A stretch of DNA of 63,852 nucleotides, taken from NCBI GenBank assembly GCA_963723365.1, contig CAVRRG010000055.1:1-63852 (forward strand), in the 5' to 3' direction. The position numbers were made by a program, and so were the translations under genes. The notes beneath the pieces are model-generated. The model searched no databases. It was not told the origin of the DNA and saw only the letters and a program-made list of their open reading frames with translations. Source of the DNA: Calditrichota bacterium (lineage in GTDB: Bacteria > Calditrichota > Calditrichia > Calditrichales > J004). Positions 1 through 63,852 of this stretch are shown here, in pieces (positions within the stretch are counted from its first letter, which is position 1; every line of letters begins with the position of its first letter).

Positions 1-1
1 G

Positions 2-172
2 GGAATTATCATCAGTGAAAGGCCGCTGCACTATTTTTCGGCTACTCATATGCCGCCAAAAGGTTTTCCCACCACCCAGTTCGATATGGTGATCGCAGAG
101 GACGTAGGGTTGTACAAATTTGATATACTAGGGCAACGGGGTCTGGCCAAGATCAAGGAAGCCATTCAGATC
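2..172 (+). pseudogene. dnaE: Internal fragment of DNA polymerase III alpha subunit (DnaE/DnaE2-type), cut by the window start and by a junction at ~170
   Basis: Frame from nt 2 reads GIIISERPLHYFSATHMPPKGFPTTQFDMVIAEDVGLYKFDILGQRGLAKIKEAIQI, containing the DnaE-type TQFDM...KFDILG.R.L segment. It then runs into the opposite-strand gene. Confidence 0.75.
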
Positions 173-1179
173 CTCGCCCCATATAGAAAACGAGCCCATG
201 GCTTCCCAATACAGCGGAATTTTTTCTCGATGAAAGGGATCAATTCGTAGGTAATGGCGTCGCCGTAGGGTCCCAGGTTTTCAGAGTTCACCGCATAGGA
301 GTCATCGTAATAGGGATTGGCATGCTGAATCTTAATGATTACCATCCGCGGGAAGTCCGGACCCGTCCATTCTTTGTAAAACTCGTAGGCGTGCTCCTGA
401 ACAATACGGTTGTAGCCATGAACGTTAAATCTCTCGCTGTAATCAGGTTCGAGGTCCACATCGGGTGGTATCGTACGGAAGCCGCTAAAAGTATGCGGGA
501 AATGACCATGATTAATGATGAGCGGGTATTTAACCTCTTTATGCGTTTCAAATCCTTCCGGCAGTAATACTACTGCACCCAGGTACATCGGCCTACCCCA
601 AAATTCAGTGAGCAGCTCGCTTTTCATCCTAACGTGCTTGATATATTTTGTGTCTTTTGGAGATTCAATGGGCGGTATTTCCTGATCCAGTCTTATCTCG
701 ATTAAGCTGCTACTGCTATTGATCTTAACTTTTTGGGGTGTGCTGAGCAGGTTTCCGGGCGCCAGATTCCAATGTTGACCTTCCCCTCTATCCATCGGTA
801 ATTTGACTACATGGCCGTCAGAACGATTAAAGGTTTCGTAGATATGCAGAAGCCCCTGAACCCAGTATTCTCCCGGCTTTAGGTCTGCCAGGCTGTTAAG
901 GGGATAACCGAAAACGGCAGCGTCAAACAAAACTTTTTCCCCCGGCAGCAGACCATTAACATCTATGCCAAAAGCGAGCTGCGTTTCAGGGCCATCGACA
1001 ACCTGGAAACGAGGTTCTTTTTCATCATTGGTTGAAATAAGCAGCAGCATCCTGCCGTCCAGGGCTTTTGTAGATTGTTCTTTGGAGAAGGAGATGGCAA
1101 AGTTGAGATCGGTTTGGCCGGCCAAGCCGGATATGGCGCTAAAAAAGAATATGTATAACAGAGACGTTAGTGTTTTCAT
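166..1179 (-). CDS. Secreted putative esterase-family protein, 3'-truncated
   Basis: GGAGG RBS before ATG 1179 and a signal peptide. ANPYYDDSYAVNSENLGPYGDAITYELIP is typical of putative esterase-family proteins. The ORF stops at ARFLYG, just where a G-G-S-T-G-G nucleophile motif is expected. Confidence 0.7.
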   Translation of the reverse strand: MKTLTSLLYIFFFSAISGLAGQTDLNFAISFSKEQSTKALDGRMLLLISTNDEKEPRFQVVDGPETQLAFGIDVNGLLPGEKVLFDAAVFGYPLNSLADLKPGEYWVQGLLHIYETFNRSDGHVVKLPMDRGEGQHWNLAPGNLLSTPQKVKINSSSSLIEIRLDQEIPPIESPKDTKYIKHVRMKSELLTEFWGRPMYLGAVVLLPEGFETHKEVKYPLIINHGHFPHTFSGFRTIPPDVDLEPDYSERFNVHGYNRIVQEHAYEFYKEWTGPDFPRMVIIKIQHANPYYDDSYAVNSENLGPYGDAITYELIPFIEKKFRCIGKPWARFLYGARI

Positions 1180-1575
1180 CGTTTTATTCCTCCAATATTT
1201 TATTTGGATCAGAAGTCTGCAAATTTTTGCGGGTACTCCCATGATATTTAGTCACTAGATATTGCTTTATAATAGCCATTTAACAACCTAATTGCGGACA
1301 GGGCCTTTGATATTTATAAGACATACCCTGGAATCTGTAAAGATTTGGAAATATGATGAATAAAGCATAAGGATTATAGGGTTCAGCTTCAAGGAATTTA
1401 TTGTAGTTTACACGAAAATTGCCAGCTCAACCGACCAGGTGGAATTAAGAATCATACACTGAATTTTGCGTTTTGCTAAGAGGGAGTGCTGATTTAATGT
1501 GAAAAATTGTTTTGATAAATAGGGATATATAGCAGGCGGCGCTTAGCTGTATATTAACGAAAATATATACACATG

Positions 1576-2025
1576 CTAAGACTTTTTAAAGGGCTTTCCT
1601 TTCCCCGTTTCCAGATAATTTTTTAGACTGGCGAGAAAGTAATTCCAGCCATTACTACAGATGTTATAGCACTCAAGATTTGCTGTTAAACCTTCATGTA
1701 ATAATAAAACTCTGCTTTCAATACCGTTTTCTTCAATTTTCCACCTAATGGTAGTTTTTTCCCATTCATCTTTTTTTGATAGACTTTCAAGATTGTGACG
1801 GGCACTTGTAACATGCCATGCAATGGAATGATTTACTGAAAATTCAATAACGTCCATTACCCATGATGTTGAATCCTCAAATTGTACGACCAATTGATCT
1901 CCAATTTGATTAATGTTGTTGGATAATTCAGTCCACCATTTATCAATTTCTTTTGTAATAGCATTAAAAACTAATTCAGGATTAGTATTAATCTGTATTT
2001 GATTAGAATAATTCTGATTGACCAT
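1576..2025 (-). CDS. SRPBCC/AHSA1 (START-like) domain protein
   Basis: 149 aa, PELVFNAIT...WW and C-terminal LLHEGL...CYNICSNGWNYFLASLKNYLETGKG pattern. Confidence 0.85.
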   Translation of the reverse strand: MVNQNYSNQIQINTNPELVFNAITKEIDKWWTELSNNINQIGDQLVVQFEDSTSWVMDVIEFSVNHSIAWHVTSARHNLESLSKKDEWEKTTIRWKIEENGIESRVLLLHEGLTANLECYNICSNGWNYFLASLKNYLETGKGKPFKKS

Positions 2026-2107
2026 TATGAACTTTATATAGTATATATTTTAGTCACTGTCCGGCAGGAATTCCGAGTAGAACATTTTGTTATGTGGTTT
2101 TCATAGA

Positions 2108-2575
2108 CTATTCTTTAATATTTTCATTTTTAAAAAAAGAAAATTTCCCAGCTTTAATTGGGGCCGCTGAAAATTCTTCCCCGGCAATCGGATTATCATT
2201 CAATCTGCTTAACATTGAGATCTGTCCAATATGAGTCAGAATATCTGAAAATGGACCTTGTAATAATCTTTTTGAATATTCAATCCCAAGCTCCTTTTCA
2301 GCAAGTACATTATCTATACGATGCAATTCCAAATTAAATCTTTCTATCTCCAATCTTAACAAAAGTATTTTTGGTTTTTCTCTTGCTGTTTTTTCTGTCA
2401 AAATGAAAATTCTTGCAGCATTCAAAACATGGAACATATGAGAAATAATTTCATTTGGACTTCTTGTCTCTTTGCCTACTTTGAATTCACCAAAATCCTC
2501 ATCAGCTGATTTTACAGATTTATGAAATCGATAAGCAATTGTTGATAATGTATGTCTTAGATATTCATTTTTCAT
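2108..2575 (-). CDS. DinB-like hypothetical protein
   Basis: Helical protein with His motifs RSPNEIISHM and DILTHIGQISML. Start chosen at MKNEYLRH (alternative 2596). Confidence 0.65.
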   Translation of the reverse strand: MKNEYLRHTLSTIAYRFHKSVKSADEDFGEFKVGKETRSPNEIISHMFHVLNAARIFILTEKTAREKPKILLLRLEIERFNLELHRIDNVLAEKELGIEYSKRLLQGPFSDILTHIGQISMLSRLNDNPIAGEEFSAAPIKAGKFSFFKNENIKE

Positions 2576-2592
2576 TTGAGCTTTTTCAAATT

Positions 2593-2829
2593 TCAACTCT
2601 CTGGCAATTCATTAAACTCTTTACGCTTGGATTCAAACCACTTGTTCATTTCATCGGGATTTTCCATCAGCCCTTGCATTTTCATCATGGCTTGCAAATG
2701 CGCTGCATCTTGTTTTTGATACATTTCCATGCCGTGTTGTTTACTCAATTCTGCCATTTCTTCAAATGTATCTGCATGGAACTGCTTATCGCATGCTCCA
2801 CCTAATTGTTTGCAATTCATTGTTTTCAT
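2593..2829 (-). CDS. DUF1059 family small metal-binding protein
   Basis: MKTMNCKQLGGACD...H pattern, AAGGAG RBS. Confidence 0.85.
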   Translation of the reverse strand: MKTMNCKQLGGACDKQFHADTFEEMAELSKQHGMEMYQKQDAAHLQAMMKMQGLMENPDEMNKWFESKRKEFNELPES

Positions 2830-2925
2830 CTATATCTCCTTATATATCCAAATTGGACAATTTATGATCCCGCCTCGAATGCTGAAAGGACTTGTTATAT
2901 GTTAACTCTATTAGCAGTTCTCAAA

Positions 2926-3288
2926 TTACTGTGTTTCAGTTGACTGTTTAGTTACTTTATTAAGAGACTGCTTTACAATAAATCCTGACAATAGTATAAA
3001 TATTAATGTAACAATGGTAACCGGAATGTTATCATCCATTGCGAGTACGACCGCAGATATTAAAAAAGTGATTGCCACCAGACTTGCCCCAGCAATCCTG
3101 GTTTTTGGTAATAGCAATAAAATCCCGGCAATTAGCTGCACAACACCATACACAATTAAAATTGGATCGGTAAAACCATATTTACCAAAAAAATCTACAT
3201 CCTGCTGCAAGAGCATAATTTTTGTAATTCCAGCGGAGATAGCCAGAAATATCAGAACAGCCAAGATCACATTAAAAAGTATTTTCAT
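2926..3288 (-). CDS. DoxX-like membrane protein
   Basis: Four hydrophobic helices with SAGITK and GVVQLIAGILLLLPKTRIAG motifs. Confidence 0.75.
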   Translation of the reverse strand: MKILFNVILAVLIFLAISAGITKIMLLQQDVDFFGKYGFTDPILIVYGVVQLIAGILLLLPKTRIAGASLVAITFLISAVVLAMDDNIPVTIVTLIFILLSGFIVKQSLNKVTKQSTETQ

Positions 3289-3392
3289 ATTATCTCTATT
3301 TTACTGACCTGTAAAAATTTTGCGGCCGACACAAATATCTTTCAAGTTTATTTAAAACCGCCATACGTTTACTGGTTGCAATACTAATAGTA

Positions 3393-3759
3393 TTACTTAT
3401 TGGAATGTAATCCAATTCGATTGCCTTCTGTATCAATTATTTGAGCAAAGAAACCAAATTCTCCTATATCTGTTTTGGGAAGTACAATTTTTCCACCTTC
3501 CTTTTCGACGAGTCCTAATTCTTTAGACACATCTTCACAAGAAAAGTAAATAAGAGTGCCATCACTGCTTGGTTTGCTATGTACTAGACTGTACTAATGA
3601 ACCCGCTGAACCTATTTTGTCAGGTTCTCCAAACATATACATACTGCTGCCAGGCATTTCAACAAATTGAAATTCGAAATTAAAAACGTTGGAATAAAAT
3701 GTTTTTGCTCTTTCAAGATCTGTTGCGGCGACCTCAAACCATTGGACCGGATTGTTCAT
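3393..3759 (-). pseudogene. VOC/glyoxalase family protein with a frameshift near 3580
   Basis: MNNPVQWFEVAATDLERAKTFY... (AAGGAG RBS) stops at 3577. A shifted frame continues SKPSSDGTLIYFSCEDV...PKTDIGEFGFFAQIIDTEGNRIGLHSNK* to 3393. Confidence 0.85.
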
Positions 3760-3816
3760 TGTTTTTTCTCCTTTTTTGATTGTGCACACCTGGCGATTTC
3801 CAAGTGCGCCTGCTTG

Positions 3817-4236
3817 TTAGATGGCTGAGGTCTTAAGTGTTCTGGCATATTCGCGGGCAATAATTTCGCGCAGCACCTCAAGATCAACATCGTCAAGCTT
3901 ATTGATATAGAGACAGGCCACTGATTTTTTGTGCTTACCTAAACGTGCGAAAAACGCTTCTGCGCCATCGAATTTGTCGCCGATATAAAAAGTCATGTTG
4001 GCCTTGCCCGGCGAAAAGCCGGCTGCCGGTACATTGCCCTCGCGCCCACTATCGTATTTGAAGTGATGTGTTCCAAAACCGATGATTGAGGTTCCCCACA
4101 TAACGGCTGGAAGAGCGGTCACTTCCTTGAATATTTTCAGGGAAGTCAGCGTATCAGCCTGGCGGCGGGCGTTCTCAATCCCTGCTATAAAGTCATCCAC
4201 GGATAGCGATGTCGGTTTGGTTTTGTTCTCAGCCAT
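3817..4236 (-). CDS. DUF1801 domain protein
   Basis: MAENKTKPT...MWGTSIIGFG.HHFKYDSGREG...LGKHKKSVACLYINKL pattern, AAGGAG RBS. Confidence 0.85.
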   Translation of the reverse strand: MAENKTKPTSLSVDDFIAGIENARRQADTLTSLKIFKEVTALPAVMWGTSIIGFGTHHFKYDSGREGNVPAAGFSPGKANMTFYIGDKFDGAEAFFARLGKHKKSVACLYINKLDDVDLEVLREIIAREYARTLKTSAI

Positions 4237-4357
4237 TTTTGTCTCCTTACCCAGTATCTTTGAATAGTTAGCCTCCCCGCCATGGCAGAGAAGGCTATAC
4301 GTATTTTATTAGTACGCATCTCCTGTTTGAATTATTCCTGTTAACCACCCGGCCTTG

Positions 4358-4607
4358 TGCAGAGCTTCAAAATAATGGTAACAGTTAATTAGATATCCTT
4401 CACTCCCCGCCAAAGGCCGGCAGGCTGTTCAGGATGACATCCCGAATGTTTGTCATTCTGAGTGAAGCACAGCGTAACAAAGTTGCCACAGCGAATTCGC
4501 CGGGGAGAACCGAGGCGAGAATCTAATAGAATGTTTTAATAGAAAAGAGAATGCTAATAATAAAATTTGTCACAGCCAATTTGTTACCGAAATTGTGAAG
4601 ACTTACA
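4358..4607. mobile_element. MITE copy A (non-autonomous, TG...CA ends) carrying a REP-like doublet and two nested insertions
   Basis: Imperfect 26-bp TIRs (TGCAGAGCTTCAAAATAATGGTAACA / TGTTACCGAAATTGTGAAGACTTACA), flanks CTTG/CTTA, colinear with 14689-14882. Confidence 0.7.
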
Positions 4608-4658
4608 CTTAGCGGGAGCGGCACTATGGAAAGTGGCATGTAACGTGAAAAATGTATT

Positions 4659-5951
4659 TTATACGGGAAGAACGCGGAATTTAAAAAAGCTCCAAAAAAA
4701 TATTATAAAGCCAAAGATAAAGGCATAGAGATCCCTGTAACGGAAATAAAATTTATTGGCAATGGTCAGTCTTTTTTCTGGAATGCCCATCTCTGCAGGT
4801 TTTACACGCAGAATCCAGCCCCATTTTTTATCTTGCACTAATACTTTGTTCCATAAAAGATCATCATGCTTTGCTACGCCGGATAACAATAACAGGCTAC
4901 CTTTACCAATGGGACTTTTAGTGGTATCGGTAAGAGACGGCGCACCATAAATGAAGCTGTTTTCCTCTAAAACTTCTACAAACAGATGATCCGATTGCTG
5001 TATTATTTCTTTCCATTTCCACTCGATATTAACAGGCAGGATATTAGCTAAAAAATAAAAAACAACAAAGGCCATGCTGAAGCCAAAACTGCCTTGTAAT
5101 AGTGGCAGTATAAAATGAGGGATGGTTTTTAGCTTCAGTAACAGGATAATAATGGTAAGTATACTCAGAGCGCAAATTGTACTAATCAGGGGATGCTCGT
5201 AAATTAAATTTTTGGGATTTAAAAATAACAAAGCCACAGATTCTGTGTCAGCAAACAGGTATCTTATATATTTTAAATAAAGAAAGTAAAGAAAGCCGAT
5301 TGAGCTAAGAAAATAGATAAGTAACTGAACTTTTTGGCGCGCTATAACAGGCAGGTATGAAGTGAGCTTTAAATTATCTGTAAGGTTTTGATGTTCCTGC
5401 CAGTTGCACTGATAGAGGACTAAAGAGGTCTCTTTACCTTTTAGTTTAAATCTGCCCTTTTTAATAAGTGTGAAGTCATGCTCATCTAGTTTGCCGAATG
5501 TATTTCCGGATATCAGGATTTCTCCTCCTGCAGCTTCTCTTTCTACCCTGGCGGCAACATTTACCACATCCCCAAATATATCACCTTTTTCCACGATGGC
5601 GTCACCCGAATGAATGCCAATGCGCACTTTGAGTTTAAATAATTCATCATCAGCCCGTTCCTTTTCTAAAATTTGCTGTATAGCAATGGCTGCATTAACG
5701 GCATTTTGCGCTTTTTGGAAAGAGGCCATTATGGCATCACCTATCGTTTTAATTATTTTTCCCCGAAAACTTTTGATAATGGGGAACAGCAAGCGGTTAT
5801 GACGATCCACCATCAGCCGTCCTTCTACATCACCAAACGTATCCCAATATTCCGTGGATTGTTCAATATCTGTAAAAAGAATGATTACCTCTTTTTGTAA
5901 TTTAGTGATATGTTTTGAGGTACTATTGGCGACAACCTGTGCGCGTTTCAA
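4659..5951 (-). CDS. Class III adenylate/guanylate cyclase with C-terminal membrane region and SH3-like loop
   Basis: ILFTDIEQST, KTIGDAIM, RIGIHSG and GDIFGDVVNVAARVE motifs, followed by several TM helices. Confidence 0.85.
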   Translation of the reverse strand: MKRAQVVANSTSKHITKLQKEVIILFTDIEQSTEYWDTFGDVEGRLMVDRHNRLLFPIIKSFRGKIIKTIGDAIMASFQKAQNAVNAAIAIQQILEKERADDELFKLKVRIGIHSGDAIVEKGDIFGDVVNVAARVEREAAGGEILISGNTFGKLDEHDFTLIKKGRFKLKGKETSLVLYQCNWQEHQNLTDNLKLTSYLPVIARQKVQLLIYFLSSIGFLYFLYLKYIRYLFADTESVALLFLNPKNLIYEHPLISTICALSILTIIILLLKLKTIPHFILPLLQGSFGFSMAFVVFYFLANILPVNIEWKWKEIIQQSDHLFVEVLEENSFIYGAPSLTDTTKSPIGKGSLLLLSGVAKHDDLLWNKVLVQDKKWGWILRVKPAEMGIPEKRLTIANKFYFRYRDLYAFIFGFIIFFWSFFKFRVLPV

Positions 5952-6059
5952 TGTAAAATCCCTTTTATCTATTCACTAACCCTATGTATCGGTATTTTTA
6001 CAAGAAATTCAAGTAATCAAACAATCTTGCCTATAACGGGTTTGATTAATCAATGTATG

Positions 6060-7004
6060 TTATTCTGCTTCCCATTTTAAGATGCGCAGGGCGCGCAGGG
6101 TGTTCCAGAGGCTGGGCTGCCCCACTTTTTCCATCTCAAAAAAGACTTTAGCCGGATATTTATGCTCCAGTTTCCAGAAACCATCTGCTGTTTGTTTATT
6201 TTTCAGAAGATGCAGGGCGTCCTGCATGCGATCATCCTTTTTGATATTCTTTTCCTGGAAATAATCCAGGCAGTGTATGATATCGAAACGCCAGCGTGGT
6301 GGAAAAGAGAGTTTGGTCATATTGGGATTAACAGATTGCCAGGTTGTGTTTGATTTGTACAAATGATGTTCAAGCAGAAACTCTATGCCTTCTTTTTGTT
6401 TTTGCTGAATGGCTTTTATTATAGCACTATCCGGAAATCTTTTCTCATATGCCCAAAACCCTTCCAGTACAGATAGGGTTGTGTGAAACGAACTGTGTAT
6501 TGCTCCTTCATGTCGATTGCAGTTCCACCCTTTATCAGGCATTTGTTCTGCTATTAAAAACTTAAGCATTCGATCTATCCGCTCATCTTCTATTTGAAAA
6601 TGACAGAGCATGGATAGCAGCATTGCAGTAACACAGCACTCACCATACTGCCAGCTTTTCCAGTAATTTATACCGCCATCTTGTTCATAGAATCCTTTAT
6701 CGAGAAGCAGGCGGCAGGCCTTTTCTGTGTTTCTCGTGTTTGGCGCGCCAAAGCGTTTTAAGAGCAGCAGGGTATAAAAGGTGGATGTCCATTTGGGCGA
6801 ATAGAGTTTATTTGACCAGCTGCCGTTTTCCTGCTGCAGATCCATGAAGCGCTTACCCCAACCCTCTTTCAGAATTTTCTGTTTCTCTTTCTCAATATCT
6901 TTACCCGGCGCTTTAACCAAATCCCTGAGTGTGTGATAGCGAATAGCAGGATCACCTTGCAGCAGCCAGGCTATTTGTTTTGTATATTTTTGCATAAAAT
7001 CCAT
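6060..7004 (-). CDS. Prenyltransferase/squalene-cyclase-repeat-like (alpha/alpha toroid) hypothetical protein
   Basis: WLLQGDPAIRY, QQENGSW...LYSPKWTST, QMPDKGWNC, SSFHTT, FPPRWRFD, GQPSLWNTLRALRIL. Confidence 0.7.
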   Translation of the reverse strand: MDFMQKYTKQIAWLLQGDPAIRYHTLRDLVKAPGKDIEKEKQKILKEGWGKRFMDLQQENGSWSNKLYSPKWTSTFYTLLLLKRFGAPNTRNTEKACRLLLDKGFYEQDGGINYWKSWQYGECCVTAMLLSMLCHFQIEDERIDRMLKFLIAEQMPDKGWNCNRHEGAIHSSFHTTLSVLEGFWAYEKRFPDSAIIKAIQQKQKEGIEFLLEHHLYKSNTTWQSVNPNMTKLSFPPRWRFDIIHCLDYFQEKNIKKDDRMQDALHLLKNKQTADGFWKLEHKYPAKVFFEMEKVGQPSLWNTLRALRILKWEAE

Positions 7005-7030
7005 TCTCTCTTATTTAGGATGCCTGATAT

Positions 7031-7453
7031 CGTCATCCTGAGCTCGTCTCAGGTTCTCTTGCCTTTTTAGGATGCTGAAATAAATTCAGCATGACGTTGG
7101 GTTGGTGCTCGTGACGTTTGGCCTGGTCTGAGCTTTATATAGCTGTTGTGCATACGTAATAATAAGGGGATGTGGAAACAAGTTCAACATGACGGAAAAG
7201 AAACACGTCATCCTGGGCTTGTCTTTAGGATCTCTCGCCTATTTAGGATGCTGAAATGAATTCAGCATGACGTTGGGGCTTGGTATTCGTCATCCTGAGC
7301 TTTATATAGCTGTTGTGCATACGTAATATTAAGGGGATGTTGAAACAAGTCAGTCGTAAGACAGATCCCCGCCGGCGGTCTGGCAAGCTGCTTACCAGCG
7401 TGATTCAACATGACGGAAAAGAAACTTGTCATCCTGAGCTTGTCTCAGGATCT
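7031..7453. repeat. Composite tandem array of REP-like palindromes (GTCATCCTGAGCTTGTCTCAGGATCT / GGATGCTGAAATAAATTCAGCATGACG family)
   Basis: A ~175-bp unit made of alternating palindromes occurs just over twice here, and the same unit recurs at 9952-10165. Confidence 0.85.
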
Positions 7454-7498
7454 CGGAATATACTTCCTGATTTCAGAAGTTCTGTTTTTAATTATCTA

Positions 7499-9745
7499 TC
7501 ACATGGTAAAAGCATAACCCAGTTTTGCAAACAGTGTTCTATTTGTCTGTGTAAAATTGACAGCCTGGTCGCCATAATAGTTGTCCGAATATCCCAGGAA
7601 GAACACCGTGTGTGGATTTATTTTATACGAAAATAAAAACTGGCTGAATAAAGATTGTGTTTCTGGATCAACATCATCATCATTATACAGGCTAGTATTT
7701 CTGTCATAATCCACAGATTGAAGTATGGCCCTTAAAAACATTCTTTTTGTGAACTGATAAGTAAATTTCATACTGCTTAAATGAGCCGTATACAATCTGC
7801 CGGCATCAACATCCAATCTTTCCCAGGTATGGTTTAGCTCCAGGCGTATATGCAAACCCAGTAATAACTCTATCATGGGGCTCAGCTGATATCGTGTTCC
7901 CAGGCGGGTGTTGGCATAATCAATCCGGTCTCCAAAAGTCCAGCCCAGGTGCGCAAAAACCATGGAAGAAGGTCTTATACCGGCGCAACCAGCCAGCCAG
8001 AATACATTTTTAAATGTTTTTCCATCGTACCTGTCCGAACCGAACTCACTATAAATACTGGCATGCGATTGCATAGGGCCTTCGTAATTTACATTAGCAG
8101 ATATAACGCGATGCAGGAGATTGTCCTGGATATCACGTTTGTAGTCATAACTGGCTGAGATACTAAACCAGTTATACCAGTGTCCGGGTTTTTCTCTCCA
8201 GCGGTACTGCCCGCCAATTTCACTATAGCTGTAACCCACCTGGGAGATAAACCCTAAATCTGCTCTAAAATCATTATCGACTTGCTTGTGTGTTCCATAT
8301 AGATAGTAGTCTTTTGAGGAATGTGAATAATGGGTGTGATATGCATTCCCGGTAAACTCATCTTGCGATTGATCAAAATTCATGCTTATAGAATCAGGAT
8401 AGTGGGTGCGGGATTGCAGTACCTGAAATTGAAAACGATCTTTTTTTGTGAATTTAATATCACCATCCACACCGGCCATTCTGTTATGATAATTATCTCC
8501 TTCACGACCAGAAATAATAGCTCCTAAATTGGAAGATTCACTAACATCCACTTTATAACGTAAGGCACTGCCCTGGCTTTTTTTATTTAATGATTCGGAA
8601 TTCGAACCCTCTGTTGCAGGAATTAAAAAGTTTGTAAGGTTGTCCTGCACCGTATAAAGCCCTACAGAATGGATACCCTCTTTACCTGTAAGTTTTACAC
8701 CCCAGGTTGGATCGGCCATGGTACGTGTATGCGTTGTGTTGAAGGGAGTTGTAAAAAAGTCATTACTCTCCAGGAAAAAAGGCCGCTTTTCAGGATAATA
8801 GAGTGCAAACTGATTATTTATATCCAATTGAAAAATGTCCGCTTCAATATTGGAAAAATCAGGATTTAGCGTTCCACTCAGGGTCATGTTAGGAGTAAAG
8901 CCCCATTTTGCTGTCAATCCAAAATCATACTTTTCTTCAGTATTTTTAAAGGGCCCGGAAGTATCATCCCTACGGGCCTGCGATCTTATAACATTGAAGG
9001 TAGGATCAATTTCAATATTTTTCCCGGGTGAAGCACCGGCAAAACCGATAAGTTTTTCAGCCTGGCACATATAACAGTTGTTATTACGGTCACGTATCCA
9101 GGTACCAATATGGTGCCTTACACTCCTGGGATAACTGCGCACCACATCAAAACCCCAGGTCTGCTCTTCTATATTATCAGGAAAACTGAGAGCGCTGAAT
9201 GGTATGGCCATTTCTACAATATAACCTTCATCTGTTATTCTTCCGTCAGATTCCCAGATAGCATCCCAGCTGCCACCGCCGCCGGTGGGTGTTTCAATCA
9301 TATCTGATTGTATTCCAAAAGGATTACATACAAAATCATAAGAACGCCGCTGGTCATTAAAGGTATCGAACAGGATAAGTACCCAGTCATCATCCCAGGT
9401 ATTATCCCGATCACAAAAACGGGCTCTTATCTGATCAGGTTCAGGATCGTAGGCCTTAAAGGCAACATATATATGCGTATCATTATAAACCAACAGCGCT
9501 TCCGTTTTAACCGGGGCCTCAATATTTTCACCGGGACTAACCTCTATATTGGCATCAATTTTTACAGCTTTATCCCAGAATTCCTCATTTAAATAGGCAT
9601 CTACTTTCATAAGCGCATTTACCTTGGGTACAAGGTATGTCACCTGTTCTTTTGGCTGCAGAGAATCCGGAGTTTGAGAAAGTAAAGAGCCAAAGATAAG
9701 GAAAGTTATGCTGCTTATAATGCAGAAAACAAAACCTATACGCAT
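7499..9745 (-). CDS. CBM9-like / DUF5916 outer-membrane protein
   Basis: Signal peptide, N-terminal DOMON/CBM9-like region (DTFNDQRRSYDFVCNPFGIQSD), LNPDFSNIEAD and YYPEKRPFFLE motifs, C-terminal beta-strands. Confidence 0.85.
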   Translation of the reverse strand: MRIGFVFCIISSITFLIFGSLLSQTPDSLQPKEQVTYLVPKVNALMKVDAYLNEEFWDKAVKIDANIEVSPGENIEAPVKTEALLVYNDTHIYVAFKAYDPEPDQIRARFCDRDNTWDDDWVLILFDTFNDQRRSYDFVCNPFGIQSDMIETPTGGGGSWDAIWESDGRITDEGYIVEMAIPFSALSFPDNIEEQTWGFDVVRSYPRSVRHHIGTWIRDRNNNCYMCQAEKLIGFAGASPGKNIEIDPTFNVIRSQARRDDTSGPFKNTEEKYDFGLTAKWGFTPNMTLSGTLNPDFSNIEADIFQLDINNQFALYYPEKRPFFLESNDFFTTPFNTTHTRTMADPTWGVKLTGKEGIHSVGLYTVQDNLTNFLIPATEGSNSESLNKKSQGSALRYKVDVSESSNLGAIISGREGDNYHNRMAGVDGDIKFTKKDRFQFQVLQSRTHYPDSISMNFDQSQDEFTGNAYHTHYSHSSKDYYLYGTHKQVDNDFRADLGFISQVGYSYSEIGGQYRWREKPGHWYNWFSISASYDYKRDIQDNLLHRVISANVNYEGPMQSHASIYSEFGSDRYDGKTFKNVFWLAGCAGIRPSSMVFAHLGWTFGDRIDYANTRLGTRYQLSPMIELLLGLHIRLELNHTWERLDVDAGRLYTAHLSSMKFTYQFTKRMFLRAILQSVDYDRNTSLYNDDDVDPETQSLFSQFLFSYKINPHTVFFLGYSDNYYGDQAVNFTQTNRTLFAKLGYAFTM

Positions 9746-9792
9746 GAGCTAATCCTCATATTGTGAAAAAAAGTGCTTGAGATATAAGGTAA

Positions 9793-9817
9793 GACGAAGG
9801 TTTATTGAAAAAGTTAG
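9793..9817 (-). promoter_or_regulatory. Putative ECF sigma promoter for the DUF5916 gene
   Basis: Minus strand CTAAC-N16-CGTC, about 50 nt upstream of ATG 9745. Confidence 0.4.
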
Positions 9818-9840
9818 CCCTTATTTGGAAAAAGTTTGAA

Positions 9841-9917
9841 ACAGCACGCAGTGTTTGATGGCGCAGGACGGGATCACCTAGCAGCAACCAGTTGATTTGC
9901 TTTGTATATTTTTCCAT
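9841..9917 (-). pseudogene. 5' stub no. 1 of the 6060-7004 gene
   Basis: Translates MEKYTKQINWLLLGDPVLRHQTLRA versus MQKYTKQIAWLLQGDPAIRYHTLRD in the intact gene. The upstream leader and REP array are also duplicated. Confidence 0.85.
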
Positions 9918-9951
9918 TCAATCAATTCTCCCTATTTCGGATGCCTGATAT

Positions 9952-10165
9952 CGTCATCCTGAGCTCGTCTCAGGATCTCTTGCCTTTTTATTAGGATGCT
10001 GAAATAAATTCAGCATGACGTTGGGATTGGTGCTCGTGACGATGGGCCTGGTTCACCATCCTGAGCTTTATATAGCTGTTGTGCATATGTAATATTAAGG
10101 GGATGTTGAAACAAGTTCAACATGACGGAAAGGAAATACGCCATCCTGAGCTTGTCTCAGGATCT
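9952..10165. repeat. REP-like palindrome unit, second locus
   Basis: Near-identical to 7031-7232, including the preceding GGATGCCTGATATCG. Confidence 0.85.
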
Positions 10166-10176
10166 AGCGGCTAATT

Positions 10177-10265
10177 CCTTGCAGTATCCTGTCTTTTTCT
10201 GTTTATATTTTTTTAAAAGGTGCTTGCAGCACATCCCGCAGTGCTTGCTGGCGAAGGACAGGATA
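10177..10265 (-). pseudogene. 5' stub no. 2 of the 6060-7004 gene
   Basis: Translates YPVLRQQALRDVLQAPFKKI*TEKDRILQG versus DPAIRYHTLRDLVKAPGKDIEKEKQKILKE. Confidence 0.7.
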
Positions 10266-10335
10266 TTACAAAACAAAGTGAAAACTAATAACTTCAAAAA
10301 ATTTTATATTTGGTTTTGAGATTATACTTTGTACC

Positions 10336-10364
10336 TTGACAACATAATTATAGGTATCTAGTTT
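10336..10364 (+). promoter_or_regulatory. Putative sigma70 promoter of the cold-shock gene
   Basis: TTGACA-N17-TAGTTT, which would give a long (~135 nt) 5' UTR typical of csp genes. Confidence 0.45.
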
Positions 10365-10505
10365 TTTGCTTTATTGTTTCAGTTGTTATTCAATCGAAAA
10401 TAAAATATATCGCGGAGAATAGTGCACATTATTCATCGCGATTTTTTTTTGTTAAAAGCTTAAAAATTAAGTACCCAATATTCAATTTTTTTAAGGATTA
10501 AGATT

Positions 10506-10706
10506 ATGGAAAAAGGAACAGTTAAATGGTTCAATAGCACAAAAGGCTTTGGATTTATATCAAGAGAAGAAGGTGATGATGTTTTTGTGCACTTCAACGA
10601 AATTCAGGGAGAAGGCTATAAGGCATTGGATGAAGGGGATCAAGTTGAATTTGAACTTGGAGAAGGCCCCAAAGGACCTATGGCAACAAAGGTCACTAAG
10701 GTATAA
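10506..10706 (+). CDS. csp: Cold-shock protein (CspA family)
   Basis: GTVKWFN.TKGFGFI (RNP1) and DVFVHF (RNP2), AAGGA RBS. Confidence 0.97.
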
Positions 10707-10729
10707 TTCTTATACATTCGCGCTAAATC

Positions 10730-10757
10730 CCCGGTTGATTTCAACCGGGAACTTTTT
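10730..10757 (+). terminator. Intrinsic terminator after csp
   Basis: CCCGGTTGA-TT-TCAACCGGG stem followed by a T-rich tract. Confidence 0.75.
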
Positions 10758-10832
10758 ATTTCTTTGAATTTGGATTTGAAGAAAAAGAAATATCTTAATT
10801 TAAATGGAATAGGTCAAATAGTACTTATATAT

Positions 10833-11417
10833 CTATTTCCTCTTTTGGATACTTTCAACAATTTCCTTTGCTGTAAGTTGAATATTGGCAAAAGAATCTA
10901 CATAGGGGCGTGCTCTGGAGATGGCAACATTTAAGATAACCCTGCTGCTTTGTGTATCAATCATCCTGATGGAAAAAGAAACTGTTGAACCAAATCCGGC
11001 AACACCATCCCAAATTAAATAATCAGTAAGTTCACCAATAATCACTGCATCAGCGCCTGTTATTTTGCCAATTTCTGCTGCGTTTTTGGAATCAATTATT
11101 CCTGATTGCTGTAAAACCTGTTCATCTAAAAGTTTAGCAATTTGACCTCTCTCAATTAATTTCAAATTTTTTATTGTAGCCAATTCGTTTGCTAAAAGAT
11201 TGGCAACTACCCGGCCGCCGTCTTCTCCGGCGCTTTTATAGTTAGTCAGGCTGGCCTGCCCCTCATCTTCAAAAACATAATTCAGATCCATAACGGCTAT
11301 ATTCCAGTCTTTTGAAAAAAGGAGTTCCTTTTCCATAGAAATGGTTGGAGCAACCTGAACAGGGACGCAGTTTAAAAGAAAGGTTGACATTAAAACAGTA
11401 AGCAGGATGATCTTCAT
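10833..11417 (-). CDS. CsgG/HfaB-family lipoprotein
   Basis: GAGGAG RBS, lipoprotein-like LLNC, LIERGQIAKLLDEQ...AAEIGKITGADAVIIG motif. Confidence 0.8.
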   Translation of the reverse strand: MKIILLTVLMSTFLLNCVPVQVAPTISMEKELLFSKDWNIAVMDLNYVFEDEGQASLTNYKSAGEDGGRVVANLLANELATIKNLKLIERGQIAKLLDEQVLQQSGIIDSKNAAEIGKITGADAVIIGELTDYLIWDGVAGFGSTVSFSIRMIDTQSSRVILNVAISRARPYVDSFANIQLTAKEIVESIQKRK

Positions 11418-11516
11418 AATTCTCCTCAAATAAATATTAAGCATTTCAATCTTTACTGCAACGTTTGGGGGTACTTCTTTAGTCCCAACAGTGAATATAA
11501 AATTTCTTATTAAACA

Positions 11517-11675
11517 CTAGCCATTACTATCAGTAGTCGTATCTTTATTATCAGCTAATGGGGTTTGCCCCTCTTCAACATTCTTATTGATTTTATTTAA
11601 TCGCTTTTGTTCTTTTTTCTTCTTTTTTTCAATTTCTTTCTGCCTTTTTTCGTACGAATATTTATTTTTTACCAT
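11517..11675 (-). CDS. Small lysine-rich protein (52 aa), not in ORF track
   Basis: MVKNKYSYEKRQKEIEKKKKKEQKRLNK..., resembling small basic proteins of the Y.YEKRQKE..KKKKKE.K type. Confidence 0.6.
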   Translation of the reverse strand: MVKNKYSYEKRQKEIEKKKKKEQKRLNKINKNVEEGQTPLADNKDTTTDSNG

Positions 11676-11790
11676 TGGTTTCTCTCATGTTAGATTGGGG
11701 TTAAATGATGTTTTAAATATATACAACGTCTGCTGCTTTTTTGCCTGGGTCAATTTAAAGTGAGAGGTTGCAAAGCACAAGGAATTAAGT

Positions 11791-11831
11791 AACCAAATCC
11801 CGCAGTGTTTGGTAGCGGATGGCCGGATCAC
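11791..11831 (-). pseudogene. 5' stub no. 3 of the 6060-7004 gene (41 nt)
   Basis: 34/41 nt identical to 6915-6955, encodes DPAIRYQTLRDLV versus DPAIRYHTLRDLV. Confidence 0.85.
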
Positions 11832-11923
11832 GAATCTGATAGGTTAGCTCTCAAACTGAAAACCAAATCCTAAAAACTCAGATTTTCGCAACCAATAACG
11901 GGCAGAAAATCCCACCTGTAAAA

Positions 11924-13039
11924 TTATTTAAGAAGAAACATCTTGCGGGATTGAGTAAATGTTTCTGAATGGGAAGTAACGAGTATCCTATAAAGATAAA
12001 CACCGCTGGCAACCGTCTTTCTCATGGAATCCTTACCATTCCATGTCACTTTATACCTGCCAACTGGTTTGTAATCACGCACAAGCGTATTTAGCTTACG
12101 TCCCCCAATATCAAAAATTTCCAGGGTCACATTAGCAGCTCTGGACAATTGATATTCAATTGTTGTTTGCGGGTTAAATGGATTTGGATAATTCCGTCCG
12201 AGAGCAAACTCAGGGTTCAAACGAACACTTCCTTGACCAACACTGGTAGTTAAGGGAGTAGCATCCGGCCATTCCAATTCATTAAAAAAAGCAGTCGCCT
12301 CACCGTCATCCTGCAAATAAACGCCTGCCTTCCAATAACTTGGAAAGGTCCAATAAGAAACATCAACATTAACTTTCTCAACGCCGTCAATGCTGATTAT
12401 CATATTACCATTGGTAATTGATACATCACAATTAAAATAATCTGTTGGGTCAGGTCCAAGATCAACATGCTGTGTTGCCGAACCACCAGCGTCTGTTTTG
12501 TAAGCGGCCCAGAGGTGATTAACAGGGGATTTGGCTTTGTGTTTATAAATTCGCAATAAAGGTTTGTTCGGCCCACCTGCAGCGCCATCATCGTGAATTT
12601 GTATAAGGGTCACTTGATCGCAGCTTTGAGAAACAATTTTCAAGTTTGCATGAGCTGTCCTGTTAGCGTTGTTTACATTCCAATTTGCTAAGAATCTTAG
12701 TTCAGTCCTTTTTGATGCACCACTTTGAGTGAATGCTATCTTATTAGTATCTGCTACATAAAACCAGTTAGATTGATAGCCGGCTACTAGTTGGGCTTGA
12801 GTTGCGGCAGTCGAACTCGTCGGAGCTTGCAGTTTACACTGAGCAAGTGCTGCTTGAAATTTAGGGATATCATATGGAGCAGCATAAATCGAAGTATCAA
12901 TATTCAGTGTAATTGCAGAAGCATTTGTTATTGCTGAATTAAATTCAGAATCTGAATTGACAACTTGTGCCTGCAAAATACCAGATAAGAGTATTAGCGT
13001 TATCACAAATATTGATTGCTTGTATCTTTTAATCTTCAT
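11924..13039 (-). CDS. Polysaccharide lyase family 7 (alginate lyase-like) with C-terminal FlgD-Ig/T9SS-type sorting domain
   Basis: PL7 motifs RTELR, QIH and YWKAGVYLQ, signal peptide, C-terminal NYPNPFNPQTTIEY. Confidence 0.85.
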   Translation of the reverse strand: MKIKRYKQSIFVITLILLSGILQAQVVNSDSEFNSAITNASAITLNIDTSIYAAPYDIPKFQAALAQCKLQAPTSSTAATQAQLVAGYQSNWFYVADTNKIAFTQSGASKRTELRFLANWNVNNANRTAHANLKIVSQSCDQVTLIQIHDDGAAGGPNKPLLRIYKHKAKSPVNHLWAAYKTDAGGSATQHVDLGPDPTDYFNCDVSITNGNMIISIDGVEKVNVDVSYWTFPSYWKAGVYLQDDGEATAFFNELEWPDATPLTTSVGQGSVRLNPEFALGRNYPNPFNPQTTIEYQLSRAANVTLEIFDIGGRKLNTLVRDYKPVGRYKVTWNGKDSMRKTVASGVYLYRILVTSHSETFTQSRKMFLLK

Positions 13040-13129
13040 TGCTTTCTCTAATTGAAAAACATTAAATGGAAATTTACAAACGGAATGGACTTTGGCGCAA
13101 TGCCTCGGCAATTTATTTATTATCATTGC

Positions 13130-13432
13130 TTAACTAGCATGTATGTTGTTTACTTTTTCTTGCATCGTTTGCCCTTTGTCCGTCCGTGTTCTCAATGTAA
13201 TAGATATATGAATGCGCACAACATTCAGCGTATGCACCTGTTCATGGCAGCGCTTGAAGGCCCTAAAAACATCATCCCATTCGCCTTCCACATTGGTTCC
13301 ATTAACATGAAGATGATGAGCGAGTCCGGTTTTTTTGAAAACACGCTCGCAAACAACAACGTACTTTGTTAGGGAGACGCCAACCCCAAAGGGCACCAGG
13401 CAAATGTTAAGCGGTGCGAACAATGTTTTCAA
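13130..13432 (-). pseudogene. MTH1187/YkoF thiamine-binding family protein lacking its normal N-terminus
   Basis: CLVPFGVGVSLTKYV...HVNGTNVEGEWDDVF...HEQVH...RTDKGQTMQEKV. The first residues are unrelated and overlap the upstream stop codon. Confidence 0.7.
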
Positions 13433-13811
13433 TCAATAAAAATATTAACTTTATAATTTTTTCCGTCGTCTTCCGCATCGATATTAACGAGCTCCCCTTC
13501 TGTACCCTCTTCTATCAATTTTAATATTTGATCCATATTAATTTGTTTTCCGTCAACTTTCAACTTAGCCTTGGGTATAAGATTTAGACCTACCTCAGCT
13601 AATGCAATTGGAATATTAACATTTGCTTTTACTTTGTCTTCTTCTGTCACTCGCACGCGAAGGAATTTTTTACTATTCGGTTTTTTTATTCTTGTGACGT
13701 TATTTCAAATGATTCACCCGGATTTGCTTTTTCCAATAATTGTTCAGCTTCCTCAACTGTAATTTTTCCGTCTTTAACCATTTCTAGGATTATTCTTTTT
13801 TCTTCACTCAT
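13429..13811 (-). pseudogene. SHOCT-like/YvlB-type partner of DUF2089, frameshifted near 13695
   Basis: AAGGAG RBS, MSEEKRIILEMVKDGKITVEEAEQLLE... stops early. A shifted frame continues KKFLRVRVTEEDKVKANVNIPIAL...VNIFID*. Total 383 nt, one short of in-frame. Confidence 0.8.
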
Positions 13812-13873
13812 TATTATACTCCTTATATAGTTTTACTTTTAGTGTTGGCAACAACAAGTCATCTTTTGAGATA

Positions 13874-14236
13874 TCATTCACTTTCTCCTAAACTTTTTAT
13901 TGCTTCCTTTACATCAATCTCGCCATCAGAAAGGGCATTGAGAATTTTTAAGCGATCCTCAGAATCACTATTTTTTGTCTTATAACCAAGAGTTTTTATG
14001 ATATTTCTAAGACGATTTTTTACGGTAGGGTATGATACTCCCAGATCTTTTTCCATGAGTTTGATATTCCCCTCATTTTTAAGAAAAACTTCAATAAAAT
14101 AAAGGTCTTCTGGTTTAAACATGTGGAAACGATTAACCCTGAAATTACTTTTTATCAATGTTTTACATCCCTGACACTGCACTTCTTTAATTAAAAAATC
14201 TCCACCACAATAGGGACAATTGGTTAATTCATTCAT
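13874..14236 (-). CDS. DUF2089 domain protein (Zn ribbon + HTH + SHOCT-like tail)
   Basis: CPYCGG...CQGC, FIEVFLKNEGNIKLMEKDLGVSYPTVKNRL, ILNALSDGEIDVKEAI. Confidence 0.9.
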   Translation of the reverse strand: MNELTNCPYCGGDFLIKEVQCQGCKTLIKSNFRVNRFHMFKPEDLYFIEVFLKNEGNIKLMEKDLGVSYPTVKNRLRNIIKTLGYKTKNSDSEDRLKILNALSDGEIDVKEAIKSLGESE

Positions 14237-14263
14237 TTTTACCTTTCTGTTATTTTTTTAACA

Positions 14264-14336
14264 AATATATTAACTATATAATACTAAAGTCAACTAAAAA
14301 GTTAATTATATTAATATAATAATTAATTATATTAAC
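14264..14336 (-). promoter_or_regulatory. Putative promoter with AT-rich palindromic operator for the DUF2089 operon
   Basis: Minus-strand TTGACT at 14293-14288 and an adjacent palindrome AATTATATTAATATAAT(A)ATT. AT-richness lowers significance. Confidence 0.3.
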
Positions 14337-14562
14337 AATTCTCAAATTAAATTCAAAAGATCAGATTTTTAAGATGATAAAGATTTACTGACAGATGAAA
14401 ACAGAATTGAAAGAGTGTAATTAAATCGAGTATCGATCTAAAAGACAAACCCCCTTCCGATAAATCAGGACTCAAACAGTTTTCTTTTTTAACGTTCGTT
14501 CCTTTTATTTCTGCTCAGCTGTTTTTAAAAGGCCAATAGTGAGAAGTAGATCAAACCAAATT

Positions 14563-14667
14563 TCATCGAAGATAAAACCTGAATTTTTTGAAGCTTTTAG
14601 CAATATGTTTTGAAAGGGAGAGGCTCACCCCGATGTGCAGCAGGCTGATATTTGCGATAACTTTCAT
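14563..14667 (-). pseudogene. 5' stub of MTH1187-family gene
   Basis: GGAGG RBS, then MKVIANISLLHIGVSLSLSKHIA, which aligns with NICLVPFGVGVSLTKYV of the 13130-13432 copy. Confidence 0.7.
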
Positions 14668-14688
14668 ACGGTTTTCCTCCCCGGCAGG

Positions 14689-14882
14689 TGTACAACTTCA
14701 CAATAATGGTAACAGTTTATAAGAGATCCTTCACTCCGTTCAGGATGACATCCCGAATGATTGTCATTCTGAGTGAAGCACAGCGTAACGAAGAATCTAA
14801 TAGAATGTTTTAATAGAAAAAAGGATGCTAATGATAGAAAATTGTCACAGGTAATTTGTTACCGAAATAGTGAAGAATTACA
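14689..14882. mobile_element. MITE copy B
   Basis: TIRs TGTACAACTTCACAATAATGGTAACA / TGTTACCGAAATAGTGAAGAATTACA, perfect 4-bp flanking duplication CAGG, internal REP-like doublet. Confidence 0.75.
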
Positions 14883-14918
14883 CAGGGCAGCTAACATTGA
14901 AATTGGTTTTTCTGGAAA

Positions 14919-16007
14919 CTATCTTTTATTTTTACTGTTCATTACGGATTTAATTAGTTTTCCAAAAGCTTTGTCTTTCTTTCTCTTTTCGTAATAAGAC
15001 ATCTCGTTAAATGCTGATTCTTTTTTCATTTTTATATAATTTTTAAATCGTTGTGCATCCAATTCACCTTTTTCTATAGCTGTTATTACGGCACAACCTT
15101 TTTCGTTATTATGCGAACAGTCAGCAAATTTACATTGCCTGAGCAGCTCAACAATATCAGAAAATGTTTCATCAAGCCCTTTATCAACAGACATATTGCC
15201 GAGTTCTCTCATTCCGGGCGTATCTATAAGCAAAGCTCCGCTTTCTAATTGCACCAGTTCCCGGCTGCTAGTAGTATGCCTCCCTCTACTGTCACTCTCT
15301 CTAACGGGTTGTGTTTCAAATTGCTCAGCGCCTAATATACTGTTCAAAAGGGTTGTTTTTCCGACTCCGGATGAACCAAGCAGACAATATGTTTGGCCGG
15401 GCAATAACAAGTTTTTAATCGTCTCAATATTTTCCCCGCTCAAATTACTAAAGGCCAGGATATTTGATTGATGTGCAATTTTTAAGATATCCTGTTTTAT
15501 TTCCTGCACCTTGTCTTGTGAGATAAGATCGCATTTGCTTAGTAATATTACAGGAGAAATTTTGCTTTCGTTTACCATTACCAGGTAACGTTCTAATCTT
15601 CTAAGATTTAGATTGGAATCTACGGATTGCATAATAAAGGCAACGTCTATATTTGCGGCAATTAGCTGAAAGTCAACGAGCTTCCCGGCTGTTTTTCTTT
15701 TTAACAACGTTTTCCTAGGGACTACCCCGTGGATTATTGCAAGAGAATCATCATCGAAAAAATCAGCATATACCCAGTCCCCGGTTGTTGGAAGATCTAA
15801 TGAAGAATTTGTTGTGTAGGATAAACTCCCAAGCAGCTCAGCAAACACTTCCCCTGCACCTTTTGTAACAATATAACTACCTTTGTGCACTGAAATAACA
15901 CGGGCAAGTTCATGATTTATTTTTTTATCAACATCTATTTGGCTGCGAACCCAGTCGTTGTAGCCAAGGCTTTGCAACTTATCCATATTATTTCTATACT
16001 CCAACAT
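14919..16007 (-). CDS. rsgA: Ribosome small subunit-dependent GTPase A
   Basis: Circularly permuted GTPase (SKCDL, GSSGVGKTT, GRHTT, DTPG) and C-terminal CKFADCSHNNEKGC zinc site. Confidence 0.93.
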   Translation of the reverse strand: MLEYRNNMDKLQSLGYNDWVRSQIDVDKKINHELARVISVHKGSYIVTKGAGEVFAELLGSLSYTTNSSLDLPTTGDWVYADFFDDDSLAIIHGVVPRKTLLKRKTAGKLVDFQLIAANIDVAFIMQSVDSNLNLRRLERYLVMVNESKISPVILLSKCDLISQDKVQEIKQDILKIAHQSNILAFSNLSGENIETIKNLLLPGQTYCLLGSSGVGKTTLLNSILGAEQFETQPVRESDSRGRHTTSSRELVQLESGALLIDTPGMRELGNMSVDKGLDETFSDIVELLRQCKFADCSHNNEKGCAVITAIEKGELDAQRFKNYIKMKKESAFNEMSYYEKRKKDKAFGKLIKSVMNSKNKR

Positions 16008-16166
16008 GTGTCATTATCTTATAAATATACCCAACTATACCAGGCCTGACAAACGGCAATTTTTTTAGTTTGCTCTGTGTATGTATCTTTGTAAGCAGAT
16101 TAGACGCTGTTTATTTGGTAAAAAGGGATGTGGTTTATTCCGTAGGCAGTATTTGTTTAGGTTTGC

Positions 16167-17078
16167 TTAATATGACTCACTAAAATGCCTGTTCGGTTTG
16201 AGATGTAATTTTTTATTTTTATAATCGAATATTAAATTGAACCTTCTCAGAGATCCAATCCCAAGGATGGCATCTGCCTTATCTTGTTTTGAACGAACCC
16301 TGGCATCAGCAAAAGAAGCCTTTACATTGCTCAAAATATAGGGCCCAAGAATCAGGCTGTTTATTGTGCCCGTTTTTCCATAAATGTCTCCACTAAGCCC
16401 CCTGCCAATATGCACCTTTATCGTTTCGTCCGGAAGGTTAAATTTCATAGCGGGTTTCTCTAATAAAAGAATAGCATCGCCAGCGGCATAATCGATATAC
16501 ATGGATAGAGCAATTGGCGCTTCGTCGCTGATAACAATAGATGCATCCAGCCAGGGAATGTTATTGTTTTTGAAATACAATGGAATTGTTGCCCAGCTGC
16601 TGTCCGGATTGCTTTGAAGCGAGTCATGCAGGGTGATTGTGTTGTTATCATAATCAAACTCGGTTGCGTAATGGCCAAAGATCGAATAGCCTAATATGCC
16701 ATTTGAAGGAAAACCTTTATAAGTATCGCCCTGGAGCATAATAAGCTTCTGCCCGGTCATCTTTATCCCGGCAAGGAAAAAGTCCATTGAATCAGCCATT
16801 AAAGCTTTTGAAGCCTCAGCACTTCCTGCCCCGCCAATCCTGATTTCAAAAGCAGTTGATAAATCAAGCGAATCTTTATAATCCGGATTGTAAATCATAA
16901 GCCCGTCAAAAGCAAAGCCGCTATCAATCAAAATATCCGGGATTTCAATATTGCCAATCTTTACCGTTACATGTGTTTTATTGCCTATTTCATTTAAAGG
17001 AATGCGAATCTTATTTGATTCAGGTTTGCAAGAGGTGCTAAAGAGGAGTAACGCATAGATAAAAATAGTATGTTTCAT
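16167..17078 (-). CDS. Retropepsin-like aspartyl protease lipoprotein (two lobes)
   Basis: Lipobox-like STSC, ILIDSG...NGILG in lobe 1 and MYIDYAA...DAILG in lobe 2. Confidence 0.7.
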   Translation of the reverse strand: MKHTIFIYALLLFSTSCKPESNKIRIPLNEIGNKTHVTVKIGNIEIPDILIDSGFAFDGLMIYNPDYKDSLDLSTAFEIRIGGAGSAEASKALMADSMDFFLAGIKMTGQKLIMLQGDTYKGFPSNGILGYSIFGHYATEFDYDNNTITLHDSLQSNPDSSWATIPLYFKNNNIPWLDASIVISDEAPIALSMYIDYAAGDAILLLEKPAMKFNLPDETIKVHIGRGLSGDIYGKTGTINSLILGPYILSNVKASFADARVRSKQDKADAILGIGSLRRFNLIFDYKNKKLHLKPNRHFSESY

Positions 17079-17110
17079 TTTAATCCCAAGTAATATTTTA
17101 ACAGAAGCCC

Positions 17111-17133
17111 GCACGACATGAGTGTCGTATTAC
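17111..17133. repeat. REP palindrome (GTAR-type)
   Basis: Reverse complement GTAATACGACACTCATGTCGTGC, related to the 23167-23190 unit. Confidence 0.6.
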
Positions 17134-17259
17134 GCGCTTTGTTGGCTGCAACCAATTATTGGTAGGTAGAGTTTGTCTTTCTTACAATAGCATTATCTTT
17201 GTGTTTGGCAGGCATTTGTTAGCGCTGCTATTTCGCCTGTTCAAAGAGAATTCTTAGGG

Positions 17260-17373
17260 CTACGGGGTTTTCTTTTGTTGCTTTTGCTGCTGCTTTTTTG
17301 ACTTTTGGTCTTGTTTGTTTTTCTTCTGTTTGTTACTCTTGTTCTTATCTTTTTTTCCGCCCTTGTCTCCCAT
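17260..17373 (-). CDS. Small Lys/Gln-rich protein (37 aa), not in ORF track
   Basis: AAAGGA RBS, MGDKGGKKDKNKSNKQKKNKQDQKSKKQQQKQQKKTP*. Confidence 0.65.
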   Translation of the reverse strand: MGDKGGKKDKNKSNKQKKNKQDQKSKKQQQKQQKKTP

Positions 17374-17467
17374 TATATGCATCCTTTCATTTTATTAATC
17401 ATCAAGTTTGTAAATTTTGTTTTCAATATAACCAACAAAGTTTGGCATGCCAAACCGAATCTTTTGC

Positions 17468-17517
17468 TGTAACACAAGATTTATCTTGTGAACCAGCCAA
17501 CATGAATATCGCCTTAC
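17468..17517. repeat. REP doublet (GTAACACAAGATTTATCTTGTG plus degenerate partner)
   Basis: 27 nt identical to 23078-23104. Confidence 0.7.
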
Positions 17518-17602
17518 AATCCAGGCGGTCACTCACCAGGCAACACCCGACAAGTGACCTGTTATCAATACGCCTGGCAATTGTTTCTTAATGCTTTACC
17601 TA

Positions 17603-18730
17603 TTAGCTGCTGAGATTGGCCTCAAGTTCAGCAAGGCGATCTTCGATGCCCTCTCTTAATACTTCTCTAAACTGCTCATTGATGGTTGAGTCGGCCGCTA
17701 GTTTTTGATAGGCTATTTTATAATTCTTTATGGCCAGATCATTTTGGCCATTTATCATGTAACCCTCGGCCAGGCTGTCATAACAATTGGCCACATCGGG
17801 AAACATCTGCGCATTGGCTGCAAAAACTTTAATAGCATCATCTATGCGGATTAGGTTTATAAAACGATAGCCCAGAACATTCAACATGCCGGCATTATTT
17901 ATATTATAGGTCTCGCGCATCTGATCCATATTTGAGATAAGATAATCCGCTCCTTTTTCTTCTGCCACGGTAAGAAACTCAGTTTGCAGGAATTGATTGC
18001 GGATAAAGTTATTATTGGGGAATTCAGCGGTAAGTTCCCTAAGCGATGTTAATGCAGTAGCTAAATCATTTTCTGTGCCGCGGTTTAAAATAGCTAAAAC
18101 AAAACGTGCTTCCGTTTTAAACAGCTGGCCCCGACTGGCTACTTTTTGCAGATTCTCAAGAGCATGTTGTCTCTCGCCGGCAAAACCAAGTAAATACACT
18201 GTGGCGTAGGTAAACCCATAAAGATTATTTTCAACAAAATATTCACGAACCGCGGCAGCCATCAGTGCGTCTGCATTATTTGGAATTTCCTCAAGCACCT
18301 CCTCAAACAGGTCTTCAGCATTGTCTGTGGCTCTGAAGGCATTCCAGTATTCACCGCGCGTCATATGAACGCGGGCCATAAAAGCATAGGCCAGGCCGCC
18401 ATAAAATTTAGACTGCAGGTCATCCTCATTTTGTTCCGCTAAATCAATGGCCCTTTGACCGTCCTGCAAAATAAGATTTCTTAATGAATCATTAGAGTTA
18501 GCCGTACGCGGGCCAAAATAGCGTGAGTAAAAATAAAAAGGTGTTTTGAGCGCATAATACTTTGGATTATTGGGGTTCTTGCTAATCATAACATTAAGCA
18601 ATGAATCTGCTTTCCCTGTTTCGCCATTGAAAGTATAAAAATTGATCTGTTTATCTATCTCAGTCACTTTTAAAGGATTAGACCAGGCAATAAGTGTTGT
18701 TAAAATTAAAACTATAAAAAGGCTACGCAT
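17603..18730 (-). CDS. Secreted tetratricopeptide-repeat protein
   Basis: Signal peptide, AGGAG RBS, TPR-like helices with C-terminal LNVLGY...FPDVANCYDSLAEGY. Confidence 0.8.
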   Translation of the reverse strand: MRSLFIVLILTTLIAWSNPLKVTEIDKQINFYTFNGETGKADSLLNVMISKNPNNPKYYALKTPFYFYSRYFGPRTANSNDSLRNLILQDGQRAIDLAEQNEDDLQSKFYGGLAYAFMARVHMTRGEYWNAFRATDNAEDLFEEVLEEIPNNADALMAAAVREYFVENNLYGFTYATVYLLGFAGERQHALENLQKVASRGQLFKTEARFVLAILNRGTENDLATALTSLRELTAEFPNNNFIRNQFLQTEFLTVAEEKGADYLISNMDQMRETYNINNAGMLNVLGYRFINLIRIDDAIKVFAANAQMFPDVANCYDSLAEGYMINGQNDLAIKNYKIAYQKLAADSTINEQFREVLREGIEDRLAELEANLSS

Positions 18731-18808
18731 AAGCTATCTCCTCTGTTTATTTTTGGTATAAGAATTTAACTGTTAGTACCGTTTTTATAAGAGGGCTGTT
18801 TCACATTT

Positions 18809-18842
18809 GGAATGGATGCATCAAATAGCGGAACAGAATGCA
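18809..18842 (-). promoter_or_regulatory. Putative LytTR-binding direct repeat upstream of the TPR gene
   Basis: Minus strand TGCATTCTGTTCC and TGCATCCATTCC with 22-nt period, directly downstream of the LytTR gene. Confidence 0.45.
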
Positions 18843-18858
18843 CTTTTTAGGGTATGGA

Positions 18859-19602
18859 TCAGATCAGTTTTTGAACCCTGTCTTTATAATTGTTGCTGCT
18901 TAATACTTTTTGGCCATTGCTCATCAGGAACATATACGCGCTTTTGTGCCAATGCTGCATTTCGCGAATTTGGCTTATATTAACAATGGTAGAGCGCTGG
19001 ATCCGTATAAAATCTTTGGGGTCCAGCTCTGCTTCAATAGTGCTAATTGATTTTCTAAGCAGGTGCGTTGCGGAGGCTGTTTGAATTTCGACGTGTTTGG
19101 CAGCGGCTTTTATCAAAACAATATCTTTTGTATCAACAAAATAGATACGACCATCTTTTTTGATCGCAATGCGTTCGTTATAATTATTAGCGGAGAGGGA
19201 ACGGGAGATGAGTTCCTGCAGAGCCTGCGGCGTGCTATCCTTTTTGTTGTTATCCCGCGCACGTTGCAGGGCACGGAAAAAACGTTCATTATCAAAAGGT
19301 TTTAACAGGTAATCTATTGCGCAAACCTCGAAGGCATCAATAGCATATTTGTCGTAAGCTGTAACAAAAATAATCGTTGGCATTTTATGCGCTTCTATTT
19401 CCTGTAAAACTTCAAATCCGTTTTTTTCAGGCATCTGTACATCCAGGTAAACAAGATCGGGATTATGAGTTTGTATATCATTAATGGCAGCTAATCCATT
19501 GCTGCTTTCCGCACAGATTTTAATATCCGTTTCGTCCTTTAATAAAAATTTGATGCGTTCGCGAGCAAGTTTTTCATCATCTACAATAAGAACAGATAAC
19601 AT
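18859..19602 (-). CDS. LytTR-family response regulator
   Basis: VDDE, LDVQMP, FVTAYDKYA, DYLLKP receiver motifs and FIRIQRSTIVN LytTR domain. Confidence 0.95.
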   Translation of the reverse strand: MLSVLIVDDEKLARERIKFLLKDETDIKICAESSNGLAAINDIQTHNPDLVYLDVQMPEKNGFEVLQEIEAHKMPTIIFVTAYDKYAIDAFEVCAIDYLLKPFDNERFFRALQRARDNNKKDSTPQALQELISRSLSANNYNERIAIKKDGRIYFVDTKDIVLIKAAAKHVEIQTASATHLLRKSISTIEAELDPKDFIRIQRSTIVNISQIREMQHWHKSAYMFLMSNGQKVLSSNNYKDRVQKLI

Positions 19603-19632
19603 CTTTTCTTCCTGGATTTTTAAAACTTAGGA

Positions 19633-20709
19633 CTAGATCTCTAAAGGAATAGAAAGCTGCACACAAAACCCGCCTTGCTCGCGATTATAATATTTCAACT
19701 GCGCTTGATTTCCATAAACCTGCTCCAACCGCTGGCGGGTGTTTTTTAAACCAACATGTTCAACTATATCCTGCCCGATTCCTTTTCCATTATCACAAAC
19801 ACTAATTTCCATGCGCCTGCTTTCTTCAATGGCAGCAACCTCAATTTTCCCCGGACCCGAATGCGGCGCAATGCCATGTTTAATAGCATTTTCAACAAGA
19901 GGCTGCAAAATCAGGGTTGGCAGCGATTTATCCAGCAGCGATTTTGTGATATTGTATTCAACGCTTAGACGTTTGCCAAAACGGATCTGCTCAATTTCCA
20001 GATAGCTTTTTAAAAAGGAGAGTTCCTTTTTAAGGGAAACATTCTGCTGACCTTCACTTTCCAGTGTTTGCCGCAAAAAATCACTAAGGCGCACCAGCAT
20101 GTTCTGCGCATCCTTGCCTTTACTATCGATAAGCGATGAGATAGCATGCAGGGTGTTGAATAGAAAGTGTGGATTAAGCTGCATTTTAAGTGCTGTTAAT
20201 TCCGCTGTCGCTAATTGCGATTCAAGTTGAGCAGCTTTTATTTTTTGCTGCTGCACCTGCTGATAATATTCAAAGCTATAGAAGACGCCCAGAATCATCC
20301 AGTATATTATAAAGCCATCAAAAGCACCCAGGATTACTTTTGGTCCGAAAAAATTAGGAAGTCCATTTTCCAAATCTTGCGGTTTTGCCAAAACAATAAA
20401 GATAAACATGGAGCCACTGCGATGTGCAAAGGCAATGATAGCAGCAAACAACATATGTAATGCACTGTTTTTCAGCAGGGCTTGCTTCTCAAACGGGAAT
20501 TTTCGCGCCAGGAAAATAATCAGTAGTGTAAGTGCCGCCCAGGTATAAAAATAGGAAAGTTCCCAAATGATGATCTTACCTAGAACAAACTCTACTTCTT
20601 TAATTAGGGAGATATAATATTGTTGGAAAACATAAAAAAAAGCGAGAAATGTCCATAGTAAAGATACAACGATCTTGGTTTGACTGGAGAAATAGGTTTT
20701 CTTTTGCAC
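19633..20709 (-). CDS. LytS/YehU-family sensor histidine kinase
   Basis: TM helices, QLNPHFLFNTL, LQPLVENAIKHG, DNGKG, VGLKNTRQRL. Confidence 0.93.
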   Translation of the reverse strand: MQKKTYFSSQTKIVVSLLWTFLAFFYVFQQYYISLIKEVEFVLGKIIIWELSYFYTWAALTLLIIFLARKFPFEKQALLKNSALHMLFAAIIAFAHRSGSMFIFIVLAKPQDLENGLPNFFGPKVILGAFDGFIIYWMILGVFYSFEYYQQVQQQKIKAAQLESQLATAELTALKMQLNPHFLFNTLHAISSLIDSKGKDAQNMLVRLSDFLRQTLESEGQQNVSLKKELSFLKSYLEIEQIRFGKRLSVEYNITKSLLDKSLPTLILQPLVENAIKHGIAPHSGPGKIEVAAIEESRRMEISVCDNGKGIGQDIVEHVGLKNTRQRLEQVYGNQAQLKYYNREQGGFCVQLSIPLEI

Positions 20710-20928
20710 CTGTTATACCGGGAATAATTTTTATTTATTTATCGAATCTCTGGACAAGATGTTTCAATATAATGCATTTTGCGGAAATTTGTTATCAGGA
20801 GGCACTTAAACGGCCAGGGAAAAATTATTAATTCGATGCAATAATTTTCGCGCTGTTTTGGTTTATAAAAAGAGTAGCAGAAAGTAAATATTTAAATTCG
20901 CGCTAATCTCATAAAAAAAGGAGTTATT

Positions 20929-23076
20929 ATGAAGGCCTTTTTAACCCTTATAAAATTCGATTTTTTTTCTTTAAGCCTGTTACTTTGTATTGCTCTGTTC
21001 TTATTGCCTTTATCGCTATTCGGTCAAACGGCCAAAGCAGACACGGGTATTATATATGGCTCAACCGGTGCTATTGACGGCGGCAGGCTGCTCGGCATAG
21101 ATAAAAGTAACGGCTTGGCTAGTGTTATAGACTCATCCACCGGCCAGATCAGCATACCTGCCATTGCCATAAATTCAGCCGGAAATATTTACGCCTCTGC
21201 CGGTTGGTATAGTGGTCCGGAGCTCTACAGGCTTTCCGCCGATACGGCCGATCCTGTCATTGTAAATAGTATAAATGTAACGTCTTTACCAGCCATAGCT
21301 TTTAATTATAAAGATGATCTGTTTGGCCTCGCAATGGGAGTTGCTGATGACGAACCCGACAACGATTACTGGTACCTGATCAAAATTGATACATCCACCG
21401 CAGAGTATAACGTGCTGCACAGGGTGAATTTTGAAATAACCCATCGTGATGATGGCAACTGGACCGGTATGTCCTTCAATCCCCATGATGGTAATCTATA
21501 TGCCTGCACTACATTCGGCGATATATTTGTTATAAACCCGCTGACCGGGGAAAGATATTGGCTGGCCGAGGCCCAGGTTGGAAACCTCAATGATCTTGCT
21601 TTTGATAATGACGCCAACTTATACCTTGCGCTGGCCAGCGGAGAACTGGCATCTTTCAGCGCTATGGATACAGCGGCCGTTATTATAGGCCAAACCGGTA
21701 ACAATGACATCCAAGGTCTGGCCGCCCGCACTTTACGGCGCAGCTCGGCTCAACTGGGCGCTTTCCCCCTTTCTATACATTTTGATCTCAGCGGCAGTGG
21801 AGGGCGCTATAGCAGTCCTTTATCATTAACGAATACAGGTACAGAAAACCTGGAGATTTCTTCCTTGGGGGTTAATGCCCCCTTTAGTATCGAAGGTGTT
21901 TCTCTGCCCCTGGTAATTCTTCCGGACAGCTCTGTAATTCTTAGTGTGGAATTTGAGCCCATGGAAAACAGCGTTTTTGCCGATAACATAGCCATCAATA
22001 GCAATGATGCCAATAATCCGCAATGGACAATTCCGGTCTACGGTGAAAGCGCTGCAGCACCGGTCGGCGTTTTATTCGGTATGGAGGCAGATGAGGGTCT
22101 GCTGCTGACCATCGATCCTCAAACAGGCCACAGCGATACGCTTTTTGGGTTAACAGTGGACGATGACCAGATTGATTACGTAACTGAAATTGAATTCCGG
22201 CAGGATGGCACCCTGTTTATCGCCCGCGGTGATGGCTATGAAGAATTATTTTCTGCTAATATATTAAGTCAGCAGACCCAATTTGTAGGGGACCATGACG
22301 AAGATGGCCTACCGGGAATGGATTTTGGCGCCGACGGCCGGTTGTATGCTATCCTGCATGACCGCAGCAGCGATTCCTCGCGGCTGGTTATTGTAAACCA
22401 GGATAATGCCGACATTGAGGTGATCGGTAAAACCGGCTACGACCGTATTCGCGGTATTACCTTCTCCCCAGATGGCCTGCTCTATGGCGCAGGTCCCGAT
22501 ACCGTTGGAGGGGAAGCAACAGACATACTGCTCACAATAGATCCACAAACGGGTATCGCCACAAAAATCGGTCCCATTGGGTTCCGGAAAGTAACCGCGC
22601 TGGAATTTGGTCCGGACAGTATTTTGTTTGGCGGCCTGGGTGATCGTTTAGCGGATTCACTGGACGGCGGTTTAATACGCGTCGACCCGGCCACAGGCAC
22701 GGGTACTTTTATCGGTTTAACCGGTGCTGAAGTATTGAGCGGTCTTTCCTTTTTCCCGGATTTGACACCGATAACGATATCAGGGCTATCGGATGAAATC
22801 AGTTCCATACCATCGGGATTATATTTAGCACAGAATTACCCTAATCCTTTTAATCCAAATACTACCATAAAATTTTCGTTAGATCGTCCGGAGAAAGTAT
22901 CGTTAAAAATTTACAATATTGCCGGGCAGCTTGTTAAAACATTGTTTTCCGAACAACTCGATAGAGGCAGTCATTTATACAAATGGAATGCGCATGATTT
23001 TGCAAGTGGATTATATTTTTACCAGCTGCAGGCTGGGTCGCATTCTTTTACCAAAAAGGCAATTTTGATTAAATAA
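20929..23076 (+). CDS. Secreted protein: two beta-propeller-like repeat regions, central Ig-like (choice-of-anchor D type) domain, C-terminal sorting domain
   Basis: Signal peptide, repeats of L..ID..TG and F.PDG.L(Y/F), LTNTGTENLEI...INSND.NNP, LAQNYPNPFNPNTTIKF. Confidence 0.75.
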   Translation: MKAFLTLIKFDFFSLSLLLCIALFLLPLSLFGQTAKADTGIIYGSTGAIDGGRLLGIDKSNGLASVIDSSTGQISIPAIAINSAGNIYASAGWYSGPELYRLSADTADPVIVNSINVTSLPAIAFNYKDDLFGLAMGVADDEPDNDYWYLIKIDTSTAEYNVLHRVNFEITHRDDGNWTGMSFNPHDGNLYACTTFGDIFVINPLTGERYWLAEAQVGNLNDLAFDNDANLYLALASGELASFSAMDTAAVIIGQTGNNDIQGLAARTLRRSSAQLGAFPLSIHFDLSGSGGRYSSPLSLTNTGTENLEISSLGVNAPFSIEGVSLPLVILPDSSVILSVEFEPMENSVFADNIAINSNDANNPQWTIPVYGESAAAPVGVLFGMEADEGLLLTIDPQTGHSDTLFGLTVDDDQIDYVTEIEFRQDGTLFIARGDGYEELFSANILSQQTQFVGDHDEDGLPGMDFGADGRLYAILHDRSSDSSRLVIVNQDNADIEVIGKTGYDRIRGITFSPDGLLYGAGPDTVGGEATDILLTIDPQTGIATKIGPIGFRKVTALEFGPDSILFGGLGDRLADSLDGGLIRVDPATGTGTFIGLTGAEVLSGLSFFPDLTPITISGLSDEISSIPSGLYLAQNYPNPFNPNTTIKFSLDRPEKVSLKIYNIAGQLVKTLFSEQLDRGSHLYKWNAHDFASGLYFYQLQAGSHSFTKKAILIK

Positions 23077-23077
23077 A

Positions 23078-23190
23078 TGTAACACAAGATTTATCTTGTG
23101 AACCTTGATTGCCCACACGACATAAATGTCGTTTTCAGTTGTAGCGCAAGACTCATCTTGCGTTCTCATACGACATGAATGTCGTGCTAC
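23078..23190. repeat. Cluster of four GTAR-type REP palindromes (two doublets) between convergent genes
   Basis: GTAACACAAGATTTATCTTGTG, ACGACATAAATGTCGT, GTAGCGCAAGACTCATCTTGCG, ACGACATGAATGTCGTGCTAC. Confidence 0.8.
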
Positions 23191-23200
23191 AAGACACGTT

Positions 23201-23908
23201 TTACTTAAGCAGAAAAGAGAAGAAAGTGTTTCCTCCTTCTGTAAAAGAGTTTGCATACTCCTGAAAAACGCCTTCTATCTTTAGCCCAGGCTTAATAGCT
23301 AAAACTTTTAAAGGAATTGAAAACTCTATATTCTTTCCTGAAAACTGGATTAGTGTCGGACTTTCCTGTGAACTTGCCTCAGCAACTTCAGACATAGAAA
23401 AACCTTTGCCATTCTCTTTTGGCGGGACTACTTCGTAAGATACAAAGGCATAAGGATCACTGCCTTTTTTGCTGCCCATCCCGCTTGGGATCCAAATTTT
23501 ATAATCATGTCCCGTGATACGATCAGAACCGGACAAATAATAGTCCTGGCAACCGGTTTTCAGATCAGCATCGGTATTTAAATATATATCCCCGATATAG
23601 CCCCCGGCTTGTGTCTTGGCAAAGTATTCACTAACTCCCGGCTCAACGGTAATAAGGAAATAAAGATTAGCTTTATCATAGGCCAGAAAGAATTCTTTGA
23701 TGTCATATTTTTCCGACATTTGTTTTGAACGATCCAGCGGGGAACCGATTTCTTTCGCTATTGGCTTAATACCTTGCCAATCTTTACTTAAACCATCAAT
23801 GACAATTTTTCCATCCTTTACTTTGGATATTGATTTTTGAGCAATTACGGCATTATTAAAAAAAACAGTTAATAAAATAATCCCCAAGATATTGAACATA
23901 TTTTTCAT
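23201..23908 (-). CDS. Secreted hypothetical protein (DOMON/CBM9-like beta-sandwich)
   Basis: Signal peptide, IVIDGLSKDW, YDKANLYFLI, IEFSIPLK. Confidence 0.6.
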   Translation of the reverse strand: MKNMFNILGIILLTVFFNNAVIAQKSISKVKDGKIVIDGLSKDWQGIKPIAKEIGSPLDRSKQMSEKYDIKEFFLAYDKANLYFLITVEPGVSEYFAKTQAGGYIGDIYLNTDADLKTGCQDYYLSGSDRITGHDYKIWIPSGMGSKKGSDPYAFVSYEVVPPKENGKGFSMSEVAEASSQESPTLIQFSGKNIEFSIPLKVLAIKPGLKIEGVFQEYANSFTEGGNTFFSFLLK

Positions 23909-24085
23909 TTTTCCCCTCCCTTAATAAAAGTAATAAAGAGCTTTTTGGTTTAAAATAAAAACTGTGTGCTGAACTTTGTTGCAACATAACCATCTAAATC
24001 AGGTGGAACAACTTCAAGCGCTTTGCCTTATTTTCATTTCGCCTTCTGCAAAAACCTGCCCGCTGCACTTAAACTTTAAAAAATA

Positions 24086-24712
24086 TCAAAACCTAAATCC
24101 GATAAGAAGACCGGGTTCAAATATGTGTTCGGGCTTTCCACGTTCAATATCTGCAAAGGATTTAGGGAAGTTGGTGTTAACAGGCCAATATTTGAGTGCC
24201 AAAGCAGGTTCTACAAACATGCGATCGTTTAAAAATTCAAAGCGGTAGCCCAGTATGAATTGAAGATACAACTGAAAACCCTTCTGGATTTCTTTGTCAT
24301 CTTCATCGTAGAATTGCTGCACCAAATTGGTTGCTTCAACAGTCGTATACAAGTTCTTCCAGTGGAAACGCTGATAGCCTACACCAATTCCGTAGGCTAT
24401 AACTTTGCCCGGATACAATTCTTTGGAATCTCCATAGGTACCTATAGGCTCATAATAAGTCCAGGTCTGAGCTTCTAATATTAAGACATCTTTCTGTGTA
24501 AAGTAATATCCGTAGCTCAATATATAATAGTCTGCTGGATCGGGTAAAAAATTGAACAACATAAAAAGTGAACTTCCTATATGGTGTTGTCGAAAGATCG
24601 CTCGTTTTTCTGTTTGATTGGATATTGAATCTGTTTGGGCTGGATTTTGACTAAATGCGGGCGAGATTGATACTACAAAAATTAATATTAATAAAGTTCT
24701 TAACAATTTCAT
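24086..24712 (-). CDS. Putative outer-membrane beta-barrel protein
   Basis: Signal peptide, aromatic beta-strands, C-terminal GFRF. Confidence 0.65.
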   Translation of the reverse strand: MKLLRTLLILIFVVSISPAFSQNPAQTDSISNQTEKRAIFRQHHIGSSLFMLFNFLPDPADYYILSYGYYFTQKDVLILEAQTWTYYEPIGTYGDSKELYPGKVIAYGIGVGYQRFHWKNLYTTVEATNLVQQFYDEDDKEIQKGFQLYLQFILGYRFEFLNDRMFVEPALALKYWPVNTNFPKSFADIERGKPEHIFEPGLLIGFRF

Positions 24713-24834
24713 TACAGTCCCCTTTTTACTAACAACTTTGATAAAATTTTATTGAAGTTTATGGTATAAATAGTGTTGTAGATTTTGTTATAATATAATG
24801 AACTAAAACTGGCGGGACGAGCTGCAATCGTTAT

Positions 24835-24921
24835 AACGTCGGCGTTAAACAGGGTTTCTTCCTGGGCCATTGTTGGATGCACAAGGAAAATAACGAGTAA
24901 GAGAGCTGCAAAAAATTTCAT
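24835..24921 (-). pseudogene. Probable 5' stub of a secreted/outer-membrane protein gene
   Basis: Clean signal peptide plus QEETLF.ADV, after which the ORF (to 24712) runs into AT-rich promoter-like sequence. Confidence 0.4.
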
Positions 24922-24966
24922 TCAACCGCGCTTTCAATTATAATTGAAAAATGGCGCACTTTTTGA

Positions 24967-25821
24967 TCATCCTGCAGCTAATGCATCTATAATTTTAGAG
25001 CATCCGCCAGCGCACACATAATCCGCATGATCAGCAATATTCACAAATTTTCGGCCGACTATGTTTTGGCACTCAAATTCAAAATCGCTGTTTTCCAAAA
25101 AACTGTCCATTAGCTCTGCAAAACGTTTATTAAAGCCTTCGTCCCTCCACAAATTTTTTACACCTTCTTCCATGTGCATTTTCAGCCCGATAATCCAGAT
25201 GGCCGCTCCCAGGGCCCCACAGACTTCGCCGCTTAAGCCTATGCCTGCGGCCAATCCTGCAGCCATTACCCTGTACTTCTCCTCTACTCCCATCTTTTGA
25301 GCCAACAGGGCCGCGCAGCTTATCGGAGTTTCGGGCACATCTACATGCTTCTCCTCCATGGCACTGTTTATAGCGTTTAATGCTTCAGGGGCATATTTGG
25401 CGGCCATTTGAAAGCAGCCTATGGTGCCGCCTTTTAAAAGGAAATACTTAAGCTGGTCCATCGTGGTAGATGATTTGTCCAGGTCTGTTATATCACTGCA
25501 ATTGACATGCTGGTTTTGAGAGCGGAAAGAGTCCACAAGTTTTTGCGCTGCCAACAGAGCCCTGCTTTCAGCTTCAGCACCTGCACCATATTGACGGTAA
25601 GCCTCGGCCCCTGCAGCCAGCACAGCACCCCACAACATACCGCACTGAAAGCCGTGCTGCATAATGCCCCCTGCAAAAGGCGGGACGGCATGTTCCTCCT
25701 CCAGCAAAGGATGATCATAGGCATTGTTGAGAACGTGGAAAAGTGTATCGGAGCAGGCCCGGCCGCTAATGAATGTACCCACCGTTCTTGCCGACGATAT
25801 CTTACTTTTTGTTTTGCTCAT
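24967..25821 (-). CDS. C-GCAxxG-C-C family putative redox protein with two tandem domains
   Basis: ACS...QCGMLWGA...NC...C in domain 1 and SCA...VCGALGA...EC...C in domain 2. Confidence 0.8.
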   Translation of the reverse strand: MSKTKSKISSARTVGTFISGRACSDTLFHVLNNAYDHPLLEEEHAVPPFAGGIMQHGFQCGMLWGAVLAAGAEAYRQYGAGAEAESRALLAAQKLVDSFRSQNQHVNCSDITDLDKSSTTMDQLKYFLLKGGTIGCFQMAAKYAPEALNAINSAMEEKHVDVPETPISCAALLAQKMGVEEKYRVMAAGLAAGIGLSGEVCGALGAAIWIIGLKMHMEEGVKNLWRDEGFNKRFAELMDSFLENSDFEFECQNIVGRKFVNIADHADYVCAGGCSKIIDALAAG

Positions 25822-25854
25822 AATGCTTCTCTTAATTTTATATTCTAGTCACTT

Positions 25855-26772
25855 TTAGATAGTAATTACCACATTTCCTTTTTTATGGCCTTGTTCGACA
25901 TAGCGGTGGGCCTCAGCAATTTGTTCAAAGGGGTATTGTCTATCCACTACTGGTTGCAGCTCACCGGATTCTATAAGCTGTTTGAGGAACAGCAAATCTT
26001 TAACATTTTCCTTGTTACCAGAATCCCGTAAAACATTGAGATAGATGCCCTTCCTGGTCAAAGACCCTTTCGCTTTTGAAGATGAAAGCTTGCCTACCGC
26101 ATCAAAGATAATATCGTAGCTTTCAAAATTTTGCGTAAAGTCTTCTTTAGTGTAATCAATAACCTTATCGGCTCCAAGTGTTTTAACTAATTCTAAATTC
26201 GTGCTACTGCAAATCCCAGTCACTTCCGCTCCAAAGTATTTAGCCAGCTGCACAGCATTGGTTCCCACCGCTCCGGAAGCACCATAAATCAAAACATCTT
26301 GGCCGCTTTGGATATTAGCTTTTCTAAGAACAATAAGTGCTGTCATCCCGCCACCAGGTATAGTAGCAGCTTGCTCAAAACTGATATTGGCCGGTTTAAT
26401 GGTCAGTACCCCATTTTCAGGAAAACATTTATATTCAGCATAGGCACCCATCTTTAAGCTGAAGGTAGAGGCGAAAACAGCATCACCCTTCTTGAATTTT
26501 GTTACCTTTTTGCCAATTGCTTCAATTTCTCCAGCCAGCTCCATACCCAGGATAGGGCTTTTTGGTTTGCTAAGGCCAAAAACCAGGTGCAGCATCAGTG
26601 TGTAAAAAGTGGAATCGGGGTGTTTGCCGCTGCGCATTATCACATCGCCAATAGTTACAGTTGTGGCGTGAACCTTAACCAGTACCTCATTGTCTTTGGG
26701 AACAGGTTTTGCAACTTCCGTCAGCTGCAGAACATCAGCTGCACCATATTTATTGCAAACAATGGCTTTCAT
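25855..26772 (-). CDS. NAD(P)-dependent medium-chain dehydrogenase/reductase (quinone oxidoreductase-like)
   Basis: [41 protein letters not shown]. Confidence 0.9.
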
Positions 26773-27206
26773 AAATTTGCCTTCCAGGCCATGAGAATGG
26801 CAAATATGGCGGTTGTCAAATTTGCCAGGGTCCAGCTGATTCTCAATGTATTTGATTCAAGTTTATTGCCATCCCTGTTGCGGTTCATTGTATAAAACCA
26901 AAAACTGATAGCGTGATAAAGCAAAACAACCCCGGGAAACCAGGCCAGTGTATAACCCCAGGGAGCATTTAAAAACAAGCCTACTGCTGCAATGCCATAT
27001 ATCCAGCCTATTAAACTGTCTGCAACAGCACTAGCATGTTCATAAACTTTGTACTCTTTGGGTATATTTGCTTCCTGCAGGCCAATCCTTGAGGCAAATT
27101 TCCAGTTAATAACGCTGATCAGTTGGCCTAACCAATGGAAAATAAATCCAACAATGAAAATTAAAGTTGCGCTGATGATATTGTCATAAGGAAACAAATG
27201 GCTCAT
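26769..27206 (-). CDS. Hypothetical membrane protein
   Basis: Four TM helices, AVAD and PWGY motifs, stop overlaps the next ATG. Confidence 0.7.
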
Positions 27207-27223
27207 AAAAGTTCCTTCCGCTA

Positions 27224-27676
27224 TTAAAAGATAATTTCATTAAAACGGAATATCCCGTAAAGCACAGAAGCAGCCCCCCAATACATGAAGTTACCCCAGT
27301 AATATGTATAATATTTCAATGGACCAATAGCCGTATAGACGTACTCTTTTTCGAAGAACCACAGAAAACTGTTTATATATAATTGAATCGCTCCGGAAAT
27401 TGCCAACAATATATAGCCCCAGTAACTACCTTGCAGTATTCCAATTATTGCTAAAACCAATATTGGAAAAAATATCAGCCAATCGGCCCTGGCCAGGCTG
27501 TAAGCAACCTTAAAATGGCTGTTATCGCGCCATTCTTCTCCTTTTCCAATAAGAATATCTTTGGCCTTTTGTCCTTTTGGTTCAATAAGTATTACCAGTT
27601 GCGCGAACAAAAGCGGTAGGCAGGTTATTAATCCAAAAACAATTAATATCCATGTGATTATTGTTGGTTGATACAT
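27224..27676 (-). CDS. Hypothetical membrane protein
   Basis: Four TM helices with ARAD and YWGY motifs similar to the neighbour. Confidence 0.7.
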   Translation of the reverse strand: MYQPTIITWILIVFGLITCLPLLFAQLVILIEPKGQKAKDILIGKGEEWRDNSHFKVAYSLARADWLIFFPILVLAIIGILQGSYWGYILLAISGAIQLYINSFLWFFEKEYVYTAIGPLKYYTYYWGNFMYWGAASVLYGIFRFNEIIF

Positions 27677-27728
27677 AAACGATACATTCCCTAAATGGTT
27701 ATTGAAGTCTATCCAAGCGGATTATTTA

Positions 27729-28373
27729 TTAAAACGCGAAACCGATTGAAAACTCGCCTAAAAAGGGGCCTAAAAATGTATATTCATCTTCAAATTTATT
27801 TATAGTCGATTTAACGGATGCTACATTTGGATCCCTTTCTTTATCCAGCATAGCAAAACCATAGCCTATCGAAAAAGTCATGTTGAAACCATTGTTCCAG
27901 ACCCATCTTTTCCCGGCATTCAAACCAACGGTCAGTTCGGTCATATTAAAATCAAATTTTAGTTTATCCGGGATAATATGCCCTAGATCGGTATCAGAGG
28001 TGCCATTTCCATCATAACTTCTATACCGGGCAAAGGCACCAAAAAAGAGTGATTCCATTGCGCCTGAATAATGCCAGCGGTAATTAACTGTAAAACTAAG
28101 TCCGCTCGCTTCTATCGGATCACCGGAATATTTATCCGAAATGGCCTCATAATCAATCCGGCCTACGATGCCGTGGGTCCGGTTAAACATATATTCATAA
28201 TTAACAGCATATATGCCAAAAGCTACAGCCAGCGGACACATGTTGAGGGCCTGCTTGAATTGCCTGCCGGATGTATTTAAATCTGTTATTGCATGGGTTT
28301 GCTCTTGTTGAGCCATTATATTTCCTGCGATAAAAATGCATAAAATTAATATTAATGATAAACGGTGTGTCAT
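27729..28373 (-). CDS. DUF3575-like outer-membrane protein
   Basis: Signal peptide, VNYEYMF, NYRWHY, GKRWVW, C-terminal SIGFAF. Confidence 0.65.
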   Translation of the reverse strand: MTHRLSLILILCIFIAGNIMAQQEQTHAITDLNTSGRQFKQALNMCPLAVAFGIYAVNYEYMFNRTHGIVGRIDYEAISDKYSGDPIEASGLSFTVNYRWHYSGAMESLFFGAFARYRSYDGNGTSDTDLGHIIPDKLKFDFNMTELTVGLNAGKRWVWNNGFNMTFSIGYGFAMLDKERDPNVASVKSTINKFEDEYTFLGPFLGEFSIGFAF

Positions 28374-28543
28374 TTCAGCTTCTCCAAATAATAAAAAACT
28401 GATGATAAGGGGTTTTTGTAATATAACATTCTAAACCCGCCATAACAAGCTTCCCGTTTTGTCCTTTCAGGCTGACTTTTAAACATATATCACATGCATT
28501 TTTTTTTGACTGAAAATTTTATTTGCAATTTGCAAAAACCTTT

Positions 28544-28567
28544 TGTACCATTACCACACACGGTACA
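28544..28567. promoter_or_regulatory. Putative YtrA/GntR operator
   Basis: Inverted repeat TGTACC-N12-GGTACA ending 17 nt before the GntR ATG. Confidence 0.6.
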
Positions 28568-28584
28568 TATGGGACAATGACATT

Positions 28585-28965
28585 ATGGATATACATATAG
28601 ATGTTGACAACGCAAAACCATTGTTTGCACAGCTGATAGAACAAATAAAGCAAGCTGTTATTAATGACAAAATAAGTCCGGGAGACGCCTTGCCATCGAT
28701 AAGACAGCTTGCCAACGATCTGCAGCTTAATAATAAAACAGTGGCTAAAGCTTATAATTTATTAGAGCGTGATTCTGTAATTCAAACAAAAGGCTATCGA
28801 GGTACATTTATACATCCTGATGCCAAAAAAAACTGTACCGTTGACTTAAATGAGTGGGTAATATCAAAGTTAAGTGAAACAATCGCAGCATTTAGAGAAT
28901 CTGGTGTAACAGATTCAGAAATCCGTATTGCCTTTGGCAATGTAATGAACTATCGAAATAATTAA
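28585..28965 (+). CDS. GntR family (YtrA subfamily) transcriptional regulator
   Basis: PLFAQLIEQIK...LPSIRQLANDLQLNNKTVAKAY...GTFI with short C-terminal domain. Start MDIHID. Confidence 0.92.
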   Translation: MDIHIDVDNAKPLFAQLIEQIKQAVINDKISPGDALPSIRQLANDLQLNNKTVAKAYNLLERDSVIQTKGYRGTFIHPDAKKNCTVDLNEWVISKLSETIAAFRESGVTDSEIRIAFGNVMNYRNN

Positions 28966-28975
28966 GGAGGCCAAG

Positions 28976-29839
28976 ATGCCAGACAATATTTTATTCTACG
29001 TTGTATTTTTAAGCCAGATTTTTCTTATCTCATTTTACTTTCCAAAAAAAATCCAGGGACGTGTTAAGCATGTGTTTAAAACATATCCGCCTGAGGAATA
29101 CCCAAAACTCTATCCCAAGCCTCTGGAACACTATAGGAAAGGGTTGGGCATATACCGGACGCTAAATCAAATAATACTTGGTATTGGTCTAATAGTGATG
29201 TTTTCTATTGCCTGGTGGGACTTTTCAAGAGGCGGAAATATAATACAAGAGATTCCATTCGTATACTGGATGCTGCAAATACTTCCGATATTAATAATGG
29301 AGATTTCCGGATTTGCTTATTTTAAGCTGATGAGAAAAGCAGACCAAAGAACAACACGGAAAGCAGATCTGCAGCCGCGCCGTTTGTTTGATTTTATTTC
29401 ACCTATAACTATCGGCCTGGCGGTTTTTTCGAATATTGTCTGTCTGCTGTTTTTCAATTCTTTAGAACCATTCCAGTTTAATTTCTCAAACGATACATTG
29501 ATAATATTGCTCTCGCTTTCTCTCAGCAATTTTTTATACATAATAATTATATTTTGGAACTTATATGGTAAAAAATTAGACCCACACCAGGCATCTAAAG
29601 ACAGGATACACCAAATTAAGGTCACGATTAAATCACTGGTTTATATGAGCATTGGGGCGGCAATATTTTTAATGATAACCAAAGGCATCAATGTGTTTGA
29701 TTTAGATCATTGGGAGCCAACTCTTATGAGCATATTCCTGCAGTTTACTATTTTGATTGGTTTGGGCAGTATGCTGAGAAATATCCGTATTGAAAATTTG
29801 GATTTTGAAGTTTATAAGGAAGAAGTGTCAGCTTCATAA
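28976..29839 (+). CDS. Hypothetical multi-pass membrane protein
   Basis: AAGGAGG RBS, about seven TM helices, RKADLQPRRLFDFISP and GKKLDPHQ loops. Confidence 0.8.
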   Translation: MPDNILFYVVFLSQIFLISFYFPKKIQGRVKHVFKTYPPEEYPKLYPKPLEHYRKGLGIYRTLNQIILGIGLIVMFSIAWWDFSRGGNIIQEIPFVYWMLQILPILIMEISGFAYFKLMRKADQRTTRKADLQPRRLFDFISPITIGLAVFSNIVCLLFFNSLEPFQFNFSNDTLIILLSLSLSNFLYIIIIFWNLYGKKLDPHQASKDRIHQIKVTIKSLVYMSIGAAIFLMITKGINVFDLDHWEPTLMSIFLQFTILIGLGSMLRNIRIENLDFEVYKEEVSAS

Positions 29840-30025
29840 ACAGATTCCGTTATATTGGTTGCTCCTTTTCATATTAAAAGCTATGAGGGACTAAGAAACC
29901 TTAAGCTAAAGTAAGCGATAGTTATGCAGGTTAAAAATACCTGGCATCATTGCCGATCAAGGATTCACTTTTTCGCTTTGTAATGAAGACTTTCTCTTTG
30001 CCAGTCTGTTTCAGTAAAAATCCTA

Positions 30026-31345
30026 CTATGGTTTTGCTGGTGAAATAATCAATTTGGTTTTTGGGTAATAGTGCTTAAGTATTGATATAAAGTCTCTCCC
30101 TTCCCTGGCTTGGGCGACTGCTCCGCTTTGACACATGCCAACACCGTGTCCCCAACCCGCTCCATTTAAAACAAACATACTGTCCGTTTTACTAGCAATA
30201 AAACAGGAGCTTCGCAAAGCTGGCTGCCAGAGCTGCCTGATATTTAATTCACCCTGTACATCGAAACTGTCTTTTTCAAATACAAAACGGGCAGAATAAA
30301 TCCGCCCTGATTTCCCACGTTTAAGCGCTTTTATATCAAGCACTAGACCCAGGTTTTTTCCCTGGCTTAACATTCTTGAAATAGATTCTTTCTTCTGTGT
30401 TATTTTCCAGCGAAAGTTTTTTTTACTCCAGCTAGGCAATTCTGTGTTCAGGTTTGGATTGCAGTAAACTGCGGGCTGCGAGAAAATCCAATCTTTTGCA
30501 TTTTCATTATCGCCTAAATCGAGTAACCTGCGCTCTTGCTTATCATCCGAAGCAATTCGGTATGTTTTGGGATCCGCTCGTTGCGGCCATACATTTTTTA
30601 TCAGCTCAGAATGACCACCGCAATTAGATGAATAATAGGCATTTATGGCACGATTATTTTCGCTTATTACCAGGCCAGCAGTTAATTCTACTGCTTTATC
30701 TGAATTTAGAGTTCGTTTATGATTTCCGCTGAAAACCTGACATTCCACATCGGATGTTAAATCATGATTTGGACCGCTGTATAATTCTGATTGAAGCGCA
30801 ACGACTGCTTCTGAGCGTGCTGCAACAGCCTGCACTTTTAGAGCCTCTAATGGAGAATCCCCTCCTATTTCATAAGGCACAACACCTTTCAAATATTGTT
30901 CAAGTGGCAGGTTTACGACGACTTGTATTTTATTATCCGGATTCCTGTAAAGATTAATTTCACCTTCATAAACGCGGGTTTCTTTTCCTTCCCACCACCA
31001 GCCAACGCCATAAGGCACATCAGCAATGTTTAGCGTTCCGCTGCTACTTTTTAGTATTAATTTGCCCGCAAAAGAATAAACAACCTTGTTGCATTTAAAA
31101 AAAGCCAGCTGATTATTCTCAATTTTTATCTTTAAAACGCCGTCCTTTGGAGAAAAGACTTTTTCAGATCCTAATACATGCCAATTCTCATTAAAACTAA
31201 TATTTAAACTGTCCGCATCATTAATAATCTGAACACGAATGTTTGGATCGTCGCTTAAAATGTTCTGGGCTGATAAAGGCAGGTAAATCAGAAAAAAAAA
31301 TAGCTTGTAGGCTTGTTCTAGTATGTTCAATTTAAGATTTTTCAT
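30026..31345 (-). CDS. SpoIID/LytB domain protein (lytic transglycosylase-like)
   Basis: NLPLEQYLKGVVPYE, EALKVQAVAARS, CQVF, GAGWGHGVGMCQSGA. Confidence 0.92.
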   Translation of the reverse strand: MKNLKLNILEQAYKLFFFLIYLPLSAQNILSDDPNIRVQIINDADSLNISFNENWHVLGSEKVFSPKDGVLKIKIENNQLAFFKCNKVVYSFAGKLILKSSSGTLNIADVPYGVGWWWEGKETRVYEGEINLYRNPDNKIQVVVNLPLEQYLKGVVPYEIGGDSPLEALKVQAVAARSEAVVALQSELYSGPNHDLTSDVECQVFSGNHKRTLNSDKAVELTAGLVISENNRAINAYYSSNCGGHSELIKNVWPQRADPKTYRIASDDKQERRLLDLGDNENAKDWIFSQPAVYCNPNLNTELPSWSKKNFRWKITQKKESISRMLSQGKNLGLVLDIKALKRGKSGRIYSARFVFEKDSFDVQGELNIRQLWQPALRSSCFIASKTDSMFVLNGAGWGHGVGMCQSGAVAQAREGRDFISILKHYYPKTKLIISPAKP

Positions 31346-31880
31346 ATTCTCGCTGCAAAAGACCCATTACATAAAAATCACTGTAGCGGCCGTGATGATA
31401 CATGGCCTCACGCAAAGTCCCTTCAATTGTAAAACCCACTTTCCGATAAACTTTTAAAGCTGCTTCATTTTCAACAGCTACATGAAGTTGAATACGGTTT
31501 AAATTGAGTGTTTTAAAAGCGTAGTCGATGATTAATTTTGTAGACTCTGAACCATAGCCCCTGGACCAGTTTTCCTTTGCCGCAATGCCGATGTAAAATA
31601 TGGCCATGCGCCCAATCCAGTCAATGCGCAACAAAGATGTTTGTCCTATGGGCTGATCATTCTCTTTCGCGCAAATTGTTAACAGGATAGCATTGGGATC
31701 ATTAAGTAATTTTTCTATTCTGTCTTTTTGTTGCTGATGTGTTGTCGGTAATGCATAAAAAAGGGTAGAGCGGGGATCAGGATGATTTTCCAATTGAGTA
31801 ATCATCTTCATATCAGCGGGTTTATAAGATCGCAGATAAATTTTATTACCATCGATAAATATATCGGCTTTGGCTCTCAA
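31332..31880 (-). CDS. RimJ/RimL-type GNAT N-acetyltransferase
   Basis: WSRGYGSE, LNLNRIQLHV..EN..A..VY.KVGF.IEG.LR. Confidence 0.9.
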   Translation of the reverse strand: MRAKADIFIDGNKIYLRSYKPADMKMITQLENHPDPRSTLFYALPTTHQQQKDRIEKLLNDPNAILLTICAKENDQPIGQTSLLRIDWIGRMAIFYIGIAAKENWSRGYGSESTKLIIDYAFKTLNLNRIQLHVAVENEAALKVYRKVGFTIEGTLREAMYHHGRYSDFYVMGLLQREYEKS

Positions 31881-31907
31881 TTTTAATTCCTAATCCATAC
31901 TTTTTAT

Positions 31908-33425
31908 TTAGTCAGGGTTTAGTACTTTTCCATGCAACCTATCACTAAATTGCCCTTTATTGAGCGCAATCTTGCCGTTTATAAGTACCCAGTCAAAACC
32001 TTCAGCCAACTGATGAGGGTTACCATAAGTGGCGACAGCTCTTACCTTCGCAGGATCAAAAATAGTTAAGTCGGCGTAGTTTCCGACTTTTATTTCTCCC
32101 CTGTCGCTGAGACCTAAAATAGCTGCCGGCTTACCTGTTATTTTTTTTATAGCTTCTTCAAGGGTTAGCATTTTTCTCTTAACGACAAATTCCTCGATAA
32201 ACCTGGCAAATGTGCCATGACCCCGCGGATGAAAGCCGGTTGGATTGCCGTCTGAACTTATCGCAATAAGCGGATCGATAATAAAGCGTTCCTGTAATTC
32301 TTTGTTCATAACAAAGTAGGCTCCTGAGGCACCCTCCGGGCCAATTGAGTCAATCAAAACTTGTTCAAAAGGCAATTTCATCTCTTCAGCAACCTGTTTG
32401 AGAGTTTTGCCCTGATAAGGTGCTGTCCCGAATAATGTAGCAGCAGGACCATTTCTGGAATTCACCTTATTTACAATAAATTTTTCAAGCTCCACACGCC
32501 TGGTTTTTTTAACCAGTTTAAATTGCTCTTCCGTTTTGGCCCAGTCCGGAAAAACAATGTCAATACCAGTATAACTGGCGGTATAGGGGTATACATCTGC
32601 TGTAATATTTATACCGTTCTTCCTTGCCTCGTATAATACGTTAAGGATTTCTTCAGCCCGTGCTGCCCCTTTTCCATAAACAGACTTTAAGTGGGCAATA
32701 TGCACTCTGGCGAATTGTCCCTGCCTCAGAAGTTCTTCAATAGATGAAATAATCTCATCGTTATCTTCATTGCGCATATGGCTCATTATCATCTTATCCG
32801 ATTGTCCTGTCACGCGGGCCAGAGCTAACAATTCATTTTCTTTGGCAAATAATGCCGGAGCATATTCAAGCCCGGTCGACATTCCAAAAACATAGGGTAA
32901 ATTCACATTTAAAATTTCAATCATTTGCGACAATTGTTCCTTTGTTATATCCGAAGTGTTTCCAATCCCGGCCATCTTGCGCAGTGTTCCATGGCCTATA
33001 AACATAGCAATATTTGACCCGCTGCCCTTTTGCTCTACACTATCAATCCAATGTGTCAGGTTCTCTATTTCAGGACTAAATCCGTCTTGTCCCAAAGTGA
33101 TGGTGGTTACACCCATGGCCAGGTAATTTTTAAAGGCACCTTGTGTTAACGGGTTCCCGTGGGAATGCAGATCTATAAACCCGGGTGCCACAACTTTGCC
33201 GTTGGCATTTATTGTTTTAACAGCGTCAAACTCGCTTAATGTGCTGTCAATCTCAATTATCCTGCCGTTTGCTATGTGCAGGTTGGCCTTATAGGCCATC
33301 TTACCTGTGCCATCAACAACTTTTGCATTCCTGATAATTAAATCTGTTTCTCCCTGGCAGCCAATAAATAAAAAAAGCAGCAGGAAAAGAAAAATTGTGG
33401 TGAATTGTGTTGAGATAATCTTCAT
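31908..33425 (-). CDS. N-acyl-D-amino-acid deacylase (amidohydrolase) lipoprotein
   Basis: Lipobox FIGC, PGFIDLHSH, GQDG, SHMRNE, DVYPY, SSDG, HPRGHGTF. Confidence 0.88.
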   Translation of the reverse strand: MKIISTQFTTIFLFLLLFLFIGCQGETDLIIRNAKVVDGTGKMAYKANLHIANGRIIEIDSTLSEFDAVKTINANGKVVAPGFIDLHSHGNPLTQGAFKNYLAMGVTTITLGQDGFSPEIENLTHWIDSVEQKGSGSNIAMFIGHGTLRKMAGIGNTSDITKEQLSQMIEILNVNLPYVFGMSTGLEYAPALFAKENELLALARVTGQSDKMIMSHMRNEDNDEIISSIEELLRQGQFARVHIAHLKSVYGKGAARAEEILNVLYEARKNGINITADVYPYTASYTGIDIVFPDWAKTEEQFKLVKKTRRVELEKFIVNKVNSRNGPAATLFGTAPYQGKTLKQVAEEMKLPFEQVLIDSIGPEGASGAYFVMNKELQERFIIDPLIAISSDGNPTGFHPRGHGTFARFIEEFVVKRKMLTLEEAIKKITGKPAAILGLSDRGEIKVGNYADLTIFDPAKVRAVATYGNPHQLAEGFDWVLINGKIALNKGQFSDRLHGKVLNPD

Positions 33426-33463
33426 AAAAACACCTCTATAATGTATCATTAAAAAAACTCAAT

Positions 33464-34543
33464 TTACTGAAGAAATATATCACTTATTTGATGAGCAAGC
33501 TCCAAAGTGGTTAAGCGGCCATGGGCATCCCGGTTGGTAAGTATCACCACGGTAAATTGCCGCTCAGGAATACGGTATAGAATTGTTCTGAATCCCCTGG
33601 AGCTTCCCGTATGATACTTCACTTCCATTTCATTATAAATTTCCAAACGCCAGCCAAAACCATAATCAAAAATCTCTCCCGCGTTGTTGCGTTGCCTTTC
33701 AAAAGACTGCTCCAAAAGATCCTTTGTAAGCAATGTGGACGTATATAGAACCTGGTCCCATAAATAGAGGTCATTTAAATTTGAATAGATACCGCCATCA
33801 CCAAGCACAGCGCTAAACCGACTTTGATCTGTGAATTCAATTGTCCCATCTTCTTTAATTGTATAGCCAAAAGCACGGTTTGTTACCTGGTTAATACCTT
33901 CTTCAAAGGCTAAACTATTTCCCATTCCAACAAGCAGGAAAATATTTTGCCTAATATATTCACTGTAAGACTCGCCTGAAATTTTTTCCAGAATTTGTGT
34001 GAGTACGGCGTAAGCCGAATTACTATATTTATATTTTTCACCACTGTTAAAATAAGCGCTGTCTGCGGATTTCATAAGGGCCAGAACATCGGCATCTTTT
34101 ACCTGCCTCGATTGATCTTCCGCTGCTAATTTTTCGTAGTCTTGCAGACCGGAAGTATGTTGTAATAAATCCTTGATGGAAATGCTGCGTCCATAATCCG
34201 GAAAGTCAGAAAAAATATCTGTTAATTTTGTATCAAGCGCAAGCTTTTCAGCTTCAATTAACTGTAGGATACACATGGCTGTAAACTGCTTTGAGACCGA
34301 CGCCAGGCGGAAATTAGTCTTTTCTGTAACGGGTTCTGCGGTTTCCAAATTAGCTAATCCATAACCTTTTTGAAGAATAACCTGACCTTTTTGAACGACC
34401 ATAACAGCAGCACCGGGCAAGTTACCGGCATCGAATTCAGAAAATAATTGATCTACTGAAAATGTTCTTTTATGCAATGGCAACCTTACCCCGCAACAGA
34501 CAATAAGAAAAACAAAAAATAAGACAATCCATTTATTTTGCAT
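33464..34543 (-). CDS. Serine hydrolase, beta-lactamase class C/AmpH-like
   Basis: ASVSK (SxxK), LLQHTSG, YKYSN (YxN), HTG. Confidence 0.9.
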   Translation of the reverse strand: MQNKWIVLFFVFLIVCCGVRLPLHKRTFSVDQLFSEFDAGNLPGAAVMVVQKGQVILQKGYGLANLETAEPVTEKTNFRLASVSKQFTAMCILQLIEAEKLALDTKLTDIFSDFPDYGRSISIKDLLQHTSGLQDYEKLAAEDQSRQVKDADVLALMKSADSAYFNSGEKYKYSNSAYAVLTQILEKISGESYSEYIRQNIFLLVGMGNSLAFEEGINQVTNRAFGYTIKEDGTIEFTDQSRFSAVLGDGGIYSNLNDLYLWDQVLYTSTLLTKDLLEQSFERQRNNAGEIFDYGFGWRLEIYNEMEVKYHTGSSRGFRTILYRIPERQFTVVILTNRDAHGRLTTLELAHQISDIFLQ

Positions 34544-34560
34544 TGTAATTCCTGCTTTTT

Positions 34561-35412
34561 TTAACTTGAAAGATAACCGCTGAAACAGTATTCGGCCGGT
34601 CCTGAAATCACAAGATTGGCTGTATCCCGGCAATTAACTTCAAGTTGGCCGCCCGGCATCTTTACATAGACACGTTTTGATTGAATAAGTCCTCGTTGGA
34701 TTGCAGCGAAGACAGCCGCACATGCCCCACTGCCGCAGGCCTTTGTGAGTATCCCGGGTCTTTCCCATACCTGCAGCTCAATTTTCGTATCATTGATAAC
34801 CTTGGCAAACCCAATATTAGCAGATTCGGGGAGAGAATTGCTTTTTTGAATTTCACGGCCAAGCTCAGCCATATTCAGATTATCAGTATCATCCACAAAT
34901 ATAACTACATGCGGATTGCCAATATTTACGGCAACAGCATCAATCGCGCGGCAATCAGCAGGCTGAAAATGCAAAGTATCGTCGGGACCGGATAATGGTA
35001 TCTCCTTCCAATTCGTAAATACTTCTCCCATAGCAACACTTATATCATTCCCTTTCTTTTGACACAACAGGGTACGGCCGCCAACCTCCAGCAATAACTT
35101 ATCTACAGCCGCTTCCTGCATCAACAATAAGGCCGCGCAGCGCGTCCCGTTAGCACAAGCTTGCGCTTCTTTTCCATCTGTGTTATACATTCTCACTCTG
35201 GCATAAGCTTCATGAGTTGAACCTGTACATTGCTCCACAACCATTAACTGTTCTGCCCCTACTCCTTCAGAGATATCACATATGCGGCGGATTTCATTTT
35301 CGCTTGGTCGAAATACAGAAGCTCTTCCATCCACAATTACAAAATGATTTTGTGCGCCCTGCATTTTTATAAAAGCTCTTCCATGGGGTACAATTTCATT
35401 CCAGTTTGTCAT
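34561..35412 (-). CDS. dapF: Diaminopimelate epimerase
   Basis: KMQGAQNHF, NTDG.EAQACANGTRC, NIGNPH, WERPG.LTKACGSGAC. Confidence 0.92.
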   Translation of the reverse strand: MTNWNEIVPHGRAFIKMQGAQNHFVIVDGRASVFRPSENEIRRICDISEGVGAEQLMVVEQCTGSTHEAYARVRMYNTDGKEAQACANGTRCAALLLMQEAAVDKLLLEVGGRTLLCQKKGNDISVAMGEVFTNWKEIPLSGPDDTLHFQPADCRAIDAVAVNIGNPHVVIFVDDTDNLNMAELGREIQKSNSLPESANIGFAKVINDTKIELQVWERPGILTKACGSGACAAVFAAIQRGLIQSKRVYVKMPGGQLEVNCRDTANLVISGPAEYCFSGYLSS

Positions 35413-35482
35413 GAATAAATGGGCCTTAGTTAACTATTTGGTTTGTCATAGTTTTATACTTTGATTATCCGCTAAGTGTAGC

Positions 35483-37780
35483 TTATTTAAAAACCTGTCC
35501 TTTAGTGCCGGGTTTCAATATATCCTGCAGTTCATCACGTAAAGCTTTTAAAAAACGATCACCGGGATCTGGTTTTTTTATCCGGTAGTTAGGGTCGTTT
35601 TCATGAAAAAAGATATATCCTGGATGGGCCGGGTCTTCTAGTTGCAGATATTCCTGGTGACCGATCAGGATTTCGATATCAGGATACTTTTTTTTCAGAT
35701 AACGGATTAGCCTGGCATTGGAGCGTATTTGGGCAAGGGTTAATCCGCTGTTTTCCTGCGACTCTCCACGTAGTCCCGCTTCACTAATATCAGCCAGGGC
35801 AATATTTTCAATTCCAATTGCCAGATGGTTAAGTCCAATACAATGCCGGGCAAAATAATTATCCGGCATGGTTTGATGAATAGACCCATCCTGATCAATC
35901 AGGAATTGTGCACCTACATTTGCTTTGCCCGATTTGCTGATGTAGGGCCGACCCTGCAAAGTATCCGCAGCAAACAAGCGCATGGTAGCCTCAAGAGTTG
36001 GAATTGCTGTATAATGGACAACGATCACCCGCGGGATTATCTTTTCTCCTGGCCACTCCAGGGAGCCTCTTGTTCGTTTGTAGTAACCACTATAATGGGC
36101 TTCGGCGTATTCTTTTAGAAGTTGGATCCGATTTGCAGTATACTCGATTTTGAAGGAATGATTGATCTCAGGTATCTCACTGTGGGCAATAATATTTTTA
36201 ATTGCCAAATCGCGCGCTGTAAATTCTCCTGAAATGACTGCTTTAACGGGAGCACTCTCATTACCCGTGCGATCTACCGCCGCAACAAAGATCTGTGAAG
36301 CCGGCTGCAGCATTCCTTCGTTCACGATTTCAATTTGAATATCGCTGTTTTTCAGGACAAATAATGGAATAGTTATGGAGCTTTCGTGGTGATTCAGAAT
36401 TTTGTAGTTCCAGGCATTAGCATACTTATAATAGACAATCCAATGAAAAACATCGCGGAAGTCTTCATGCGACCACTTAATCCTGAGACTGTCGTCTTTT
36501 ATCTCACTCCATGCCTCAGGAGCTTTCGGTGCTGTTTTATCCAGCCAGGTGGATTTTGGAACCAAGGCTTGACGTTTATAGGGACCTTTCAAAATTGCCC
36601 TGGCCAATTTATCATTATTTAGAAGTCCCCCAATACTCCAATGCACATTACCGGGACTTTGCGGCAGCATGCCCCGCGTAATCATAATCTGGTTAATCGT
36701 TTCATCTGCCGCTTTTTCACCCTGCAGTCTGCCAATGCTCATTCCGGGCCAGAGGTGTCTTTTTTTCTTATTCTCCTTTTCCCACCAGCCTAATAAAACA
36801 GGATAACTTTGTGGAATTTTATTTACCGTCCAATATAATTGTGGTGTGAAGTAATCAATCCATCCTTCATTCAACCACAAACGGGCATCAGCATACAGTT
36901 TATCATACTGATCGAAGCCCCGAATGGATTGCGGATGGTGGGGCCGCCAAATTCCAAAAGGACTTAAACCAAATTTGACATAAACTTTTTTTTCTTTTAT
37001 GCCTTTATATAGGCGTTTTATGAATGTATTGACACTTTCACGGCGCCAGTCATTGCGCGCTAATTCACCACCTTGTTTTACATATGCCTGCCAGCTTTTA
37101 TCATCAGGAAAATCTTCATTATTGTTATATGATGGGTATGGATAAAAATAGTCATCAAAATGGATACCATCGATATCATATCTTTTAACGATATCCAGCA
37201 CCACATTATAAGAATGGTCCTGTGTTTTTGGGTTAGCCGGATCCAGCCAGTAATATCCACTTTTTAGTTTTACTACAAGTTGTGGGTGTTTTTTTACAAT
37301 TGATGCTTCGCTAACCTCTCCACCGCTAATATGATGTGCACGATAGGGATTCAGCCAGGCATGTAATTCAATACCTCGTTTGTGGGCTTGTTCAACCCAG
37401 AATTCAAGAGGATCATAGTAAGGATCAGGCGCCTTCCCCTGCTGGCCGGTCAAATAATATGACCAGGGTTCAAGGTTACTGCTGTAAAGGGCATCACATT
37501 GCGGACGGATTTGTAGAATAGCGGCATTGAAGTTGTGTTCTACAAGCAGATTCAGCAGTATTAGTGCTTCTGCTTTTTGTTCTTGTGTTGTGAGTCCCGG
37601 TTTGCTGGGCCAGTTAATATTGGCCACAGAAGCTATCCATGCCGCCCGAAATTCTCTTTGCACGGCCGGAAATGGGGGTTTACTTTTTTTAACGGTATTT
37701 GGTTTCTGAGCAGTGCAGGTAAGGAAAAAAACAAGTATTAAACAATTCAACACACAGAGTAGAACAAAACGTGTTTGCAT
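35483..37780 (-). CDS. GHL10 (YddW/DigH-like) glycoside hydrolase fused to C-terminal Amidase_2 domain
   Basis: REFRAAWIASVANINWPS, HAWLNPYR, GIHFDDYFYP, PQLYW, then VIVVHYT, RHCIGLN..AIGIEN, IGHQEY, KPDPG. Confidence 0.88.
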   Translation of the reverse strand: MQTRFVLLCVLNCLILVFFLTCTAQKPNTVKKSKPPFPAVQREFRAAWIASVANINWPSKPGLTTQEQKAEALILLNLLVEHNFNAAILQIRPQCDALYSSNLEPWSYYLTGQQGKAPDPYYDPLEFWVEQAHKRGIELHAWLNPYRAHHISGGEVSEASIVKKHPQLVVKLKSGYYWLDPANPKTQDHSYNVVLDIVKRYDIDGIHFDDYFYPYPSYNNNEDFPDDKSWQAYVKQGGELARNDWRRESVNTFIKRLYKGIKEKKVYVKFGLSPFGIWRPHHPQSIRGFDQYDKLYADARLWLNEGWIDYFTPQLYWTVNKIPQSYPVLLGWWEKENKKKRHLWPGMSIGRLQGEKAADETINQIMITRGMLPQSPGNVHWSIGGLLNNDKLARAILKGPYKRQALVPKSTWLDKTAPKAPEAWSEIKDDSLRIKWSHEDFRDVFHWIVYYKYANAWNYKILNHHESSITIPLFVLKNSDIQIEIVNEGMLQPASQIFVAAVDRTGNESAPVKAVISGEFTARDLAIKNIIAHSEIPEINHSFKIEYTANRIQLLKEYAEAHYSGYYKRTRGSLEWPGEKIIPRVIVVHYTAIPTLEATMRLFAADTLQGRPYISKSGKANVGAQFLIDQDGSIHQTMPDNYFARHCIGLNHLAIGIENIALADISEAGLRGESQENSGLTLAQIRSNARLIRYLKKKYPDIEILIGHQEYLQLEDPAHPGYIFFHENDPNYRIKKPDPGDRFLKALRDELQDILKPGTKGQVFK

Positions 37781-37922
37781 AACAATCTCATTTAGTTGAG
37801 GTTAACAAATTTACAAACAAGATATATTTTTTGCGAATTTCAAGGAATTTCCAGCGTATTTTACAGTATTCTATTGGTCTTTAAAATTATTGGAGAAAAG
37901 GTAAAAATGTAGATAATATTTA

Positions 37923-39815
37923 TTATTGAGTAATAGATTCCAGCTCTTGCCAGCGCGCATATGCCTGTTCAAGTTTTGTTTCTATTTCTTCAACCTGGGT
38001 ACTGGCTTTAACAACTTCATCGCTATCCTTGTAAAATTCAGGATCAGACATTTTTAGATGCAATGCAGCAATATCCGCTTCCATTTTTTCGATTCTGGAA
38101 GGCAGTTCTTTCAGTTCTTTAGCGTCATTATAGGAAAGTTTGGCTTTGCGTTTAGTTTTCTTTTCCTGCTGGTAAGCATCTTTTTTACTCGGGTACTTAT
38201 TTGAATTTCTATTTTCTGCAGGCGTCTTTGTCTGCCGCAACCAATCATCATAGCCACCAAAATATTCTTTAACGTTTCCATTTTCTCCAAAAGCGTAAAT
38301 ACTGGTTACCACATTATTTAAAAATTCGCGATCGTGAGAAATAAGTAAAAGTGTCCCGCTAAAATTTACCAGCAATTCTTCGAGCAATTCCAGAGTTTCG
38401 GCGTCAAGATCATTTGTGGGTTCATCCAGGATTAAAAAATTTGAAGGTTGTGTAAATAGTTTAGCCAGAAGCAGCCTGTTCCGTTCTCCACCGGAGAGAT
38501 TTAAGATTGGTGTCTTAGCCCGTTCCGGTGTAAAAAGAAAATCCTGTAAATAGGATATGATGTGTTTGTTATGGCCATTTATCGTTACAGTGTCACCATT
38601 GGGCAAAACATTTTCCCATACGTTTTTACTTTCATCCAATTCAGTTCGTAACTGATCAAAGTAGGTGATTGATAAATTACTCCCCAATGCAACATTGCCG
38701 GATGTGCTTTTAATTTTTTTTAGAAGAATATTTACTAACGTTGTTTTTCCACAGCCGTTGGGACCGATAATCCCAATTTTATCACCACGGGATATCATTG
38801 AAGAAAAGTCCTTTATCAGAGGCGCTTTATCATAACGAAAAGAAATATTACGGGCATCAATAACGTCTTTTCCAGATAGACCAGCTGCAGACACTTTTAT
38901 GGCAGCCGTTCCTTCTTTGTGGCGACGTGCCTGGCGCTCTTTGCGCATCTTTTTCAGGGCTCGCACACGTCCTTCGTTGCGGGTGCGGCGTGCCCTTATC
39001 CCTTTGCGTATCCAGGATTCTTCCTGGGAGAGTTTTTTATCAAACTCTTTCCATTCTTTTTCTTCAGAATCCAGCACAGCTTGTTTTCTTTTTAAAAACG
39101 TTTCGTAATCACAGGACCAGTCTGTTAATTTTCCACGGTCTAATTCAACAATGCGTGTAGCCAATCGTCGCAGCAGCATACGATCATGAGTTACAAAAAG
39201 CAGTGTAATATTTTGACGAGTAAGAAACTCTTCCATCCAGTTTATAGAATCAATATCAAGGTGGTTAGTCGGTTCATCTAATAACAGCAGATCGGGTTTT
39301 GCAACCAGGGCTGCTGCTAACATAACGCGTCTTTTCTGACCACCGGAAAGATTATCATAATGCTGATCTGCTTCAAGACTCATATGTGACAGAATTTGGT
39401 TTATATCTTCAACAGCACCCCAAGCCTGATGTTTATCGATCTCATCATGAAGATTATGAAACTCTTTATGATCTTTTTCAGGATTCTGGGTGATTGAAAT
39501 TTCCTCATGATGATATTTTACTAAAAGCTCTCCCTGGATGCCCAGGCCTTTAGCAACAATATGAAAAACATTACTTTGCATCTTTTGCGGAATGCTTTGG
39601 CTAAAATAAGAAATACGTAGGCCCTGTTTTTTCTGGACAAGACCTGCATCGGGTTGAATTTCTCCGGCCAGAATTTTCATTAAGGTAGACTTACCTGTTC
39701 CATTTCGACCAAGGAGACAAATGCGTTGTTTCTTTTCGATCTGCAGACTAATGTTTTCAAGCAGGAGAGGACCGCCAAAACGCATGCTAATATTTTGAAG
39801 GGCGATTAAAGACAT
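37923..39815 (-). CDS. uup: ABC-F family ATPase Uup
   Basis: Two ABC cassettes (GRNGTGKST, GPNGCGKTT), IRARRTRNEGRVRALK linker, C-terminal coiled coil. Confidence 0.9.
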   Translation of the reverse strand: MSLIALQNISMRFGGPLLLENISLQIEKKQRICLLGRNGTGKSTLMKILAGEIQPDAGLVQKKQGLRISYFSQSIPQKMQSNVFHIVAKGLGIQGELLVKYHHEEISITQNPEKDHKEFHNLHDEIDKHQAWGAVEDINQILSHMSLEADQHYDNLSGGQKRRVMLAAALVAKPDLLLLDEPTNHLDIDSINWMEEFLTRQNITLLFVTHDRMLLRRLATRIVELDRGKLTDWSCDYETFLKRKQAVLDSEEKEWKEFDKKLSQEESWIRKGIRARRTRNEGRVRALKKMRKERQARRHKEGTAAIKVSAAGLSGKDVIDARNISFRYDKAPLIKDFSSMISRGDKIGIIGPNGCGKTTLVNILLKKIKSTSGNVALGSNLSITYFDQLRTELDESKNVWENVLPNGDTVTINGHNKHIISYLQDFLFTPERAKTPILNLSGGERNRLLLAKLFTQPSNFLILDEPTNDLDAETLELLEELLVNFSGTLLLISHDREFLNNVVTSIYAFGENGNVKEYFGGYDDWLRQTKTPAENRNSNKYPSKKDAYQQEKKTKRKAKLSYNDAKELKELPSRIEKMEADIAALHLKMSDPEFYKDSDEVVKASTQVEEIETKLEQAYARWQELESITQ

Positions 39816-39817
39816 TT

Positions 39818-42268
39818 CTATCTTTTCAATCTCAGACTGTTTAAAACTACTGAAATAGAGCTCATGGCCATAGCCATAGCTGCAAAAGCAGGGTTAAAAG
39901 CTATCCCGAATAGAAGGTAAAGAGCACCTGCAGCAGACGGCAGCATCAGCAGGTTGTAGCCAAAAGCCCAAACCAGGTTCTGCTTAATTATTTTCTCTGT
40001 TTTTCCGGCCAGCTTAATTGTTTTCAATAATAGCGTTAAATCCGGTTTAAGAAAAACAATGTCCGCCGCATCAATAGCCACATCAGTACCCTCAGCCAGG
40101 GCTATGCCTATATCGGCCCGTGTAAGCGCCACGGCATCATTCACCCCATCACCAATCATGGCCACGACTTTTCCTTCTTTTTGAATTTGTTTTACAATAG
40201 ATCCTTTTACTTGAGGCGGTTGTTCGGCATAGACTTTTTCAATATTCAGTTTAGCGGCAATCAATTCGGCTGTTTTTTGACCGTCACCTGTAACCATGGC
40301 CGATTCAATTTTTTGCTTCTTTAGTAACCTTACAACTTCATGAGACTCAGGTCGGATAGCATCAGCCAAAGAAATTACAGCAAGCAGTCCCTTTGTATCT
40401 TGTCCTACATAAATCAGGATGCTTTCTTCAGCAACCAGTTTAGCGATTTGACTTTCTGTTTCTTGGGTAATTTTAATTGCCATTGCCTGCATAAGTTTGG
40501 CGTTCCCGACACCTGTGCTTCTTCCTTCAAATTTTCCACGAATCCCAAATCCTGTTAGTATTTCAACATTTTCAGCGGATAATAGTTTTAACTTTTTTTT
40601 CTGTGCATGTTTAATAATGGCTTTGGCAATAGGGTGCGCAGAGTTGCTCTCCAGGGAGGCTGTCATTTGCAGGATATTACTTTCTTCACCCCTAAACACT
40701 TTTATCGATTCAAAAGCGAGGTTGCCATAAGTTAATGTTCCTGTTTTATCAAACAATACGGTGTCCAGGGTTAGCAGTTTTTCCATTACGGAAGCATCTT
40801 TGATAAGTATACCGCTGGAGGCTGCCTTGCCCATTGAGACAACAATTGCTGTAGGAGTAGCAAGTCCCAGGGCGCAAGGACAAGCAATTACAATAACATT
40901 TATAAAATGCATAAGCGATATACTGATTTCCGCGCCGCTTATTATCCATACCGCAAAGGTTAATAGCGCTGCAAGAATAACGGCGGGAACAAAAACAGCA
41001 GCAATTTTATCTACAAACTGCTGAACCGGCGGTTGACTGTTTTGTGCTTTTCGTACCCATTGCATTATTTGCCCAAGGGCTGTATCAGCGCCTGTTTTTA
41101 GTACTTTGATTGTTAACTTACCACCCCTGTTGATTGTCCCGGTTAACAGCAGTTGCCCCTTTTGTTTTTGCGCTGGCAGACTTTCTCCACTAAGCATCGC
41201 TTCATCAATTTCAGCAATTTGTGATAACAAAATTCCATCCGCCGGAATCCGTTCACCATTTTTTACAAGGCATTCGTCATTTGGCTGAAGACTGGAAACC
41301 ATCACCATACTGGCTTTGCCCTTAACGATTTTGCGAGCTTGCTCCGGCTGAAGCCTTGTTAAAGATTGCAGCGCCCTCCCTGTCTGTCTGCGGGCCCTGC
41401 TTTCTAAAGATCGTCCTAATAATATAAATCCAACAATAAAAGTAGCAGAGTCGAAAAAAACAGGATAGGAAGCGAAGCTTTCCGGCACTATCCACTTTCC
41501 AACAGAAACAAATGTACTGTAAATAAAGGCCGTGCTTGCTCCTAATCCTACAAGGGTGTTCATATCTGATTTGCCAGGCTTTAATTTTGTAAAAAAGTTG
41601 CTGAAAATTTCTCTCCCGGCAAAAAAGAGCACCCAACCTGTTAATAAAAATGAGATAGCATGACGTAATAGTTCAGGAACAACGCTTATAAAGTTGAAAA
41701 AATGGGGCATAGTCAGGACAAAAACAATCATAGCGGAAGAAATTGAAAGTAAGGCATTTCTAAACTGAATCTTTGCTTTCTCTTCCTTTGCTCTTTCTAA
41801 TTCTTCATCTGCCTCCAGAGATGATTCACGCCACACTATTGTAAGTCCTGTTTCCTTTTTTATAAATCTTTCAACTGTGGGAACAGAAATAATTCCTGGA
41901 ATATATTCGAAAGTAACTGTCTCGTTGGCGGTATTAAAGCGGGCATTTTCCATACCGGGCAGTGCCGATATTTTGTTTTGCAGCGATTTGATTTTTGTAG
42001 GATCATTAAACCCCGGCAATGCAAGCTCCGAAATGCGTGTGCGAACTTTATAGCCTGTTTCAAAAATTTTTTGTATAAGTTCTTCGGCCCGGTTAAGGGA
42101 ACCTATAAATCCGACCGCCGCCTGCTCAGCTGCAAGATTTACATCAACTGAATCAACCCAATCCAGTGATGCCAATCCTTGCTTTACGCGTGCACTACAC
42201 GCTGCACAGGTCATTCCGTCGATGGGCAAAATAATATAGTTTAAATGTGCATCTGCTTCTGTTCTCAT
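39818..42268 (-). CDS. copA: Copper-translocating P1B-type ATPase
   Basis: GMTCAAC, CPCALGLATP, DKTGT, HPIA, GDGVND, YN and MAMSS motifs. Confidence 0.93.
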   Translation of the reverse strand: MRTEADAHLNYIILPIDGMTCAACSARVKQGLASLDWVDSVDVNLAAEQAAVGFIGSLNRAEELIQKIFETGYKVRTRISELALPGFNDPTKIKSLQNKISALPGMENARFNTANETVTFEYIPGIISVPTVERFIKKETGLTIVWRESSLEADEELERAKEEKAKIQFRNALLSISSAMIVFVLTMPHFFNFISVVPELLRHAISFLLTGWVLFFAGREIFSNFFTKLKPGKSDMNTLVGLGASTAFIYSTFVSVGKWIVPESFASYPVFFDSATFIVGFILLGRSLESRARRQTGRALQSLTRLQPEQARKIVKGKASMVMVSSLQPNDECLVKNGERIPADGILLSQIAEIDEAMLSGESLPAQKQKGQLLLTGTINRGGKLTIKVLKTGADTALGQIMQWVRKAQNSQPPVQQFVDKIAAVFVPAVILAALLTFAVWIISGAEISISLMHFINVIVIACPCALGLATPTAIVVSMGKAASSGILIKDASVMEKLLTLDTVLFDKTGTLTYGNLAFESIKVFRGEESNILQMTASLESNSAHPIAKAIIKHAQKKKLKLLSAENVEILTGFGIRGKFEGRSTGVGNAKLMQAMAIKITQETESQIAKLVAEESILIYVGQDTKGLLAVISLADAIRPESHEVVRLLKKQKIESAMVTGDGQKTAELIAAKLNIEKVYAEQPPQVKGSIVKQIQKEGKVVAMIGDGVNDAVALTRADIGIALAEGTDVAIDAADIVFLKPDLTLLLKTIKLAGKTEKIIKQNLVWAFGYNLLMLPSAAGALYLLFGIAFNPAFAAMAMAMSSISVVLNSLRLKR

Positions 42269-42300
42269 CTTCTTTTATTCTTTAATTGTGCATATTTTTA

Positions 42301-42945
42301 TTAAGAAATTCTATATATACTAACCCTGATATCTTTATCACTTTGCCGAACTATTCTATCTTCACGATTATAGGTGAATCCGGATAAAACTATCTTTCCA
42401 AAAAATGAACGCGCAATAGACCTGTTTGGTTCAGCCAGGATAATAAACCCATTTTTTTTTAGTAATAAATGAAATAAAGTAATCAAAGGTTGAAAAAAAC
42501 GTTCTTCATAGGCTACATCTGAAGCAACAATGACATCAAACGTGTCGTCAAGGTCAGGCTTACGCCAATCTAAAAGCTTCAAATCCGGTAAATCTGATAT
42601 ACCGTTTAGTTCAAAATTATTCCTGGTGTTATCTAAAGCCAGCTCTTCATAATCTGTGGCAAGAAGATGATGTGGTTTTGTTTTCATTAAAGCCATGGTC
42701 GTTAAGCCTATGCCGCAGCCCAGTTCAAGTACACTTTTTCCTTTAAATAGCTGATCGTTGACAAGTATATACTCGCTTAAGGCAATCGCAGAAGGCCACA
42801 GCTCAGCCCAATAAGGCAAACGTTCATCCGTATTAAATTCATCGTCAGAAACCTGGTCAACCAGATCATCAAGGTTTTTAACCCGATCCAGAGTAAAGGC
42901 AGATCCAGCAATTTTAATATGATCTCTAAAAAGTTCAATTTCCAT
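42301..42945 (-). CDS. Class I SAM-dependent methyltransferase (Methyltransf_16 / METTL21-like)
   Basis: PYWAELWPSA, VLELGCGIG, ATDY, LDW, ASDVAYE. Confidence 0.85.
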   Translation of the reverse strand: MEIELFRDHIKIAGSAFTLDRVKNLDDLVDQVSDDEFNTDERLPYWAELWPSAIALSEYILVNDQLFKGKSVLELGCGIGLTTMALMKTKPHHLLATDYEELALDNTRNNFELNGISDLPDLKLLDWRKPDLDDTFDVIVASDVAYEERFFQPLITLFHLLLKKNGFIILAEPNRSIARSFFGKIVLSGFTYNREDRIVRQSDKDIRVSIYRIS

Positions 42946-44074
42946 AATTTAAAAACTCTAATACCACCAGCGCCGCTCTTTCAGAAGCGCCACCTTCCCC
43001 CAATTTATCGCGTATAACTTTAAGTTCTTGTCTCTTTTGAAGATTAGCTTTCTCAGAAAGTAGTTTTTTTATTTCCTTTGCAGCTGCTTTTACTGTAAAA
43101 CGATGCTGCAGCAGCTCAACAGCAACCTGTTTTTCAGCAACAATATTTATTAATCCAATATGCTGCACTTTGACAAGCATTCTGCCAAGAAAATATGTCA
43201 GTCCACTTACATGATACACAATGAGAGAGGGAACCTGATATAGCCCGCATTCTAATGTTGCTGTACCTGATGCAACAATAACCGCGTCATACTCAGGCAG
43301 GCAATCCTTAAGCGGTTTTTGGACAAGAGAAATAAAATCATCTTCTTCTTTTAACATGTTGCTGAATAACTCATGAGGGAGGTTTTCCACTTTTACAATT
43401 TCTGCTTTTTGAATAGCGCCTGTTTTAAAAAGAGAACGGGCGGTTTCCAGTATTTTAGGTAGTAAAGTCACCACTTCCTGTTTTCTGCTGCCGGGTAATA
43501 AACCAAGTTTTATTTTACCAGGTTCTATATTTTTTAATTTTTCGGGAAGATATAAGGAGTGTTTATCAACCAAAGGATGTCCTACATATTCAGCTTCAAT
43601 GCCGCGCTGCGCATAAAACTTTTTCTCAAAAGGAAAAAGAACAACCATTTTGTCTACATATTTCTTTATTTTGCTGACACGTCCCTTGCCCCAGGCCCAT
43701 AGTTGCGGGCTTATATAATATATAACAGGAATGGACAGCTTTTTAAGAGATTTAGCTAGTTTTAAATTAAAACCAGGATAGTCTACCAAAATAACGCAAT
43801 CAGGATTATTAACGCGGGCCCATTCAAGAATCGTTTTAAAAACTTTTCGGATAAAGGGCAGGTGTCTTACTATTTCAGCAATTCCTAAAAAAGCCATTTG
43901 GTTTATATCAAAAAGTATATGCATTCCAAGCTTGGCCAGCTCCCTGCCTCCAATGCCATAAAATTCAATTTTGGAGTTATTTTCTTGAATGTGTCTTACC
44001 ATTTCAGCCGCATGGGCATCACCAGACACTTCACCCGTTATAAGTAATATCTTATTGTTTTTTTCTGATTTCAT
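42935..44074 (-). CDS. lpxB: Lipid-A-disaccharide synthase
   Basis: TGEVSGD, VDYPGFN, SPQLWAW, LFPFE, VGHPL, LPGSR, ASGTATLE. Confidence 0.96.
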   Translation of the reverse strand: MKSEKNNKILLITGEVSGDAHAAEMVRHIQENNSKIEFYGIGGRELAKLGMHILFDINQMAFLGIAEIVRHLPFIRKVFKTILEWARVNNPDCVILVDYPGFNLKLAKSLKKLSIPVIYYISPQLWAWGKGRVSKIKKYVDKMVVLFPFEKKFYAQRGIEAEYVGHPLVDKHSLYLPEKLKNIEPGKIKLGLLPGSRKQEVVTLLPKILETARSLFKTGAIQKAEIVKVENLPHELFSNMLKEEDDFISLVQKPLKDCLPEYDAVIVASGTATLECGLYQVPSLIVYHVSGLTYFLGRMLVKVQHIGLINIVAEKQVAVELLQHRFTVKAAAKEIKKLLSEKANLQKRQELKVIRDKLGEGGASERAALVVLEFLNYGN

Positions 44075-44113
44075 TTTATAGGTATGAGTTTTAACCAAAA
44101 AGAATAGTAGCCG

Positions 44114-44941
44114 TTAACTATGAAAAATGGCTGAAAGAAATCCTGTTACAGTGCTCTTGGAACCTCCCATGTCGCCGGAATTCCTGTAGAGTAATACGTT
44201 TGATTTTATTGCGCCCAGCATCTTACTTGCGCCCATTGCAGTAATAACCGGACCTCCTCCGGTGAGCTCAATAGAATTGTCCTGATATTCTTTTGAGAGA
44301 GAATTAAAATCAAAATTCTTTATATGATGAACTGTTGTTTTATCAACCAAAGAGGCTTGATCATAGGAATGATTTGTGGAAAGATTTGAACTGGCTACTA
44401 TAACAACGTTTTTACCTTTTAGCACTTTTCCCAGGGCATCGGTAAGTATTTTTATATTGGATCCGTCCTGATCACCCATGACGATTGGGATAAGCTGAAA
44501 ATCATATAAAACCTGTTGAAGATAAGGTAGCTGAACTTCAATACCATGTTCTTCTCTTTCGTGGCCCAAATCAGAACAAACAATTTTACTATGACAGTCT
44601 GTGAGTTCCTTGACAATATCTTTAGCGATCTCCACTTCTCCAAGAGGAGTAGAATACGCGTCACCATTGTAAATGGATATCTCTTCAAAATAAGTATGAT
44701 GAGCAGGTGAAATGATTACGACATATTCAATCTCCTGCTCCACTAACTGGCAAAAAGCCCTCGCGGCGACTCCACCCGAGATAAGCTGCTTATCACAAGG
44801 TGCAATAATACCATAGATATGACCAGATATATTTACAGGGTGGGCATTCTCTAAGAGCACAGCTACCTCCCTTTCCAGAATCCCCTTTTGCTTTGAATAA
44901 TAATTACCGGCAAATCCCGGCATACGTATTGTTTTTCCCAT
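44114..44941 (-). CDS. AmmeMemoRadiSam system protein B (MEMO1 family), metal-site residues degenerate
   Basis: R.PGFAG.YY, SPAHH, TPLGEV, EHGIEVQLPYLQ, ASSNLS, YRNSGD. Confidence 0.85.
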   Translation of the reverse strand: MGKTIRMPGFAGNYYSKQKGILEREVAVLLENAHPVNISGHIYGIIAPCDKQLISGGVAARAFCQLVEQEIEYVVIISPAHHTYFEEISIYNGDAYSTPLGEVEIAKDIVKELTDCHSKIVCSDLGHEREEHGIEVQLPYLQQVLYDFQLIPIVMGDQDGSNIKILTDALGKVLKGKNVVIVASSNLSTNHSYDQASLVDKTTVHHIKNFDFNSLSKEYQDNSIELTGGGPVITAMGASKMLGAIKSNVLLYRNSGDMGGSKSTVTGFLSAIFHS

Positions 44942-45238
44942 ATTTAAAAATAGTTTCCAATCAAAAAAAATAAGCTGCTTGCAGTCTTGAAATATAAGCT
45001 TTTGTATTTTACTGAACAAAATAAATTAACATTTCGTCAATGATTTTTACCTGCAAGTAATCAATACCGTTTCCACTCTTGCAATTCTGCTGTGTAATAA
45101 ATTTATTAGACAACATGTATAATTTATGTTCAAATGGGCAATTAGTTTCTTCTTTTTTATATAAAAAATAAGTAGCTTTGAAACATTGTTTCAGTGAATA
45201 CGAAGCAAAGTTATATAAAATAATATAGAGACTTTTAG

Positions 45239-46009
45239 ATGGGATTTTTAGGAAAAGCAGTTGGAGCCGGATTAGGCTTTATGGTTGGTGGACCAATCGG
45301 GGCCATCCTGGGCGGTGTATTGGGCCACACATATGATGTAACAAACGATACCGGAAGACAGTATTTTGAGCGTGAAGATCATACCTGGCCGGAGATAGAA
45401 CGTGAATTTGACAGGCAGTACCTGTTTTATGTCAGCCTGGCCTCGCTGGCCGCAAAAATGGCCAAAGCAGACGGAGTTGTATCTGCCAATGAAATTAAAG
45501 CACTGGATAGTTTTTTAAGAAATGATCTGAGGCTTAATGTTGCAGAAAGAAAACAAGTGGCAGCTATTTTTAATGAGGCAAAAGATTCACCTGAAGATGC
45601 CATGGCAATTGCCCGTCAGTTTAGAGCATTAATTGGTTTTCAGCGTGATGTGCTGCATATGATGGTGCAGTTGCTTTTTAAAATTGCCATTGCCGATGGT
45701 AATATTCATCCGCAAGAAGAGAGATTTATTCACAATGTAAGCAAGGCTTTTGGACTTTCAGCAGCAGAATTTCAGCAGCTTGAAGCACTCTTTATCAAAC
45801 AAAACGGCCAGGCCTACCAGGTTCTTGGCGTTACACGAAAGGCTAGTAATGATGAGGTAAAAAAGGCTTATCGCAAACTGGTGCAGGAATTTCACCCGGA
45901 TAGAATGCAGGCCAAAGGTGTTCCCGAAGATTTTATGAAAATTGCCCACGAAAAGATGGCTGAAATAAATAAAGCTTATGATGAAATTTGCAAAGAACGG
46001 GGTATTTAG
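45239..46009 (+). CDS. djlA: DjlA-like co-chaperone (TerB-like + C-terminal J domain)
   Basis: N-terminal GGPIGAILG anchor, AKADG..S..E, C-terminal J domain with HPD. Confidence 0.85.
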
Positions 46010-46047
46010 ATACTATTATGTGTTATATTAAACTGCTTTAAAGGGAG

Positions 46048-46491
46048 ATGTATAAAATGGATGCCGCACAGCAAGATTTTTATCAAAGATTACGACTAAA
46101 GATTGGTAATTATCTCGAAAAAAATGATTCTAAATACGCTGATATTTTAATGTTAGGACCTGATTTCTTTCATCTTTTAGTTAAATTATCAATGGATCCG
46201 CGTGTTGATAAAATGCACAAAGCAAAACTTGCTTTTGCCATAACATATTTCTTTTCACCAATTGATTTATTACCCGAGTTAATATTCGGTCCATTTGGAT
46301 ACATGGATGACATTGCTCTGACAGCTTATATACTCCATGATTTTATAAACAACAATGATTCAGAGATACTTTATGAACATTGGGCAGGTTCGACTGATAT
46401 TCTGGCATCAATCCAAAATGTTTTGACACTTGCCAACAAATTTTTAGGTGAAGGGCTCTGGAACAAGATCAAAGCCAAAGTTAACAAATAA
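46048..46491 (+). CDS. DUF1232 / YkvA family protein
   Basis: YFFSPIDLLPE..GPFGYMDD. Confidence 0.9.
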   Translation: MYKMDAAQQDFYQRLRLKIGNYLEKNDSKYADILMLGPDFFHLLVKLSMDPRVDKMHKAKLAFAITYFFSPIDLLPELIFGPFGYMDDIALTAYILHDFINNNDSEILYEHWAGSTDILASIQNVLTLANKFLGEGLWNKIKAKVNK

Positions 46492-46661
46492 GTTTCTTTT
46501 AATTACCAAAATTTCATTACCCTCGGCATTAAACTTGCTTCTTATTTGGTTCGATAATAGAAATCCCGTGCAGATAGAATTAAGAATGGTATTTATCCTT
46601 GCATAAATTCATTAAAGTTGTAAAATCATTACACATTCCTTTTTGGGATTACTTTAGGAAT

Positions 46662-48521
46662 ATGAAATTAGTTTATAAACGCATAGTACTTGCTTTAGGA
46701 TTATTTGCCTTTGCTATCTTATTTAGCGGTTATATGATCTACAATGCCTATGAAGGGCTGGGGGAAGATATTGTACGCCGCACTGCCCTGCTCATAGGTG
46801 ATTCAGTCAATGAGGTGTTGGCCAATGCAGCTGATGAAAATCTGGAATCGTTGACAAATACCGAAAAACGTACTGTCCGACGTCTAATGCGCTCTCTTAC
46901 TTCGGAAGCCGGAAATATAATCCATATATTATTAATTAATGATAAGATGCGCATCCTTTTAAGCAGCGATCCCTCAATTGAAGGCAGAGAATATACCTCA
47001 CCCGAGGAACTAGCAAATCTGCAGGGAGACCAGCCCAAAGTGATAACAAAATCCTGGGCCGATGATGTGCGGGTTGTAGATGTTATCCTGCCGCTAAAAA
47101 GCGAAGAAAACTTTGTTTATGGATATCTGCGTCTGGTTCTTTCACAAAAAGGAATCCAAAATTTCTATTCTGATATATCTGTCATCTTTATCCCTATGGC
47201 AGTTGTTTTTGCCATGCTTATTGGTTTTACAGTTTATTTTATTTCTCGTGCCTACAGCAAACCTCTGGAATCTATAGAAAAAATGGCTGAGAATTTAAGT
47301 GCCGGAGATTTTGATTACCGGATTGACTACGCTAAGAAAGACGAGTTTACCGACACCTTTTCTCAAATCAATAAATCGCTGGAAAAAGTTAGTGTGATGA
47401 GTGAAGGTTATAAAAAAGCTGAGAAACGCATCAACGCACTGCTGCAAGCTGTTGATGAAAGTATAATTTTACTGGATCAGAAAAAAGGGGTTTCCAGTTA
47501 TAACGATTCGGCCGTTGAGCTTTTTCAATGCCCGGTTCAAACCATGTTTGAAAAACATTTTGAACAAATTCTTAATTTAAACAGCGAATTAAAGAATGTT
47601 GTTCGCGACAGTTTTGAAACAGAAGAAAATTTCCATGCGCGCGAAATAATCCTTTGGATGCCCGATGGAACGGACATACTTGCCCGTGTGTCAACTTTTG
47701 TTTTCAAAGAAGAAAAAAAGTTGAGCGGCTTATTGCTGACAATTAAGGATCAAAAATCAATCAATGAGCTTCAGAAAAATTTACAAAGATCCATGAAGTT
47801 TGGAGTCGTTGCGAATCTGGCCTCCAGCATCAGTCATGAAATAAAAAATCCTTTATCATCATTGGCCATACATGCAGAAATTCTAAATGTGCGTTTAAAA
47901 GAATTAAAAACTTCCAATTCAGAGGTTTTGGATAAATCGCTTAGTGTTCTGCAAAATGAAGTAAAACGTCTTAACAGGATTATTTCCCAATTTTTCAACC
48001 TGGTACGTATTAAAAAAGCAGATCTTAACCAAATAAATATTAATACGTTAATTAATGATATTTTGGAATTGATAGGCCAGCAGGCTATTGAGCGGGCCAT
48101 TACAATTGAAACAGATTTAAGCAAAACATTGGAAAGGATATATGGTGATCCAGACCAGTTAAAACAGGTTTTTCTCAATATAATATTAAATGCCTTCCAG
48201 GCTATTGACCATGAAGGCACTACGAAAATAAAAACCCATCAAGATGGCAGTAAGGTTGTTATTGAAATAAGTGATGATGGCGGAGGAATGTCAAAAGGAA
48301 TCCAGGAACGCATATTTGAGCTGTATTTTACGACCAAAAAAGACGGCGGCGGCATAGGGATGTCAATTTGTAAAAATATCATTGAAGCCCATGAAGGCAA
48401 AATTTCCTTTGAAAGCATTCTTGAAAAAGGAACCACTTTCTTCATTGAATTACCGCATAAAGATCAAACCACCCTAAAACAGAAAGCAATGAATAAGCAT
48501 CCCGCCGAAACAATGTTATAA
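46662..48521 (+). CDS. Membrane sensor histidine kinase (HAMP, PAS, HisKA, HATPase)
   Basis: Two TMs, SHEIKNPL, QVFLNIILNA, DDGGG, FTTK.DGGGIG. Confidence 0.92.
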   Translation: MKLVYKRIVLALGLFAFAILFSGYMIYNAYEGLGEDIVRRTALLIGDSVNEVLANAADENLESLTNTEKRTVRRLMRSLTSEAGNIIHILLINDKMRILLSSDPSIEGREYTSPEELANLQGDQPKVITKSWADDVRVVDVILPLKSEENFVYGYLRLVLSQKGIQNFYSDISVIFIPMAVVFAMLIGFTVYFISRAYSKPLESIEKMAENLSAGDFDYRIDYAKKDEFTDTFSQINKSLEKVSVMSEGYKKAEKRINALLQAVDESIILLDQKKGVSSYNDSAVELFQCPVQTMFEKHFEQILNLNSELKNVVRDSFETEENFHAREIILWMPDGTDILARVSTFVFKEEKKLSGLLLTIKDQKSINELQKNLQRSMKFGVVANLASSISHEIKNPLSSLAIHAEILNVRLKELKTSNSEVLDKSLSVLQNEVKRLNRIISQFFNLVRIKKADLNQININTLINDILELIGQQAIERAITIETDLSKTLERIYGDPDQLKQVFLNIILNAFQAIDHEGTTKIKTHQDGSKVVIEISDDGGGMSKGIQERIFELYFTTKKDGGGIGMSICKNIIEAHEGKISFESILEKGTTFFIELPHKDQTTLKQKAMNKHPAETML

Positions 48522-48651
48522 TATTTACTAATTATCATTTCTAAAAAAAGCTAATTCCATTAAAGTATTTGCCGTATATGTAAGAATATAAATTAATACG
48601 TTAAAAAAGTATCAATTTTTGCACACAACTCATTTGAAAGGACTCGTAGAA

Positions 48652-49029
48652 ATGGAAGAAGTAGATTTAAGGAATCTGTTAATGACAGTCGTAGAGAAAA
48701 AAGAAGTGGACGCCAATCTTTCTCTTGAATTTGACTGTACTGCATATATAAATGATACAAACATGCTGGTAAAATGTATTAATTACGGCATTAATTATAT
48801 TAATCAATTAAGTGATCAGCAGATGCAAATTTCATTAAACGCATCCATGAATAGTGTTATGGTTGGGTTTACTACCTTTACTGATAAAACCGAGATCCCA
48901 CCTCTAAATCAACAAGTGGCTGAAGCTTTAAAAGGATTTGAGGCAACCGTTGATATAAAGCATGAGGTTGGGAAGTACGCTCAGGTTCTTATGACATTTA
49001 ATAACATTAAGGCAAGGCCAATAGCTTAA
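48652..49029 (+). CDS. Hypothetical protein, possibly degenerate HATPase-like fold
   Basis: AAGGA upstream of ATG 48652. EEVDLRNLL...NDTNMLVKCINYGINY loosely resembles the kinase N-box region. Confidence 0.55.
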   Translation: MEEVDLRNLLMTVVEKKEVDANLSLEFDCTAYINDTNMLVKCINYGINYINQLSDQQMQISLNASMNSVMVGFTTFTDKTEIPPLNQQVAEALKGFEATVDIKHEVGKYAQVLMTFNNIKARPIA

Positions 49030-49856
49030 AGAAGATAGATCCCGTCTTCTTTTATACTTACCATTTTCTTTTTATACAGGGCACCAATTGCTTTTTTAAA
49101 AGATTTTTTACTCATTCCAAAAAGATTTTTTATCTCATCGGGATTACTCTTGTCATTAACCTTCAAGTGCCCATCATTAGCTTTTAGTAAATCGAGGATT
49201 TTTTGCAAACCGGCTTCAATCCCTGAATAACCGCTTTTCTGGAGAACAACATCTATTTTATTGTCCACACGGACATTTTTTATATACCCTGTTAATTTAT
49301 CTCCAATGCTGACCTGCTGGAAAAGATCGTTTTTAAATATTAGTCCGCGGTGTTTGTTATTTATAACAACATTTACACCCTGCTCGCTGTGATTGATCAC
49401 CAACAGCTCTACTTCTTGCCCAAATTCAACGGTAATATTCTCCAATTCTAAAAAACGGTTAAGTCGGGCAGAGGCTACCAGCCTGTCGGACTGCTGATCA
49501 TGGTACAAATAAACAACGTGCCTGGTACCTTTTAACATGACCGTGTTTTGTTCACGTAGTGGTACCAGCAGATCTTTTTCCAAACCCCAGTCCATAAAAA
49601 CGCCGAATGATGCAGTATCGTTAACTTCCAAAGCAGCAAATTCATTCAGCATTATTTTTGGTATTATAGTGGTCGCGGTGATCCTATCTTCTGAATCTTT
49701 AAAGAGAAAAACATTTATTTCATCTTTGAGTCTTAAATCTGCTGGAATATATTTTTTTGGTAAAAGAACCTCTTCTCCTAAATCATTGGCTAGATAGACC
49801 CCATTTGGTGTTACTCTGGAAGCTTTTAGCAGGCTAAATTTTCCAAGTTCAAACAT
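49026..49856 (-). CDS. cvfB: CvfB/YitL S1 RNA-binding protein
   Basis: EVLLP, DSEDR..AT, FMDWGLEKDLLVP, DKS.PDEIK..FGMSKKSFKKAIGALYK. Confidence 0.9.
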   Translation of the reverse strand: MFELGKFSLLKASRVTPNGVYLANDLGEEVLLPKKYIPADLRLKDEINVFLFKDSEDRITATTIIPKIMLNEFAALEVNDTASFGVFMDWGLEKDLLVPLREQNTVMLKGTRHVVYLYHDQQSDRLVASARLNRFLELENITVEFGQEVELLVINHSEQGVNVVINNKHRGLIFKNDLFQQVSIGDKLTGYIKNVRVDNKIDVVLQKSGYSGIEAGLQKILDLLKANDGHLKVNDKSNPDEIKNLFGMSKKSFKKAIGALYKKKMVSIKEDGIYLL

Positions 49857-49858
49857 TT

Positions 49859-50290
49859 TTATCCTTCAAAGCCGCTCTGCTTATGTGTACCATCGCAAAA
49901 AGGTTTATTACCCGAAGCCCCGCAGCGACAAAGAGCTACTTTTTTGTCTGACTCAATAATATTCCCCTCGGAATCCAAAATTGTAAAATTTCCCGAAATA
50001 AGATAGGGACCATTCTTGGCCGGTTTTATTTTAACATCAACTGATTTTTCTTCTTCCTTCATTTCAACTCCTTTATTTATACGATATGATAAGGCGCGGG
50101 ACGGACAATTATCAACCGCCTTTATAATTTCATCGGAACTGGCAGCCTCCATATCAACCCAGGGCCTGCGCCGTGGATCAAAAACACTTACCAGGTTTTT
50201 CCAGCAGTTTGTTGAATGGGCACATAAATCGGCCTTCCAGATAACGGTTATTTCTTCATTTGTATATTCTTTTACAATTTTATTTTTCAC
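49859..50290 (-). CDS. DUF1271-type Fe-S domain fused to CDGSH iron-sulfur domain
   Basis: CAHSTNC...CPSRAL and LCRCGASGNKPFCDGTH. Confidence 0.9.
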   Translation of the reverse strand: MKNKIVKEYTNEEITVIWKADLCAHSTNCWKNLVSVFDPRRRPWVDMEAASSDEIIKAVDNCPSRALSYRINKGVEMKEEEKSVDVKIKPAKNGPYLISGNFTILDSEGNIIESDKKVALCRCGASGNKPFCDGTHKQSGFEG

Positions 50291-50339
50291 AGCAGCCTCT
50301 TTCCAATAATTCCGAGCAGATGGTCTAATAATTTTTCAC

Positions 50340-51044
50340 TTAAAACAAATGAAATGTAACTCCAATTTGATATGTAATAAAATCTGTCTCTGAGCGACTG
50401 GCATCAAATAGAATTTCGTTATTTGGACCTTGGCTGATATCACCTTCTTTTAAATATTCAGCCTTACCACCAAAAATATATTTCACTTTAAGATCAAGAT
50501 ATAAAATGGAGGTTTTAAAATAACTAGTATCCTCATTTTCAAACTCTGTAAGCTTGATCATTAATCCTCCTCCTAAACCATAATTGGAAGTCCAATCCTC
50601 AAGCTGCGTATCACTGGCGATTTCATCATCATCATTATTACTTCCAATATCTTCAATTTTAGAATCTGTCGATAAATAACTAAATCCCACTAATCCTTCA
50701 ATATATGGTACAAATATGCCAAAGTTTTCCTGAACGCGACCAAATAAGTGCATAAAAAAAATGTTATTGCTTGTGGTTACATCAACACGCACAGGAAACA
50801 GCAATATTTGTCTGCTGGTTTCACTGCCATATTGTGCTCCGCCAATTTTAAGACCGGCACTGAAAGGTGTCCCCGCAAATCGATACGATCCGGAGCCGGC
50901 AATCCCAAATCCAACCCTATCGATATTTTCCTTAAACTGTCCCTGCGGCGACAACACCAACCCATTAATACTTAAATCCAGTTGAGCCCATACAAAACTA
51001 TTACATAATATTAATAATAAGACAGTAAGCACTCTTTTTTTCAT
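50340..51044 (-). CDS. Outer-membrane beta-barrel protein
   Basis: AAGGAG RBS, signal peptide, PYIEGLVG, YGLGGG, terminal Phe. Confidence 0.7.
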   Translation of the reverse strand: MKKRVLTVLLLILCNSFVWAQLDLSINGLVLSPQGQFKENIDRVGFGIAGSGSYRFAGTPFSAGLKIGGAQYGSETSRQILLFPVRVDVTTSNNIFFMHLFGRVQENFGIFVPYIEGLVGFSYLSTDSKIEDIGSNNDDDEIASDTQLEDWTSNYGLGGGLMIKLTEFENEDTSYFKTSILYLDLKVKYIFGGKAEYLKEGDISQGPNNEILFDASRSETDFITYQIGVTFHLF

Positions 51045-51177
51045 TTTTGTACTCCTTAAAAAATTTTTAAAAAAAATTAGTCTTTTTTTTTAATTTAAAC
51101 AAAAATAATCCTGTTTGTAATTTATTTCAGTCTTCTTTTCTACTTGATTTTTTTTTTGTACTAAGCGACCTTTAGGG

Positions 51178-54100
51178 ATGTCTAATTTCAAACTTTTCTG
51201 TGAACCAAAACCCGATTATTACTTCTTCAAAAACGAAATTATCGCAAACGTCAAAAATGATGAACAAAACTGGTTAAACCTGCTGCCGGTAAACAGGGCT
51301 GTACGCATATTTAAACGCCAATTAATCACTGAATCAGGCAACAAAATACTTGCAGCACCAGCAGTATTCACTTTTGACAACCTTTTACAGAAACTTTATA
51401 CTCACCTTCCTGATAATAAAACAGTTATCAGTAATGAACTTCTTTTTTTTCTTATTGAAGAAATACTTAAAAAATCAGCACAGCACTTTTCTTTCCTGCC
51501 CAAAAGCGACAATCCTGCGCAGCGCTTAATAAAAAAAATTGGCAAACTTGTATCAGAACTGAGACGTTTTGGTTACACAGCCCAGGAACTTTCAGCAAAA
51601 GAAGCCACGGATCTGGGCATTGAAATCAACAAACTGGATGATTTTACTCTCATACTGCAATTTTTAGAGGAGATATTAGGCGACCGCTATATCGATCTGC
51701 ACGCGGCGCGTCATGAGGCCGCGTTAAATTTAAATCGGGAACTTTTTCAAAAAGTTTTTCCTGGAATAAAAGAAATTTTTATCAGTGGTTATGGATTGTT
51801 TACACCGGCCATGTATTTGTTTATCGAAAAAGTCAGCTCATTTTGTAATGTTTCAGTTAAACTGGAATATGATAAAAACAACCAGGCGCTTTTTGAAAAT
51901 ACGCGCCCGGTTTTTGAACGTTTATTAACAATGGGCGCTGAAATAATTGAATCGACAAAAGACAACCCGCTGGCCAGAAAACTTTTTAACAGGGATAGGA
52001 AAGCAGGAACCTTTAGCGCGCAGAATACTATTTCTTTATTTCACTGTGATAACGCGCGCGAGGAAGTAACCGCAATGGCCCGTCTAATACATAAGATAAA
52101 GACGGAAGATAATGTTCCGCTGGACAAAATTGCGATTACTTTTAATCCTTTAGAAAAATATGTTCCAATTATCAACAGGATATTTGCGGAGTATAAAATC
52201 CCTTTCAATTTGTCCACCGGTTATCCATTGGGTCAATCTCATTTAATCTCAACCATGCTCAAGATCATCGATATAGTGAATGAAAACTATGAATACGAAC
52301 GGGTATTTAATGTGTACCAATCACCTTTCATCAATTCCGAATATGAACAGCAGAGTATAAATCTTTACAAAACTATTATTAAAGGCAGAATTAAATATTT
52401 AACAGCTGATTGGGATAAAAAATTAGCCCATAATTTAAAAGCACGTGGTGCCACAATAAGCAAAAATATTGATATCCAAATTAAAAAGTTGAAATCTTTT
52501 TTAGATCCATTTTATGCATTTGGAGCACAAAGCCGTAACCCAGCTTCCTTTAAAAATGATTATCTCAAGCTGCTAAAAAAAAGCGGTCTTTTTGAATGGT
52601 ATAAGCTTAATAACTCTTTCCTGCAAGAACGCCAAAGAGAACGTGAGTTTAGAGCTTTTAACCGTTATATGAAAATATTGGATCAGTTCAGCTGGGCGTT
52701 GCAGGTAGTATTTAAAGAGCAGGATATTGATATTAAATTATGGTCGAGCCATTTAAAATCTGCAGTGGCTAATGCAGTGTGCAATTTAACTGAATGGCCG
52801 CTTGAAGCTGTACAGATAATGCCGCGACTTGAGATTCAGGCTATTGATTATGATTTTTTATTTCTTGGTGGTATGGTGGATGGAAACTTTCCGCGCTCAT
52901 CAACAGCGGATATTTTTCTAAATGATGAAAACCGTCAGAAAATGGGTTTACTGGCCAACGAAGATCTGCTTTTTCAGGATCGATTTATATTTTTTAGCCT
53001 GTTAAATTCTGCAAGAAAAAAGGTTTATTTAACCGCCCCAAAATATTCCGGAGAAAAAAAACTAGTACCTTCTTCTTTTATTGATGATCTGAAGGAATGC
53101 TGTTCTATTAATGAAAAAAAAGCCATTGAAGATACATTAATCAGTATGCCTAAACTATGGGAAGCATTTGGTAATGCGATTCAAGGTCATGATAAAGAAA
53201 AAGCCATAAAAATAAAGAAAATTCTCAATAAAGAAAAAAATGGTTCTTTGGAAGAGGATTTCATTCGTAAGATTAAATCGCAGCATCAAAGATTATCGTT
53301 GGTTCAAAAAGCCGGCAATTATGAGGGGGACCTTCGTGGGATTAATGTTATTCAAAAATTTATAGCTGAGGCCTTTAAAGAACATTCGTGGAGTATCACA
53401 CGTCTCGAAGATTATGCTTTTTGCCCGATGCAATATTTCCTGAAACGTATTTTAAAAATTGAGGAACTGCCCGAGTTTGATGATGAAATCAGTCCTTTGG
53501 AACGAGGAAATACAATTCATAATATTCTTTTTAAGTTTTACTCAAAGCTAAGAGAGATAAATGGCCTGGTTGTTCCGGGAAATCATTTGAACATTTTAGA
53601 ACAAGTTACACAAGAAGAATTAGGCCAATTGTCCTTTAATGGATTTTTCTGGGAATTGGAAAAAATCCGCTATTTTGGAAAAGGAGATAATCCCGGTCTG
53701 CTGCAGACTTTTTTAGAAAATGAAACGCGGGAAATAGATAAAACCGGATATATTCCAGCCCATTTTGAATATTGCTTTGGCCCTACCTATGACAAAGAAG
53801 TAGATCCCCATAGTGTGCCTCAACTTCTCATGCTGCAGGATGAAAATGGAAATAAAATTAAAATAAATGGTAAAATTGACCGGATTGATATCAATCCCAA
53901 AACCAAACAGGCTGCCGTATACGATTATAAAAGCGGCAGAATTGATGGTAAAAATGCACAGGCTGTGGCTAAAGGTTTAAGCTTCCAACTGCCGGTTTAT
54001 ATTCAAGCCGTCGAGAAATTATTGGGTAGGGAATTGGAAGTTGTGTATGGTGGCTATTACCAGGTGAAAGATGCCCAAAACTGTAAAAATGTAGCAGCAA

Positions 54101-54384
54101 TGACTGATGCTGAAAAATATCCTTACTTAAATAAAGGGTCCCGGGCAGCTCTTCCCAATACTTATGTTCGGATAGATGGTAATAAAGTCAGCTTTGATGA
54201 GTTGATCCAGTTCAGTAAAGAGACCGCTATTAATAAACAAAACGAATTATTCCAGGGTATTTTTAACCATACCAAAGATCCGGATAACAAAATGTGTTCT
54301 TCATTCTGTGATTATAAAAGAATGTGCCAGAAATATGTCACGAAAATTAAATACCGCAGAAATAAAGAGAGTTTAGAAAGTTGA
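51178..54384 (+). CDS. addB: AddB-like nuclease subunit (PD-(D/E)XK, Fe-S staple)
   Basis: SITRLEDYAFCPMQYF, RGNTIH, GKIDRID, DYKSG, QLPVY, CSSFCDYKRMC. Directly upstream of addA. Confidence 0.85.
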   Translation: MSNFKLFCEPKPDYYFFKNEIIANVKNDEQNWLNLLPVNRAVRIFKRQLITESGNKILAAPAVFTFDNLLQKLYTHLPDNKTVISNELLFFLIEEILKKSAQHFSFLPKSDNPAQRLIKKIGKLVSELRRFGYTAQELSAKEATDLGIEINKLDDFTLILQFLEEILGDRYIDLHAARHEAALNLNRELFQKVFPGIKEIFISGYGLFTPAMYLFIEKVSSFCNVSVKLEYDKNNQALFENTRPVFERLLTMGAEIIESTKDNPLARKLFNRDRKAGTFSAQNTISLFHCDNAREEVTAMARLIHKIKTEDNVPLDKIAITFNPLEKYVPIINRIFAEYKIPFNLSTGYPLGQSHLISTMLKIIDIVNENYEYERVFNVYQSPFINSEYEQQSINLYKTIIKGRIKYLTADWDKKLAHNLKARGATISKNIDIQIKKLKSFLDPFYAFGAQSRNPASFKNDYLKLLKKSGLFEWYKLNNSFLQERQREREFRAFNRYMKILDQFSWALQVVFKEQDIDIKLWSSHLKSAVANAVCNLTEWPLEAVQIMPRLEIQAIDYDFLFLGGMVDGNFPRSSTADIFLNDENRQKMGLLANEDLLFQDRFIFFSLLNSARKKVYLTAPKYSGEKKLVPSSFIDDLKECCSINEKKAIEDTLISMPKLWEAFGNAIQGHDKEKAIKIKKILNKEKNGSLEEDFIRKIKSQHQRLSLVQKAGNYEGDLRGINVIQKFIAEAFKEHSWSITRLEDYAFCPMQYFLKRILKIEELPEFDDEISPLERGNTIHNILFKFYSKLREINGLVVPGNHLNILEQVTQEELGQLSFNGFFWELEKIRYFGKGDNPGLLQTFLENETREIDKTGYIPAHFEYCFGPTYDKEVDPHSVPQLLMLQDENGNKIKINGKIDRIDINPKTKQAAVYDYKSGRIDGKNAQAVAKGLSFQLPVYIQAVEKLLGRELEVVYGGYYQVKDAQNCKNVAAMTDAEKYPYLNKGSRAALPNTYVRIDGNKVSFDELIQFSKETAINKQNELFQGIFNHTKDPDNKMCSSFCDYKRMCQKYVTKIKYRRNKESLES

Positions 54385-54385
54385 G

Positions 54386-57300
54386 ATGAGACTTACTGCA
54401 ACGCAAACAGCAGCTTTGGCTATTGATAAAAATATTAGTGTTACTGCGGGAGCAGGATCTGGTAAAACACGTATCCTGGTAGATCGTTTTATAAAAATCG
54501 TCCTGCTGCAGCCTGCCCTAACAAAGAAAATTGTTGCTATCACTTTTACAGAAAAAGCCGCTTCAGAGCTGCGTGAGCGTATAGCTGAGGATGTAAACAA
54601 CCATCTTAAAAAAGAAAACCTGAATCCCTCTGAAAGAAAGAACCTGCAATATATTCGTGATCAACTTAGCTCAGCACATATTTCAACAATCCATGGATTT
54701 TGCATGCGCATACTGCAGGAATTTCCTGTTCAAGCCCAGATTACTCCTGATTTTACAATTCTTGACCCCATTCGGCAACAGGTATTTTTGCATAGCGCGA
54801 TAACAAAATCGTTTGAAATGCTGGATGATCAGGCTTTACAGCAACAGGATATAGATTGGTTTTCTTTATTTATAGCTCTGCCGCGCAGACGTATTTTTGA
54901 CATGCTGGTTAAAGCACTTGAGAAGCCCTATGAAATGAGTCTCATAAAAAGCCAATTCGAGAAACGTGGTAAAGCAGATTATATGGCTTTTTTAACTGAA
55001 CATTGGATGGAAATTTTTAGCCGTAGCTGCGATCAAGAAACAATTGATATTGCTTTCCGGAATGTACATCAAATACTGGAAAAAGACATTGTCCGCCTAA
55101 AATCAGAAAAAGGCCAGGAATTGCTCTTACTACTGATAGATTTCAATGAGGCATATCTGGCCAATTTCTCTTCATTGCACACTTACGGTGCTTTTCTGAA
55201 GCTCTGCGATGCCTTTACCACAAAGACCAAGCCTTACAAGAACCTGGCTCATCTGGGCAGACAGGATAGCTGGGACGTTTCAGTTCACAACTCCATATTA
55301 GAACTGAGCAATTTTCTCTCTCCAATACAAAAGAAAATCATGGAATCAAATCCCGGATCCCCGCCTGATGAAACGGATGAGAAGTGGTATGACCTCTTTA
55401 CTACATTCTTGATGTTGTATGAAATATCATTGGAAAATTTCCAGCTAATTAAAGAAGAGCAGGGAGTACTGGATTTTGAAGATTTACAAATATATACAAT
55501 GAAATTGTTGCAGGAAAATGATGAGATACGTCAAAAACTTAATAATCGCTTTCGTTACTTAATGGTTGATGAATTTCAGGATACCAATCCTGTGCAGTGG
55601 AAAATCGTCAAATTACTCACTTCTCAAAATGGTAAAATATCCAAAGATCAGACGTTTGTTGTAGGAGATCCGAAACAATCCATCTATGGCTTTCGTGACG
55701 CGGATATTAGAATTTTTAAAAATGTGGTGAAATCTTTTTCTGATAATGCCGGCAGCTTATTTGAAGAATCCTATGATGGAAATCTTGTATTTCGGGAAAG
55801 CTTTCGTTTCCTGCCGCAAATAAACGCCTTTATCAATCATTTCTTTTCTAATATTCTGCAAGCAGACGTCTTTAACCCTTTCGAGGTAAATTATGAAAAA
55901 CTAACAGCCCAGAGAGAGATTAAAGAAGGCGGTTCAATTGACCTGACAATTATTGATGAAGAGAATAAAAATCAATCTGAAGCTGAATACATAGCGCTGA
56001 AAATAAATTCTATAATCAACTCTGGCCAGGAAGTTTATGAATTTGTGAATGGCAAAGAGCAAAAACGCAAGACCCGATATGGTGATATCGCTATTTTAAT
56101 TCGCGATCGCTCTCCATTATCAGATATCGAACAAGCCCTTCGCCAAAATAGCGTTCCCTTTAAAACAGTCGGTGGCATAGGTTTTTGGCAAAGGCAGGAA
56201 ATTTATGACATCTACCATATCCTGCGTTTTCTCGCTAATCCAGCGGACGAACTTGCCATGGTAGCTATGCTAAGATCACGTTTATTCCTGTTAGCGGACA
56301 ATACCATTTTGTTGATGACAGACAATATAGGAATTGGATATTTTGAAAAGCTTCGCTTATTAATAAAAGACTATCGACTGACAGAAGAGGAAAAGCAAAT
56401 CGTATCCAAGGCCTATACCCTGATTAATAAATGGCTGAATTTACGGGAACGTTTAACTCTGGCTGAATTGCTCAATACAATTTTGGATGATACAAAATTA
56501 TTTGCATTACTCAATGCTGAGTTTAGCGGTGAACAGCGCACAGCTAACCTTCAGAAAGTGATAGAGCTTGCTGAGAGCTTTGATCAATCCGGTCCCGGTG
56601 GTATGCGCTCTTTTTTGGATATCATAGACGATTTAATTAACCGAGAAGTGGCTGAAGGGGAAGCTTTCTTAGCTCTGGATGATATAACCAGTGTTAAAAT
56701 TATGACCATCCATGTCTCAAAAGGGCTGCAATTCCCGATTGTTTTTGCGCCCTACCTAAACCGCAGTATGCGCATGGGTGGCAGTGACATAATGATGGAT
56801 AGCGAGCTCGGTATGGCGGTAACATTTAAAAGCGATGATGATTACCAGGGCCATAACGCGCATGAGAATACTTTGTATAGATTACTGCGCTTACGCCAGC
56901 AGCAAAAAGAGCTTGCTGAACACAAACGTATATTTTATGTAGCTGTATCTCGGGCAAGTGACTATCTTTTTCTTTCCGCAACTGTTAAGGAGAATAAAGC
57001 AAAAAGTTACAGCATGTTTAAATGGTTGCAAGACAGCCTTGTCAAAGATGGTAAATCTGCCTCATTTGCAGATGTCCTTGATTATAAGGATTTTTACCTT
57101 AATATCATCCATGGCTACGATAACGATGACGTGACTCAATTTGATGATAAATATTTTTACCAGATGATAAACGAATTGGATAAAGACGATCCGGGCATAG
57201 CAATTGAAGCAGATACTCATCTCGTTCGGGCTATACCGGCAAAAATATATGGACGTACTTTTTCCGCTACAGCCCTTATGACCTTTAATAAAAATCCGGA

Positions 57301-57943
57301 TGAGTATTATCAGCGCTATCATCTTGGTTTTTTTGAAGGAGATTACGAACAGGGATTGATTGAAAAAACAAATGACATTGATAGCCTGTTAAAGGGTAAA
57401 ATTGTTCACCGTTTTTTAGAAACATACGAGAACGAGGATTTAAACCCGGAAGACACTTTGGAAAAAATATTATTTGATTTTGAAATGTATGATCGCCGTA
57501 TCAAGGATCAAATGAGCGCTGAACTTCTGCAAATAAGCGAAATGATGAAAATTTCTAAAACGGGAAAAAAGATATTTTCCTGTTCTGAATTCAAAAACGA
57601 AATCTCATTAACTATGCAGCTGGGTGAAGATTTTTTTACAGGAACGATTGACCGCATACAAAGAAAACAAAGCGGGGAATGGGAAATAATAGATTATAAA
57701 ACAAACCGCATAACTAATGAACAATTAGAAAAAAGCGGGGCAAAATATGAAATTCAAATCAAATCGTATGCGCTTTTGTTAGCTCATCTTTATCCAGGAC
57801 AAGTAAACTACAAAATTACGTTTTATTTTTTGGCGATTGACAATATCTTTGAAAAAACCTTTTCCCAAAACGACATAAGGGATATTACTATTGAATTTAA
57901 GAAGATTATCGCGGGGATTAAAAACAAATTCCCTTTAAATTAA
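54386..57943 (+). CDS. addA: AddA-like UvrD helicase-nuclease
   Basis: AGAGSGKT, TFTEKAA, VDEFQDTN, GDPKQSIYGFR, MTIHVSKGLQF, YVAVSRA, C-terminal GTIDRI...IDYKT. Confidence 0.9.
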   Translation: MRLTATQTAALAIDKNISVTAGAGSGKTRILVDRFIKIVLLQPALTKKIVAITFTEKAASELRERIAEDVNNHLKKENLNPSERKNLQYIRDQLSSAHISTIHGFCMRILQEFPVQAQITPDFTILDPIRQQVFLHSAITKSFEMLDDQALQQQDIDWFSLFIALPRRRIFDMLVKALEKPYEMSLIKSQFEKRGKADYMAFLTEHWMEIFSRSCDQETIDIAFRNVHQILEKDIVRLKSEKGQELLLLLIDFNEAYLANFSSLHTYGAFLKLCDAFTTKTKPYKNLAHLGRQDSWDVSVHNSILELSNFLSPIQKKIMESNPGSPPDETDEKWYDLFTTFLMLYEISLENFQLIKEEQGVLDFEDLQIYTMKLLQENDEIRQKLNNRFRYLMVDEFQDTNPVQWKIVKLLTSQNGKISKDQTFVVGDPKQSIYGFRDADIRIFKNVVKSFSDNAGSLFEESYDGNLVFRESFRFLPQINAFINHFFSNILQADVFNPFEVNYEKLTAQREIKEGGSIDLTIIDEENKNQSEAEYIALKINSIINSGQEVYEFVNGKEQKRKTRYGDIAILIRDRSPLSDIEQALRQNSVPFKTVGGIGFWQRQEIYDIYHILRFLANPADELAMVAMLRSRLFLLADNTILLMTDNIGIGYFEKLRLLIKDYRLTEEEKQIVSKAYTLINKWLNLRERLTLAELLNTILDDTKLFALLNAEFSGEQRTANLQKVIELAESFDQSGPGGMRSFLDIIDDLINREVAEGEAFLALDDITSVKIMTIHVSKGLQFPIVFAPYLNRSMRMGGSDIMMDSELGMAVTFKSDDDYQGHNAHENTLYRLLRLRQQQKELAEHKRIFYVAVSRASDYLFLSATVKENKAKSYSMFKWLQDSLVKDGKSASFADVLDYKDFYLNIIHGYDNDDVTQFDDKYFYQMINELDKDDPGIAIEADTHLVRAIPAKIYGRTFSATALMTFNKNPDEYYQRYHLGFFEGDYEQGLIEKTNDIDSLLKGKIVHRFLETYENEDLNPEDTLEKILFDFEMYDRRIKDQMSAELLQISEMMKISKTGKKIFSCSEFKNEISLTMQLGEDFFTGTIDRIQRKQSGEWEIIDYKTNRITNEQLEKSGAKYEIQIKSYALLLAHLYPGQVNYKITFYFLAIDNIFEKTFSQNDIRDITIEFKKIIAGIKNKFPLN

Positions 57944-57974
57944 AACACTTTTCTCGAGCGGAGTGCAGAAATAA

Positions 57975-58705
57975 ATGGATATTAGAAATAAAACTATAAT
58001 AGTAACAGGAGGAGCAGTGCGCCTTGGTCGCGAAGTAGTTCTTGAACTGGCCGCATCCAGCGCCAATATTGTGTGCCAATATTTCTCGAGCAAACAAGAA
58101 GCTAAACTCGTTAAGAAAAAAGCAGAGCTTCTGGGTGCCAAACTTGAACTTGTTGAGATGGATTTAACTTTAAAAGATGCAGCTTCGCAAATTGTACAAA
58201 AAGCCTTGGATGCCTTTGGCTCAATAGACGTACTTGTTAATAATTCTGCTGTTTTCTATCCTACACCCCTTGCCACCGTTTCTGAAAAAGACTGGGATAC
58301 ATTTAATAATCTTAACCTCAAAGCAGCTTTTTTCTGTCCCGCAAAATTGGTCTAATGATGAAATCAAAGGGCTCAGGAAAAATAATAAATATTGGCGATA
58401 CTTCTTACATCTCGCCATGGCCGGATTATATTCCCTATGCTATTTCGAAAGCCGGAATAAATACTATGACAAAAGGACTGGCTAAAGCGCTGGCTCCTGA
58501 GGTGCATGTAAATTGTATAAATCCGGGACCGGTGCTGCTACCAGAAAATTACACCAAGGACCAGGAAATTAAAGCCGTTGAGAAAACACTGCTTAAACAT
58601 TTAGGTAAACCAGCTGATATTGCACGCACTGTTCGCTTTCTTATTGAATCAGACTATATTACAGGTGCCTCTATTCCTGTGGATGGCGGCAGGCATCTGG
58701 CTTAA
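57975..58705 (+). pseudogene. SDR family oxidoreductase (pteridine reductase-like), split by a -1 frameshift in a T-run at 58328-58333
   Basis: TGGAVRLG and VNNSA in ORF1, YAISK and VNCINPG in ORF2. Adding one T restores AAFFLSRKIGLMMK. Confidence 0.85.
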
Positions 58706-58738
58706 AAACAATTTACTTTATAGAATTTGTTCCGGAAC

Positions 58739-59491
58739 ATGAAGAGACGACCTATTATAATTGCCCATCGCGGAGCTTCTTTTGAAGCTCCGGAAAATAC
58801 AATGAGTGCTTTTCATCTGGCATGGCATGAAGGATGCGATGCCATTGAAGGGGATGTTCATAAAACCAAAGATAACGAGGTTGTTGTTATTCACGATGAA
58901 GATACACAGCGCACATGCGTCGATAAAATAATTATTCGTGAATCCACTTTACAACAAATTCAATCCTTAGATTGTGGAAGCTGGAAAGCAGAGAAATTCC
59001 GCGGAGAAATAATACCCACTTTACAAGATTTAATAAAAAGTATGCCACATGACAAAAAGATTTTTATTGAAGTAAAAGGAGGGTACAAAACTCTTGAACC
59101 CGTTAAAATAATTCTTGAGGACTCACCCTTAAAAACCAGCCAGATTGTCATTATGGATTTTGACCTTGAGAATATGATAAAAGCCAGAACATTGTTTCCC
59201 ACTATGGAAATTTTATGGCTGTATGAATTTATTCCGCCATTGACTGCTGCCAACGCGAATTCGGTTTTAAACAAAATTGTTCAGGATGCCTGCGCTGCAC
59301 AGATGCATGGCATAAATATTGAATTAAATCCCTTTATTACCGAAGAACTAGTTAACAAAGTGCACGATCTGGGAATGAAGTTTTATGTATGGACAGTAAA
59401 TGAAATAAAAGACGCCCTTTATCTCACAGATATAGGTGCCGACGGATTAACTACTGACCGTCCCGGGTTGTTGAGGAAGCTCTATGGCTAA
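58739..59491 (+). CDS. Glycerophosphodiester phosphodiesterase
   Basis: IAHRGAS..APENT, EGDVH.TKD, IHD, IEVK, WTVN, TTDRP. Confidence 0.92.
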   Translation: MKRRPIIIAHRGASFEAPENTMSAFHLAWHEGCDAIEGDVHKTKDNEVVVIHDEDTQRTCVDKIIIRESTLQQIQSLDCGSWKAEKFRGEIIPTLQDLIKSMPHDKKIFIEVKGGYKTLEPVKIILEDSPLKTSQIVIMDFDLENMIKARTLFPTMEILWLYEFIPPLTAANANSVLNKIVQDACAAQMHGINIELNPFITEELVNKVHDLGMKFYVWTVNEIKDALYLTDIGADGLTTDRPGLLRKLYG

Positions 59492-60476
59492 AATTATTAT
59501 TGGCATTCATGGTTTGGGTAACAAGCCACCGGCCGATCTTTTGGAAAAATGGTGGATCACATCGATCGAAGAAGGATTAGAGAAGAGTGCTCATAAAAAA
59601 ATTAATTATGATTTTAAACTAGTATACTGGGCAGATATCCTGCATGCAAAACCTGAAGATCCTGCGATTTTTGACAAAGAAAATATATTTTATATAGCAG
59701 AACCATACATACCTTCAAAAAATCAACCACTGCCGCAGGTGGAAAAATCACTCGCTTCAAAAATTTTAAATTACCTTGAAGAACAGTTGGATAATATTTT
59801 CCTAAAAGAAGATATGACGCTCAACTTCAGCAGCGTTACTGATCGTATCATACACAAATATTTTGAAGACCTGGAAATTTATTACTCCAATAATTGCACT
59901 ACATGGGATGATCCCAAGTGTATGGCCCGGCCTGCTATTTGTAATCGTCTTTTGAAAGTATTACAAAAGCATAAAGATGATGAAATCATGCTGATTGCCC
60001 ATTCTATGGGATCTATAATCGCCTATGACGTTTTGATCAATCATTTGCAAGAACTAAAAGTAGATACATTTATTTCAGTGGGGTCCCCGCTTGGTTTACC
60101 AATAATAACAAGCCGCATATTTTCTGAACAGAAGGATAAATTAAAACAAAATCAGCTGGCAGCTCCCGAGAATATATTGAAGAAGTGGATAAATATCTCA
60201 GACCCGGAAGACCTTGTAGCTATGGATCATACATTGAAGGATGATTTTAAGCCTAACAAAAAGGGTATCCAGGCGCAAGATCTGACCGTATATAATGATT
60301 ACATAGTGGATAATAAACGTAATCCGCACAAAATTTATGGTTATTTACGTTGCAGCGAAATGACAGAAATAATTAAAGAATTTTCAAAGGACGAGAAAAA
60401 ACATTATTTCTGGGATACCTTTTATCGCTTAAAAAAGATGCTGCAATCCAAAATTGGTCTAAAGAAAAAATTCTAA
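59484..60476 (+). CDS. Alpha/beta-hydrolase fold protein (lipase/esterase-like)
   Basis: IHGLG, AHSMG nucleophile elbow, GSPLG, DLVA, NPH..YGYL. Confidence 0.7.
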   Translation: MAKIIIGIHGLGNKPPADLLEKWWITSIEEGLEKSAHKKINYDFKLVYWADILHAKPEDPAIFDKENIFYIAEPYIPSKNQPLPQVEKSLASKILNYLEEQLDNIFLKEDMTLNFSSVTDRIIHKYFEDLEIYYSNNCTTWDDPKCMARPAICNRLLKVLQKHKDDEIMLIAHSMGSIIAYDVLINHLQELKVDTFISVGSPLGLPIITSRIFSEQKDKLKQNQLAAPENILKKWINISDPEDLVAMDHTLKDDFKPNKKGIQAQDLTVYNDYIVDNKRNPHKIYGYLRCSEMTEIIKEFSKDEKKHYFWDTFYRLKKMLQSKIGLKKKF

Positions 60477-60477
60477 T

Positions 60478-60948
60478 CTATGCTTTCAGACCGCCTCCGC
60501 GAACAGATGCTCCCAGCACAATCGCCGCACCAATAAGTACCAGGTTTTTTACGATATACTGGCCTTCCATAGTCAGCCCAAACGGAAATGCAGTCCACAC
60601 TACGTCAGGCAAAAGTATTAATGGCAAAGCTGTGCCGGGCATTTGTAAGAACAGCAGTAATAGAGTTACTCGCATGAATTTACCTGTCATAAGACCAAGA
60701 CCTATTAAACATTCCCACAAAGCCAATACCGGGATAAAAAAATCGGGATTGATAAAATAAACCGTGTTACGCACCAATCCTTCAGCCGGACTTAATCCAG
60801 GAAAAAACTTTAGTGCTCCAAACCAGAAAAAAATAATACCCAGGCCAACGCGCAAAATAGTTAAGCCGTGCTGAGCCATCCATTGTGTAATTCTTAAATC
60901 GACTTTTTCGAAATACCTGTCGACCACTTTTTCTTCAATCGTTTTAAT
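60478..60948 (-). CDS. DoxX/YkgB-like membrane protein (possible ATT start at 60948, GTG at 60927)
   Basis: [24 protein letters not shown] and [11 protein letters not shown] motifs. Confidence 0.8.
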
Positions 60949-61088
60949 AATTCACCTCCTGCAATAGTTATATACTAATTTATAAATGTCTAAAAACAGA
61001 TGCACCAAAAATTTAACTGTTATAACTATACTCATATAAGGCTCTGCCGAAAACAAGTAATGTATTATTCAAAGCGTGAGTATTTCAA

Positions 61089-62186
61089 ATGATAAAAAAA
61101 ACAATTTTTATATTTGCATTACTATTTTTTTTAATTGCTTGCTCAACAACCGTTCCGGTGAAAGTGCGCAAACCTGCCGAATTGAATATTGGTTCTGCGC
61201 GAACCATTGCTGTCATGAATTTTGATTTTTCCGGCAGTATCGATTTTTCCGCAGATAAGTCCAAAGATCGCATTTTATCAGGAGCCGCTTTAGGTCGGGT
61301 TAAGAAAGCTCTTACCAAAAAAGCTGACAAAGGATACACCTATCCCAGCAAAAGTATTAGCAATAAGCTGGCGGCCAAACTCGCTCAAAATGGATATTAT
61401 ACGGTAATTGAGAGATCAAAGCTGGAAGAAGTGATGAAAGAACAAGCTCTATCTTTGAGTGGTATGGTGAACGAAGAACAGGCCGTTGAAGTAGGAAATA
61501 TGATTGGCGCGCAGGCCTTAATAACGGGCTCCGGCATATACTCGGTGCATGATGAAGGTAGCTGGGAGAAATATACGGAAGAGAAAAAAAGCAAAGACGG
61601 TAAAAAAATCAAGGTGGAAAAGGAGCGCTACAATATTGTCCGCAATGTAACGGTTGAAATGACTTTTCGTATAGTTGATGTTGCTACCGCCAGTGTTATC
61701 ACCTCCAAAACAAATAAAGCCTCAAATAACAGGCGAGATAAAGTAAGTGCTGAAAACGAGACTGCCGCCGCTAAAAAGCTTTCTGACTGGAAGCCAATAG
61801 TCGATAACTTGTTAAACATGATCCTTAATCAGACAGTAAAGCAGATTGCACCCCATACGATAACTGTAAAACGTGTTATTGAAGAGGGTGAGTCAAACAA
61901 AATGGAACGCGCAGTAGAATTAGCCAAAAGGGACTTATGGGACGATGCTAAGAAAATTTGGGATGAGGTTATAATTAAAAAGAAATCCGAAAAAGAGGAC
62001 AAAATAGCCGCAACATACAACGTTGGCCTTTATTTTGAAGTCTTTGGATTCCTTGATGATGCTGATGATTATTACCAAAAAGCTTATAAACTTTCAAAAG
62101 ATTCAAAGTTCCTCGATGCGCGGCAACGCATCAAAATAAGAAAGCAGGAACTGATAAAACTTCAACAGCAGGAACTTAATTTATAA
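61089..62186 (+). CDS. CsgG-like lipoprotein with C-terminal TPR
   Basis: Lipobox LIAC, VIERSKLEEVMKEQ, AVEVGNMIGAQALITG, ATYNVGLYFE. Confidence 0.8.
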   Translation: MIKKTIFIFALLFFLIACSTTVPVKVRKPAELNIGSARTIAVMNFDFSGSIDFSADKSKDRILSGAALGRVKKALTKKADKGYTYPSKSISNKLAAKLAQNGYYTVIERSKLEEVMKEQALSLSGMVNEEQAVEVGNMIGAQALITGSGIYSVHDEGSWEKYTEEKKSKDGKKIKVEKERYNIVRNVTVEMTFRIVDVATASVITSKTNKASNNRRDKVSAENETAAAKKLSDWKPIVDNLLNMILNQTVKQIAPHTITVKRVIEEGESNKMERAVELAKRDLWDDAKKIWDEVIIKKKSEKEDKIAATYNVGLYFEVFGFLDDADDYYQKAYKLSKDSKFLDARQRIKIRKQELIKLQQQELNL

Positions 62187-62263
62187 TTATAACATTTTAG
62201 ACGTGAATTAGCGACGGCAAATATTTATATTTGAGTATAATACAAATCTAGCCGGAGCTGATA

Positions 62264-63852
62264 ATGAAAAGTTCATTAATTTTCTGTTTAATTTTATTTT
62301 GCGCATCCTGTATCGCACAGGATTTTAAATCCATTACCGCAGAAGAATCGTCCCAAAAGAAGTCTGATCCAAAAGTTGTCTTTGTTGATGTTCGCACGCC
62401 AGAAGAATTCAATGGACCTTTAGGCCATATTAATGGTGCTATTCTTATACCTTTAAATACTTTAGCTGAAGGCATGGGCAAACTTGAGGAATATAGGGAC
62501 AATGAAATAATTGTCTATTGCCGAAGTGGCAATCGCAGCCAAAGTGGAACACGTATATTAATTGAGAATGGATTTAACGCTGTAAATATGCTAGGCGGCA
62601 TAAAAGCATGGAATAAGTTACCCATAGTAGAATTTGATGACTTTTTTCTTGACAGAACTTTACGTGTCGATTACTTCCACAGCGGTACTCACGAAAGCGA
62701 ATTTTTTGCTATTGACCAGCTTTATGAGGCGGGACCATGGGCAGGGAGTCAAAATAATCTAATCACTACTCTAAATTTAGGTGAATACCAGGTTCGTGTT
62801 TTTGATGAAAAATCCGGAAAGCTAATCTATGCGCGCGGCTATTCATCTGTCTTCAACGAATGGCAAACAACGCCAGACGCAAAGGTTAACGCCCATACAA
62901 TTCACGAAACACAACAAATTCCCTTACCTAAAGCGCCAATAAAATTGGCTATTTATCGCAGAGATAAAGAACTAAATTTCCAGGAAGTTTGGCATACTGC
63001 AATTGATCCCACGAATAAATCAATTTTGAACAAAGCCGTAAATAAACCCGGGTATAAAGTGAGCGCATTAATGAAGAATGGAGCGCCATCAAACAAAGTG
63101 GATATTGTTATTGTTGGTGATGGTTACACCAAAGAAGAAATGGCGCAATTCAGAAAAGACGCCAAAAAATATAACGATATCCTTTTTGGCACAGAGCCAT
63201 TTAAATCGCGTAAAAATGATTTTAACGTGTGGATAGTAGAAGTACCCTCTCCTGAATCTGGAATTTCCAAACCCGATAAAGATATCTGGAAAAATAATGC
63301 GCTGGGAAGCAGATATTATTCCTTTAAATCACCACGCTATATTCTAACAGAAAACAATAAAGCCCTTCGTGATGCCGCAGGATTGGTGCCCTATGACTAT
63401 GTTAATATAATTATAAACGACAATCGCTATGGCGGGGGTGGAATTTATAATTTATATACAACCACATATATGCGCCCAGATAACGCAAATGTGGCCTGGC
63501 AAATAGGCTACGTTTATGTTCATGAATTTGGGCATTCTTTTGCTGGTTTAGGAGACGAATATTACAGCTCATCTGTCGGATATGATGATTTTTATTCAGC
63601 TGGGGTTGAACCTTGGGAAAGAAATGTTACTGCCCTTTTAGACGTTGACGATCTAAAGTGGAAATCATTTATGAAAGAAAAAATTCCTTTACCAACACCA
63701 TGGGAAAAAGAAGCTTACGATCATCAGGCTCAGCAAAGAAGTAAGCTCGATCGGCTTGCTGCGGACTACTATGAAAAAAGAGAACCGTTTATCAAAGAAC
63801 AGCACAGAATCTTAAACGAAAGTAAATATTTTGGAAAAATAGAGCAATACAT
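62264..63852 (+). CDS. Secreted rhodanese domain-peptidase M64 fusion, runs off the window end (not in ORF track)
   Basis: Signal peptide, DVRTPEEF..GHI.GA and YCRSGNRS rhodanese motifs, then RTLRVDYFHSG, GDGYT, YGGGGIYN and HEFGHSFAGLGDEY at 63521. No stop before 63852. Confidence 0.88.
   Translation, partial: MKSSLIFCLILFCASCIAQDFKSITAEESSQKKSDPKVVFVDVRTPEEFNGPLGHINGAILIPLNTLAEGMGKLEEYRDNEIIVYCRSGNRSQSGTRILIENGFNAVNMLGGIKAWNKLPIVEFDDFFLDRTLRVDYFHSGTHESEFFAIDQLYEAGPWAGSQNNLITTLNLGEYQVRVFDEKSGKLIYARGYSSVFNEWQTTPDAKVNAHTIHETQQIPLPKAPIKLAIYRRDKELNFQEVWHTAIDPTNKSILNKAVNKPGYKVSALMKNGAPSNKVDIVIVGDGYTKEEMAQFRKDAKKYNDILFGTEPFKSRKNDFNVWIVEVPSPESGISKPDKDIWKNNALGSRYYSFKSPRYILTENNKALRDAAGLVPYDYVNIIINDNRYGGGGIYNLYTTTYMRPDNANVAWQIGYVYVHEFGHSFAGLGDEYYSSSVGYDDFYSAGVEPWERNVTALLDVDDLKWKSFMKEKIPLPTPWEKEAYDHQAQQRSKLDRLAADYYEKREPFIKEQHRILNESKYFGKIEQY

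Follow-up and report, generated by a model that had tools for sequence, protein, structure and literature searches.

Recurring pieces of an accessory gene upstream of its intact copy in a Calditrichota genome: candidate scars of short-homology recombination

We asked why pieces of a single gene recur upstream of its intact copy, with unrelated genes between them, on a 63,852-nt contig of a Calditrichota bacterium (this whole stretch is referred to as the window). The intact gene, here gene A, is a 314-aa ORF on the minus strand (6060..7004), and the three extra pieces lie on the same strand. Piece B (9846..9926) comprises codons 1-27 of a gene A copy. Piece C (10178..10264) covers codons 18-46, is decayed with an in-frame stop, and ends at the edge of a copy of the gene A leader, while piece D (11790..11831) covers codons 17-30, has no start codon and is sharp at both ends. 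B together with its leader aligned to A in a 329-nt match of 85% identity (9850-10176 versus 6928-7244, E 3e-101). D was identical to A at 35 of 42 nt, with six of the seven differences at third codon positions, and C at 57 of 90 nt without gaps, compared with 49 of 90 for the best background match in the 2.04-Mb assembly. An N-terminal profile of the family recovered B, D and C with E-values of 4e-7, 6e-6 and 9e-3, respectively. The preliminary description had reported that the N-terminal segment of gene A recurs three times, and its places and orientation were confirmed; however, the term N-terminal stub suits B only, as C and D have no gene-like 5' arm. The shared core D-P-x-x-R-x-x-x-L-R proposed there does not extend to C, which has no core Asp and reads Y-P-V-L-R in frame. 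The motif is indeed a local and not a genome-wide repeat: a four-copy consensus occurs four times in the assembly, all inside this 5 kb, although a consensus built from the copies themselves is circular as a test.

The copies were 63-93% identical to each other, which confirms that they are not an assembly collapse, and independent sequencing runs held C with its 3' extension (run X1, 10165-10376) and the start of gene A (run X3, 6922-7016, exact). Although the assembly is of metagenome type and no listed contig spans the whole region, the chance that the array is an assembly artefact is thus negligible.

Gene A is an accessory gene of patchy distribution. Its family is widespread (4873 proteins at E≤1e-20), and gene A showed weak squalene-cyclase/prenyltransferase-like similarity (PF13249, E 7e-6, below cut-off). 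Its leader (7005..7460) is a cluster of GTCAT-type palindromic REP-like units, the two larger ones in tandem. The module between B and A holds a 748-aa DUF5916/CBM9 protein (7499..9745, minus strand). The module between D and C holds a cold-shock protein on the plus strand (CSD, 10506..10706), whose gene has a cspA-like leader and a terminator-like hairpin, and, on the minus strand, a CsgG-family protein (10833..11444) and a 52-aa lysine-rich ORF without a Pfam match (11517..11675). The names given earlier to this cargo (DUF5916 with CBM9, CSD, CsgG) were upheld. In contrast, the REP unit between C and B, previously counted as unrelated cargo, proved to be a copy of gene A's own leader (9927..10176), identical to 7005-7244 at 221 of 238 nt.

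All three extra pieces have codons 19-27 (27 bases) in common; in the intact gene the core, taken as codons 17-30, lies at 6914..6955 on the minus strand. One explanation is that gene A was duplicated in tandem and its copies decayed independently by deletion, the core being merely what stays recognisable. C is indeed decayed, and this genome contains tandem paralog arrays with the same REPs. However, random placement of the pieces gives a shared stretch of at least 25 nt with P of only 0.003-0.007. The core ranks 53rd of 299 windows for conservation within the family, and so is not its best-conserved part, and a full-length gene A profile found no further gene piece near the locus. Independent decay is therefore very unlikely and already largely refuted.

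We then compared the sequences on either side of the core. The 70-nt left arms of C and D were not gene-like when compared with A (p 0.37 and 0.67), whereas C continues past the core as gene (right arm versus A, p 0.004). The four copies thus carry all four arm combinations (left/right): gene/gene in A, gene/other in B, other/gene in C and other/other in D. C and D have their left breakpoints at codon 17-19, where B too switches within its mosaic, and the identity of D to A stops at a GTT box. Relative to A, B is a mosaic with 93% identity in the leader, 84% in codons 4-18 and 63% in codons 19-27; its coding part as a whole is 75% identical (leader versus coding, Fisher p 7e-5), and its core is closer to C (81%) than to A (63%). 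P-V-L-R, common to B and C, was absent from the 30 most frequent motifs in the N-termini of 111 homologs. D, on the other hand, matches the family consensus over 13 codons, and its core looks fresher than its flanks. Judged by their sequences, the pieces differ in age and fall into at least three divergence classes.

Four such arm combinations are exactly the pattern of attB, attL, attR and attP, which speaks against recombination without a dedicated enzyme. An alternative, which we regard as possible but less likely, is that the core is an attachment site in gene A for an integrase acting in trans, as in CIME accretion. A would then be attB, B attL-like and C attR-like, while D and a site in a relative described below would be chimeric attP/attI sites between tandem integrase-less elements. 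The coincidence of the breakpoints of C and D with the switch in B at codon 17-19, the GTT boxes in D and the relative, a 7-nt stretch identical in B, C and D, and the rejection of independent decay all favour this idea. Furthermore, the non-gene arms look related. A 15-nt motif is present, across 2 Mb, only in the left arms of C and D, with borderline arm alignment (p 0.05), and a 10-nt direct repeat of the 3' end of D, 70 nt upstream of it (11861..11870, minus strand), is the start of this motif, otherwise found only in the left flank of C. A narrower form of the alternative, in which a candidate trans-acting recombinase stacks integrase-less modules (the DUF5916 outer-membrane protein and the csp-CsgG-small ORF block) in several rounds at a ~30-nt site in the 5' part of an accessory gene, is doubtful. 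Core swapping with intact alleles would then account for the perfect coding sequence that D retains.

Several observations argue against an attachment site. The window contains no recombinase, the lack of an integrase having been noted before, and the assembly contains a single tyrosine recombinase, a XerC-like protein of 298 aa among housekeeping genes. No resolvase, large serine recombinase, IS110 or Y1 transposase was found in this assembly, which is 52.6% complete, so that a recombinase may be unassembled. Tyrosine-recombinase/Xer sites consist of two inverted 11-bp arms around a short spacer. No two such arms were found in the cores, where inverted symmetry reached at best 6-7 of 11 positions (shuffle p 0.73-1.0). 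The best matches to the XerD arm of dif-like sites reached 6-8 of 11, at positions that did not agree across all four cores. In addition, core identity among the copies is low, 63-81% over codons 19-27, with the identical run in B, C and D (three of the four copies) limited to 7 nt. C (other/gene) lies upstream of B (gene/other), apparently the reverse of attL followed by attR, and the target would be a patchy accessory gene.

Further sequencing runs bear on whether the locus varies. Since X1-X4 and X7-X9 cover only 5-11% of the words of the region, the parts they leave uncovered, such as most of gene A in X4, are uninformative on absence. In a relative of ~90% identity (run X4), one contig of 251 nt and depth 2.2 skips the 398-nt block that comprises B, the leader and the 3' part of C (9837..10234). 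It has 34 other letters in its place and joins core to core, a joint that is also compatible with an attachment site. By eye, these letters resemble the right arm of D, with two short motifs at matching distance, and they begin with a GTT box; this likeness again fits related non-gene arms. Depth at 11774-11855 suggests that D-like DNA is present in the same run, which also has csp joined to CsgG and the csp-upstream sequence joined to the OMP-upstream sequence. In a near-identical strain (run X1), one contig with one other letter in 191 lacks 21 nt between two 8-nt direct repeats (10220..10240), a loss that removes part of the core of C and shows that short-repeat deletion acts at this locus. 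Variable segments with short direct-repeat ends and an empty allele in a relative are thus seen twice, in one contig each. The one variable module seen is gene-free, and no cargo gene was shown to vary, which may count against integrase-driven accretion. No excision circle was seen among the assembled contigs.

We also searched for similar arrays elsewhere. Profile A3 was run against three sets of genomes. Among 86 genomes of the phylum, six others matched strongly; in the family to which a Bacteroidales carrier belongs, 13 of 56 genomes matched; and of 251 genomes from the class that includes a Chloroflexota carrier, 78 matched at E≤0.01 and 19 at E≤1.2e-9. No stub lay beside a gene A homolog in the 38 other genomes with a strong match (6 + 13 + 19), and no short-frame match within 10 kb of a gene copy was found in the three sets; in the Chloroflexota class the best candidates, at most 29 per genome, were scored, so weak stubs may be missed. 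With the N-terminal 50 aa, five carrier genomes gave long-frame matches only, and homolog loci had no second core. As a DNA query, the D region matched 11 of the 85 other genomes of the phylum over only 18-36 nt, never across the whole core, and gave only chance-level matches in phages. Neither a degenerate core pattern nor gene A gave any locus in viral contigs, a plasmid collection contained three distant gene A homologs (27-33%), and ORF lists of three close-homolog loci, none from the same genus, showed no integrase-encoding element when inspected by eye. The absence of stubs and of the D site from these genomes is a further argument against an attachment site.

On balance, we lean towards the view that the pieces are scars, left when recombination at short homologies used earlier stubs as anchors in several rounds, and that a dedicated recombinase was probably not involved. 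In a first step, one or two illegitimate joins would have placed foreign DNA on both sides of the core. The core would then have been the only sequence that new and resident gene A alleles shared with those sites, so that slippage, template switching or homeologous crossover could have landed there repeatedly. Such events would have produced the permuted C-leader-B block of 390 nt as well as the relative's core-to-core joint, with the right-hand break of C probably supplied by the REP cluster. On this view, the intervening genes would have been carried along in a region that is unstable in general, and would not be recombinase-mobilised cassettes. Cores of low identity without symmetry and the mosaic B appear to favour such scars, as would D, a 42-nt stretch of coding type from which neither gene end could be restored. 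The restriction of stubs to this genome among those searched, and the REPs between tandem paralogs on two of its other contigs, may point the same way. However, with 945 nt of homology between an incoming gene A allele and the intact gene, there is no need for crossovers to concentrate at the 27-42-nt core. Of the claims made earlier, repeated addition of DNA at one site holds to the extent that one short stretch served on more than one occasion, as seen from the divergence classes and the core-to-core joint. The idea that every addition leaves an intact gene together with a displaced 5' stub applies to B alone. Of the two mechanisms proposed there, the homology-driven one fits somewhat better than an att array. 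A single genome and a single contig are too little to establish the order of events.

Right-hand breakpoints lie at a GTT box, and for an integron integrase the GTT at codon 30 could have served as a secondary site through which cassettes entered gene A, which would itself have been acquired as a cassette. Integron attC sites are R''-L''-L'-R' hairpins of roughly 57-141 nt after each gene. By eye, gene A ends in a short attC-like remnant (6031..6065, minus strand) in which its stop lies inside TAAC, followed after 21 nt by a GTT box; this remnant does not reach the length of a complete attC. A 101-nt hairpin resembling attC (z -2.0) occurs in homolog L138, and several neighbouring genes end at TAAC. 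Nonetheless, IntI (TIGR02249) matched only the XerC-like gene, below cut-off, in the 52.6%-complete assembly, and the cores do not fold as attC (D region, z -0.2 to -1.2). Visual inspection showed no attC downstream of the cargo genes, csp is inverted and the left breakpoints are left unexplained. We therefore consider cassette insertion highly improbable. Even less credence is given to regulation of gene A by the pieces, retained as antisense or guide RNAs. The consensus sequence of D would suit such a role, but the pieces had no Rfam match, no significant fold and no promoter excess (6 found versus 7.6 expected), the core of C is partly lost in the near-identical strain, and no RNA run holds the region.

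Comparison with known systems shows partial likeness to several. In CIMEs and tandem accretion, as described by Guedon et al. (2017, PMC5704250), direct repeats of 8-60 bp bound the modules and chimeric attI sites form between tandem elements. Similarly, direct repeats in this size range partition blocks without their own integrase, the last repeat lies inside the intact gene, and D with its two non-gene arms resembles a chimeric attI. Unlike here, the repeats in that account are identical or almost so and the integrase family is known; our locus has divergent cores, C before B, a patchy accessory target, no related integrase-bearing element found and no cargo shown to move. Small repeat-flanked variable segments, attributed to slippage, are common in bacteria (PMC2884548). 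Their properties (20-500 bp, short direct repeats, absence in some strains) fit the 398-nt block and the 21-nt loss, whereas here one repeat recurs four times, derives from the coding sequence of a neighbouring gene and falls into several divergence classes. Homology-facilitated illegitimate recombination (PMC3240628) combines a homologous anchor with an illegitimate joint at the opposite end, and its product can be a resident 5' stub next to foreign DNA, as seen at B; alone, it predicts neither a repeated breakpoint nor foreign DNA on both sides, as at D. If the pieces are scars, the locus would be a neat but local example of a leftover gene fragment that seeds its own rearrangement hotspot and mimics an att array; it would serve as a caution and would not be a new system. 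Were the core an attachment site, the locus would be an accretion array without integrases, set inside a non-essential gene and with its recombinase still to be found, and it would be of genuine interest to the study of mobile elements in a sediment lineage that has received little attention.

The gene A leader also resembles the CGTC-tagged REPs (subfamilies CGTC-1 to -4), described by Di Nocera et al. (2013, PMC3733652) as short palindromic units starting with CGTC and clustered between co-oriented genes. It differs from them in that the sole GIY-YIG nuclease found in the genome sits among a different repeat type and a Y1 transposase was not found; a literature search gave no paper joining CGTC, GIY-YIG and REP. 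Finally, the same REP family was observed between tandem paralogs on contigs C17 and C43 of this genome, and C43 carries short N-terminal kinase ORFs.

Three further same-orientation copies of the resident gene A (6060-7004, minus strand, 314 aa) had been claimed in the preliminary description, and all three were found upstream of it. Piece B (9846-9926, minus) holds gene A codons 1-27; a copy of A's REP leader lies upstream of it, and leader and codons together match A over 329 nt at 85%. Piece C (10178-10264, minus) covers codons 18-46 and has an in-frame stop, and piece D (11790-11831, minus) covers codons 17-30, with 35/42 nt identical. Their description as 5' stubs holds for B and not for C and D, which start at codons 18 and 17. 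A family N-terminal profile recovered B, C and D at E-values of 4e-7, 9e-3 and 6e-6, and a position matrix built on A and 15 homologs for the core (around codons 19-27, which are common to all four copies) gave D, A and C the top three ranks in the 2.04-Mb assembly, with B in fifth place after one unrelated match. The four-copy consensus occurs in the assembly only at these four sites, a circular result in that the consensus was made from the copies. Differences from A at codon positions 1/2/3 (B 6/3/8; C 12/4/14; D 1/0/6) are skewed away from second positions, and B, C and D are therefore all of coding origin.

The 70-nt arms of the core were tested against shuffles in 12 comparisons. A shares its left arm with B (p 0.0005) and its right arm with C (p 0.004); the left arms of C and D were borderline (p 0.05), and the remaining 9 of 12 comparisons were at chance level. 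The set thus comprises A as gene/gene, B as gene/other, C as other/gene and D as other/other. On the minus strand the order is alginate lyase, D, small basic ORF, CsgG, csp (inverted), C, REP leader, B, DUF5916 protein, REP leader and A, and the C-to-B block is a circularly permuted piece of gene A's own start. The alginate lyase gene directly upstream of D (11924-13126; PF08787) encodes a FlgD/Por-type C-terminal tail and is followed by a terminator-like hairpin (11916-11901).

Independent decay of remnants was largely ruled out on three grounds: random placement on the 945-nt gene yields a common stretch of at least 25 nt at P 0.003 (B anchored) or 0.007; other parts of the family are better conserved than the core, which ranks 53 of 299 windows; and a full-length profile detected no further gene A fragment near the locus. 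Something concentrated events on the core.

The leader of B is identical to that of A at 221/238 positions and its coding part at 61/81 (Fisher p 7e-5). Codons 4-18 of B show 84% identity to A; codons 19-27 show 63% to A and 81% to C. V20-L21 and an altered codon 23 are common to B and C; the 111 homolog N-termini compared have I at position 21 in 100 cases and L in 2, and their 30 commonest motifs do not include P-V-L-R. This identity pattern, together with the changes common with C, suggests that B is best read as a hybrid, in which an A-like 5' arm would have been joined to a C-type core. D encodes the family consensus at 13/13 codons yet has six synonymous-site differences from A, and therefore derives from a third allele.

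On balance, we favour reading the pieces as a self-seeding scar. The core would have been isolated in one or two illegitimate joining events; later, it would have been reused, as the only shared sequence, by slippage, by template switching or by homeologous crossover (for slippage-type variable segments, see PMC2884548). This explains the arm pattern, mixed ages, poor core identity and lineage restriction; it does not easily account for crossovers that avoid the rest of gene A or for the freshness of D. A more doubtful explanation is an integrase-less tandem array in which the core is the attachment site of one enzyme, compared here with the CIME features described in PMC5704250. One enzyme would give both the arm pattern and the fixed breakpoints, but this reading fails on the poor identity among the cores, on the order of C and B, on symmetry, since the four cores showed neither inverted symmetry nor a consistent dif-like arm, and on the failure to find a relative with an integrase at the site. 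An attC-like fold was not found in the cores. In the 52.6%-complete assembly, the sole PF00589 protein is XerC-like (298 aa; the genes on either side, identified by eye, are for HPr kinase and topoisomerase), the resolvase, large serine recombinase, Y1 transposase and IS110 families gave no match, and no IntI scored above the cut-off. The locus is a real local hotspot, most likely of recombination scars; it behaves like a degenerate repeat-bounded module array rather than as a demonstrated member of any site-specific system.

No public sequencing run contains more than 11% of the region's words, and in the contigs neither cargo gene loss nor an excision circle was seen. Each of the following joints, from X4 (a ~90% relative) and X1 (a near-identical strain), comes from one low-depth contig and may stem from other organisms. 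The first X4 contig (251 nt at depth 2.2, with about 90% identity) connects 9836 to 10235 via 34 other letters, and therefore has a single core there, without the 398-nt C-B block. These letters resemble D's right flank by eye in two short motifs at matching core distance; in the assembly, a looser version of the pattern occurs 11 times and a stricter one at D only. A second X4 contig spans csp to CsgG (10654-10950), which makes the two cargo genes neighbours in that run too. Inside C's core, the X1 contig (1 other difference in 191 nt) is missing 21 nt that lie between 8-nt direct repeats.

With the profile that finds all three pieces here, no stubs beside the gene were detected in the 6 other strong-match genomes among 86 of the phylum, in the 13/56 matching genomes of a Bacteroidales family, or in a Chloroflexota class (19 strong carriers among 251 genomes, 78 with any match). 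Nor was a second core seen at four loci where the sequence upstream of a complete gene A homolog extends for 5.8-10 kb. The array is lineage-specific within the genomes searched. Elsewhere, csp adjoins a distant DUF5916 homolog (26%; L057 in genome G082) and lies near a distant CsgG homolog (27%; L055 in G048), either possibly by chance.

The gene A family is large (of 5366 candidates, 4873 proteins match at E<=1e-20), with only sub-threshold similarity to squalene cyclases, and patchy, with any match in 7/61 genomes. Homologs at 69% identity occur in one Bacteroidales and one Kangiellaceae MAG, in unrelated neighbourhoods. A 35-nt attC-like remnant follows gene A (6031-6065), an attC-like hairpin of 101 nt occurs in homolog L138, and homologs L019/L023 have attC-like starts; the family may therefore sometimes travel as an integron cassette. 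In the accessory genes ending near 2108, 2926 and 3817, the stop codon falls within TAAC or close to it, and an attC-like start comes next.

In the first 31 kb of the window, a run of accessory genes is short in gene length and mostly of one orientation; this part also has other duplicated intergenic blocks, and several of its genes have attC-like ends. The REP motif (named after PMC3733652) has 35 copies in the assembly, 9 on the window's contig and 10 and 3 on two contigs carrying tandem paralog arrays. Sensor/phosphatase-like paralogs (C17:11465-27249) and Ser/Thr kinase-like paralogs (C43:16990-31850), both named by eye, are interleaved with this REP family on contigs of the same assembly, G000, and the latter array includes N-terminal kinase ORFs of 115 and 118 aa; local duplication with leftover starts is therefore not unique to gene A here. 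The assembly's one GIY-YIG gene, for a small nuclease (L074:1000-2120, G000:C20), has tandem ~108-nt palindromic units on both sides, and these repeats differ in type from the REPs of the window. A REP-bearing intergenic block, possibly a MITE-like element, is present at 4340-4608 and again 10.3 kb away at 14671-14883, with stretches of 79-96% identity between the copies, and an identical 27-nt intergenic repeat lies at 17468-17494 and 23078-23104, 5.6 kb apart. A very short lysine/glutamine-rich ORF (17263-17373, 37 aa) resembles the 52-aa ORF at 11517-11675 in composition.
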